5,332 bases of DNA from a virus. Lineage: Duplodnaviria; Heunggongvirae; Uroviricota; Caudoviricetes. Location of the stretch: the IMG/VR virus record IMGVR_UViG_2537561977_000027, positions 1 through 5,332 of that record, one strand, 5' to 3'. The position numbers were made by a program, and so were the translations under genes. Positions 1-5,332 of the stretch are shown piece by piece. Each line of letters opens with the position of its first letter. Positions within the stretch are counted from its first letter, which is position 1. The notes beneath the pieces were generated by a model that was not told the origin of the DNA, did not search any database, and saw only the letters and a program-made list of their open reading frames with translations.

Positions 1-1005
1 TTAATCCCCCGTGGACACTGCGTGGACACTCACGCCACCTTTCAGCGGATTAAGGGCCACCGCATCCTGCAGGTAATCCGGTGCAAAATGTGCATATGCC
101 ATTGTTTGCTGAATGGTTGCGTGGCCAAGAATCTTCTGAAGCGCAATAATGTTTCCTCCGTTCATCACAAAATGGCTGGCGAACGTATGCCGCAGCACAT
201 GTGCAGCCTGGCCTTTTGGTAAATCGGGCTTAACTCTTTTCAGCGCCAAGCAGAATTCCCGGTACTTCACCTCAAACAAGCCGCCTGTTTCTCTGGTTTT
301 GATCGCCTCACAAACTGCCTGCGAAATTGGCACTGTTCTCTTTCGGCCATTTTTGGTTTCAAGAAACGTTACACGGTTATGAACTATCTGTTCACCACGA
401 AGCTTACAAGCTTCACTCCAGCGCGCCCCTGTGCTTAAACACAAAAGCGCAACACGCCAGTAGTCGCCCTCCAGTGTATCGAGCAATAGCGCTACTTCCT
501 TCTGGGACAGAAAAGCCATTTCTCGTGGGGATACATAAAGAATAGAAATCCCCCTTACCGGATGCTCTGCATCCCAGAGGCCTATTTTCTTCAGTACGGT
601 AAACATTCCGGATAACCGATTCATGTATCTGTTAGCAGATGACGGTTTCAATCCATCAGCTATCTTTTGAGAACGCCACGCGATAATTTTCAGCTTATCA
701 AGATCCACAGCCTGCATATCAGCGCCAAGCTCATTGATTATGTTGCGCAGTTGTTTTCGGTCTTCTTCCGCCTTACGCCTGTGCTGGCCGTGATACATCC
801 ACCACAACTCAAGCAAATCATTTAGCGTTCGACGATCACGGTAGCCCTGTATATATTCCCGCTTTTCAGCGTTCGCCATGATGTAGCGTTCAGTGGCCAC
901 CGCTACCGATTTTTTGTCAAATACCTTACGCACGCGCTTTCCCTTGCGTCCGTTCGGCCTGATGTCCAGCAAATAACGACCATCTTCGAGCTTCTTAATT
1001 GACAT
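1..1005 (-). CDS. int: Tyrosine-type site-specific integrase, P2 Int-like (complete, 334 aa)
   Basis: Long minus-strand ORF. Tyrosine-recombinase catalytic residues are visible in order: R in TGARWSEA, H-x-x-R in HVLRHTFASH, and Y in QTMAYAHF. The N-terminus MSIKKLEDGRY and C-terminus SVHAVSTGD resemble P2 Int as I remember it. The ORF-track start at 1020 is a TTG; the in-frame ATG at 1005-1003 has GGAGGG about 7 nt upstream and is the more likely start. Stop TAA is the reverse complement of positions 1-3. Confidence 0.9.
   Translation of the reverse strand: MSIKKLEDGRYLLDIRPNGRKGKRVRKVFDKKSVAVATERYIMANAEKREYIQGYRDRRTLNDLLELWWMYHGQHRRKAEEDRKQLRNIINELGADMQAVDLDKLKIIAWRSQKIADGLKPSSANRYMNRLSGMFTVLKKIGLWDAEHPVRGISILYVSPREMAFLSQKEVALLLDTLEGDYWRVALLCLSTGARWSEACKLRGEQIVHNRVTFLETKNGRKRTVPISQAVCEAIKTRETGGLFEVKYREFCLALKRVKPDLPKGQAAHVLRHTFASHFVMNGGNIIALQKILGHATIQQTMAYAHFAPDYLQDAVALNPLKGGVSVHAVSTGD
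11..30. repeat. Direct repeat GTGGACACT x2 (11-19 and 22-30) inside the integrase 3' end; possible Int arm-type binding site
   Basis: Exact 9-bp direct repeat read from the sequence, 11 bp centre to centre, at the int 3' end where the phage attachment site is expected just beyond the window edge. It also encodes a peptide repeat (SVH/VST), so it could be purely coding. Confidence 0.3.
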
Positions 1006-1101
1006 TGCGAAGCCCTCCAATGAACCGCTCTACAATTTCTCCAGCCTCTTTCCAGCAATAATCAGACCAGACAAAGAGCAGGTCTAACCAGTTTTCTGGC
1101 C

Positions 1102-1422
1102 TTAGCGGGGTGATTTTTGGTTTGTTTCGGTTGAAACCTGATCGCCCTCCGAATCGAAGAAGCCATCAAGAGAGAGAGGCGGAGCAATCTGCCCCGTCGC
1201 AGCATTAGTTTGATTAAACATCACCCAATCCGAATACTTCCGAAAACGAGGATGATTCAAAATCAGGAGTAACGTTTCTCCAGGTATCATTCTTCCCAAT
1301 ATTTCATAATTTTTGAGATTGTTTTGAGATACCCCCGTCACCTCTTCCATCTCTCTACGTGACAATCCCTCTGCCTCTCGAATCAGGCGAAGTTTTTCTC
1401 CAAGGCTTGATTTATGGATCAT
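1102..1422 (-). CDS. C: Immunity (lysogeny) repressor, P2 C-type small HTH protein (106 aa)
   Basis: Minus-strand ORF between int and the divergent cox gene. N-terminal helix-turn-helix-like segment LSRREMEEVTGVSQNNLKNYE; the C-terminal part (RFRKYSDWVMFNQTNAATGQIAPPLS) resembles P2 C as I recall it. The ORF-track start at 1440 is GTG; the ATG at 1422-1420 is preferred. Stop is the reverse complement of 1102-1104. Confidence 0.75.
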   Translation of the reverse strand: MIHKSSLGEKLRLIREAEGLSRREMEEVTGVSQNNLKNYEILGRMIPGETLLLILNHPRFRKYSDWVMFNQTNAATGQIAPPLSLDGFFDSEGDQVSTETNQKSPR

Positions 1423-1537
1423 ATGTGATCTAAACTCCACACTATTGGGTTACATGTAATACAAAACATTCAAATAGCCAAAATAAGCCTATATAAGCCA
1501 TTTTGGGCCATTTGGCCGAATTAAGGAGATTACCACA
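1423..1537. promoter_or_regulatory. Divergent promoter/operator switch region (Pc leftward for C-int, Pe rightward for cox and early genes)
   Basis: 115-bp AT-rich spacer between divergent C and cox starts. AAGGAG RBS at 1523-1528 precedes the cox ATG. Possible -10 TATATA/TATAAG at 1491-1498. I could not place the -35/-10 hexamers for either promoter with confidence. Confidence 0.6.
1471..1520. repeat. Five-unit direct-repeat array with 10-bp periodicity (candidate Cox/C operator boxes)
   Basis: Reading in 10-mers from 1471: CAAATAGCCA, AAATAAGCCT, ATATAAGCCA, TTTTGGGCCA, TTTGGCCGAA. Each has an A/T-rich half followed by (A/G)GCC(A), in helical phase. P2 Cox is established to bind arrays of direct repeats in the Pe-Pc region; assigning these particular boxes is inference. 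Confidence 0.5.
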
Positions 1538-1825
1538 ATGAGCGAATCAGAGCTTGAGGGGTTCATTCAGGTAGCACCATATCCACTTGAAGCGGTGCCA
1601 TATCAACTATTTGCCAAGATGATTGGTCGCAAAGAATCAACCGTCAGAACCATGATTGACGCTGCAAAGTTACCAACGATTGACTTTGTGAAACCAGGTT
1701 CAGTGAAGACGCGAGCATCAGAAAACTGGGTATATCTGCCAGCATTTAACGCAGGTATGCGCAAAGCGTTTTTTGATCAGCCGAAAGAACGCCGCGATGC
1801 ATGGTTGTTGTGGCTGGGGCTTTAA
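1538..1825 (+). CDS. cox: Cox-like excisionase / early-promoter regulator (95 aa)
   Basis: First gene divergent from the repressor, with a strong RBS. The motifs PYQLFAKMIG, VRTMIDAAKLP, WVYLPAFNAG and a C-terminal WLLWLGL match my memory of P2 Cox. Confidence 0.8.
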   Translation: MSESELEGFIQVAPYPLEAVPYQLFAKMIGRKESTVRTMIDAAKLPTIDFVKPGSVKTRASENWVYLPAFNAGMRKAFFDQPKERRDAWLLWLGL

Positions 1826-1831
1826 TCATAA

Positions 1832-2038
1832 ATGACCAGCAATATCATCAGCGCCATTTTGAGCCTTGTGTACCTGGAAGTGGGAGTAATAGCGATTTAT
1901 CTGCTTAACAAGCTAACAGGGCAAAAAAAGCGCTTTATTGTTCTCAACGTTCATTACCTCGCCGCCTATACCAGAGGTCTTTTTCCGACCACTATTGGCG
2001 CGGTTCTCATAGCGTTTGTTATTTGGCTCATTGGGTAG
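1832..2038 (+). CDS. Small hydrophobic protein with two predicted transmembrane helices (68 aa), function unknown
   Basis: ATG at 1832, 6 nt after the cox stop. Two hydrophobic stretches (IISAILSLVYLEVGVIAIYLL and TIGAVLIAFVIWLIG) separated by a basic loop (GQKKRF). RBS is weak (GGGG about 12 nt upstream), so it may depend on coupling to cox. Confidence 0.55.
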   Translation: MTSNIISAILSLVYLEVGVIAIYLLNKLTGQKKRFIVLNVHYLAAYTRGLFPTTIGAVLIAFVIWLIG

Positions 2039-2142
2039 AGGCACAAAAAATGAATAAGCAACAGCAAAACAGCGAACCCCATCACATGAGGTTTCGCCGT
2101 AGATACTTCAAAAATGGACGTTATGTAGGATGCATCAATCGA

Positions 2143-2583
2143 TTAGCCAAACAAGTGTTTAAAAGCAAAGGAGATACCTGTGGTAAGCGCAGATGAGGCG
2201 GTGCTTTTTATTGCATCTATCGCCCCACTCTTGGTTGCATCGACAAGTTTATCTCCAAGCGATTGCTTAAGTGACTCTGGATCAAGTTTCAATAATTCAA
2301 GTCCTTTAGCCGTAAGTACCGCCTTATCGAAACTTTCAAAAGGAACAGCATCAGCAGATACATAACCAGCAGCAATAAGCCACTCAATGGAGTAATAACG
2401 AAGAACAAGAGCTTCATGTTTTTGCTTTCTGACCGCCGGGTCCTTCTCTTCAAACGTTGGAGCGGAAACACCGGTTAAAGCACAAACATCAATGGTTACT
2501 TTTCGGGGAAATGACTCATAAAGAAACGCAAAAGTTTTACCAACAGTTTCATTAAAAACATCAATATTTGAAGGTGTTGCCAT
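2143..2583 (-). CDS. Hypothetical protein (146 aa), antisense to the early operon; soluble N-terminal domain plus Gly/Ala/Ser-rich hydrophobic C-terminal tail
   Basis: Minus-strand ORF with ATG at 2583-2581 and GAGG 6 nt upstream. Protein-like composition, whereas plus-strand frames across the same interval are S/A/L-rich junk. Local GC is visibly lower than the flanks. C-terminal tail AIDAIKSTASSALTTGISFAFKHLFG. I do not recognise the family. The ORF-track 229-aa version (to 2832) has a junk-like N-terminal extension and a non-ATG start. Confidence 0.6.
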   Translation of the reverse strand: MATPSNIDVFNETVGKTFAFLYESFPRKVTIDVCALTGVSAPTFEEKDPAVRKQKHEALVLRYYSIEWLIAAGYVSADAVPFESFDKAVLTAKGLELLKLDPESLKQSLGDKLVDATKSGAIDAIKSTASSALTTGISFAFKHLFG

Positions 2584-2791
2584 GGATAACCTCACACAGA
2601 CAAAAGAAACAGCCATAAAAGAACTATATGACGATTTACGTTCCATCATTACACAACAAAAATCAGGTCGGCTAGACCCTACACGAGCAAAAGCCGCATG
2701 GGAAGTGGCACTGGCCAACCGGGATACTGGAGTAATTAGTGAAGTTATGGCCGAAGTAATTTTTAAACTTACAAGAAACATCAGACTGTAG
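2582..2791 (+). CDS. Hypothetical small helical protein (69 aa)
   Basis: ATG at 2582 with AGGTG 6 nt upstream. Charged, helix-like composition (KETAIKELYDDLRSIITQQK). The start codon overlaps the divergent start of the minus-strand gene within CCATGG. Stop TAG at 2789-2791. Confidence 0.55.
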   Translation: MDNLTQTKETAIKELYDDLRSIITQQKSGRLDPTRAKAAWEVALANRDTGVISEVMAEVIFKLTRNIRL

Positions 2792-2820
2792 ATCTTCAAC
2801 ACATTGAGGCAAGTCGGAAT

Positions 2821-3162
2821 ATGAAACAGCAACGTAATTCACGCTTTCGTAATGGTGCTGAACGCCACGCTAACCGTTTCGCTACCAGTGCATCACGCAG
2901 TAACATCCGCTACAGCCTGAGCGAAACACACGCAACACCGGATGGCCACGCTGTAAAACAAATCGGCGAGCATGCCTGGCTGATTGAGAAAGCTGGAATC
3001 GTGGTCCACAAATGCCCACGCAATCCGTTTACCGGAAACCGCATTTTTGCATTGAGCTGCGGCGACAATCACTTCGGGCAGGATTTCACATTATACGAAG
3101 CACTTCGCACGGTTGATCGTCTGCTTCGCGGGCAAAGTTTTATTAAACAGGCTGATTTATAA
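2821..3162 (+). CDS. Hypothetical early-region protein (113 aa), basic N-terminus
   Basis: ATG at 2821; GAGG about 11 nt upstream. Single long ORF with an Arg-rich N-terminal ~30 residues. No family recognised. Confidence 0.5.
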   Translation: MKQQRNSRFRNGAERHANRFATSASRSNIRYSLSETHATPDGHAVKQIGEHAWLIEKAGIVVHKCPRNPFTGNRIFALSCGDNHFGQDFTLYEALRTVDRLLRGQSFIKQADL

Positions 3163-3172
3163 CAGGTGCTTT

Positions 3173-3451
3173 ATGACCAAAGAGCATGCACAAGGTGTAT
3201 TTATCCGTTTTATTGATTTTCGCGGTGAACTGTTATTACGCGCATCAGCCATTGACGGAGTTGTTCCATCCGAAAAAAACGCAGCTACTTACGTTTATCT
3301 GAACGGTACGCGCCTGACTGTGGAGCTTCCGTACCAGACCGTACGAGAAATCATTAGCGAAGCTGAAAAGGCACGTCAGGTTAATGGCGATGAACCCTAT
3401 ATCGAAATTATTTGTATGGATTCAGAAGCTGAAATTCAGAAAGCAGATTAA
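3173..3451 (+). CDS. Hypothetical early-region protein (92 aa)
   Basis: The ORF-track start at 3113 is TTG and overlaps the previous gene. The ATG at 3173 with AGGTG 4 nt upstream is preferred. Stop TAA at 3449-3451. Confidence 0.55.
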   Translation: MTKEHAQGVFIRFIDFRGELLLRASAIDGVVPSEKNAATYVYLNGTRLTVELPYQTVREIISEAEKARQVNGDEPYIEIICMDSEAEIQKAD

Positions 3452-3462
3452 AGGGCGTTGCG

Positions 3463-3705
3463 ATGGGCAAAGAATATAAAACTCTCATTAATAAAGCACT
3501 TGAACGATTTTATTTTCGCTTAAGTGCATCAGGCGCTCATGCTGAACGTGCAGCCCGTGACTCATTGACCAGGGCAATCCGGAGTCTGTATGACGTGGCT
3601 TTTTACGCTGATGATCTGGATGCACTTAACGAACTTTCCGAGCTAATCTGTGCCGCAGAATGCGGGGAACATATTGAACCGTATAAGCTGGGGAATATCG
3701 CATGA
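3463..3705 (+). CDS. Hypothetical early-region protein (80 aa)
   Basis: ATG at 3463, with AAGGG 7 nt upstream. Stop TGA at 3703-3705 overlaps the next start (ATGA). Confidence 0.55.
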   Translation: MGKEYKTLINKALERFYFRLSASGAHAERAARDSLTRAIRSLYDVAFYADDLDALNELSELICAAECGEHIEPYKLGNIA

Positions 3706-3815
3706 GTATATTTATCTCATGGCTTGTTCTGATTATTTCTGTGGCCTGCGCCATTGGGATTATGCGAATTATTCATTCAGTAAAAAAGATTGAACGCTTT
3801 TTCACTGGCGAATAA
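3702..3815 (+). CDS. Candidate 37-aa single-pass membrane micro-protein (MSIFISWLVLIISVACAIGIMRIIHSVKKIERFFTGE)
   Basis: Not in the ORF track (below its length cut-off); hand-translated. ATG at 3702 overlaps the upstream TGA in ATGA, suggesting translational coupling. One hydrophobic helix followed by a basic tail. GGGGA lies 6 nt upstream. Confidence 0.4.
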   Translation: MSIFISWLVLIISVACAIGIMRIIHSVKKIERFFTGE

Positions 3816-3901
3816 CAGAGCAAATAAAACCACAGGTTAAATAAGAAAATGTAAAAACAATCCGCATTCGCGGAGGTATTCGCATACGCCAAGGAGGCGT
3901 A

Positions 3902-4105
3902 ATGGCAATTAAGCATTTTCCTGTCGTTCGTTTTACCTCCAGAGGACGTGAATACGAAGTCGACGAACGCCTGATTACCACAATCGACAAACACCGTTCA
4001 GAAAAGGATGCACATCACATCTATCTCACTGACGGCACTTACTTCTGCGCCACGAATGTGGTGCAGGTGAACCTTATCCGACAGGTACAGGAGTCACGCA
4101 GATGA
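3902..4105 (+). CDS. Hypothetical early-region protein (67 aa)
   Basis: ATG at 3902 with strong AAGGAGG at 3889-3895. Stop TGA overlaps the next start (ATGA at 4102-4105). Confidence 0.6.
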   Translation: MAIKHFPVVRFTSRGREYEVDERLITTIDKHRSEKDAHHIYLTDGTYFCATNVVQVNLIRQVQESRR

Positions 4106-4368
4106 CCATTCTGGACTACATCGCTACCCATCCGGGTTGTAGCGGCGGAGAAATCGCCGCAGCACTGAATACCCTAACCACAGCCATCAATGCTGAGTTA
4201 CGCCGACTCTGGCGCGGCGGCTTAGTCATCAGAACAAACCGCAGCACAGGTGGGCGCGCTCGCAAAGCAGGAGGCCAGGCTTCTTACCACGTAAACCCGA
4301 TGCCGTTCGGGTGTAGCAATCCACTTACTCACATGTTTAACCAGCTACTGAAGGAAACCAGAGCATGA
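4102..4368 (+). CDS. Putative winged-helix DNA-binding protein (88 aa)
   Basis: ATG at 4102 with CAGGAG 8 nt upstream. Pattern LDYIATHPGCSGGEIAAAL...LRRLWRGGLVIR followed by a Gly/Arg-rich wing-like segment (TNRSTGGRARKAGG), typical of wHTH regulators. Fold assignment is inference. Confidence 0.5.
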   Translation: MTILDYIATHPGCSGGEIAAALNTLTTAINAELRRLWRGGLVIRTNRSTGGRARKAGGQASYHVNPMPFGCSNPLTHMFNQLLKETRA

Positions 4369-4664
4369 GCACCATCAATCACCAGAAGCTACGCGAACTG
4401 GCATTTGCCCTGCAACGAATGGCAACGCCTCAAAAATTACTGGCATTTCGCGCAATGCTCTCGCCGTCTGCTGTGCTGGCACTGCTGGATGAGCTGGAGC
4501 ACGCCAGAACCACGGCTCCTGCCATTCGCCTGACACTCCATCATGAAATCGCTGATTTCTGTGCGACGTTGGAGGCGCCAGGCGAACCGGAAACGCCGGA
4601 AGCAATACAGCAAGAGCTGCTGCAACGCATTGACAAGGTTTTTGATTTTTTTCTGAACCAGTAA
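4365..4664 (+). CDS. Hypothetical early-region protein (99 aa), acidic helical
   Basis: ATG at 4365 overlaps the upstream stop (ATGA); AAGGA about 9 nt upstream. Last gene before the structured non-coding region. Confidence 0.55.
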   Translation: MSTINHQKLRELAFALQRMATPQKLLAFRAMLSPSAVLALLDELEHARTTAPAIRLTLHHEIADFCATLEAPGEPETPEAIQQELLQRIDKVFDFFLNQ

Positions 4665-4780
4665 GAAACCAGAACATGTACACACAAAAAACCGCTTGCC
4701 ATGCCGCAATCAGTCAGGTTACATTTCCGTTGCATCTCATAAAACGGGGGCCGGGTTTCGCAGCCTGCTGATCAACAAAG

Positions 4781-4810
4781 CGCACAACCGCGCCAGCGGT
4801 TTTTTGTGCG
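4781..4810 (+). terminator. Intrinsic-terminator-like hairpin followed by a T-run
   Basis: Inner stem AACCGC (4786-4791) / GCGGTT (4796-4801) with loop GCCA, then TTTT (4802-4805). Outer arms CGCACA (4781-4786) / TGTGCG (4805-4810) can extend the helix across a T bulge. A second T-run of six follows at 4828-4833. Confidence 0.45.
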
Positions 4811-4861
4811 TACCGCATTGCCGCACATTTTTTCGCATCAGAATTATGGTGGGGCGTACGG

Positions 4862-4891
4862 GGCCGACTTCGGTCGGGCCGGGTTTTCTTT
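4862..4891 (+). terminator. GC-rich hairpin with TTCG tetraloop followed by a U-rich tract
   Basis: GGCCGAC (4862-4868), loop TTCG, GTCGGGCC (4873-4880) with one bulge, then GGGTTTTCTTTG. The interrupted U-tract makes terminator function uncertain; it could instead be a stable RNA structural element. Confidence 0.35.
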
Positions 4892-4987
4892 GTTGACCGG
4901 TACTGCGAACCTCGTACGTCTCGCCACCCACAGTTTCGCAGCTCTGGATGGTGAGTATTCAAAACTTACCAACAAAGAGGCCATACC

Positions 4988-5218
4988 ATGGCAAACCGCA
5001 AACAGCACCGCGCTATCGCGGAGCGTCGTCACATCCAGACTGAAATCAACCGCAGACTTTCCCGCGCATCACGCGTCGCGCAAATCATGCACATCAATAT
5101 GCTGCATGAGCGCAGCCACGCACTATCAAACATTTATTCCGCCTCTGTTTTCAGCTATCTGGCGGATGATCTGCACGAGCTTCAACAGCTCATCCAGCAG
5201 CAAAACAAACTCCATTAA
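4988..5218 (+). CDS. Hypothetical small basic/helical protein (76 aa)
   Basis: ATG at 4988 with AAGAGG at 4974-4979. Arg-rich N-terminus (MANRKQHRAIAERRHIQTEINRRLSRASR), no cysteines. First gene after the structured region. No family recognised. Confidence 0.5.
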   Translation: MANRKQHRAIAERRHIQTEINRRLSRASRVAQIMHINMLHERSHALSNIYSASVFSYLADDLHELQQLIQQQNKLH

Positions 5219-5290
5219 TTCCTGTTCCGGGCCTTTCCTGCACCTTGCGGCGGGAGGCCTTCGCACATCTGTAACAAGAGGATTGCCGCA

Positions 5291-5332
5291 ATGATTCTCG
5301 CCAACGACTTTCTTGAATACCTGCTCAACACA
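5291..5332 (+). CDS. 5' end of a downstream gene, truncated by the window (MILANDFLEYLLNT...)
   Basis: ATG at 5291 with AAGAGG about 11 nt upstream; open to the window end. Only 14 codons are visible, so identity cannot be judged (a replication gene would be expected hereabouts in a P2-like layout, but I cannot confirm it). Confidence 0.3.
   Translation, partial: MILANDFLEYLLNT

Follow-up and report, generated by a model that had tools for sequence, protein, structure and literature searches.

A mobile two-gene cassette in the early operon of a P88-like prophage, with a possible role in defense

Genome Context and Gene Layout

The window analyzed in this study, a stretch of 5,332 nucleotides (positions 1 to 5,332 of IMG/VR record IMGVR_UViG_2537561977_000027), represents the early region (int-C-cox) of a P2-family prophage of the P88-like type (Xuanwuvirus) in E. 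coli FDAARGOS_943. Four open reading frames that a first-pass annotation had noticed between positions 1832 and 2791 were all found where it had placed them. The gene for a 68-aa protein with two predicted transmembrane segments (1832-2038, plus strand; phrog_14475) lies directly 3' of cox and is followed on the same strand by a micro-ORF for a basic 48-aa product (2050-2196; pI 11.3). On the minus strand, antisense to the early operon, is the gene of an acidic 146-aa protein predicted to form a winged helix (2143-2583; below, the big gene), whose 3' end is overlapped by the micro-ORF by 54 nt. The fourth gene (2582-2791, plus strand; below, the small gene) is in sense with the early operon and encodes a predicted three-helix bundle of 69 aa. 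The lower GC content that had been ascribed to this 1-kb cluster is real, the drop being modest: 0.421 at 1832-2791 and 0.415 in the insert described below (2126-2817), compared with 0.471 in the whole window and 0.465 at 2818-3700. Rfam gave no match inside 1832-2791.

The big gene begins at an internal ATG of a 229-aa stop-to-stop frame, and this start was chosen because the N-terminal motif MxTPxNI is conserved among homologs. Both the big and the small gene are real coding genes, since both are called by PGAP in the source genome, have homologs, and show low dN/dS ratios (0.06-0.34 in eleven comparisons covering the two genes, 0.08-0.34 for the small gene), which indicates purifying selection. 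All 85 database homologs of the small gene are unnamed or "hypothetical", save three with evidently spurious source names. The small gene is often overlooked by gene callers; for instance, it is uncalled in the related locus L016.

The two genes diverge from one palindromic CATG (2581-2584), in which ATG 2582-2584 opens the small gene on the plus strand and ATG 2583-2581 opens the big gene on the minus strand. The Shine-Dalgarno sequence of the small gene, GAAGGTG (2570-2576, plus strand), falls within codons 3-5 (T-P-S) of the big gene, and that of the big gene, TGTGAGG (2590-2596, minus strand), within codons 3-5 of the small gene. Thus any mRNA made from one of the genes must have a 5' leader complementary to the ribosome-binding site and start codon of its partner. 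A strict promoter scan of 1400-3300 returned no site. A relaxed consensus scan suggests that the big gene may have a weak promoter at 2785-2812 on the minus strand (-35 TTGCCT, 16 nt, -10 TACAGT), inside the insert and at the 3' end of the small gene; DETEC-S792 has a similar element, TTCACT-18-TACAGT, at the same place.

A Mobile Cassette in the Early Operon

In blastn comparisons with related phages, homology to Shae_phiSM is lost at window positions 2126-2841 and homology to P88_4B11 and PhiR44_2 at 2040-2817; in DETEC-S792 and JNEC-KY204, the homologous cassette spans 2158-2779. As these breakpoints show, a mobile cassette of two genes, of the "moron" kind, has entered the early (Pe) operon at about 2126-2817, between the micro-ORF and the DUF4761 gene. 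The cassette, about 0.7 kb long, is present in three of 5426 complete E. coli genomes compared with 75 for the backbone genes, and is missing from the same position in Shae_phiSM, P88_4B11, and PhiR44_2, so its genes are not core early genes of this lineage. Among the traits of morons, presence or absence between relatives, opposite orientation, and lower GC content were observed, and an own promoter and terminator are weakly suggested. A repeat search found an imperfect direct repeat of 16 nt (88%; plus strand) bracketing the insert, with copies at 2052-2067 and 2817-2832. The right copy is the start of the DUF4761 gene, and the repeat may be a recombination site or may simply stem from the resemblance between the N-termini MNKQQ and MKQQ.

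The 68-aa gene and the micro-ORF belong to the P88-like (Xuanwuvirus) backbone and lie outside the cassette. Both directly follow cox in P88_4B11, PhiR44_2, and Shae_phiSM, all three of which have neither the big nor the small gene. Likewise, the 68-aa gene and the start of the micro-ORF occur in the 75 E. coli genomes mentioned above, nearly all of them devoid of the cassette genes. Conversely, neither is found beside the cassette in DETEC-S792, JNEC-KY204, Yersinia, Morganella, and Pseudomonas. The 68-aa product has two hydrophobic segments, with 19-residue Kyte-Doolittle maxima of 2.17 and 2.23, and a pI of 9.9. Residues 1 to about 25 of the micro-ORF match gp43 of P88_4B11 and the start of Shae_044 of Shae_phiSM (aligned part MNKQQQNSEPHHMRFRRRYFKNGRYVG), and on these alignments the micro-ORF is a genuine gene of the lineage. 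Its 3' end has been replaced at a breakpoint near 2125, and the C-terminus has been changed by read-through into the insert.

These distributions bear on the proposal of the first-pass annotation that all four elements form an accessory module resembling defense, exclusion, or toxin-immunity pairs, with the small membrane protein paired to the larger protein on the opposite strand. Clustering within 1 kb and the slightly low GC content had spoken for a working four-part unit. The 75 genomes and three phages with the 68-aa gene and micro-ORF and almost invariably no cassette, together with the cassettes that lack both genes, refute it, and we regard it as extremely improbable. In particular, the membrane gene and the big gene are distributed independently of each other (75 and three of 5426 genomes), which dissolves the proposed pair; what survives of the module is the association of the big gene with the small one, which occur together in 81 of 122 loci, the 68-aa gene being separate from them.

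The gene pair is also present in prophages of other genera, among them Yersinia, Morganella, Pectobacterium, and Pseudomonas. It lies in early regions of P2-like phages, in Yersinia between a C-like repressor gene and cox, and in other prophages between TerL and portal genes or between the genes of the tail tube and the tail assembly chaperone. A distant family member in Klebsiella phage ST147-VIM1phi7.1 occupies the gpA-portal defense hotspot, as defined in PMC13586616, and the one in Salmonella phage FSL SP-004 adjoins Fic. Away from any phage, the big gene was also found next to a transposase and within an ICE.

Conservation of the Head-to-Head Pair

Related loci were collected with a narrower family alignment as the query. 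Among the 122 loci holding the big gene, an adjacent and divergent small gene was found in 81; 60 distinct pairs were assembled. The starts overlap by exactly 2 nt, forming CATG, in 63 of 78 resolvable pairs, and each Shine-Dalgarno sequence lies in codons 3-5 of the other gene; the 63 pairs represent 36 sequence clusters at 85% nucleotide identity or less. The remaining resolvable pairs are spaced by 0 to +20 nt, with the exception of one locus, whose small domain belongs to a distinct fusion gene at a distance of about 1.5 kb. In the family consensus, GGAG occurs 8-13 nt upstream of CATG, and the sequence downstream reads ...CTCCAATAT, which corresponds to GGAG on the opposite strand. A 2-nt start overlap is also present in the annotated phages ST147-VIM1phi7.1 and FSL SP-004. 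The two nearest neighbors are both on the strand of the small gene in 57 of 80 pairs; inside lytic operons (early, packaging, or tail), the small gene is in sense and the big gene antisense.

In L120, the fusion protein that carries the small domain was considered as a Walker-A fusion; its N-terminal domain yielded matches at the P-loop level only, and this candidate was dropped.

Pairwise identities of the two proteins co-vary strongly (mirror-tree r = 0.87, Mantel p about 0.001). This correlation, and the persistence of the 2-nt overlap at many genomic positions even where protein identity has fallen to about 25-40%, make it improbable that the two genes are morons with unrelated functions, kept together by tight packing alone. 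The observations that would fit such chance neighbors are the loci at which one gene occurs by itself (41 with the big gene only and seven E. coli genomes with the small gene only), and the Klebsiella and Salmonella phages, in which the small partner of the big homolog has no detectable similarity to the small family studied here. The seven orphan small genes retain a 37-nt remnant of the big gene and would fit an antidote that is useful by itself.

The 41 lone big genes, many of them in prophages, are phylogenetically interspersed among the paired loci, and one is 86% identical to a paired one. Hence the small protein is not generally required to tolerate the big one. The same observation counts against a toxin-antitoxin or addiction module stabilizing the prophage, with the big protein as the toxin and the small one as the antitoxin: the presumed toxin is intact without its partner in about one-third of loci, the divergent genes are not co-transcribed, and no toxin domain was found, so that the pair fails as a type II system on each of these points. 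Although two small co-inherited genes on mobile elements, and an architecture in which the first-pass annotation had seen toxin-immunity pairs, would suit such a module, we give this explanation a very small chance.

The Two Protein Families

Library searches contributed little. Scans of all four proteins against Pfam, NCBIfam, and PADLOC gave nothing useful, and PHROGs gave only families of unknown function. With the four proteins and two neighbors as queries, PADLOC-DB 2.0.0 (2023), a release that does not include Tai, Tha, or Tab, returned no match at E values up to 1. Accession searches in published papers found no mention.

The small protein is modeled by AF2 with a pLDDT of 92.5 as three helices (2-28, 33-44, and 49-64), and a fold search with this predicted bundle returned generic three-helix matches. 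The 69-aa protein of the window has no PHROG match of its own; its relatives match phrog_25421 and the C-terminal third of phrog_3787.

The big protein is predicted to be a winged helix, and its model retrieves generic winged-helix structures from PDB and, from viral BFVD, no match at E 1e-3 or better. Pfam has no match to the window protein and only sporadic sub-threshold ones among 67 relatives; PDB sequence profiles gave only sub-threshold MarR-like matches and designed helical repeats. No recognizable effector domain was detected, and no toxin, HEPN, or other enzymatic domain was found. DUF2513, a name that appears in UniRef, was rejected, since it accounts for one sub-threshold match in 67 members and no relevant literature was found. 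A C-terminal transmembrane anchor was likewise considered and dropped: the median 19-residue hydropathy maximum of about 1.0 is that of an amphipathic helix, not a transmembrane one.

The predicted fold would suit a MarR-like DNA-binding transcription factor that reprograms host or phage genes in the lysogen, with the small protein as its anti-repressor. Compared with MarR-type regulators, the big protein shares the winged-helix fold and differs in being acidic, in having an additional amphipathic helix at the C-terminus, and in the hypervariability of its helix-turn-helix face; it shows neither a family-level match, every match being far under family thresholds, nor a conserved basic recognition helix. 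The median pI of the family is 5.0, with 63 of 67 members below 6, and region 27-64, equivalent to the helix-turn-helix, is the least conserved part of the protein, evolving 1.1-4.6 times faster than the rest. In many members the recognition-helix region is acidic and hydrophobic, for example NAEGEFFFACIQWLAEAGY. The acidic pI and the variable region argue for protein binding over DNA binding. Further, the 2-nt overlap leaves no intergenic space for an operator. We therefore consider a MarR-like factor unlikely.

Proposed Role of the Cassette

The best model that we can offer, to which we give a little less than an even chance, is that the cassette combines a defense gene expressed in the lysogen (the big gene) with a cognate antidote produced in the lytic phase (the small gene). 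We prefer it because the layout mirrors that of the non-homologous systems Tai/Ati, Tha/Ith, and Tab/anti-Tab. The defense or immunity role guessed at by the first-pass annotation is thus retained, with a different set of genes.

In the lysogen, with Pe repressed by C, a dedicated promoter close to the 3' end of the small gene would drive transcription of the big gene. The big protein could then protect the lysogen through protein binding, its target most likely belonging to a superinfecting phage; exclusion and interference with assembly are plausible modes. Upon induction, transcription from Pe would run antisense across the big gene and shut it off, and the same transcript would yield the small protein, which may neutralize by binding the big protein already made, so that the prophage would escape self-inhibition. 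Several results weigh against the model, namely the lack of a PADLOC match and of homology to Tai, Ati, Tab, or JBD26 gp30, the lack of a promoter in the strict scan and the weakness of the candidate one, the lack of a recognizable effector domain in the big protein, and the lone big genes in 41 of 122 loci. Besides, the level of the TaiEcA protein of phi80 does not fall after induction (PMC11364771), and hence antisense shut-off is not guaranteed even in the precedent.

The same reciprocal architecture could serve an accessory lysis-lysogeny toggle of the phage itself with no role against other phages, in which the winged-helix protein restrains a lytic step of its own phage or a host factor and the small protein releases it after induction. 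The winged-helix fold and the regulatory or early positions of the pair in P2-like phages, including that between the C-like repressor gene and cox in Yersinia, are consistent with this explanation. It is hard to reconcile with the rarity and patchiness of the cassette within its lineage (three genomes compared with 75) and with the unrelated positions (early, packaging, tail, ICE, and chromosome) in unrelated elements, which are the behavior of cargo and not of a core regulator; nor would it account for big genes that have no phage around them, as in an ICE or next to a transposase. On balance, we find it unlikely, if less so than the MarR-like factor.

An extended form of the defense and antidote model is clearly more speculative, and we put it forward as doubtful. 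Here the CATG pair would be a self-contained toggle, in which the leaders mask each other's ribosome-binding sites and which is coupled to a protein antidote; the pairs would represent a large, unrecognized family of prophage defense and anti-defense modules, which at 50% identity comprises at least about 1600 clusters; competing phages would be recognized, through one of their structural or packaging proteins, by the hypervariable face of the acidic winged-helix protein; and the orphan small genes would be portable counter-defenses.

If the defense and antidote model holds, the cassette would represent a new, widespread, and very compact family of such pairs, non-homologous to Tai/Ati, Tha/Ith, and Tab/anti-Tab, and would extend a recently recognized design principle to the early operons of the P2 family and to many Pseudomonas prophages. 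If it does not, an unusual conserved gene geometry is still documented. The shared CATG with each Shine-Dalgarno sequence in codons 3-5 of the other gene provides a simple signature for finding more modules, and could serve tests of how head-to-head overlap enforces mutually exclusive expression.

Comparison with Known Systems

Like the modeled cassette, the P2 genes old, tin, and Z/fun are accessory genes of the P2 family that are expressed in the lysogen against other phages. None of these genes is known to lie antisense inside the early operon or to have a paired antidote. No homology to the cassette genes was found for old, tin, or Z/fun. The interval from integrase to gpA holds 8% of P2 defense systems (PMC13586616).

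Coupling of defense in lysogeny to a small inhibitor made in the lytic cycle has been established experimentally for Tai/Ati (PMC11364771), Tha/Ith (PMC11087260), and Tab/anti-Tab (PMC10884400). In Tai/Ati (tail assembly inhibition and anti-Tai) of E. coli phage phi80, the defense gene orf63 is antisense in a lytic operon and the small inhibitor gene orf64 (76 aa) is head to head with it and in sense, the annotated 5' ends of the two overlapping. The cassette has the same noncontiguous-operon arrangement of an antisense gene with an adjacent small gene in sense. Tai genes are morons of prophages, P4-like satellites, and PICIs, and Ati is detectable in only some carriers (PMC11364771). The differences are in the proteins and in timing: TaiEcA has 204 aa compared with the 146-aa winged-helix protein, and the phi80 operon is late whereas the operon considered here is early. 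At the sequence level, the big family compared with TaiEcA gave an hhalign probability of 0.2% and an hmmsearch E value of 0.67 (database of nine sequences), and the small family compared with AtiEcA an hhalign probability of 0.1% and no hmmsearch match.

In Tha/Ith of the S. aureus phage 80alpha, the genes are on opposite strands, as in the cassette, with overlapping transcription in the case of Tha/Ith; expression states are mutually exclusive, tying immunity to lysogeny and relief to induction (PMC11087260). The polarity is reversed relative to the cassette, tha being in the cI operon and ith antisense. Further, Tha is a HEPN RNase, whereas neither a HEPN nor another enzymatic domain was found in the cassette proteins.

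Finally, Tab of the Pseudomonas phage JBD26 is a small (83 aa) non-enzymatic moron protein expressed from the prophage, encoded on the opposite strand in the packaging region and countered by a protein of the late operon (PMC10884400). Tab and JBD26 gp30 show no similarity to the big or the small family, and the genes of Tab and anti-Tab converge with a 3' overlap, in contrast to the shared start of the cassette genes. The position is comparable, since many members of the cassette family occupy the equivalent site between the TerL and portal genes.

Gene layout of the early region

The 5332-bp window is identical to a stretch of the E. coli FDAARGOS_943 chromosome (NZ_CP065615.1), where its prophage is integrated beside pdxB; three P2-family phages of the genus Xuanwuvirus, Shae_phiSM, P88_4B11, and PhiR44_2, are 92-94% identical to most of it. 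The integrase (1-1020) and C repressor (1102-1440) genes on the minus strand are followed on the plus strand by cox (1538-1825; Pfam Phage_Cox, E 1e-22), a 68-aa ORF (1832-2038) whose product has two segments of strong hydrophobicity, and a 48-aa micro-ORF (2050-2196) with a product of pI 11.3. Then come a 146-aa ORF on the minus strand (2143-2583; the big gene) and a 69-aa ORF on the plus strand (2582-2791; the small gene), and the DUF4761 gene (2821-3162, plus strand), DUF4754, and more early genes lie downstream. The first-pass annotation had described the four elements from the 68-aa to the 69-aa ORF as a possible single accessory module; all four were found as described, in a region of lower GC content (0.42 versus 0.47 for the whole window).

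Further downstream, matches above the Rfam gathering score were found to the Hfq-binding RNA isrK (4732-4806, plus strand; 56.9 bits) and the C4 antisense RNA (4842-4931, plus strand; 77.8 bits), directly 5' of a 76-aa ORF (4988-5218) and ahead of the replication gene region. The stretch 4732-4931 resembles a regulator module of the prophage under RNA control.

A two-gene cassette inserted into the lineage backbone

Homology of P88_4B11 and PhiR44_2 to the window ends at position 2039 and starts again at 2818, and that of Shae_phiSM continues to 2125 and restarts at 2842. All three phages have the 68-aa gene immediately 3' of cox, and all have a short basic ORF, the first ~25 residues of which align with the window micro-ORF; this is gp43 in P88_4B11, and in Shae_phiSM it is in frame with DUF4761 and annotated as a single 152-aa ORF. 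The 68-aa gene and the micro-ORF start occur in 75 of 5426 complete E. coli genomes, the segment with the 146- and 69-aa genes in only three (FDAARGOS_943, DETEC-S792, and JNEC-KY204). In the last two, at ~74% nucleotide identity to the window, this segment lies directly between a different cox and DUF4761 of a different P2-like prophage, from which the 68-aa gene and the micro-ORF are absent. The breakpoints, the genome counts, and this separate context thus distinguish two layers: the 68-aa gene and the micro-ORF belong to the lineage backbone, and ~2126-2817 is an inserted cassette of hardly more than the big and small genes, which took the place of the micro-ORF 3' end. The four-part module, for which physical clustering and low GC content could be cited, therefore does not extend to the 68-aa gene and the micro-ORF, which nearly always occur apart from the pair.

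Across the lineage, the micro-ORF is conserved as a small gene with the pattern MNxQQ...MRFxRxYFxxGxYxG (window 2050-2196, and 2243-2701 and 2680-2787 in the compared loci L001 and L002), and its N-terminus is also similar to that of DUF4761, MKQQRNSRFRNG. A 16-nt imperfect direct repeat flanks the cassette (2052-2067, GAATAAGCAACAGCAA, and 2817-2832, GAATATGAAACAGCAA), with one copy at the beginning of the micro-ORF and the other at that of DUF4761; cassettes may be exchanged by recombination there, or the repeat may be a mere by-product of the alike N-termini. A terminator-like hairpin with a T-run (2075-2093, minus strand), 50 nt beyond the stop codon of big, lies inside the micro-ORF in backbone sequence.

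Conserved overlap of divergent starts

Homologues of the big protein are present in Yersinia, Morganella, Proteus, Arsenophonus, and others; a family profile search yielded 1589 clusters at E <=1e-3 among 1.84 billion cluster representatives, mostly of ~135-160 residues and aligned across almost the whole length. After retrieval of 108 more loci and construction of an iterated HMM for the small protein, the small gene was found immediately upstream and divergent in 81 of the 122 loci with a big gene, and it is this part of the proposed module that stands. The set comprises 60 distinct protein pairs. The two start codons share exactly 2 nt, within the palindrome CATG, in 63 of 78 resolvable pairs; in the others the starts are 0, +1, +4, or +20 nt apart, except in locus L120, where the small domain is inside a separate fusion gene ~1.5 kb from the big-family gene. 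The 49 CATG-sharing contexts with extractable full flanks form 36 nucleotide clusters at <=85% identity, and an exact overlap across at least 36 such clusters is distinctive. Around the CATG, a GGAG-type Shine-Dalgarno sequence lies 8-13 nt 5' of the ATG on each strand and so falls within codons 3-5 of the gene on the other strand; the window has GAAGGTG (2570-2576) for the small gene and TGTGAGG (2590-2596, minus strand) for the big one. The annotations of Klebsiella phage ST147-VIM1phi7.1 and Salmonella phage FSL SP-004 (L125 2799-3423 and L126 313-934) show this 2-nt overlap as well, and the big proteins of the two phages are clear family members (E ~1e-33); their 63-64-aa partners have no detectable similarity to the small family of the window.

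Purifying selection acts on both genes (dN/dS 0.06-0.34), and their pairwise divergences correlate (r = 0.87, Mantel p ~0.001). These data have to be weighed against a reading of the two as unrelated neighbouring genes, for which the loci with a big gene alone might be cited. As a description, a mobile two-gene cassette with starts in a shared CATG, inserted into a phage backbone, is well supported and very probably correct.

Location of paired and solo genes

In P2-family prophages the pair occupies the early region: after cox in E. coli, after cox and an unrelated 67-aa gene in Morganella, and between a C-like repressor gene and cox in Yersinia. A further opposite-strand protein (155 aa, hydrophobic in parts) and an 86-aa gene adjoin the pair between these two genes in one Yersinia prophage (L006, 3781-4676), the switch region of which seems to have gathered several accessory genes. 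In one Mu/P2-like myovirus contig, the pair is flanked by the tail tube and tail-assembly-chaperone genes, and its small gene was overlooked by the gene caller. When flanking proteins of 67 clusters were compared with Pfam, the commonest neighbours were the lambda-type large terminase (15), tail tube (11), lambda-type portal (10), and tail assembly chaperone (4). The big member of ST147-VIM1phi7.1 adjoins the portal gene, that of FSL SP-004 a Fic gene. Since both nearest neighbours are on the strand of the small gene in 57 of 80 pairs, big is typically a lone antisense gene within a lytic operon containing small.

The big gene occurs without small in 41 loci, among them an ICE and a site next to a transposase; such solo genes are scattered through the paired ones and reach 86% identity to a paired homologue. 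Their frequency in prophages means that the small protein cannot be universally required, a weak point of the antidote model proposed below; the solo genes also speak against the reading of the pair as a toxin-antitoxin module. The 86%-identical case (L015, 3906-3977; 2708-3781) adjoins a DDE transposase and has a 23-aa ORF alone at the expected small-gene position; its small gene may have been lost to IS insertion. Conversely, seven E. coli genomes contain small alone with a 37-nt remnant of the 5' end of big. In one, E. coli EC2 (L127, 3501-3731), a 64-aa gene precedes DUF4761 of another P2-like prophage, and the six others are alike; here big was apparently deleted and small retained intact.

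Properties of the two proteins

Neither protein matched Pfam, NCBIfam, or PADLOC. The big protein belongs to phrog_2266, and relatives of small to phrog_25421 and the C-terminus of phrog_3787, all annotated as of unknown function; the 69-aa protein of the window itself has no PHROG match. The winged-helix fold of big would suit a DNA-binding factor with an anti-repressor. The family is, however, acidic (median pI 5.0); its HTH-equivalent region (27-64) and wing tip (76-87) are the least conserved parts, evolving 1.1-4.6 times faster than the conserved scaffold, still below neutrality; and the last 30 residues are an amphipathic helix, a transmembrane C-terminus having been considered and rejected. 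Taken together, this makes protein binding likelier than DNA binding. No effector domain is present in big, a weak point of the defence model proposed below. Less probably, the pair is a phage-internal regulator.

The small protein is confidently predicted to be a three-helix bundle (pLDDT 92.5), and a structural comparison of the model gave no informative neighbours; Q26, D32, R35, A36, W40, and L44 are conserved. In the L120 fusion (6219-6962, minus strand; 247 aa), which corresponds to phrog_3787, the small domain is C-terminal and the N-terminal region has the Walker A motif VSGPVGSGKS. Many Pseudomonas small proteins (L016, L019, L023, L024, L042, L067, and others) end in a cysteine-rich tail (e.g., PRCRCCKQC or PRCRCGRCCRTC), possibly a metal-binding or modification site; enterobacterial members have no such tail.

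Proposed function and similarity to known systems

With both genes diverging from a single tetranucleotide, either mRNA has to start inside the other gene, and its leader is thus antisense to the start and ribosome-binding site of the other. As established for P2, the C protein represses the early (Pe) operon in the lysogen. In the window, small is in the Pe operon and big is opposed to Pe, and we therefore infer reciprocal expression: big would be produced during lysogeny and small upon induction, and the big protein would be the target of small. The sole promoter candidate for big is weak (TTGCCT-16-TACAGT, 2812-2785), with a counterpart in DETEC-S792; a strict promoter scan found none. A defence gene with its antidote is a tentative model, to which we give slightly less than an even chance.

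The reciprocal expression, read from gene anatomy before any likeness to known systems was found, would match four experimentally characterised systems: Tai/Ati of phi80 (PMC11364771), Tha/Ith of 80alpha (PMC11087260), Tab/anti-Tab of JBD26 (PMC10884400), and TerI/anti-TerI of a Listeria prophage. In all four, a protein expressed from the prophage stops incoming phages from assembling or growing, and self-inhibition is averted by a small cognate inhibitor, a lytic-cycle product. In phi80, orf63 on the minus strand is head to head with the 76-aa orf64 with a 20-nt annotated overlap; in JBD26, Tab is encoded antisense between TerS and TerL. None of the four is homologous to big and small, and neither family was described in the libraries or papers searched. 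The architecture of the pair is of a recently recognised kind, of which these families would be a new, non-homologous variant.

The integrase-to-gpA interval, where the window cassette falls, contains 8% of P2 defence systems (PMC13586616), and the Klebsiella-phage big member falls in the main gpA-portal hotspot of the same study.

Follow-up and report, generated by a model that had tools for sequence, protein, structure and literature searches.

Divergent genes with interlocked start codons form a mobile accessory cassette in temperate phages

The 146-amino-acid (aa) gene on the minus strand at positions 2143-2583 of the stretch of DNA analysed here (5,332 bp, referred to below as the window) is, judged by sequence comparison, the larger half of a conserved and mobile two-gene accessory cassette of temperate phages. 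The initial annotation had described it as a lone gene embedded in an early operon and overlooked a 69-aa partner at 2582-2791; the two genes instead form a head-to-head pair, and among 119 instances of the large gene, collected with hidden Markov models for both families, 88 have the small gene in this arrangement. As a kind of element the cassette is already known, namely as a prophage moron, possibly one that serves in defence with self-immunity. The protein family, the start-codon-interlocked architecture and the rule of polarity set out below appear undescribed, and a literature search on the accessions, on PHROG 2266 and on the architecture found no description of the family.

The window is identical (100%) to part of the chromosome of E. 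coli FDAARGOS_943 (NZ_CP065615.1), where it belongs to a P2-family prophage of the P88/Xuanwuvirus type that is integrated adjoining pdxB. The minus strand carries the integrase gene int (1-1005/1020) and the gene for a C-type HTH repressor (1102-1422). The rightward early operon on the plus strand includes cox (1538-1825) and orf68, a conserved 68-aa gene assigned to PHROG 14475 (1832-2038). The cassette occupies the slot between cox/orf68 and a DUF4761 gene (2821-3162, plus strand), which lies to its right in the same operon and is followed on its 3′ side by a 91-aa gene, DUF4754, a MarR-like gene and more early genes, a series that in RefSeq continues to the gene for the replication endonuclease gpA, just past the end of the window. 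The 146-aa gene thus lies antisense within an operon that runs from cox and orf68 through DUF4761 and on to gpA, and because of this orientation it needs a promoter of its own, as had been argued in the initial annotation.

The 146-aa open reading frame (ORF) starts with an ATG at 2583-2581 and stops at 2145-2143, and a Shine-Dalgarno (SD) motif, GAGG, is located 6 nt upstream of the ATG (2593-2590, minus strand). Coordinates, GAGG motif and the RefSeq coding sequence (WP_000235157.1, a 'hypothetical protein' of E. coli FDAARGOS_943) agree with the earlier reading of a minus-strand ORF with its own ribosome-binding site in a rightward operon. The protein matches PHROG 2266 (function unassigned) at E 3.3e-29, with residues 4-141 aligned to profile positions 2-143 of 144, and homologues with 37-79% identity are present in E. 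coli, Yersinia, Morganella, Proteus, Arsenophonus and metagenomes. A family profile built from 18 members and searched against representative proteins clustered at 50% identity retrieved 1,589 of them at E<=1e-3 and 835 at E<=1e-10; nearly all are 135-160 aa long and aligned end to end. An alignment of 20 members has 17 invariant and 9 nearly invariant columns. Because of the full-length PHROG match, the homologues and the 1,589-representative family, the ORF is, on comparative grounds, a real gene under selection. The alternative that it is a spurious ORF or a decaying remnant draws on the lack of annotation in any curated family; it is effectively refuted, and its probability is close to nil, given conservation over the entire length at identities as low as 24% (in Enterobacterales, Pseudomonas, Vibrio, Halomonas-like and other genomes), the invariant columns, a confident fold prediction and a conserved ribosome-binding site. 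It was rejected on this conservation.

The partner gene (WP_000369564.1; 2582-2791, plus strand, an ORF that coincides with a RefSeq coding sequence) is co-oriented with the early operon. Its ATG and that of the 146-aa gene lie on opposite strands and share 2 nt within the sequence CATG (2581-2584). The SD motif of the small gene, AAGGTG (2571-2576, plus strand), is situated inside codons 3-5 (Thr-Pro-Ser) of the 146-aa gene, and the GAGG motif of the latter is in turn situated inside codons 3-4 of the partner. Each SD motif being contained in the first codons of the other gene, the two mRNAs would therefore be complementary over both initiation regions, if both starts are used. To survey this arrangement 105 further loci were fetched from genomes and from IMG/VR, comprising Enterobacterales, Pseudomonas, Vibrio and others. 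At 68 of 108 loci the ATG of the large gene overlaps, in exactly this CATG, the divergent ATG of an ORF of 58-89 aa. Among 56 unique start regions a suitably spaced SD-like motif is present for the large gene (4-12 nt upstream of the ATG) in 48 and for the small gene in 53. The small ORFs of the surveyed loci are mutually homologous and share the motif Q..G.MD..RAR.YW...L....E.LAEAL; a profile search with the 69-aa family gave 117 matches, all of them named 'hypothetical'. The small partner is absent from about a quarter of the large-gene instances (29/119).

The arrangement can also be recognized in existing annotations. Genes of ~145 aa and divergent genes of ~64-70 aa with a 2-nt start overlap are annotated in prophages of E. 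coli DETEC-S792 and JNEC-KY204, in the same slot as in the window, and a head-to-head pair with the 2-nt overlap is annotated in Klebsiella phage ST147-VIM1phi7.1 and Salmonella phage FSL SP-004, whose large proteins have 24-25% identity to that of the window. Only one further record came from isolated phages when a Pseudomonas member served as the tblastn query. The layout of type II toxin-antitoxin (TA) loci, in which the genes are co-oriented and co-transcribed, is not that of this pair, which is divergent and has overlapping start codons.

Comparison with related phages delimits an inserted segment of ~690 bp (2126-2817) that contains the cassette, based on blastn break-points against Citrobacter phage Shae_phiSM, P88_4B11 and PhiR44_2. 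Homology to Shae_phiSM ends at 2125 and restarts at 2842, and homology to P88_4B11 and PhiR44_2 ends at 2036 and restarts at 2818. The initial annotation had raised the question of whether the slot varies among P2-like prophages: in these closest relatives it is empty or holds two 35-aa ORFs and both cassette genes are absent, and in other E. coli P88-like prophages cox or orf68 is directly followed by DUF4761. Among 5,426 complete E. coli genomes, most of the insert is carried by 3, and 7 further genomes retain, in the early operon, the small gene and no more of the large gene than a 13-codon stub. DUF4761 lies directly downstream in those full-cassette loci that were inspected and in the single orphan locus inspected. 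These break-points and the scarcity of the insert bear out the earlier view of an accessory gene, and by the same comparisons the early operon of this P88-like prophage has gained the cassette as a moron-like insertion.

Base composition agrees in direction with separate acquisition of the kind first suggested, in that the 146-aa gene has 41.0% GC and the insert 41.4%, compared with flanks of 46.4% and 49.4%, with int at 48.8% and with a value of 47.1% over the whole window. GC at third codon positions (GC3) is 0.29 in the 146-aa gene and 0.33 in the 69-aa gene, and 0.42-0.56 in most neighbours. The size of the difference had been overstated, being smaller than the hand counts of the initial annotation suggested. 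Equally AT-rich sequence occurs elsewhere in the window: 200-nt windows across 1301-1500 have 38% GC, and two other early genes have a GC3 of 0.34-0.36.

The cassette is inserted with a fixed polarity relative to its host operons. In the window, early transcription from the promoter Pe would cross the 146-aa gene in antisense and afterwards the 69-aa gene in the sense direction. Gene calls for the wider survey were heuristic (longest non-overlapping ORFs); figures for the left flank are undercounts in GC-rich genomes. The neighbour beyond the stop codon of the large gene is convergent with it in 69 of 75 partnered loci, which corresponds to 24 distinct neighbour families for the convergent case and 5 for the opposite case (binomial p 5e-4), and in 38 of the 69 the stop-to-stop gap is <=5 nt. 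Both flanking genes are co-oriented with the small gene at 42 loci, representing 20 distinct contexts; the mirror arrangement is found at 2. The same polarity is encountered in Morganella and 186-like prophages on the 3′ side of cox or cII, in Yersinia prophages within the repressor-cox interval, in Pseudomonas prophages within the interval between the large terminase gene (TerL) and gpW/portal and that between the tail tube and gpE chaperone genes, and, within the gpA-gpQ region, on the 3′ side of a retron type VI operon. One exception has been noted, a hotspot arrangement in which the large gene and its next neighbour, PDC-M48B, have the same orientation.

Candidate signals for separate transcription of the two genes were sought with a position weight matrix (PWM). 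The best sigma-70-like candidate promoter for the 146-aa gene, TTGCCT-N16-TACAGT (2812-2785, minus strand), has a PWM score of 9.8; among the best scores of the individual 300-nt windows of this sequence, that value ranks at the 90th percentile. It is located at the right edge of the insert, and a transcript from it would be antisense to the whole 69-aa gene. The same scan gave a weaker sigma-70-like site at 2704-2676 (minus strand). Candidates like that at 2812-2785 are present in close relatives; family-wide, enrichment and conservation of position are weak. Inside the 146-aa gene no comparable promoter faces the small gene (best PWM score 6.2, about the background median), and for this reason the small gene of the window probably depends on read-through from Pe. 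A scan for strict sigma-70 consensus sequences over 1400-3200 found nothing, even in the cox-repressor intergenic region (1423-1537) where P2-type Pe and Pc promoters are expected, and is thus uninformative; no clear operator was seen in aligned upstream regions of close relatives, and Rfam gave no RNA family within the cassette. A terminator-like hairpin with a T-rich tract is found on the minus strand at 2093-2075, 50 nt past the stop codon of the 146-aa gene. No T-run follows this hairpin on the plus strand, and the candidate would end the cassette transcript without blocking the early operon.

The 146-aa protein is predicted by AlphaFold2 (AF2), run with the family alignment, to form a mostly confident winged-helix domain over residues 1-99, consisting of a helix (6-24), a strand (29-32), two helices (33-37 and 49-71), a hairpin (75-90) and a further helix (92-98); these elements follow the winged-helix topology H1-b1-H2-H3-b2-b3. 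The predicted fold is nearest to DNA binders of the MarR, PadR and TubR types, and a signature 'L..xGY(I/V)....LT.KG..LL' is also shared with the MarR/PadR type within these N-terminal 99 residues. The likeness does not extend further, as the protein has no match to the Pfam MarR, PadR or HTH families, lacks MarR-type dimerisation helices, is acidic and has an unrelated conserved C-terminal tail. Pfam HTH families are without a match in any of 20 members, and a profile search of the PDB gave chance-level matches for both cassette proteins (for the large one, MarR at E 0.32). The large-protein family is acidic as a whole, with a median pI of 5.0 and 92% of members below 6, which favours a winged helix that binds proteins over a classical DNA-binding repressor. 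The small-protein family is mildly basic (median pI 7.9), and the 69-aa protein is predicted to form a three-helix bundle (AF2 mean pLDDT 92) that has no informative structural or sequence relatives.

Residues 100-146 of the large protein are predicted as low-confidence helices. The tail is Ala/Leu/Gly/Ser-rich, in line with its first description, and it includes the conserved positions G110, D111, K112, A116, K118, G120, L133 and G136. Its proposed role as a hydrophobic membrane anchor is not supported: taking a Kyte-Doolittle mean of >=1.6 over about 19 residues as the transmembrane threshold, the best 19-residue mean is a moderate 0.75 in the window protein and has a median of 0.98 in the family, and 1% of 157 members reach the threshold. 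A membrane-anchoring tail was rejected on these values.

Searches of Pfam, NCBIfam and PADLOC returned no match for either protein of the window, and in PADLOC-DB v2.0.0, whose 5,027 models represent many published and candidate defence systems, neither had a match at E<=1. The initial annotation did not recognise the large protein, and profile searches likewise place it in no known family or defence model, the only match in PHROGs being that of the large protein to PHROG 2266. For the Klebsiella- and Salmonella-phage homologues the sole PADLOC match is at chance level, the small protein of the Salmonella phage scoring PtuB at E 0.015 and 13 bits. The database names of members of both families are all 'hypothetical protein', save one UniRef entry for a Morganella homologue that is labelled DUF2513; despite this label, none of 20 members matches Pfam DUF2513 at E<=1. 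No effector-type domain, such as a nuclease, NADase or pore, is recognisable in the 146-aa protein.

A link to antiviral defence comes from the distribution of a distant subfamily (24-25% identity), with proteins of 143/145 aa and 63/64 aa. Salmonella, E. coli, Klebsiella and Citrobacter carry it very commonly, and single alleles occur on at least 1,000 contigs. In P2-like prophages, members of this subfamily occupy the interval from gpA to gpQ, the portal gene, a region that is a hotspot of antiviral systems (Rousset et al., PMC9122126). Neighbours identified there with PADLOC are retron type VI (RT_VI, E 3e-104; HTH_VI, E 2e-30), PDC-M48A/B (E 8e-51 and 1e-100) and a Fic protein (PDC-S04/SoFic); the link is one of guilt by association only. 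One homologue is located in an ICE-like element. A transcriptome paper on Salmonella prophages makes no mention of such a cassette in BTP5 (PMC7067206).

In several respects the cassette resembles morons in the sense of Hendrix and Juhala, for which old, tin and fun(Z) of phage P2 serve as examples: it is an extra, dispensable insert between conserved genes, patchy among relatives, AT-richer and in need of its own promoter. It shares no homology with old, tin or fun(Z), and it differs from them in being an interlocked two-gene unit with a fixed polarity to the host operon. The P2 morons had been noted earlier as lying at other loci, which holds for the slot of the window (cox/orf68-DUF4761), not a described P2 hotspot, and does not hold for the distant subfamily, which shares the gpA-gpQ locus of old and tin. 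A second resemblance is to divergent type I TA loci. The loci tisB/istR-1, shoB/ohsC and zorO/orzO are transcribed divergently, and their RNAs are complementary at the 5′ ends over the region of translation initiation, as those of the cassette would be; here, however, both partners are conserved proteins, and a soluble-looking winged-helix protein of 146 aa takes the place of a hydrophobic peptide of <60 aa.

The closest parallel in organization is the Tha-Ith system of Staphylococcus aureus prophages, a 'noncontiguous operon' in which an antisense layout and a small inhibitor protein make immunity depend on the life cycle of the phage (Rostol et al. 2024, PMC11087260). Each of the two is a pair of prophage genes that lie on opposite strands and have overlapping transcripts; mutually exclusive expression tied to lysogeny versus lysis has been shown for Tha-Ith and is inferred for the cassette, and autoimmunity is prevented there, and is proposed to be prevented here, by a small inhibitor protein. 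Phages that carry the inhibitor only exist in both cases. The orientation statistics given above are consistent with a life-cycle coupling of the Tha-Ith type. There is no relationship in sequence or fold, Tha being a HEPN protein and Ith a former 'xis': Pfam gave no significant match to HEPN or to any other family, with 1 of 20 members at chance level (HEPN_LA2681, E 0.079). The geometry is also inverted, as the effector of Tha-Ith is in the cI (lysogenic) operon and its inhibitor is the embedded antisense gene, whereas in the cassette the putative effector is embedded antisense in a lytic operon and the small gene is in sense. A further difference is the overlap of the cassette at both start codons, with reciprocal ribosome-binding sites.

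We tentatively propose, with a confidence that falls somewhat short of even, that the 146-aa protein is an effector expressed in the lysogen, silenced by lytic read-through and neutralised by the small protein. In the lysogen Pe would be repressed and the 146-aa protein would be made from its own promoter, for which 2812-2785 is the best candidate, to act most likely as a prophage-borne anti-phage or exclusion factor by way of protein-protein contacts rather than DNA binding. When the lytic operon fires, convergent transcription and pairing of the 5′ RNA ends would silence the effector gene, and the three-helix 69-aa protein would be made in this phase and neutralise leftover effector. Self-immunity would in this proposal arise from that neutralisation. 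Counted in support are the reality of the family, the partner gene, the reciprocal SD motifs, the insertion, the orientation bias and the distinct host operons in which it is seen, together with the defence neighbours, the opposite charges of the two proteins, the promoter candidate for the large gene and the absence of one inside it for the small gene, the hairpin that is followed by a T-tract on the minus strand only, and the precedent of Tha-Ith. The orphan small genes of the seven E. coli genomes with the 13-codon stub fit an antagonist that is useful alone. Counted against it are the lack of a PADLOC, Pfam or NCBIfam match, the lack of an effector domain, a tail that is not transmembrane, the 29 of 119 instances without a partner, the co-oriented PDC-M48B arrangement and the weak family-wide enrichment of promoters. 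The orientation bias and the defence neighbours make a putative expression in the lysogen, and a putative role in exclusion, in abortive infection or as a toxin, more plausible.

The predicted resemblance to MarR, PadR and TubR-type DNA binders would suit a different explanation, a regulatory switch, in which a winged-helix repressor or roadblock and a small anti-repressor gate operon read-through or adjacent cargo and no effector function is involved. Lysis-lysogeny switches of 186 and P2 have face-to-face promoters, a geometry that the cassette would resemble; the cassette also sits inside operons with essential downstream genes, and in the hotspot it abuts variable cargo (retron VI, PDC-M48, Fic). 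This explanation is weakened by the acidity of the large family, and we consider it unlikely.

Still less probable, in our estimate, is a TA-like addiction module with no dedicated anti-phage role, in which the 146-aa protein would be a toxin acting through its small-residue-rich tail and the antidote would be the 69-aa protein, the overlapping antisense RNA or both; such a module would stabilise itself and its carrier. In its favour, the cassette is small, consists of two genes and moves among many contexts, the ICE-like element included; its 5′ antisense overlap, which is obligatory, brings to mind type I TA loci of the divergent kind; and orphan small genes exist as do orphan antitoxins. 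The pair is not co-transcribed in the manner of type II TA loci, however, and both partners are conserved proteins; the tail, unlike type I toxins, is below transmembrane hydrophobicity, about 25% of loci would carry the putative toxin without its antidote, and the strong orientation bias in lytic operons is not predicted by plain addiction. The version put forward in the initial annotation, a single independently transcribed moron whose membrane-active tail brings about superinfection exclusion at the envelope, accounts for an AT-richer insertion that requires its own promoter and for the conserved Ala/Leu/Gly/Ser-rich tail. It is highly doubtful in view of the conserved and physically interlocked partner gene, the hydropathy of the tail (a best mean of 0.75, with 1.6 reached by 1% of the family) and the lack of a confident transmembrane-like helix in the AF2 prediction.

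A bolder form of the effector and antagonist proposal is possible, if rather improbable: the cassette may be a widespread, unrecognised immunity module that combines an acidic winged-helix effector with a three-helix antagonist, and the two mRNAs may occlude each other's ribosome-binding sites as an RNA-level toggle. If this is true, the state of the toggle would be set by transcription of the lytic operon, self-immunity would be built into the gene architecture, and small genes that stand alone in other phages would be anti-defence genes.

If the effector reading holds, a common defence-type module has been overlooked by present defence finders, and the pair would provide a natural example of regulation by divergent genes with overlapping start codons, an arrangement that places protein sequence, two ribosome-binding sites and antisense control all within the same 30 nt. 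The recently described avoidance of autoimmunity by an antisense 'noncontiguous operon' would likewise extend from staphylococcal phages to Gram-negative elements of the P2, lambda and tailocin types. Even if its function differs, the constant orientation of the cassette within lytic operons is a strong regularity that can be tested.

Several features of the window lie beside or within the cassette, the head-to-head pair formed by the 146-aa large gene on the minus strand and the 69-aa small gene on the plus strand. Directly 3′ of cox is a conserved 68-aa gene (1832-2038, plus strand) that is found in most P88-like relatives and belongs to PHROG 14475, a family of unknown function; two hydrophobic stretches in its predicted product suggest a small membrane protein. 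Two 17-nt direct repeats with a spacing of 24 nt (2731-2771; AGTAATTAGTGAAGTTA and AGTAATTTTTAAACTTA) lie in the 3′ portion of the small gene, immediately downstream of the leading candidate promoter of the large gene. Further to the right, the gap between a 99-aa gene (4365-4664) and a 76-aa ORF (4988-5218) contains on the plus strand (4732-4931) two Rfam matches that both score above the gathering score, namely the isrK Hfq-binding RNA (RF01394, 4732-4806, 56.9 bits) followed by the C4 antisense RNA (RF01695, 4842-4931, 77.8 bits). This region is the stretch that served as the GC-rich reference in the composition comparison of the initial annotation.

Relatives of the cassette are encountered in other genomic contexts. 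In prophages and tailocin-like clusters of Pseudomonas (locus L010 with about 30 other Pseudomonas loci, and L058 with about 15 others) the cassette is wedged either between the large terminase and gpW/portal genes or between those for tail tube and gpE chaperone, and the stop codon of the large gene is often only 0-4 nt from that of its neighbour. The small proteins from the tail context carry a Cys-rich C-terminal tail (for example, PRCQCHCCRHC). A distant subfamily (143/145 aa plus 63/64 aa) adjoins the portal gene in the gpA-gpQ hotspot of P2-like prophages (loci L122-L129, L006 and L007), where alternative cargo accompanies it, either a Fic protein, PDC-M48A/B or a type VI retron (RT+HTH). 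Individual alleles of this subfamily are present on at least 1,000 contigs.

Locus L098 (5997-7434) departs from the usual arrangement: the large gene is present as two tandem paralogues and the small gene is downstream and convergent rather than head to head. Seven E. coli genomes, among them EC2 (locus L121, 2970-3231), carry an orphan small gene directly 5′ of the DUF4761 gene; since the opposite strand preserves no more of the large gene than its first 13 codons, the large gene was lost by deletion and its partner retained. A further antisense-embedded gene, of 155 aa and without a Pfam match, separates cox from the cassette in the early region of Yersinia prophages (loci L118-L120, 4781-5248); this gene may represent another moron that shares the polarity of the cassette.

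An imperfect direct repeat of 16 nt, with copies at 2052-2067 and 2817-2832, flanks the insert that carries the cassette. On the cassette's left side lies a 25-codon remnant (MNKQQQNSEPHHMRFRRRYFKNGRY; 2050-2125, plus strand) that is similar to the beginning of the DUF4761 gene located to the right, and in Shae_phiSM, a Citrobacter phage relative that lacks the cassette, the remnant and DUF4761 units form a single fused gene of 152 aa. The remnant and the 16-nt repeat pair may mark a recombination joint for cassette exchange.

Follow-up and report, generated by a model that had tools for sequence, protein, structure and literature searches.

To our knowledge, only a few solutions are known by which a prophage-borne defence spares its own phage (Tai/Ati, Tha/Ith and BstA/aba), all of them since 2021. 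Reciprocal regulation is also expected for a gene lying against an operon, or for divergent genes whose 5' transcripts overlap, a concept called the noncontiguous operon or excludon and said to come from Saenz-Lahoya et al. 2019 and Sesto et al. 2013. In P2 (C/Cox) and in phage 186 (pR/pL), the interval between the repressor gene and a small gene diverging from it contains convergent interfering promoters.

In phage phi80, taiEcA (orf63) interrupts the Q-dependent late operon in divergent orientation and has atiEcA (orf64) as its sense-oriented neighbour (He et al. 2024, PMC11364771). Tai is produced and active in the lysogen, its anti-phage activity consisting in a block of tail assembly, and the level of Tai protein drops when Q is expressed. 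Its partner inhibits this activity; AtiSalB binds TaiSalB, and a delta-ati prophage suffers autoimmunity. The tai/ati locus is a moron, often located just upstream of packaging genes (PMC11364771). In the Staphylococcus aureus phage 80alpha, tha and the nested antisense gene ith are expressed in a mutually exclusive manner, mainly through polymerase collisions (Rostol et al. 2024, PMC11087260). The BstA defence of the Salmonella prophage BTP1 depends on aba, a cognate element of the same locus, to leave lytic growth of BTP1 itself unharmed (Owen et al. 2021, PMC8585504). As for gene overlaps, divergent ones represent 0.9% of overlapping gene pairs, and 73% of them are of the AT start-start type (bioRxiv 10.64898/2026.09.10.750558). 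The AT-type start overlap is a known rare class, without an assigned function.

The window analysed here (the whole stretch of DNA, 5,332 nt) corresponds, with 100% identity, to part of a P2-like prophage integrated beside pdxB in E. coli FDAARGOS_943, namely its immunity and early region. It holds the following features:

to 1005, minus strand: integrase gene
1102-1422, minus strand: gene of a C-type helix-turn-helix (HTH) repressor
1538-1825, plus strand: cox (Pfam Phage_Cox, E=1e-22, and annotation)
1832-2038, plus strand: gene of a 68-aa protein (annotation)
1538..2038, plus strand: cox and the 68-aa gene, start of the early lytic operon, which reads into the cassette
2127..2815: two-gene cassette, approximate limits from alignment with the relatives L002 and L003
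2143..2583, minus strand: large gene (146 aa; ORF and PGAP; phrog_2266), antisense to the prophage early operon
2582..2791, plus strand: small gene (69 aa; ORF and PGAP CDS WP_000369564.1), in sense with the early operon
2571..2576, plus strand: AAGGTG, Shine-Dalgarno (SD) sequence of the small gene, 5 nt 5' of its ATG and encoded by large-gene codons 3-5 (T-P-S)
2581..2584, both strands: CATG core containing both ATGs, inside CCATGG (2580-2585) in the window only
2590..2593, minus strand (read 2593..2590): GAGG, SD sequence of the large gene, 6 nt 5' of its ATG and encoded by small-gene codons 3-4 (N-L)
2785..2812, minus strand: weak candidate promoter of the large gene (TTGCCT, 16 nt, TACAGT; 8/12 matches; relaxed scan)

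On the 3' side of the cassette, the early operon continues on the plus strand with DUF4761 and DUF4754 genes, onward to the replication endonuclease gene.

This pair differs from the P2 C/Cox and 186 pR/pL arrangements, which have an intergenic control region with operators, whereas the present genes have no intergenic region and form an optional cassette. The noncontiguous operon, or excludon, is defined by mapped transcripts; by contrast, the present pair is known from its sequence, which imposes an overlap at the two ribosome-binding sites and start codons. With Tai/Ati it shares a divergent large gene that interrupts an operon and an adjacent small gene in the sense orientation. The proteins are not homologous, however: TaiEcA belongs to phrog_5483 (~170-205 aa) and AtiEcA to phrog_20632, whereas the large gene belongs to phrog_2266 (~135-160 aa). 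Indeed, hhalign returned a probability of 0.1% between the large family (alignment A3) and TaiEcA and of 0.05% between the small family (alignment A6) and AtiEcA, and in tblastn searches the large protein and Tai did not retrieve each other's phages. The exact 2-nt overlap is conserved in the present pair and is not discussed for Tai/Ati (PMC11364771). The annotated phi80 tai and ati coding sequences overlap head-to-head by 20 nt, and an in-frame tai ATG would give a CATG overlap. Tha/Ith resembles the present pair, as we read it, in associating a prophage defence gene with a small inhibitor gene on the opposite strand and in coupling immunity to the life cycle. Its polarity is reversed, the defence gene being part of the lysogenic cI operon and the small inhibitor gene nested antisense with its own constitutive promoter; in addition, the HEPN RNase Tha and its inhibitor are unrelated to our proteins and come from a Gram-positive host. 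BstA/aba differs in that the antidote is a DNA element inside the gene rather than a divergent protein gene, and in its unrelated protein. By analogy, we file the pair as one that would work like Tai/Ati and Tha/Ith while being a member of neither family. Our best explanation, held tentatively and at a little under even weight, is that of a mobile moron cassette encoding an immunity/counter-immunity-like pair with reciprocal expression, inserted in temperate-phage operons.

Coding status and protein families of the two genes

The plus-strand ATG (2582-2584) opens the 69-aa ORF and the minus-strand ATG (2583..2581) opens the 146-aa ORF, with bases 2582-2583 common to both. An earlier sequence-only reading of this DNA had placed the CCATGG palindrome at 2579-2586, which the sequence corrects to the position listed above, and had described SD-like motifs about 6 nt upstream of each start; both motifs exist, at coordinates shifted by 1-2 bases from those it gave.

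That both ORFs are genuine and begin at the starts it had indicated is borne out by RefSeq annotation, by the family N-terminus and by purifying selection. RefSeq/PGAP annotates the same two coding sequences (5143..5583, minus, and 5582..5791, plus) with the 2-nt overlap. The large protein matches phrog_2266 with E=3.3e-29, its residues 4-141 aligning with profile positions 2-143 of 144, and its homolog from Salmonella phage FSL SP-004 does so with E=1e-61. An exhaustive profile search (E<=1e-3) matched 1581 representatives at 50% identity; of the best 150 of these matches, almost all are separate proteins 135-160 aa long whose alignment begins at residues 1-5. About 150 representatives share the family N-terminus, M-x-x-(S/P)-N-I-x-x-F-(D/N)-E, in an alignment that begins at residue 1, and in other loci the large-gene frame is closed by a stop 1-5 codons upstream of the ATG, ruling out a longer upstream extension. 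Nei-Gojobori estimates of dN/dS range from 0.06 to 0.30 for the large gene and from 0.08 to 0.39 for the small gene, many of the pairs compared being saturated at synonymous sites.

The overlap could still be coincidental if one ORF were no gene or if the minus-strand gene started elsewhere; the minus-strand frame does extend without a stop as far upstream as a TTG at 2832, and a metagenomic gene call took a longer form of 212 aa. Yet the N-terminus shared by the family from residue 1 and the upstream stops of the homologs exclude the alternative minus starts (ATG 2616, TTG 2832 and the 212-aa call). Moreover, both ORFs are under purifying selection and constitute non-overlapping coding sequence except for the 2 bases in common, which makes an annotation artefact very improbable.

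The large protein has a winged-helix/MarR-like fold with C-terminal helices, and its N- and C-terminal helices are typical of dimeric regulators. No match was found for it in Pfam or NCBIfam, and no Pfam MarR/HTH model scored above threshold. A winged-helix fold is no less fitting for a DNA-binding regulator than for an immune effector, an observation that speaks against the immunity reading.

The small protein is a three-helix bundle (AF2 pLDDT 93) from a family of 82 clusters, in which Q26, D32, R35 and W40 are invariant. It returned no helix-turn-helix match and no Pfam or NCBIfam match; the window protein matches no PHROG, and its counterpart in FSL SP-004 belongs to phrog_2454. The family offers no stretch conserved enough for a back-translated pattern scan of viral contigs. 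At E<=1, neither protein of the pair matches any PADLOC-DB v2.0.0 defence model, and a literature search by accession or PHROG id retrieved no papers on either gene.

Start overlap and embedded ribosome-binding sites

Loci with a relative of the large protein were gathered from genomes (28 loci) and viral sequences (80 loci) and supplemented by exact-protein look-ups; HMMs built from the A3 (large) and A6 (small) alignments then located both families in them. Both genes are present in 79 of the 123 related loci (Enterobacterales, Pseudomonas and sequenced phages) and are divergent in all of them. The overlap seen in the window is kept in related prophages: 64 of these 79 pair loci display the 2-nt CATG overlap and three have abutting starts (CATATG), the starts being separated in the remaining loci by 1 nt (one locus), 4 nt (eight), 17 nt (two) or 20 nt (one). 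The loci are phylogenetically related, and their counts overstate the number of independent events; after dereplication, 53 distinct protein pairs remained, 48 of which have the 2-nt overlap. The overlap has persisted although synonymous sites have diverged to saturation, and it has been annotated independently in E. coli DETEC-S792, Yersinia, Pseudomonas, Salmonella phage FSL SP-004 and Klebsiella phage ST147-VIM1phi7.1, the large proteins of the two phages sharing 24-25% identity with that of the window.

The start overlap is thus confirmed to be far from chance, because the same geometry recurs in homologous pairs and not because of the hexamer count. CCATGG occurs twice in the window against 1.23 expected, and CATG 23 times against 27.6 expected. 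The palindrome, which the sequence-only reading had singled out, was rejected as a functional element, its count being at chance level and the hexamer not being kept across loci. The conserved element is the CATG core only; in L004, a different P2-like prophage located near chpB, the hexamer is ACATGA. Among the rare AT-type overlaps present in annotations, one family at least is therefore conserved and under selection, and not the product of start-codon annotation error.

The partnership is not obligatory, since 42 loci have the large gene without a detectable small gene and one E. coli prophage has the small gene alone. In the large-only loci, the large gene is divergent from a phage gene (small terminase, gpW or holin) with a gap of 46-100 nt. 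The E. coli prophage (L005) retains the small gene and 45 nt of the large-gene 5' end, including the SD, the rest being absent. In a neighbour-joining tree, which is not robust at such divergence, pair-bearing and large-gene-only forms are interleaved, with pair forms on the deepest branches. Because of this distribution, the head-to-head arrangement is probably old, and the small gene appears to have been lost or replaced repeatedly.

Alignment of the junctions revealed a GGAG/GAGG core 6-9 nt 5' of the large-gene ATG, within small-gene codons 3-5. Reciprocally, large-gene codons 3-5 read CTCC or CCTT, giving GGAG or AAGG on the opposite strand, 5-6 nt from the small-gene ATG. An opposite-strand SD core within large-gene codons 2-7 was found in 29 of 35 distinct pair junctions versus 8 of 32 large-only junctions (Fisher p=2e-6, a value that ignores phylogeny). 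The conserved Ser codon is TCT, TCG, TCA or TCC in large-only loci, and almost always TCC in pair loci. In two Pseudomonas clades, the synonymous entropy of codons 2-6 of both genes is 0.31-0.51 bits versus 1.14-1.43 elsewhere (permutation p<=0.007); beyond these codons, nothing stood out in the synonymous profiles that would indicate an embedded promoter.

Since each SD sits inside the partner's codons, the 5' regions of the two mRNAs are complementary: as the sequence itself dictates, each mRNA must carry at least ~15 nt antisense to its partner, with complementarity across both SDs and both AUGs. From the SD positions, the minimal transcript overlap is ~30 nt. On both strands, the 60-nt junction RNAs are less structured than shuffles, as expected for translation-initiation regions. 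An intramolecular SD/anti-SD hairpin was considered and found unsupported, 8 of 8 such RNAs being less stable than shuffles (z=+0.03 to +1.0).

These data also bear on the suggestion that the two genes are real but independent accessory genes, and that their overlap is the minimal-length end-point of genome compaction, with no regulatory meaning. The 15 of 79 loci with abutting starts or gaps of 1-20 nt would fit this suggestion, as would the tight packing of the cassette ends, with a 1-nt gap at the 3' end, and the fact that the AT type is the commonest class among the rare divergent overlaps (bioRxiv 10.64898/2026.09.10.750558). However, the two families occur jointly and have travelled as a unit through at least 10 contexts with constant polarity to the operon, and each ribosome-binding site is kept in the partner's coding sequence under detectable constraint, which creates overlapping antisense 5' regions regardless. 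Compaction alone is hence, in our view, an improbable account.

Insertion sites, polarity and promoters

The cassette measures about 650-690 bp. It consists of extra genes between conserved neighbours and is absent from close relatives, as is typical of a moron: L002 and L003 lack ~2127-2815, and in them the 68-aa gene region runs straight into DUF4761. Among 5426 complete E. coli genomes, coverage of positions 2040-2820 reaches 80% or more in only 3. The L004 prophage, with 73% nucleotide identity, carries both genes with the 2-nt overlap. A flanking 16-nt repeat was considered as a target-site duplication and rejected, being also present in cassette-free relatives. Altogether, the cassette was found in at least 10 non-equivalent phage contexts, including these insertion sites:

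after cox (window; Morganella)
between a strong early-promoter-like TTGACA-18-TATATT and cox (Yersinia)
after CII, and after gpU (Pfam-labelled flanks)
between the large terminase and gpW/portal genes (gene calls)
before a Nu1-type small terminase gene, and between Q and a GH19 endolysin gene (Pfam-labelled flanks)
before an N-acetylmuramidase gene (Pfam-labelled flanks)
after a tail sheath or tube gene (gene calls)
between baseplate V and gp25 genes (Pfam-labelled flanks)

In all the contexts checked by gene calls or Pfam-labelled flanks, the small gene is in sense with the operon and the large gene antisense to it. A six-frame ORF census, which is crude and noisy in GC-rich DNA, showed sense ORFs on both flanks in 58 of 80 pair loci. 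A single nucleotide separates the large-gene stop codon from that of the preceding terminase or tube gene in L040 and L042, leaving no room for an operon-blocking terminator, and no plus-strand terminator was predicted between positions 1400 and 3119 of the window. Terminator-like hairpins lie 3' of the large gene in the window (2093..2075) and in L004 (3533..3500); the sequence of the former is also found in cassette-free relatives.

It had been argued from the sequence that each gene's promoter must lie within the other's coding sequence. For the small gene this is not required, since it lies in the operon downstream of cox, where the early promoter can read it. For the large gene, a strict scan of the window and of a Pseudomonas locus detected no consensus sigma-70 promoter, and a relaxed scan of 55 loci gave nothing positionally consistent. 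The candidate at 2812..2785, missed by the strict scan, covers the stop codon of the small gene together with the intergenic gap, and L004 carries a similar TTCACT-18-TACAGT at the equivalent place. Two further weak promoter leads were noticed, at 3086..3059 in L125, on the small-gene strand and beyond the 3' end of the large gene, and at 5173..5145 in L036.

A rival reading is that the large protein is a DNA-binding, cis-acting repressor or roadblock on the phage operon or on its own control region, antagonised by the small protein, whose production would begin with read-through. Such a regulatory lock would imply a bistable toggle sharpening lytic commitment, and not an anti-phage system. 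Insertions often coincide with operon junctions, such as those following the early promoter or Q or preceding terminase genes, the MarR-like winged helix with its dimeric-regulator-type helices would be apt for this role, and divergent genes without intergenic space recall repressor/anti-repressor switches. By contrast, the window already has its own complete C/Cox switch at 1102-1825, most relatives evidently function without the cassette, and many of the sites are non-equivalent, some of them inside tail and baseplate blocks. In addition, the junction showed no conserved inverted repeat resembling an operator, and no helix-turn-helix was matched in the small protein. We therefore consider a regulatory lock unlikely, and return below to the immunity/counter-immunity cassette.

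Proposed expression and function of the pair

The sequence-only reading had put forward a possible mutually exclusive switch between early lytic transcription and the antisense gene. The orientation rule fits this proposal, and experiments on the similarly arranged pairs Tai/Ati (PMC11364771) and Tha/Ith (PMC11087260) provide precedents. From architecture and precedent, we infer that reciprocal, mutually exclusive expression is the best-supported mechanism. A lysogen would keep the host operon silent (in the window, this is the P2-type early operon under repression by C), and the large winged-helix protein would be made from its own putative promoter in or beyond the small gene. At the start of the lytic cycle, RNA polymerase would cross the whole large gene antisense and silence it by head-on collision or promoter occlusion; duplex formation between the mRNAs, complementary across both SDs and AUGs, may add to this silencing. 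The same read-through transcript would also supply the small-gene mRNA. Most likely, it is the lysogen that the large protein serves, anti-phage immunity being the leading guess by analogy with Tai/Ati and Tha/Ith, and the small protein would antagonise it and thereby shield lytic growth of the prophage itself. Several results weigh against this scheme: the consensus scans gave no large-gene promoter, the proteins are not homologous to Tai/Ati and match no PADLOC, Pfam or NCBIfam model, and either gene can occur alone.

A stronger version of this proposal is that phrog_2266 and its small partner are an undescribed, widespread prophage immunity/counter-immunity system, in which the mRNAs would be obligate mutual antisense regulators and read-through would turn the defence off and, simultaneously, its antidote on; we regard it as possible but doubtful. 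The pair shares its operon logic with the few known solutions but has unrelated proteins and a far wider spread, extending over Enterobacterales and Pseudomonas in P2-like, lambda-like and Mu-like prophages, with ~1,600 phrog_2266 family representatives at 50% identity across Proteobacterial prophages. The architecture is at its limit, with zero intergenic DNA and each ribosome-binding site written in the partner's codons, and the cassette would offer a cheap system in which to study antisense nesting, RNA complementarity at the ribosome-binding sites and a protein antidote in combination. If the stronger version holds, a conserved start-start overlap of a gene antisense to a phage operon with a small sense gene could serve as a sequence signature for new defence/self-immunity pairs.

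Among sequenced phages, FSL SP-004 carries the pair in an accessory region beside a Fic gene, and ST147-VIM1phi7.1 in an accessory region beside reverse-transcriptase/XRE genes, both compatible with a defence-island setting, though no proof of one. The Fic neighbour would also suit a toxin-antitoxin or addiction module, which would stabilise the prophage through a toxic protein and its neutralising partner; likewise, two small genes travel together here, and the small helical partner could be an antidote. Against such a module, the genes are divergent and do not form a co-directional bicistronic operon, neither matches a toxin or antitoxin family in Pfam, NCBIfam or PADLOC, and either gene occurs without the other, so that we judge it distinctly improbable. 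Counting against the immunity/counter-immunity scheme, in ST147-VIM1phi7.1 the co-oriented genes upstream of the pair encode the XRE regulator and the reverse transcriptase, and are not obviously lytic.

Start overlap in the phi80 tai-ati pair

In phage phi80 (locus L126), the annotated CDSs of the immunity gene tai and the counter-immunity gene ati overlap head-to-head by 20 nt (3960-3980; phi80 record positions 44959-44979). A start at Met7 of TaiEcA would yield a 2-nt CATG overlap with ati, as in the pair formed by the large and small genes. In addition, a Shine-Dalgarno (SD)-like GGAGG, for tai, lies back to back with an AGGT that precedes a second ati ATG. The published description of Tai/Ati makes no mention of any overlap (He et al. 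2024, PMC11364771).

Partner variation and gene neighbourhoods

Several of the compared loci carry an altered or missing partner. In E. coli SW071611 (L005, 3490-3731), the small gene is present without the large gene, and is preceded by ~45 nt of the large-gene 5' coding end, SD included. Because this remnant remains, the large gene of L005 seems, from sequence, to have been deleted. At L021 (~3811-3999), the shared start ATG of the small-gene homolog is changed to ATT, CATG now being AATG, and this homolog may be a decaying partner gene. In the Bilophila metagenome-assembled locus L029 (3787-4002), a 72-aa ORF diverges from the large-gene homolog with the identical +1 start offset and an opposite-strand SD core; no homology was detected between this ORF and the small family.

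The Pseudomonas small-protein subfamily (e.g. L008, L012 and L031) forms one clade with a cysteine-rich C-terminal tail (...PRCRCCRSC), which is missing in the E. coli form of the small protein. Such a tail may serve to bind metal.

In Salmonella phage FSL SP-004 (L124, 1068-2108), the large gene is followed by a Fic-domain gene on the same strand, and in Klebsiella phage ST147-VIM1phi7.1 (L125, 3062-4298) the pair adjoins a reverse-transcriptase gene and an XRE regulator gene. The surroundings of the pair in these two phages are accessory, defence-like neighbourhoods. A distant large-gene homolog (L038, 5001-5483; 160 aa as called) is set among TraG/TrwB and HicB genes, and no small partner was found in the locus examined. 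Since this context resembles an integrative conjugative element, the large-gene family is not restricted to phages.

Edges of the cassette

Features at the cassette edges (window coordinates, unless a locus is named)
2075-2093, minus strand: terminator-like hairpin and T-run, 3' of the large-gene stop
L004 (E. coli prophage) 3500-3533, minus strand: terminator-like hairpin and T-run, 3' of the large-gene stop
2050-2196: short ORF, beginning MNKQQQ... at 2050
2821-2832: second similar start region, on the far side of the cassette

Alignment comparison placed the sequence of the window hairpin in cassette-free relatives as well, and this hairpin is therefore not cassette-specific. The ORF from 2050 is homologous to the stretch directly 5' of DUF4761 in cassette-free phages, where the MNKQQQ-type stretch continues, without a change of reading frame, to the point at which DUF4761 is annotated to begin (MKQQ...). 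The 16-nt repeat at 2052-2067 and 2817-2832 mirrors the similarity of these two starts; target-site duplication was rejected as its origin.

RNA genes near the 3' end of the window

Features near the 3' end
4732-4806, plus strand: isrK Hfq-binding RNA (Rfam match at gathering score, 56.9 bits)
4842-4931, plus strand: C4 antisense RNA (Rfam match at gathering score, 77.8 bits)
4988-5218: 'derepression protein' gene, 76 aa, directly 3' of the isrK and C4 RNA matches

Judged by these matches, the two RNAs and the derepression gene make up a predicted c4-antirepressor layout, similar to the immI of P1/P7, within a P2-like prophage.

Follow-up and report, generated by a model that had tools for sequence, protein, structure and literature searches.

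Genomic context of the locus

The 5,332 nucleotides analysed here, hereafter the window, form the left end of a prophage that belongs to the P88 type of the P2 family (genus Xuanwuvirus). The window carries, on the minus strand, an integrase gene (1-1020) and a repressor gene (1102-1440) whose product is a homologue of P2 C (35% identity, E = 6e-20), followed by cox (1538-1825) and a string of small early genes that extends to the interval 4665-4987. Downstream of this interval lie a 76-aa gene on the plus strand (4988-5218) and, 3' of it, a 121-aa ORF starting at 5291; in full prophages the gene A replication endonuclease comes after the latter. The interval is placed in the middle of the early operon, between the early genes and the replication gene. 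Positions 4600-5332 are 99.7% identical to a prophage adjoining pdxB in E. coli FDAARGOS_943, and the phages P88, P884B11 and vB_EcoM-569R5 show 92-96% identity to the window. Matches to this region were found in 1279 of 5426 complete E. coli genomes.

The sequence-only reading of this DNA had described the interval (323 bp) as lacking a convincing ORF, and comparison with relatives bears this out: the ORFs listed there (31, 66 and 162 aa on the plus strand; 82, 64 and 62 aa on the minus strand) are disrupted by 1- or 2-nt indels between close relatives. The interval had also been called GC-rich. This applies to the core of the C4 element described below (61%), whereas the interval as a whole has a GC content of 52.9%, against 47.1% in the window and 52-58.5% in the neighbouring genes at 4100-4600. 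Since it does not distinguish the interval from its neighbours, GC-richness was rejected as a signal. No tRNA or tmRNA was found by a scan for these RNAs.

An Rfam scan of the whole window returned exactly two families above the curated thresholds, isrK (RF01394) and C4 (RF01695), both on the plus strand and both within the interval. A structured sRNA or cis-regulatory RNA had been among the candidate roles proposed for the interval, and the two family matches, together with strong covariation, show this option to be correct. On comparative sequence grounds, 4665-4987 is a non-coding RNA region and not a missed gene.

An IsrK-like RNA with a predicted promoter and terminator

The first RNA, which is IsrK-like and corresponds to the seqA leader of P4, occupies 4732-4806 on the plus strand (56.9 bits, cutoff 50, E = 1.3e-10). 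It has the IsrK layout of a 5' hairpin, a second hairpin with a sequence here named box a1 in its loop, a single-stranded stretch with box b1, and an intrinsic terminator, which the terminator scan placed at a stem of 4786-4801 with a T-run to 4806. A promoter scan detected a sigma-70-like promoter on the plus strand at 4696-4725 (TTGCCA, 18 nt, TACATT), and the transcription start predicted from it, at about 4732, is the first base of the isrK match. The stretch 4696-4725 is invariant in six P88-like sequences, although the DNA upstream differs. Equally far upstream of isrK, a -35/-10 pair is present in P88, Shae_phiSM, Stx2 phage F004, mEp460, ST64B, N15 and P4, and in P4 the conserved promoter site coincides with the position of PLE. 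The predicted promoter, the terminator and C4 follow one another in the order characteristic of isrK/seqA, and the same order was read from the sequences of nine other loci.

The isrK score of the window is the lowest of the set (56.9 versus 61-67 bits in relatives). The copy in the window could be slightly decayed, because its IsrK 5' hairpin contains two non-canonical pairs and hairpin 2 of its C4 RNA has a 2-nt loop insertion.

A C4-type antisense RNA

The second RNA, a C4/CI-type antisense RNA, lies at 4842-4931 on the plus strand and matches the whole Rfam model (77.8 bits, cutoff 45, E = 1.4e-14, model positions 1-87 of 87). It consists of a 17-bp closing stem (4847-4863 with 4910-4926), hairpin 1 (4864-4868 with 4873-4877) and hairpin 2 (4878-4882 with 4897-4901), whose loop carries box b'. 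Folding gave a minimum free energy (MFE) of -44.6 kcal/mol (z = -3.5; not matched by any of 200 shuffles), and the MFE structure is that of the Rfam model. The minus strand folds worse (-29.8 kcal/mol). The whole transcript of 259 nt is likewise more stable than expected (z = -3.7), whereas the 35-nt spacer between the two RNAs (4807-4841) and a hairpin in the intergenic stretch 5216-5293 fold no better than shuffled sequences. In the window, C4 contains an ORF of just 16 aa, the length of which shifts with indels in relatives.

Some features noted earlier from the letters find their place in this structure. The pairing between 4853-4862 and 4911-4920 is real (eight Watson-Crick pairs and two G-U pairs) and forms the middle of the 17-bp closing stem. 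The palindrome CGTACG does occur twice there, at 4855 and 4913, and there is a further copy at 3340. Two terminator-like hairpins had also been proposed, and both were recovered by the terminator scan, at 4786-4801 followed by a T-run and at 4869-4883 followed by TTTTCTTTGT; only the former, the IsrK terminator, is a real candidate. The second (4869-4890) is an artefact, its T-run being the loop of C4 hairpin 2, that is, box b', which in relatives reads TTCTTGTG or TTCTGTAG (also given as UUCUUGUG or UUCUGUAG). No hairpin with a conserved U-run free of other structure was found at about 4869-4890, and a second 3' end near 4890 was rejected because this position lies within a C4 loop.

Two boxes of C4 are complementary to sites on both flanks

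Two short single-stranded sequences of C4, box a' (CUGCGAA, 4903-4909) in the linker and box b' (CUUUGUUG, 4888-4895; with the following A, CUUUGUUGA, 4888-4896) in the loop of hairpin 2, are each perfectly complementary to two places, one in IsrK and one just downstream of C4; all boxes lie on the plus strand. The sites in IsrK are a1 (TTCGCAG, 4757-4763), in the loop of the second hairpin, and b1 (TCAACAAAG, equal to (T)CAACAAAG, 4772-4780), in the single-stranded stretch. The downstream sites are a2 (TTCGCAG, 4935-4941), the exact complement of a', and b2 (CAACAAAGA, 4970-4978), an exact 9-nt complement of C4 positions 4887-4895. Box b2 overlaps the Shine-Dalgarno sequence AAGAGG of the 76-aa gene (4975-4980), located by inspection of the sequence ahead of the ATG at 4988. 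C4 therefore presents two unpaired boxes against the ribosome-binding site (RBS) region of a downstream gene on the same transcript. The complementarity of 4903-4909 and 4935-4941 had been described as a 7-bp stem; the two are exact complements, but they do not form a local stem and represent one of four antisense-target contacts, while the second copy of TTCGCAG at 4757-4763 had been missed. A C4 7-mer complementary to both flanks was obtained in only 4 of 20,000 shuffles of the flanks.

Between a2 and b2 there is a small plus-strand hairpin (UGGUGAGU / ACUUACCA, 4949-4971). The fold of 4932-4990 has z = -2.2, and the hairpin is 91.7% paired in 19 sequences, mostly with one-sided changes.

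The tandem of isrK followed by C4 was found with Rfam models in P88, P884B11, 569R5, Citrobacter phage Shae_phiSM, an Stx2 phage, mEp460, ST64B, N15 and P4. In all ten loci, from the window to P4, the boxes are at the same positions with different sequences, and a1 equals a2 and b1 equals b2 in every one of them.

Covariation and specificity types

The six P88-like sequences represent four specificities, in which a1, a' and a2, and likewise b1, b' and b2, shift together. Through the 76-aa protein, 83 further loci were fetched, which gave 37 unique upstream regions. These contain 14 combinations of a' and b', made up of five a-types and 11 b-types that reassort, and in every combination the cognate runs are 7-8 nt for a1/a2 and 8-11 nt for b1/b2 (G-U allowed). 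All three copies of each box co-vary in every case, across at least 14 types. A further scan with the core of hairpin 1 raised the number of combinations to roughly 22; in 76 of the 92 unique contexts obtained in this way, Watson-Crick pairing is perfect at all four sites (over at least 7 nt for a and at least 8 nt for b). No (a', b') pair was common to epsilon-linked modules and modules with a 'MAT...' ORF among these 92 C4 contexts, a sample limited by the exact-core search. Searching genome contigs with the 76-aa protein yielded only three loci, so the breadth across species is poorly sampled.

In an alignment of 19 sequences, pairing across the structure and the two contacts a1:a' and b1:b' reaches 97.4%, and 29 pairs are double-changed; none of 500 shuffles reached these values, and slid registers gave 40-46%. 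The closing stem of C4 is 99.7% paired with eight compensatory (double-changed) pairs, and both hairpins are 100% paired, with two compensatory pairs in hairpin 1. The two strands of the CGTACG stem vary with compensation in relatives (CGTATG/CGTACG, CGCATG/CATACG). For the contacts a1:a' and b1:b' the paired fraction is 99%, and five of seven and eight of nine pairs, respectively, have changed on both sides. The contacts a':a2 and b':b2 are 92.3% paired, the shortfall being due to alignment shifts in distant phages. Taken as a whole, the comparisons strongly support pairing of C4 with the sites on both of its flanks.

The 76-aa gene encodes a homologue of the P4 epsilon anti-repressor

The product of the 76-aa gene matches the Pfam family PF25738, 'Derepression' (32.7 bits, cutoff 27), and is a homologue of the P4 epsilon (E) anti-repressor, with the modest similarity of 29% identity over 66 aa (BLASTP, E = 4e-9); its relatives are named 'derepression protein' at NCBI. 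Neither for this gene nor for the 121-aa ORF was an Icd or Ant family found in NCBIfam and PHROGs, and the 121-aa ORF showed no homology to P4 ORF151 (E = 0.16). The 76-aa gene is the presumed regulated target of the module.

Published work on P4 describes E as an anti-repressor that binds P2 C, and a T67I change in P2 C as abolishing this binding. Since P4 E binds P2 C, and since the window encodes a P2 C homologue as its repressor, the phage's own repressor would be the most straightforward target. By analogy, we infer that the epsilon-like protein inactivates a P2 C-type repressor, most simply that of the phage itself. This step is the least certain one, because Thr67 of P2 C is replaced by Phe in the window repressor.

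Comparison with known immunity systems

The closest counterpart is the immunity region of satellite P4 (PLE, seqA, CI RNA = seqB, seqC and the left operon). The Rfam hits in P4 (isrK at 8615-8692, C4 at 8420-8507) fall on the seqA leader and on a locus once annotated as 'cI gene product', directly upstream of epsilon, ORF151, ORF106 and alpha. P4 and the window share both RNA models in the same order and orientation, a promoter at the same distance, two RNA boxes complementary to one upstream (seqA) and one downstream (seqC) copy, and an epsilon-family gene followed by a replication gene. However, the element in the window is a full P2-family phage and not a satellite, the IsrK-C4 spacer measures 35 nt against 107 nt in P4, and the box sequences differ. 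In the window, moreover, epsilon comes directly after C4, whereas P4 and the lambdoid phages have a 'MAT...' ORF at this place and P4 epsilon is located further downstream. The gene order of C4, epsilon, 121-aa ORF and gene A is compatible with a termination control of the replication genes as in P4. In the stretch of P2 from int to tin, which contains the early operon, neither isrK nor C4 was found.

The phage-plasmid N15 has the isrK-C4 tandem with the same dual boxes upstream of an operon that contains Ant, but its downstream genes are gp32, gp31 and Ant. The N15 a' box (GTTGAGAA) recurs in some P88-like types, unlike the N15 b' box. Published work on N15 anti-immunity describes a small processed CA RNA that controls the anti-repressor operon.

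The immI region of P1/P7 (c4, icd, ant1/ant2), compared here from descriptions, works similarly but is not the same operon. The P1 c4 RNA is reportedly a processed antisense RNA co-transcribed with its target, and is said to block the RBS of the first downstream ORF and thereby to silence the anti-repressor; heteroimmune variants reportedly differ in the pairing boxes. That P1 c4 RNA represses Ant synthesis is stated in published work. P1-type icd and ant content was searched for downstream of the RNA and not found: there are no icd or ant homologues, and the regulated gene belongs to the epsilon family, with no NCBIfam Icd match.

Gifsy-1 of Salmonella (isrK, STnc1160/orf45, anrP) is organised alike, with an IsrK promoter of its own, a terminator, a C4-like RNA and a downstream anti-repressor. 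Its IsrK terminator is leaky, and a stable C4-like RNA is processed from the read-through transcript. Unlike Gifsy-1, the window lacks an orf45 equivalent and antQ, and its anti-repressor belongs to another family. IsrK has been recognised as a structural homologue of P4 seqA, with the processed RNA STnc1160 downstream of it, and it controls translation of the downstream ORF and of the anti-repressor (Hershko-Shalev 2016).

The RNA families, their tandem arrangement and the regulatory logic are thus all already known, and published work regards them as a single system. What appears to be undescribed is the presence of the module in P88-like P2-family phages, where it is directly coupled to an epsilon homologue, and, as far as we found, the breadth of modular box types. 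In the papers searched, no description of an sRNA in P88-like phages was found. In the Stx2 phage F004 both RNAs were annotated by the depositors; neither is annotated in any of the five P88-like records inspected (P88, FDAARGOS_943, P884B11, 569R5 and Shae_phiSM), and several P88-like records place spurious CDSs over them.

Interpretation and alternative explanations

We consider it very probable that the interval is an antisense-RNA immunity module of the P4/P1/N15 type, inserted into the early operon of a P88-like prophage (P2 family, genus Xuanwuvirus). Four other explanations were weighed against this one.

According to the first, IsrK would be the main positive regulator, as in the Gifsy-1 model, opening the RBS on the read-through RNA, and C4 would mainly be a structural part of the leader. 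IsrK activates anrP translation 114- to 171-fold in trans, and in the inactive 'structure A' the middle of IsrK is paired with about 30 nt downstream (Hershko-Shalev 2016); the equivalent in the window is the pairing of a1/b1 with a'/b' in cis in the predicted MFE fold of the long transcript. However, since a1 and b1 have the same sequence as a2 and b2, IsrK is unable to pair with the RBS, and only a' and b' of C4 are available to it. In addition, a2 and b2 co-vary with C4 as tightly as a1 and b1 do, which is expected only if C4 contacts the RBS region. We therefore regard a primarily positive role of IsrK as unlikely, while noting that the models of IsrK as a decoy and C4 as a repressor are compatible.

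The interval could also serve transcriptional punctuation alone, with a terminator and an internal promoter splitting the early operon and no trans-acting RNA. A terminator-promoter module of this kind had been suggested in the sequence-only reading, and the promoter-like site and the IsrK terminator in mid-operon, between the early genes and the replication gene, fit it; the second 3' end near 4890 does not survive. Punctuation would leave unexplained the covarying 17-bp stem downstream of the terminator and the fact that two boxes have each changed jointly at three sites in at least 14 types. The RNAs are, moreover, homologous to RNAs of P4, P1 and N15 whose action in trans is proven. This makes punctuation alone very improbable.

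A missed or frameshifted gene is more improbable still. In P884B11 and 569R5, a CDS for a 205-aa 'transcriptional regulator' has been annotated that spans the RNAs and the 76-aa gene; it is split in the window by indels into ORFs at 4696-4896 and 4806-5294, and its frame differs from that of the 76-aa gene. At first sight this annotation looks like the conserved coding frame in relatives that the sequence-only reading had named as counting against its proposal. Within the 76-aa gene, this alternative frame has no stops in any of the 73 loci examined, and it terminates in an ATGA that overlaps the following gene. However, the 205-aa translation is of low complexity, rich in Ser, Thr and Cys and with no family assigned, whereas the Pfam match belongs to the 76-aa frame, the one covered by the family scan. 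Between relatives at 89-95% identity the alternative frame is broken by 1- or 2-nt indels, and its variable blocks shift as three-way complementary boxes and not as codons. Among 34 alleles, the variable sites at codon positions 1, 2 and 3 of the 76-aa frame number 25, 24 and 44, and this third-position excess, which places most variable sites at position 2 of the alternative frame, identifies the 76-aa frame as the coding one. On this comparative evidence, the coding explanation appears largely refuted already.

Finally, a DNA-level element such as a protein-binding site or a replication origin, proposed in the sequence-only reading and in favour of which the two palindromes CGTACG could be cited, can practically be dismissed, as the two copies face each other in a single RNA stem and show compensatory changes, the plus strand folds far better than the minus strand, and the origin of P2 is a nick site annotated inside gene A.

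Proposed mode of action of the antisense-RNA module

By analogy with P1 c4, P4 CI, N15 CA and Gifsy-1 IsrK, we infer transcription, processing, Hfq binding and repression by the antisense-RNA module as follows. Its promoter would produce IsrK, most transcripts stopping at the IsrK terminator (4806), and free C4 would arise by processing of the read-through RNA. The 5' end of the C4/CI RNA is generated by RNase P in P1 and P4. As modelled by folding, a1 and b1 would pair with a' and b' in cis in the unprocessed transcript. Free C4 would pair with a2 and b2, occlude the RBS and block translation of the epsilon-like gene, leading to polarity or premature termination. The anti-repressor would in this way be kept off in the lysogen and in a superinfecting phage of the same box type, and C4 would probably also keep off the 121-aa gene and gene A when they are transcribed from the module promoter. 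Because free IsrK bears the same boxes as a2 and b2, it may act as a decoy that titrates C4 and relieves repression, which matches the activating effect of IsrK in Gifsy-1; the epsilon-like protein would then inactivate a P2 C-type repressor. A point against this scheme, concerning the balance between IsrK and C4, is that in the Gifsy-1 model system the published effect of IsrK is activation, which constitutive STnc1160, the C4 equivalent, failed to block (Hershko-Shalev 2016).

Implications for P88-like phages and P4-like satellites

Barquist et al. put forward the idea that IsrK-C4 systems in helper-type prophages guard them against satellites. We suggest, only tentatively and as a rather unlikely reading, that P2-family (P88-like) phages carry the RNA-immunity-plus-epsilon cassette of satellite P4, and that the boxes are a modular two-part 'bar-code' (at least five to six a-types and 11-13 b-types, reassorting) for self/non-self recognition among co-resident P2-like prophages and P4-like satellites. 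If so, C4 from a resident element would keep the anti-repressor of any incoming one silent wherever their boxes match, the reading of the bar-code would extend the idea of satellite protection, and the cassette would point to gene exchange between helper and satellite.

The present analysis corrects the annotation of a prophage family that is very widespread in E. coli. The at least 14 natural box types with three-way compensation are a ready-made dataset on antisense-RNA specificity. A P2-type phage would have a second, RNA-based immunity layer that guards an epsilon-type anti-repressor, which bears on the induction of P88-like prophages and on their interplay with P4-like satellites.

Annotations and reading frames overlapping the RNAs

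In phage P88, the RefSeq 'hypothetical protein' SF19_gp13 (compared locus L001, 5033-5221, minus strand) sits exactly on isrK, which specifies the IsrK-like RNA, plus C4, the antisense RNA. It is almost certainly a spurious CDS, and its equivalents in the window are the minus-strand ORFs 4714-4962 and 4737-4931. In the lambdoid phages mEp460 and ST64B, the anti-repressor CDSs gp41 (mEp460; L007, 1141-2292) and sb41 (ST64B; L008, 1147-2304) engulf both RNAs, because their annotated starts lie upstream of isrK. The true start of each is probably the ATG right behind the b2/SD site ('MATIP...'), b2 being the complement, downstream of C4, of the unpaired C4 box b'.

A long alternative-frame ORF on the plus strand (4806-5294; 162 aa in the window) covers C4 and then, out of frame, the 76-aa gene homologous to P4 epsilon (4988-5218). 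Its counterpart in P884B11 and 569R5 is a 205-aa CDS (1451-2068 in both L004 and L005), annotated as 'transcriptional regulator' or hypothetical protein. At its 3' end the ORF overlaps the following gene in an ATGA, and this frame is free of stops over the 76-aa gene in 73 of 73 loci. The codon-position pattern argues against a coding role for it.

State of the RNAs and additional pairings

All four pairing boxes are intact in the window. Compared with the closest relatives, the 5' hairpin of IsrK is weakened by two substitutions (4735 and 4749), the loop of C4 hairpin 2 carries a 2-nt insertion (4885-4886), and the terminator U-run (4801-4806) is 1 nt shorter.

Between b2 and a2, the downstream complement of box a', lies a conserved GGUGGUGAG-like segment to which the 3' strand of C4's closing stem (e.g. 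CUCACCACC) is complementary; therefore, an alternative pairing is possible in the unprocessed transcript. In P88, Shae_phiSM, Stx2 F004, mEp460, ST64B, N15 and P4, the segment is located 16-27 nt beyond the 3' end of C4. Its window counterpart is TGGTGAG (4949-4955), which requires one G-U pair to match the C4 stem strand. In addition, the a' box of P88 (GUGGAAA) is the reverse complement of that of mEp460 and ST64B (UUUCCAC). Judged from these sequences, the C4 RNA of P88 could in principle pair with that of mEp460 or ST64B; the complementarity is possibly a coincidence.

Neighbouring genes and repressor

The 76-aa gene is separated from the following ORF by a 72-nt spacer (5219-5290), which is nearly invariant in six phages, even in those with a divergent 76-aa gene. 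An imperfect 14-bp hairpin without a U-run can form at 5229-5260, and the fold of the spacer is not superior to that of shuffled sequences (z = -0.8). The enterobacterial P88-like module is also present on a 226-kb contig with a Firmicute label ('Vagococcus sp. WN89Y', NZ_JBQPOM010000071.1; L093), where the 76-aa protein shows 89% identity; the probable reason is that the assembly is contaminated or mislabelled. Within the early operon, which is otherwise co-directional, one 146-aa gene lies on the minus strand (2143-2583; 3544-3984 in locus L002; hypothetical in RefSeq); it has the look of inserted cargo (a 'moron').

When the window repressor (1105-1440, minus strand) is aligned to its homologue P2 C, Trp64 is conserved, and residue 75 is Phe (F75) where P2 C has Thr67. 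With the T67I (sos) substitution, P2 C is no longer bound by P4 E, the epsilon anti-repressor.

Follow-up and report, generated by a model that had tools for sequence, protein, structure and literature searches.

RNA-based secondary immunity switches are a well known kind of system, being represented by the c4 RNA of phages P1 and P7, the CI RNA of P4, the N15 system, IsrK of Gifsy-1 and the isrK-C4 modules of lambdoid phages. RNase P processing and Rho-dependent polarity are features of the C4-type systems of P1 and P4. The GenBank record of P1 sets out the components in a fixed order: the promoters P2c4 and P1c4, the sites a1 and b1, the c4 RNA, the sites a2 and b2, and finally icd, with a2 and b2 annotated as sites for 'repression of icd ant translation'. 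In the P1 sequence, the antisense element a' (CTGTCAA) is an unpaired 7-mer and the element b' (CACTAAC) lies in a loop. C4 regulates expression of the Ant anti-repressor in P1 (PMC8201110).

In P4, the CI RNA is described as causing premature termination through pairing with seqA and seqC (summarised in PMC4825925), and IsrK and C4 correspond to the seqA and CI RNA of P4 immunity (PMC3632133). The P4 sequence carries an isrK-like RNA (seqA), a C4-like RNA (CI RNA) and a2/b2 sites (seqC) over the Shine-Dalgarno (SD) sequence of a small ORF, followed by epsilon, ORF151, ORF106 and alpha. In Gifsy-1, the compensatory mutations G28A/C162U and G31A/C159U proved that the middle of IsrK pairs with the downstream RNA, and provision of the short IsrK in trans raised translation by a factor of more than 100 (PMC4825925). 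We infer that these compensatory positions fall in a1 and near a'.

A literature search found no paper describing a C4/IsrK system in P88-like or other P2-family phages. P88 itself was obtained through mitomycin C induction (PMC5285337). Here we describe a locus in the early region of a P88-like prophage that most probably constitutes a secondary immunity switch based on RNA, of the type known from P1 immI, P4 CI and Gifsy-1 IsrK.

Genomic context of the repeats

The window, the whole stretch of DNA that was analysed, comprises positions 1 to 5,332 of the IMG/VR record IMGVR_UViG_2537561977_000027 and forms the left end of a P2-like prophage (P88-like, Peduoviridae). Three of its genes mark it as such:

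1-1020, minus strand: integrase
1102-1440, minus strand: C-type repressor
1538-1825: Cox (Pfam Phage_Cox, E = 1e-22)

Cox is followed by a series of small early ORFs. The nearest phage records are those of the P88 group (Peduoviridae, genus Xuanwuvirus), which are 92-95% identical to the window across 4600-5332; in these relatives the region studied here is followed by a 121-aa ORF and then by the gene for the gpA replication endonuclease. The repeats that drew attention to the region sit in a 323 nt gap between an upstream ORF ending at 4664 and a downstream ORF starting at 4988. A search for tRNA and tmRNA genes found none.

The exact 10-mer GTTTCGCAGC is present at 4755-4764 and 4933-4942, just as the original prediction had it, as is the imperfect inverted copy ACTGCGAACC at 4902-4911, which is complementary to the 10-mer at 8 of 10 positions, with seven contiguous pairs (TTCGCAG/CTGCGAA). 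Taken alone, the pair of 10-mers is marginally unusual: a direct repeat of at least 10 nt arose in 87 of 2,000 dinucleotide shuffles of 4691-4942, and two copies of a 7-mer flanking its reverse complement in 45 of 2,000. A second, independent triple, absent from the earlier list of repeats, consists of CAACAAAG at 4773 and 4970 with its reverse complement at 4888; the window holds three occurrences of this sequence or its complement, all of them within this region, against an expectation of 0.34. The 10-mer repeat is judged to be real because of this second triple in the same region and because of the covariation found in relatives, described below.

An imperfect direct repeat had also been proposed. 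Its two strings, ACCGCTTGCCATGCCGCAATCAG at 4691-4713 and ACCGCATTGCCGCACATTTTTTCGCATCAG at 4812-4841, are present as quoted, but as a pair they are at chance level and are not conserved. The best gapped local alignment between them covers ACCGC-TTGCC only, with a score equalled in 194 of 3,000 shuffles (6.5%). The second copy sits in the variable spacer between the terminator of the leader RNA and the C4 gene (both described below) and is decayed in close relatives, three of which read ACTGTATTGCCACGT and one, P88, ACTGTATCGCC. Lambdoid relatives lack its 3' part, TTTTTTCGCATC (4828-4839), the alignment showing a 12-column gap there. Within the first copy, other P2-like prophages have a promoter spacer that differs from the TGCCGCAATCAG of the window. 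On the grounds of its chance-level score and its lack of conservation, this repeat was rejected as a functional pair.

A tandem pair of structured RNAs

Two RNA genes, both detected by standard Rfam models, lie in the gap, accompanied by a promoter-like site, an intrinsic terminator and a long inverted repeat:

4678-4699 (5' arm) and 4792-4813 (3' arm), plus strand: 22 nt inverted repeat, 91% complementary
4696-4725, plus strand: promoter-like site of the isrK/c4 operon, with a -35 hexamer TTGCCA at 4696-4701, an 18 nt spacer and a -10 hexamer TACATT at 4720-4725
4732-4806, plus strand: IsrK-like (c4-a1b1-type) leader RNA, a full-length match to Rfam RF01394 (isrK)
4786-4806, plus strand: intrinsic terminator of the short IsrK-like RNA, AACCGC GCCA GCGGTT followed by a T run
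4842-4931, plus strand: C4-type antisense RNA gene, matching positions 1-87 of 87 of Rfam RF01695 with 77.8 bits against a gathering score of 45

When all Rfam families were searched, the leader scored 56.9 bits with the isrK model RF01394, against a gathering score of 50. It is composed of a first hairpin, a second hairpin with the a1 site in its loop, the unpaired b1 site and the intrinsic terminator, the last of these being backed by a terminator scan, by the terminal hairpin of the isrK model and by the RNA fold. The leader ends approximately 35 nt before the start of C4. The same leader RNA lies directly 5' of C4 in every relative, P1 matching the c4-a1b1 model RF03163 at this position, and the tandem arrangement of isrK (or c4-a1b1) and C4 was found in all 24 related loci searched.

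The C4 gene folds into a 17 bp closing stem bearing two hairpins (-44.6 kcal/mol, z = -3.8), with identical minimum-energy and centroid structures, and displays the conserved 3' end ending in GCCACC and the AAUUAU leader. By analogy with the c4 feature in the P1 record, the mature RNA would extend from approximately 4848 to 4928.

The promoter-like site at 4696-4725 is the sole sigma-70-like match found by a promoter scan of 4300-5332; transcription is predicted to start near 4732. It is invariant among five P88-like phages, and a promoter of the form TTGxxx-17/18-TAxxxT, ending approximately 7 nt 5' of the isrK start, is found in all relatives (lambdoid, N15, P1 and P4), its position being that of the annotated P1c4/P51b promoter in P1 and of the promoter before the immunity region in P4. 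The original prediction had pointed to a -35-like hexamer in each copy of the imperfect repeat. The first, TTGCCA at 4696-4701, is very likely a real -35 element, because a promoter occurs at the same position in all relatives, although its activity is predicted from sequence. The second, TTGCCG at 4818-4823, could not be upheld: paired with AATTAT as a -10 element it scored 8/12, below the scan threshold, it lies in the variable spacer that is unconserved in lambdoid relatives, and transcription from it would start within the C4 stem.

The 3' arm of the inverted repeat at 4678-4699 and 4792-4813 is made up of the 3' half of the terminator, the U tract and the next 12 nt, and the two arms form the closing helix in the fold of 4665-4830. 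The repeat is conserved in P2-like relatives, in which the lengths of the A run and T run change together, and is absent from the lambdoid and N15 loci. A role as a classical anti-terminator was considered and rejected: the 5' arm duplicates the 5' half of the terminator and does not pair with it, and therefore cannot pre-empt the hairpin during transcription. This repeat, specific to the P2 lineage, falls outside what the antisense model accounts for.

The repeats as probable sites and elements of an antisense RNA

The two 10-mers contain the a1 and a2 targets, and the inverted copy is the unpaired a' element of C4. Together with the second triple, they give six sites, all on the plus strand:

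4757-4763, plus strand: a1 target TTCGCAG, forming the core of the 10-mer at 4755-4764 and located in the hairpin 2 loop of the IsrK-like RNA
4772-4780, plus strand: b1 target TCAACAAAG, a 9 nt exact complement of the C4 loop
4888-4896, plus strand: b' antisense element CTTTGTTGA, within the hairpin 2 loop of C4 and unpaired both in the fold and in the Rfam consensus
4903-4909, plus strand: a' antisense element CTGCGAA, the core of the inverted copy at 4902-4911, unpaired and 3' of hairpin 2
4935-4941, plus strand: a2 target TTCGCAG, the core of the 10-mer at 4933-4942, directly 3' of C4 and in the same place as a2 of P1
4970-4978, plus strand: b2 target CAACAAAGA, overlapping the SD sequence AGAGG at 4976-4980 of the ORF starting at 4988

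The a' element is an exact complement of both a1 and a2 over 7 nt, and b' (CTTTGTTGA) is an exact complement of b1 (TCAACAAAG) and, offset by one base, of b2 (CAACAAAGA), over 9 nt in each case. Each contact is short, at 7 bp for a and 8-9 bp for b, as in P1, which counts against the antisense model. The b2 site and the SD sequence are arranged as CAACAAAGAGG, followed by 7 nt and then the ATG at 4988. In nearly all of the modules tabulated here, including those of P1 and P4, the 8-mer core of b2 ends 10-12 nt 5' of the start codon, running into the SD sequence; N15 is an exception, with 3 nt between the core and the start codon. The suggestion that such repeats might be RNA elements arisen by duplication was therefore close to the truth, a1/b1 and a2/b2 being duplicated targets of one antisense RNA.

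Covariation of targets and antisense elements

The sites were compared at two depths. The close set comprised the window and four P88-like phages, with a mean column identity of 93%. The wider set added 13 phage loci, from Citrobacter phage Shae_phiSM and from lambdoid, Stx, ST64B, Yersinia and N15 phages, and further loci were those of P1, P4 and 6-7 E. coli prophage modules reached through homologues of the 76-aa protein encoded from 4988. A total of 27 modules was tabulated, of which the 19 with known C4 and isrK coordinates were used for the cognate tests.

Among the five P88-like phages, variable columns are concentrated in the six sites (29 of 48 columns, as against 29 of 208 elsewhere; Fisher p = 2e-10), and the changes within the sites are always compensatory, in all three copies. 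Three combinations of alleles are found in this set:

Window: b1/b2 CAACAAAG; b' CTTTGTTG; a1/a2 TTCGCAG; a' CTGCGAA
P884B11, 569R5 and PhiR44_2: b1/b2 TACACAAG; b' CTTGTGTA; a1/a2 TTCGCAG; a' CTGCGAA
P88: b1/b2 AACTACAG; b' CTGTAGTT; a1/a2 TTTCCAC; a' GTGGAAA

When the repeat motifs were compared across related phages in this way, the 10-mers proved to vary yet to keep their complementarity, and it was the imperfect direct repeat that was unconserved.

The same rule holds more widely. The 19 phages carry 10 a types and 14 b types; summed over both sites, the mismatches between antisense element and targets average 0.4 for a and 0.9 for b in cognate combinations, as against 5.8 and 5.7, respectively, in non-cognate ones. 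Additional P2-like prophages contribute the b types AAACGAAG, TAGCAAAG, AAACGTAG and TAACACAG, which follow the same rule, as do the a and b sites of P4. In an unfitted MAFFT alignment of 16 modules, 94.6% of the a1-a' and b1-b' cells are paired, compared with 61% in column shuffles and with 28-53% when the partner is slid by 1-3 columns. Changes on both sides were seen in 13 of the 15 pairs in this alignment (6/7 in a1-a' and 7/8 in b1-b'), and the covariation score was 0.87 versus 0.22. This formal pair count covers a1/b1 only, because MAFFT lost the register of a2/b2 between lambdoid and P2-like loci; for a2/b2, anchored searches controlled by non-cognate combinations were used. For these, the duplex energy of a' and b' with a2/b2 averages -25.5 kcal/mol for cognate and -12.5 kcal/mol for non-cognate combinations, for each of the 19 C4 RNAs the best duplex is the one formed with its own a2/b2, and the cognate energy sum was reached in none of 20,000 permutations. 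That direct and inverted copies change together points to pairing between RNAs and speaks against a reading as iterons or operators.

The gene downstream of the RNA pair

The ORF just 3' of the b2/SD site is predicted to be the gene under C4 control:

4988-5218, plus strand: 76-aa ORF, a homologue of the P4 epsilon (helper derepression) protein, Pfam PF25738 (Derepression)

Its product matches PF25738 with 32.7 bits (cut-off 27, E = 6e-8) and is 29% identical to P4 epsilon in a BLASTP comparison (E = 4e-9), P4 epsilon being itself a full-length match to this family. There are 191 detected homologues of the 76-aa protein, many of them named 'derepression protein' by NCBI. In six loci, involving three homologues that are 74-83% identical to it, the gene lies at an identical distance behind an isrK-C4 pair and is followed in turn by a small ORF and gpA. 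The 76-aa ORF has no similarity to P1 Icd and no phage_ICD_like match, and no Ant/Rha-type anti-repressor comes after it; the 121-aa ORF and gpA are next in relatives. No homology was detectable between this 121-aa ORF and P4 ORF151 (E = 0.16).

The epsilon-like protein is 97-99% identical among P88-like phages, even as their C repressors are only approximately 35-48% identical to one another. This near-identity despite divergent C disfavours a simple matched pair of anti-repressor and repressor, and the 76-aa protein is unlikely to be tuned to one type of C repressor.

Distribution and annotation of the module

The isrK-C4 module is present in 1,148 of 5,426 complete E. coli genomes (~21%), where it is usually annotated as an 'ash family protein', a 'transcriptional regulator', an N-terminally extended Rha or a hypothetical protein. 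Long ORFs across the RNA region in relatives do match Pfam Phage_ASH and PHROG 'transcriptional regulator' families. A protein-coding reading of the region was nevertheless rejected: TGA codons at 4769-4771 and 4894-4896 break the frame in the window, and gene calls are inconsistent from one relative to another, some even being on the minus strand, such that these families appear to be translated RNA genes.

Comparison with the P1, P4 and Gifsy-1 systems

The RNA families and their structure, the complementarity, the three-way covariation, the overlap of b2 with the SD sequence and the epsilon homology are all observed at this locus, and can be set directly beside the described systems. The immI region of P1 and P7 resembles the window in having an antisense RNA of the same Rfam family within the series of promoter, a1, b1, terminator-like hairpin, c4, a2, b2/SD and ORF, with a' as an unpaired 7-mer and b' in a hairpin loop, and with specificity alleles that vary between related phages. 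By contrast with P1, the first ORF in the window is a homologue of P4 epsilon rather than Icd, and no Ant1/2 gene follows; the window is also without a C1 operator, its leader fits the isrK model rather than c4-a1b1, and the element is an integrated P2-like prophage, whereas P1 is a plasmid prophage. With a first ORF that is not Icd and no anti-repressor of the Ant/Rha type, the output differs from that in P1, a point against the proposed parallel.

The seqA region and CI RNA of P4 are matched by the same isrK and C4 models as the window. The b2 site of P4 is followed by a small ORF (MATT...), with epsilon beginning approximately 245 nt after CI, whereas in the window the ORF next to b2 is the epsilon-like one. 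The two RNAs, isrK and C4, are separated by 107 nt in P4 as against 35 nt in the window, and the replication gene is the alpha primase in P4 and the gpA endonuclease in relatives of the window. As epsilon and then a replication gene appear in both orders, the window is closest to P4 in gene content; in the geometry from b2 to the first ORF, its nearest counterparts are P1 and the lambdoid modules.

The isrK-orf45-anrP locus of Gifsy-1 (IsrK sRNA, STnc1160) and the lambdoid, Stx and N15 modules likewise consist of the RNA pair, with the same spacing, before a regulator gene. The genes controlled in these loci are anti-repressors of the Rha/Ant type, as opposed to the epsilon-like gene of the window. 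Work on Gifsy-1 also treats the C4 region as a translated 'orf45'; the corresponding frame in the window is closed after 16 codons, by the TGA at 4894-4896.

Alternative explanations

Direct repeats with an inverted copy, lying in an intergenic region that adjoins regulatory genes and, in relatives, approximately 0.5 kb upstream of gpA, are what might be expected of DNA sites for a phage protein, and the original prediction had raised both iterons and sites for the wHTH, C or Cox proteins. This reading is very improbable. Each motif has only two direct copies, 178 and 197 nt apart, which are not arranged as a regular array, and the rest of the window shows no enrichment of the motif. The sites lie in or adjoin two Rfam RNA genes, being found in loops or unpaired segments, and one copy is always placed over a Shine-Dalgarno sequence. 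Furthermore, their sequence is free to differ among P88-like phages while Watson-Crick or G-U complementarity is always kept through compensatory changes; a protein-binding site would keep its sequence, not its complementarity. Since the repeats represent an antisense RNA recognition code, footprints of phage proteins would be the wrong thing to look for. Chance similarity in a G+C-rich, structured region is hardly credible as an explanation of the whole: a single 10-mer repeat does arise in approximately 4% of shuffles, and the imperfect direct repeat is indeed at chance level, but against this stand the two independent triples, the three-way covariation seen in 27 modules and the cognate energy sum, which was reached in 0 of 20,000 permutations. 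Chance is accordingly refuted for the 10-mers and accepted for the imperfect direct repeat.

A different question is what the same RNAs would do. Their main output could be premature transcription termination, or the ratio of short to long transcripts, in the style of P4 or N15, rather than occlusion of the ribosome-binding site, in which case C4, by pairing with a1/b1 and a2/b2, would chiefly govern whether RNA polymerase gets as far as the epsilon-like gene and gpA. The homologous CI RNA of P4 is reported to act by premature termination through pairing with seqA and seqC (summarised in PMC4825925 and PMC3632133); the window shares with P4 the order of RNA module, epsilon, small ORF(s) and replication gene, and has an intrinsic terminator between a1/b1 and C4. 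We nonetheless consider termination unlikely to be the main output. The b2 site overlaps the SD sequence in nearly all tabulated modules, that of P4 among them, which indicates translation as the primary target, and termination may follow from a block of translation, as described for P1. The two readings are compatible, and a mechanism in which termination comes first is a viable variant of the same model.

A proposed mechanism

The antisense switch can be sketched by analogy with P1, P4 and Gifsy-1, from which promoter activity, processing, the translational block, polarity, the part of IsrK as a decoy and any anti-repressor activity are carried over to this locus. The promoter at 4696-4725 would drive transcription from approximately 4732. 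Some transcripts may end at the terminator at 4786-4806, yielding a short IsrK-like RNA that would display a1 in a hairpin loop together with b1. Transcripts reading through would contain the C4-like RNA (~4848-4928), probably excised by RNase P as in P1 and P4, which would expose b' (4888-4896) in a hairpin loop and a' (4903-4909) as an unpaired segment. These elements are proposed to pair with b2 (4970-4978) and a2 (4935-4941), respectively, on the mRNA, the a'-a2 contact aiding that between b' and b2. As the b'-b2 duplex would run into the SD sequence, translation of the epsilon-like ORF is proposed to be blocked, and polarity would probably lower transcription into the next ORF and gpA. 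The upstream a1 and b1 sites may compete for a' and b', either in cis or, on the short RNA, in trans, such that repression would be tuned or relieved.

Implications for P2-like phages

A further suggestion, offered tentatively and in our view somewhat doubtful, is that P88-like phages have placed a P4-type RNA switch and a P4-epsilon-type gene in the middle of the early operon, 5' of gpA, as a second layer of immunity and a route to induction. At least eight b alleles and at least four a alleles exist among P2-like prophages whose epsilon-like proteins are 73-99% identical. If the suggestion is true, these hypervariable alleles would define RNA-level heteroimmunity groups, and could mediate cross-talk with P4-like satellites that bear the same kind of module; the long-range helix between 4678-4699 and 4792-4813 would, likewise, tie the fate of the isrK terminator to the promoter from which the transcript arose.

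The occurrence of the module with an epsilon homologue in P2-like phages of the helper type links the immunity systems of the P4 satellite and of the helper family. The specificity alleles of P88-like phages, in turn, form a natural series for testing how two contacts of 7-9 nt set antisense specificity. This allele series and the link to P4 epsilon should be of moderate interest to specialists.

Hairpin sequence shared by the leader and antisense RNAs

An exact 11-mer, GGGCCGGGTTT, is present twice in the window, at 4748-4758 and 4876-4886, where the copies form the 5' sides of hairpin 2 of the IsrK-like leader RNA and hairpin 2 of the C4-type antisense RNA, respectively; the hairpins displaying the a1 target site and the b' antisense element therefore have identical stem sequence. 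This shared sequence hints that the leader and the antisense RNA may be of common ancestry. The c4-a1b1 and C4 families belong to a single Rfam clan.

Additional pairing potential in the transcript

Two further features may form alternative structures:
4678-4699 and 4792-4813, arms of a 22 nt inverted repeat, 91% complementary, with the whole IsrK-like RNA between them
4947-4956, conserved segment GGATGGTGAG in the interval between target sites a2 and b2

The 5' arm of the inverted repeat ends in the -35 region, and the 3' arm consists of the 3' half of the terminator, the U tract and 12 further nucleotides. In the fold of 4665-4830 (-55.4 kcal/mol, z -3.3), the terminator hairpin gives way to a single long helix made by the repeat; only transcripts initiated upstream would include the repeat. 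The repeat is kept only in P2-like relatives, being absent from the lambdoid and N15 modules, and the lengths of its A-run and T-run vary in step (6/6 in the window, 7/7 in P2-like relatives).

All related loci have GGTGGTGAG at the position of 4947-4956. This segment repeats the 5' strand of C4 (ATGGTG...) and could pair with the complementary 3' strand of the C4 closing stem, which suggests an alternative pairing within the unprocessed transcript.

Organisation and annotation in related loci

One E. coli genome, GCA_900448625.1 (locus L020), carries the module in tandem:
2247-2444, first isrK-C4 module
3076-3273, second isrK-C4 module

Their specificity alleles differ, being TTTCCAC/AAACGAAG and TTCGCAG/TAGCAAAG, and in both the start of an epsilon-like ORF, ATGGCAAACCGC, comes next.

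Long ORFs annotated in relatives span the isrK and C4 genes (4077-4694 in the relative locus L001; the equivalent of window 4676-5294; E. coli RefSeq genomes), under the names 'transcriptional regulator' or 'ash family protein', or as upstream-extended Rha CDSs. Translations of ORFs across isrK/C4 match Pfam Phage_ASH (PF10554) and PHROGs 995, 6928 and 821, families that seem to represent, at least partly, the translation of RNA genes that are conserved. The frame of the relatives' long ORF is broken in the window, at 4769-4771 and 4894-4896. Separately, the Stx-type locus of phage phi191 has an Rfam sRNA-Xcc1 match (2223-2306; 79.6 bits, gathering score 53) downstream of its Rha gene.

Among the window and the phages P884B11 and P88, the epsilon-like protein (window 4988-5218) is 97-99% identical; the C repressors (window 1102-1440) share only about 35-48% identity, and the Cox of P88 is likewise strongly divergent. 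The RNA/epsilon module thus seems to assort independently of the early-left immunity module.

Follow-up and report, generated by a model that had tools for sequence, protein, structure and literature searches.

Can the 76-aa gene that begins at position 4988 of this DNA be gated by two alternative hairpins in its leader? The question is raised by a 53-nt segment (4781-4833) of the 5,332-nt stretch analysed here (hereafter the window), in which GTGCG at 4806-4810 can be paired either with CGCAC upstream (4781-4785) or with CGCAC downstream (4822-4826). The original prediction took these as two hairpins, each followed by a U-tract, with the geometry of an attenuator or antiterminator. Direct reading of the sequence confirmed the three motifs and the T6 at 4828-4833, as well as the fact that GTGCG has two mutually exclusive partners; the first T-run is present too, with an extent of 4800-4805 and not 4802-4805. 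As detailed below, the segment very probably covers the last part of an IsrK/seqA-type leader RNA, at its 3′ end, and the first part of the spacer that separates it from a C4/CI-type RNA, within the RNA immunity module of a P88-like prophage, and a two-hairpin attenuator is not supported.

An IsrK-type leader and a C4-type RNA in a P88-like prophage

The window comes from a P88-like (P2-family) E. coli prophage, whose early region it represents, and carries, upstream of the segment, the following genes:

1-1020, minus strand: integrase
1102-1440, minus strand: HTH repressor
1538-1825: Cox-family protein

Positions 4600-5332 are 92-95% identical to the genomes of phage P88 and related Xuanwuvirus (Peduoviridae, P2-like). 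The gene order is common to the window and P88, where the 76-aa ORF is labelled "derepression protein" and precedes a replication gene. The region was matched in 1,148 of 5,426 complete E. coli genomes; the allele of the window is rare, since only 6 of these 1,148 genomes reach at least 95% identity.

All Rfam models were searched and two matches exceeded their gathering scores. The isrK model (RF01394) was matched over its full length (model positions 1-77 of 77, 56.9 bits for a gathering score of 50) and so was the C4 model (RF01695; positions 1-87 of 87, 77.8 bits for a gathering score of 45). A match to the TtnuCD11 snoRNA (20.4 bits for a gathering score of 70) was dismissed as chance. 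The resulting organization is as follows:

4696-4725, plus strand: promoter-like site TTGCCA-18-TACATT (consensus scan)
4732-4806, plus strand: IsrK/seqA-type leader RNA, with two 5′ hairpins, a single-stranded linker and an intrinsic terminator (Rfam RF01394)
4786-4805, plus strand: hairpin 1, intrinsic terminator AACCGC-GCCA-GCGGTT (4786-4801) with its U-tract at 4800-4805 (terminator scan)
4812-4841, plus strand: remaining IsrK-C4 spacer, the 5′ leader of the C4 precursor, holding CGCAC (4822-4826) and the second T-run (4828-4833)
4842-4931, plus strand: C4/CI-type antisense RNA (Rfam RF01695)

The isrK match lies directly 5′ of the C4 match, on the same strand and behind the promoter-like site. 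This adjoining pair was also found in P88, Stx phages, ST64B, a Yersinia phage and P4, where the isrK model matches the seqA region. The promoter-like site ends 7 nt 5′ of the IsrK start, and the start that it predicts is the first base of the IsrK match. It was found again in one relative (L002), and other phages carry promoter-like hexamers at the equivalent position. It is the positional analogue of P4 PLE and P1 P51b, with a putative promoter function suggested by the sequence.

Hairpin 1 has a stem of 6 bp, including 4 G-C pairs, and a loop of 4 nt followed by T6 (fold of -8.4 kcal/mol). It corresponds to the terminal stem-loop of the Rfam isrK consensus structure and its stem pairs covary in a 40-sequence alignment. 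Hairpin 1 is a genuine, conserved IsrK terminator, the counterpart of P4 t1 and of the leaky Gifsy-1 IsrK terminator. Folding of the whole leader (4726-4845) was uninformative, with z = 0.0.

Two small peculiarities of the window were observed in this leader. The terminator U-tract (4800-4805) is T6 in the window and T7 in the four fetched relatives of its lineage and in nearly all other P88-type variants, a homopolymer difference that may be either real or a sequencing error. In addition, the first of the two 5′ hairpins of IsrK (4732-4751) contains non-standard pairs (cmscan ‘v’ marks; GCAUCUC...GGGGGC), while GGGUGC restores an A-U pair there in three of the four fetched close relatives and in nearly all P88-type variants.

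The upstream pairing is a conserved helix bridging the U-tract

GTGCG had been thought to close the terminator hairpin ahead of the first T-run. It sits 3′ of that T-run, and the core terminator (4786-4801) is complete without it. The upstream pairing itself, by contrast with this assignment, stood up well. Its two arms are:

4781-4785, plus strand: 5′ arm CGCAC (covariation; an extra G.U pair of G4780 with U4811 is possible)
4806-4811, plus strand: 3′ arm GTGCGU, the segment common to both pairings

In the MFE structures (RNAfold), CGCAC and GTGCG form an outer helix around hairpin 1 with a looped-out UUUU, here called the clamp. Among 222 module instances collected, which reduce to 58 distinct terminator regions, a pairing of at least 4 bp between bases 5′ of the terminator stem and bases 3′ of the U-tract was present in 95% of the 58 variants. 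The arms fall into about ten unrelated sequences, for example GCGCAC/GTGCGT, GCGCAT/ATGCGT, CGATAC/GTATCG, GCGACAG/TTGTCGT, GCGTAC/GTACGC and GAGCGATAT/ATATCGTTT. In the 40-sequence alignment, changes on both sides occurred at five of the six clamp pairs and 83% of cells were paired. The covariation score of the counted structure (clamp and terminator, 12 pairs) was 0.362 compared to at most 0.124 when the partners were slid, and none of 500 shuffles reached it. Equivalent clamps can be read in P4 (GCGACA/TGTCGC), Gifsy-1 (CGACAG/TTGTCG) and P1 (CGGACA/TGTCCG). The Rfam isrK model ends at the U-tract and the clamp lies outside the curated structure. As judged by these alignments, the upstream pairing is a genuine RNA helix, conserved by compensatory changes across the sampled family. 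Since it bridges the U-tract, it would form only after read-through and cannot act as an antiterminator of hairpin 1.

The same topology bears on the proposed attenuator. The shared bases (4806-4810) are not part of the stem (4786-4801) and come after the U-tract (4800-4805). They are transcribed after the U-tract, so that termination at hairpin 1 cannot be affected by their choice of partner. Only a downstream hairpin could be, and the clamp, made earlier and more stable, would pre-empt it.

The downstream pairing is weak and specific to one lineage

The downstream pairing (hairpin 2) joins UGUGCG (4805-4810) to CGCACA (4822-4827) and is followed by U6. Its fold scores -6.2 kcal/mol with a loop of 11 nt, and shuffling its 23 nt gave a fold at least as stable in 8% of cases. 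Although the U6 is present, hairpin 2 (4805-4833) does not show the stable GC-rich stem and short loop that, next to a U-tract, characterize an intrinsic terminator. It does not appear in the list of the terminator scan, which is limited to loops of 3-8 nt. In transcripts ending at 4827 or 4833, the pair probability of hairpin 2 was 0.005-0.007 versus about 0.95 for the clamp.

Conservation gave the same picture. CGCAC is present at the equivalent of 4822-4826 in all four fetched relatives of the window lineage and is confined to that lineage. In 14 of 16 distinct P88-type spacer variants it is replaced by CACGT, which turns the central C-G pair into C.A and two other pairs into G.U, and no compensatory change was found at any pair of hairpin 2 among the 16 variants. 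With its centre broken in this way, conservation of hairpin 2 in register among P88-type relatives was rejected. Hairpins formed out of register in these relatives (-2.3 to -5.7 kcal/mol) were no better than those of shuffles. That the 3′ arm pairs with the downstream spacer throughout the family was rejected too: across all lineages, complementarity to the phage's own spacer (3.88 nt) was the same as to the spacers of other phages (3.88 nt), without covariation. Thus, of the two hairpins that an attenuator would require to be conserved or to covary, the upstream one is conserved and covaries whereas the downstream one is not conserved.

A 5-mer with reverse-complement partners on both sides and adjoining T-runs occurred in only 0.5% of block-shuffled windows. 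What makes it rare is the terminator, together with the outer helix and the T-run at 4828-4833. The second pairing, weak and specific to one lineage, is a coincidence or by-product in a spacer rich in CGCA motifs. CGCA occurs four times in 60 nt (at 4781, 4814, 4822 and 4834), so that GTGCG has several possible partners, including a mini-hairpin UGCG-UAC-CGCA (4 bp, -2.0 kcal/mol) and CGCAU past the second T-run. A related CGCAC(A) motif was also noticed just 5′ of C4 in several lineages, irrespective of the clamp-arm sequence.

The C4-type RNA is complementary to sites on both sides, one over the ribosome-binding site

If not two hairpins, what could control the 76-aa gene? Two segments of the C4 RNA find complementary sites in the same transcript:

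4756-4763, plus strand: b1-type target site TTTCGCAG, in the loop of the second 5′ hairpin of IsrK, complementary to C4 4903-4909 (CUGCGAA)
4773-4780, plus strand: a1-type target site CAACAAAG, abutting the clamp 5′ arm within the IsrK linker and complementary to the C4 loop (4888-4895)
4888-4895, plus strand: C4 hairpin loop, CUUUGUUG
4934-4941, plus strand: downstream b-type target site TTTCGCAG, complementary to C4 4903-4909
4970-4980, plus strand: downstream a-type target site CAACAAAGAGG, complementary to the C4 loop and overlapping the Shine-Dalgarno sequence of the 76-aa gene
4988-5218, plus strand: 76-aa gene, the controlled gene, for a P4-epsilon-like ‘derepression’ protein and putative antirepressor (Pfam PF25738)

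Both C4 segments are exposed and one of their targets lies over the ribosome-binding site of the next gene, as expected of a C4 RNA. Read from the sequence, 11 bp including two G.U pairs can form between 4970-4980 and the C4 loop. The mature C4 5′ end is probably G4848, because the annotated P1 C4 RNA begins at the equivalent G. The 76-aa product matches the P4-epsilon-like Derepression family (PF25738) with 32.7 bits for a cut-off of 27.

Target sites were aligned for the window and 35 distinct P88-type relatives (36 variants). For the a-type sites, cognate and non-cognate values were 8.7 versus 4.2 nt for the IsrK copy and 8.75 versus 4.65 nt for the Shine-Dalgarno copy; for the b-type sites they were 7.4 versus 4.3 nt (IsrK copy) and 7.4 versus 3.7 nt (downstream copy). 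The C4 segment, the IsrK site and the downstream site therefore vary together, a three-way covariation observed over the 36 variants. Ten C4 loop types were found, each fitting its own IsrK site and its own Shine-Dalgarno site, while the second (b) site has 7 variants, reducing to about five core sequences. The a and b types occur in recombinant combinations, as in L080, which mixes the types of L038 and L078. Such specificity types (10 loop variants reshuffled with 7 second-site variants) likely define heteroimmunity groups among prophages. The Rfam model c4-a1b1 (RF03163) gave no match in the window at E<=1, though the complementarity is evident; in P4 and two other phages it scored 38-46 bits, just below its gathering score of 46.7.

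Identity drops to 80-90% in the IsrK/C4 region (4732-4990; loci L002-L081), well below that of its flanks, and does so even in phages whose 76-aa proteins are 97-100% identical; the differences cluster in the three copies of each specificity site.

With respect to the 76-aa gene, one part of the original prediction holds, namely that a regulatory leader with a genuine intrinsic terminator lies upstream. The other part, a two-hairpin switch, does not, and gating by antisense pairing of C4 to the ribosome-binding site appears the more plausible mode.

Further features of this region were noted. A conserved AUG in AAUUAUGG (4846-4896), which is the orf45 start in Gifsy-1, opens an ORF of only 16 codons in the window, ending inside the C4 loop. 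Since this ORF stops 90 nt 5′ of the 76-aa gene, a Gifsy-1-like translational coupling is unlikely in the P88-like phage of the window. The 3′ strand of the C4 closing stem, CUCGCCA (4920-4926), can alternatively pair with a trailer UGGUGAG (4949-4955), placing the b-type target in a loop. Other lineages show this pairing too, a few compensatory changes included (CCACCG/CGGTGG, TCGCCA/TGGCGA and, in P4, GCTATCGCC/GGCGATAGC), and in many relatives UUUUC follows; the pairing may correspond to the Gifsy-1 alternative structures or to P4 t4.

Public CDS annotations overlie the isrK/C4 RNAs: P88 has a ‘hypothetical protein’ there (L001, 5033-5221, minus strand), phiSTEC1575-Stx2k a ‘peptidase’ (L082, 241-1392) and ST64B a ‘transcriptional regulator’ (L084, 247-1386). 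The 5′ parts of the CDSs annotated over isrK/C4 are probably mis-called, the true ORFs beginning past the C4 target site; as a consequence for annotation, ORFs called over the IsrK/C4 region are probably spurious.

The second T-run and alternative readings of the segment

A T5-T7 run is found in 18 of 18 distinct P88-type spacers (35-36 nt) and in none of 32 other spacers (23-27 nt), nor in P4, P1 or Gifsy-1. As read from these spacers, the second T-run belongs to an insertion, about 11 nt long, that is found only in the C4 5′ leader of P88-type phages. A general need for it in C4 maturation was rejected, since all the 23-27-nt spacers, P1, P4 and Gifsy-1 do without. Its strict conservation within P88-type spacers is not accounted for by the IsrK/C4 model, and two of the alternatives that we considered give it a role. 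In one, hairpin 2 would be a conditional second terminator restricted to the lineage of the window, forming only if the clamp is prevented (e.g. by C4 or another factor on the a1 site) and providing a two-state stop of read-through before the C4 gene. The two pairings are indeed mutually exclusive and only 2-4 kcal/mol apart in total (-15.5 to -17.6 versus -13.5), the a1 site (4773-4780) directly adjoins the clamp 5′ arm, and the spacer with CGCAC and the second T-run is unchanged in all but one of the four fetched close relatives, that one differing by one loop base; the overall configuration is also rare in shuffles, as mentioned above. However, the downstream partner is missing, without compensation, from the 14 P88-type variants carrying CACGT and also from every shorter-spacer lineage, P4, P1 and Gifsy-1. 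The weak stem and 11-nt loop, unlisted by the terminator scan, and the very low probability of hairpin 2 as the U-tract emerges point the same way. The clamp partner, being transcribed first, would be kinetically favoured too, and the complementarity of C4 to a1 ends at G4780 without entering CGCAC. We consider such a switch quite unlikely.

Alternatively, the P88-type insertion could have created an internal sigma-70 promoter whose spacer is the second T-run, with TTGCCA/TTGCCG (4818-4823) as -35 and AATTAT (4842-4847) as -10 elements. The commonest relative carries TTGCCA-17-AATTAT, with 9 of 12 matches and a 17-bp spacing set by the insertion, and this is one of only 2 promoter-like sites in 340 nt (0.1 expected). 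The window, though, has TTGCCG with an 18-nt spacer (8/12) that the scan did not report, and other variants have TCGCCA. Moreover, a start 6-8 nt past AATTAT falls in the 5′ strand of the C4 closing stem, whereas mature P1 C4 begins right after AATTAT; since the implied transcript could not form C4, we rate this promoter low, as very unlikely. The CGCAC...GTGCG repeat might also act on the other strand or as DNA, terminating transcription on the minus strand or in both directions, or binding a protein as a palindrome. The scan does list a minus-strand terminator-like site (4794-4779) with the tail TTGTTGATCA, but this tail coincides with the hypervariable a1 site and most variants have no T-rich sequence there, which led us to reject the minus-strand terminator. 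No credible convergent minus-strand gene was identified: overlapping minus-strand ORFs exist, and the one annotated in P88 overlaps C4 and looks spurious. The arms, 20-26 bp apart, covary freely, which fits an RNA helix better than an operator, and we find this last reading extremely improbable.

A proposed mechanism

For the IsrK/C4 reading, the elements described above suggest the following sequence of events. Transcription would start around 4732 from the promoter-like site (4696-4725), and a fraction of the transcripts would stop at the terminator (4786-4805), yielding an IsrK-like RNA of about 74 nt. The remainder would read through, and the emerging GTGCG (4806-4810) would pair back to CGCAC (4781-4785), clamping the hairpin base across the looped-out U-tract. 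In P1, RNase P releases the C4-type RNA from a longer precursor; the C4 RNA of the read-through transcript studied here would presumably be excised by RNase P as well, as in P1 and P4. Processing of the P4 CI RNA from its precursor is summarised in PMC4825925.

Once released, the C4 loops could bind their sites over the Shine-Dalgarno sequence of the epsilon-like gene and block its translation, the genes behind being affected via polarity. They could also pair with the copies of these sites in IsrK, which, by analogy with P4 t1, might increase termination at hairpin 1 and exert feedback on C4 synthesis. The layout is that of P4 t1: the terminator sits between the leader promoter and the antisense-RNA gene, and the a1 site (4773-4780) ends 5 nt 5′ of the stem at 4786, P4 being alike. 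Work by Briani, Ghisotti and Deho in 2000 reportedly placed P4 t1 between PLE and cI and found that CI RNA and seqA enhance termination at t1. In our thermodynamic modelling of the nascent RNA, hairpin 1 had a probability of about 0.9 whether or not the C4 target sites were blocked in silico; the modelling gave no indication of how C4 binding might act on this hairpin, and an upstream antiterminator competing with hairpin 1 is thus unsupported. The effector is likely a trans-acting antisense RNA binding beside the terminator and not an alternative hairpin. Free IsrK, for its part, could titrate C4 or remodel the long RNA in a Gifsy-1-like manner; the remodelling of the long RNA by IsrK in Gifsy-1, on which this analogy is based, is described in PMC4825925.

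The clamp is the only feature that may exceed current descriptions, as a small addition to a known architecture. It was seen in all C4-type leaders examined (P1, P4, Gifsy-1, Stx phages and P88-like phages), and one may speculate, at rather long odds, that it is a functional element marking read-through transcripts. It might then shield the U-tract from Hfq, offer RNase III or RNase E a processing site between IsrK and the C4 precursor, or tune the effect of C4 on termination. In the lineage of the window, whose spacer has gained a perfect second partner and retains a U-tract, it could toggle with a back-up terminator as a two-state switch.

The phage joins a P2-type C repressor/Cox switch (1-1825) with a P4-type RNA immunity module over a P4-epsilon-like protein (4988-5218). 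In P4, epsilon inactivates the P2 repressor. By analogy, this suggests that the RNA module of the P88-like phage might control an antirepressor targeting its own C protein or that of a related phage.

Comparison with known systems

Classical attenuators (trp leader, T-box, riboswitch platforms) share with the window a leader terminator, read-through that sets downstream expression, and mutually exclusive pairings. The alternative helix of an attenuator recruits bases from the terminator stem, so that one structure is chosen before the U-tract is transcribed. In the window, unlike in these systems, the shared bases follow the U-tract and the second helix is not conserved.

Closer parallels are found among phage immunity regions. 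In the P1/P7 immI operon (P51b - a1 b1 - c4 - a2 b2 targets - icd - ant), as in the window, C4 has two loops complementary to upstream and downstream sites, the downstream site lies over the ribosome-binding site of the first gene, and the output is an antirepressor (as annotated). A hairpin followed by ATTTTT, with its clamp, is also present. The P1 hairpin differs by its 12-nt loop and shorter U-run, and P1 adds a C1-controlled promoter upstream.

The Salmonella Gifsy-1 region (isrK - STnc1160 (orf45) - anrP) has a promoter, IsrK with a leaky terminator and the clamp, a C4-like RNA and an antirepressor-type gene; the window shares these RNA families and their order, with a putative promoter and a presumably leaky terminator. 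Experiments in Gifsy-1 demonstrated read-through of the IsrK terminator, alternative long-range structures and processing of STnc1160, its C4-like RNA (Hershko-Shalev et al. 2016, PMC4825925). The two differ in that a 45-codon ORF over the Gifsy-1 C4-like RNA is translationally coupled to anrP, whereas the equivalent ATG of the window opens 16 codons only. The Gifsy-1 spacer is 25 nt without a second T-run, and the controlled protein is of an unrelated family.

The P4 immunity region (PLE - seqA - t1 - cI/CI RNA - seqC - left operon with epsilon and alpha) resembles the window in several respects: both the isrK and C4 Rfam models match, an intrinsic terminator comes right after seqA with a clamp across its U-tract, targets lie on both sides of the antisense RNA, and the controlled operon encodes an epsilon-type derepression protein (Pfam match and annotation). 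The seqA/seqB/seqC target logic of P4 matches the site arrangement of the window (PMC4825925). In P4, however, about 107 nt without a second T-run separate the terminator from CI, compared to 35 nt in the window, and epsilon is a later gene, whereas the epsilon-like gene is the first after the RNA in the window. The host element differs as well, P4 being a satellite and the window belonging to a complete P2-like phage with its own C/Cox switch.

Taken together, the element joins the known IsrK/C4 class (P4 seqA/CI, P1 c4), with a rare specificity allele, and shows a complete P2-like phage combining a protein C/Cox switch with an antisense-RNA immunity module of the P4/P1 type.
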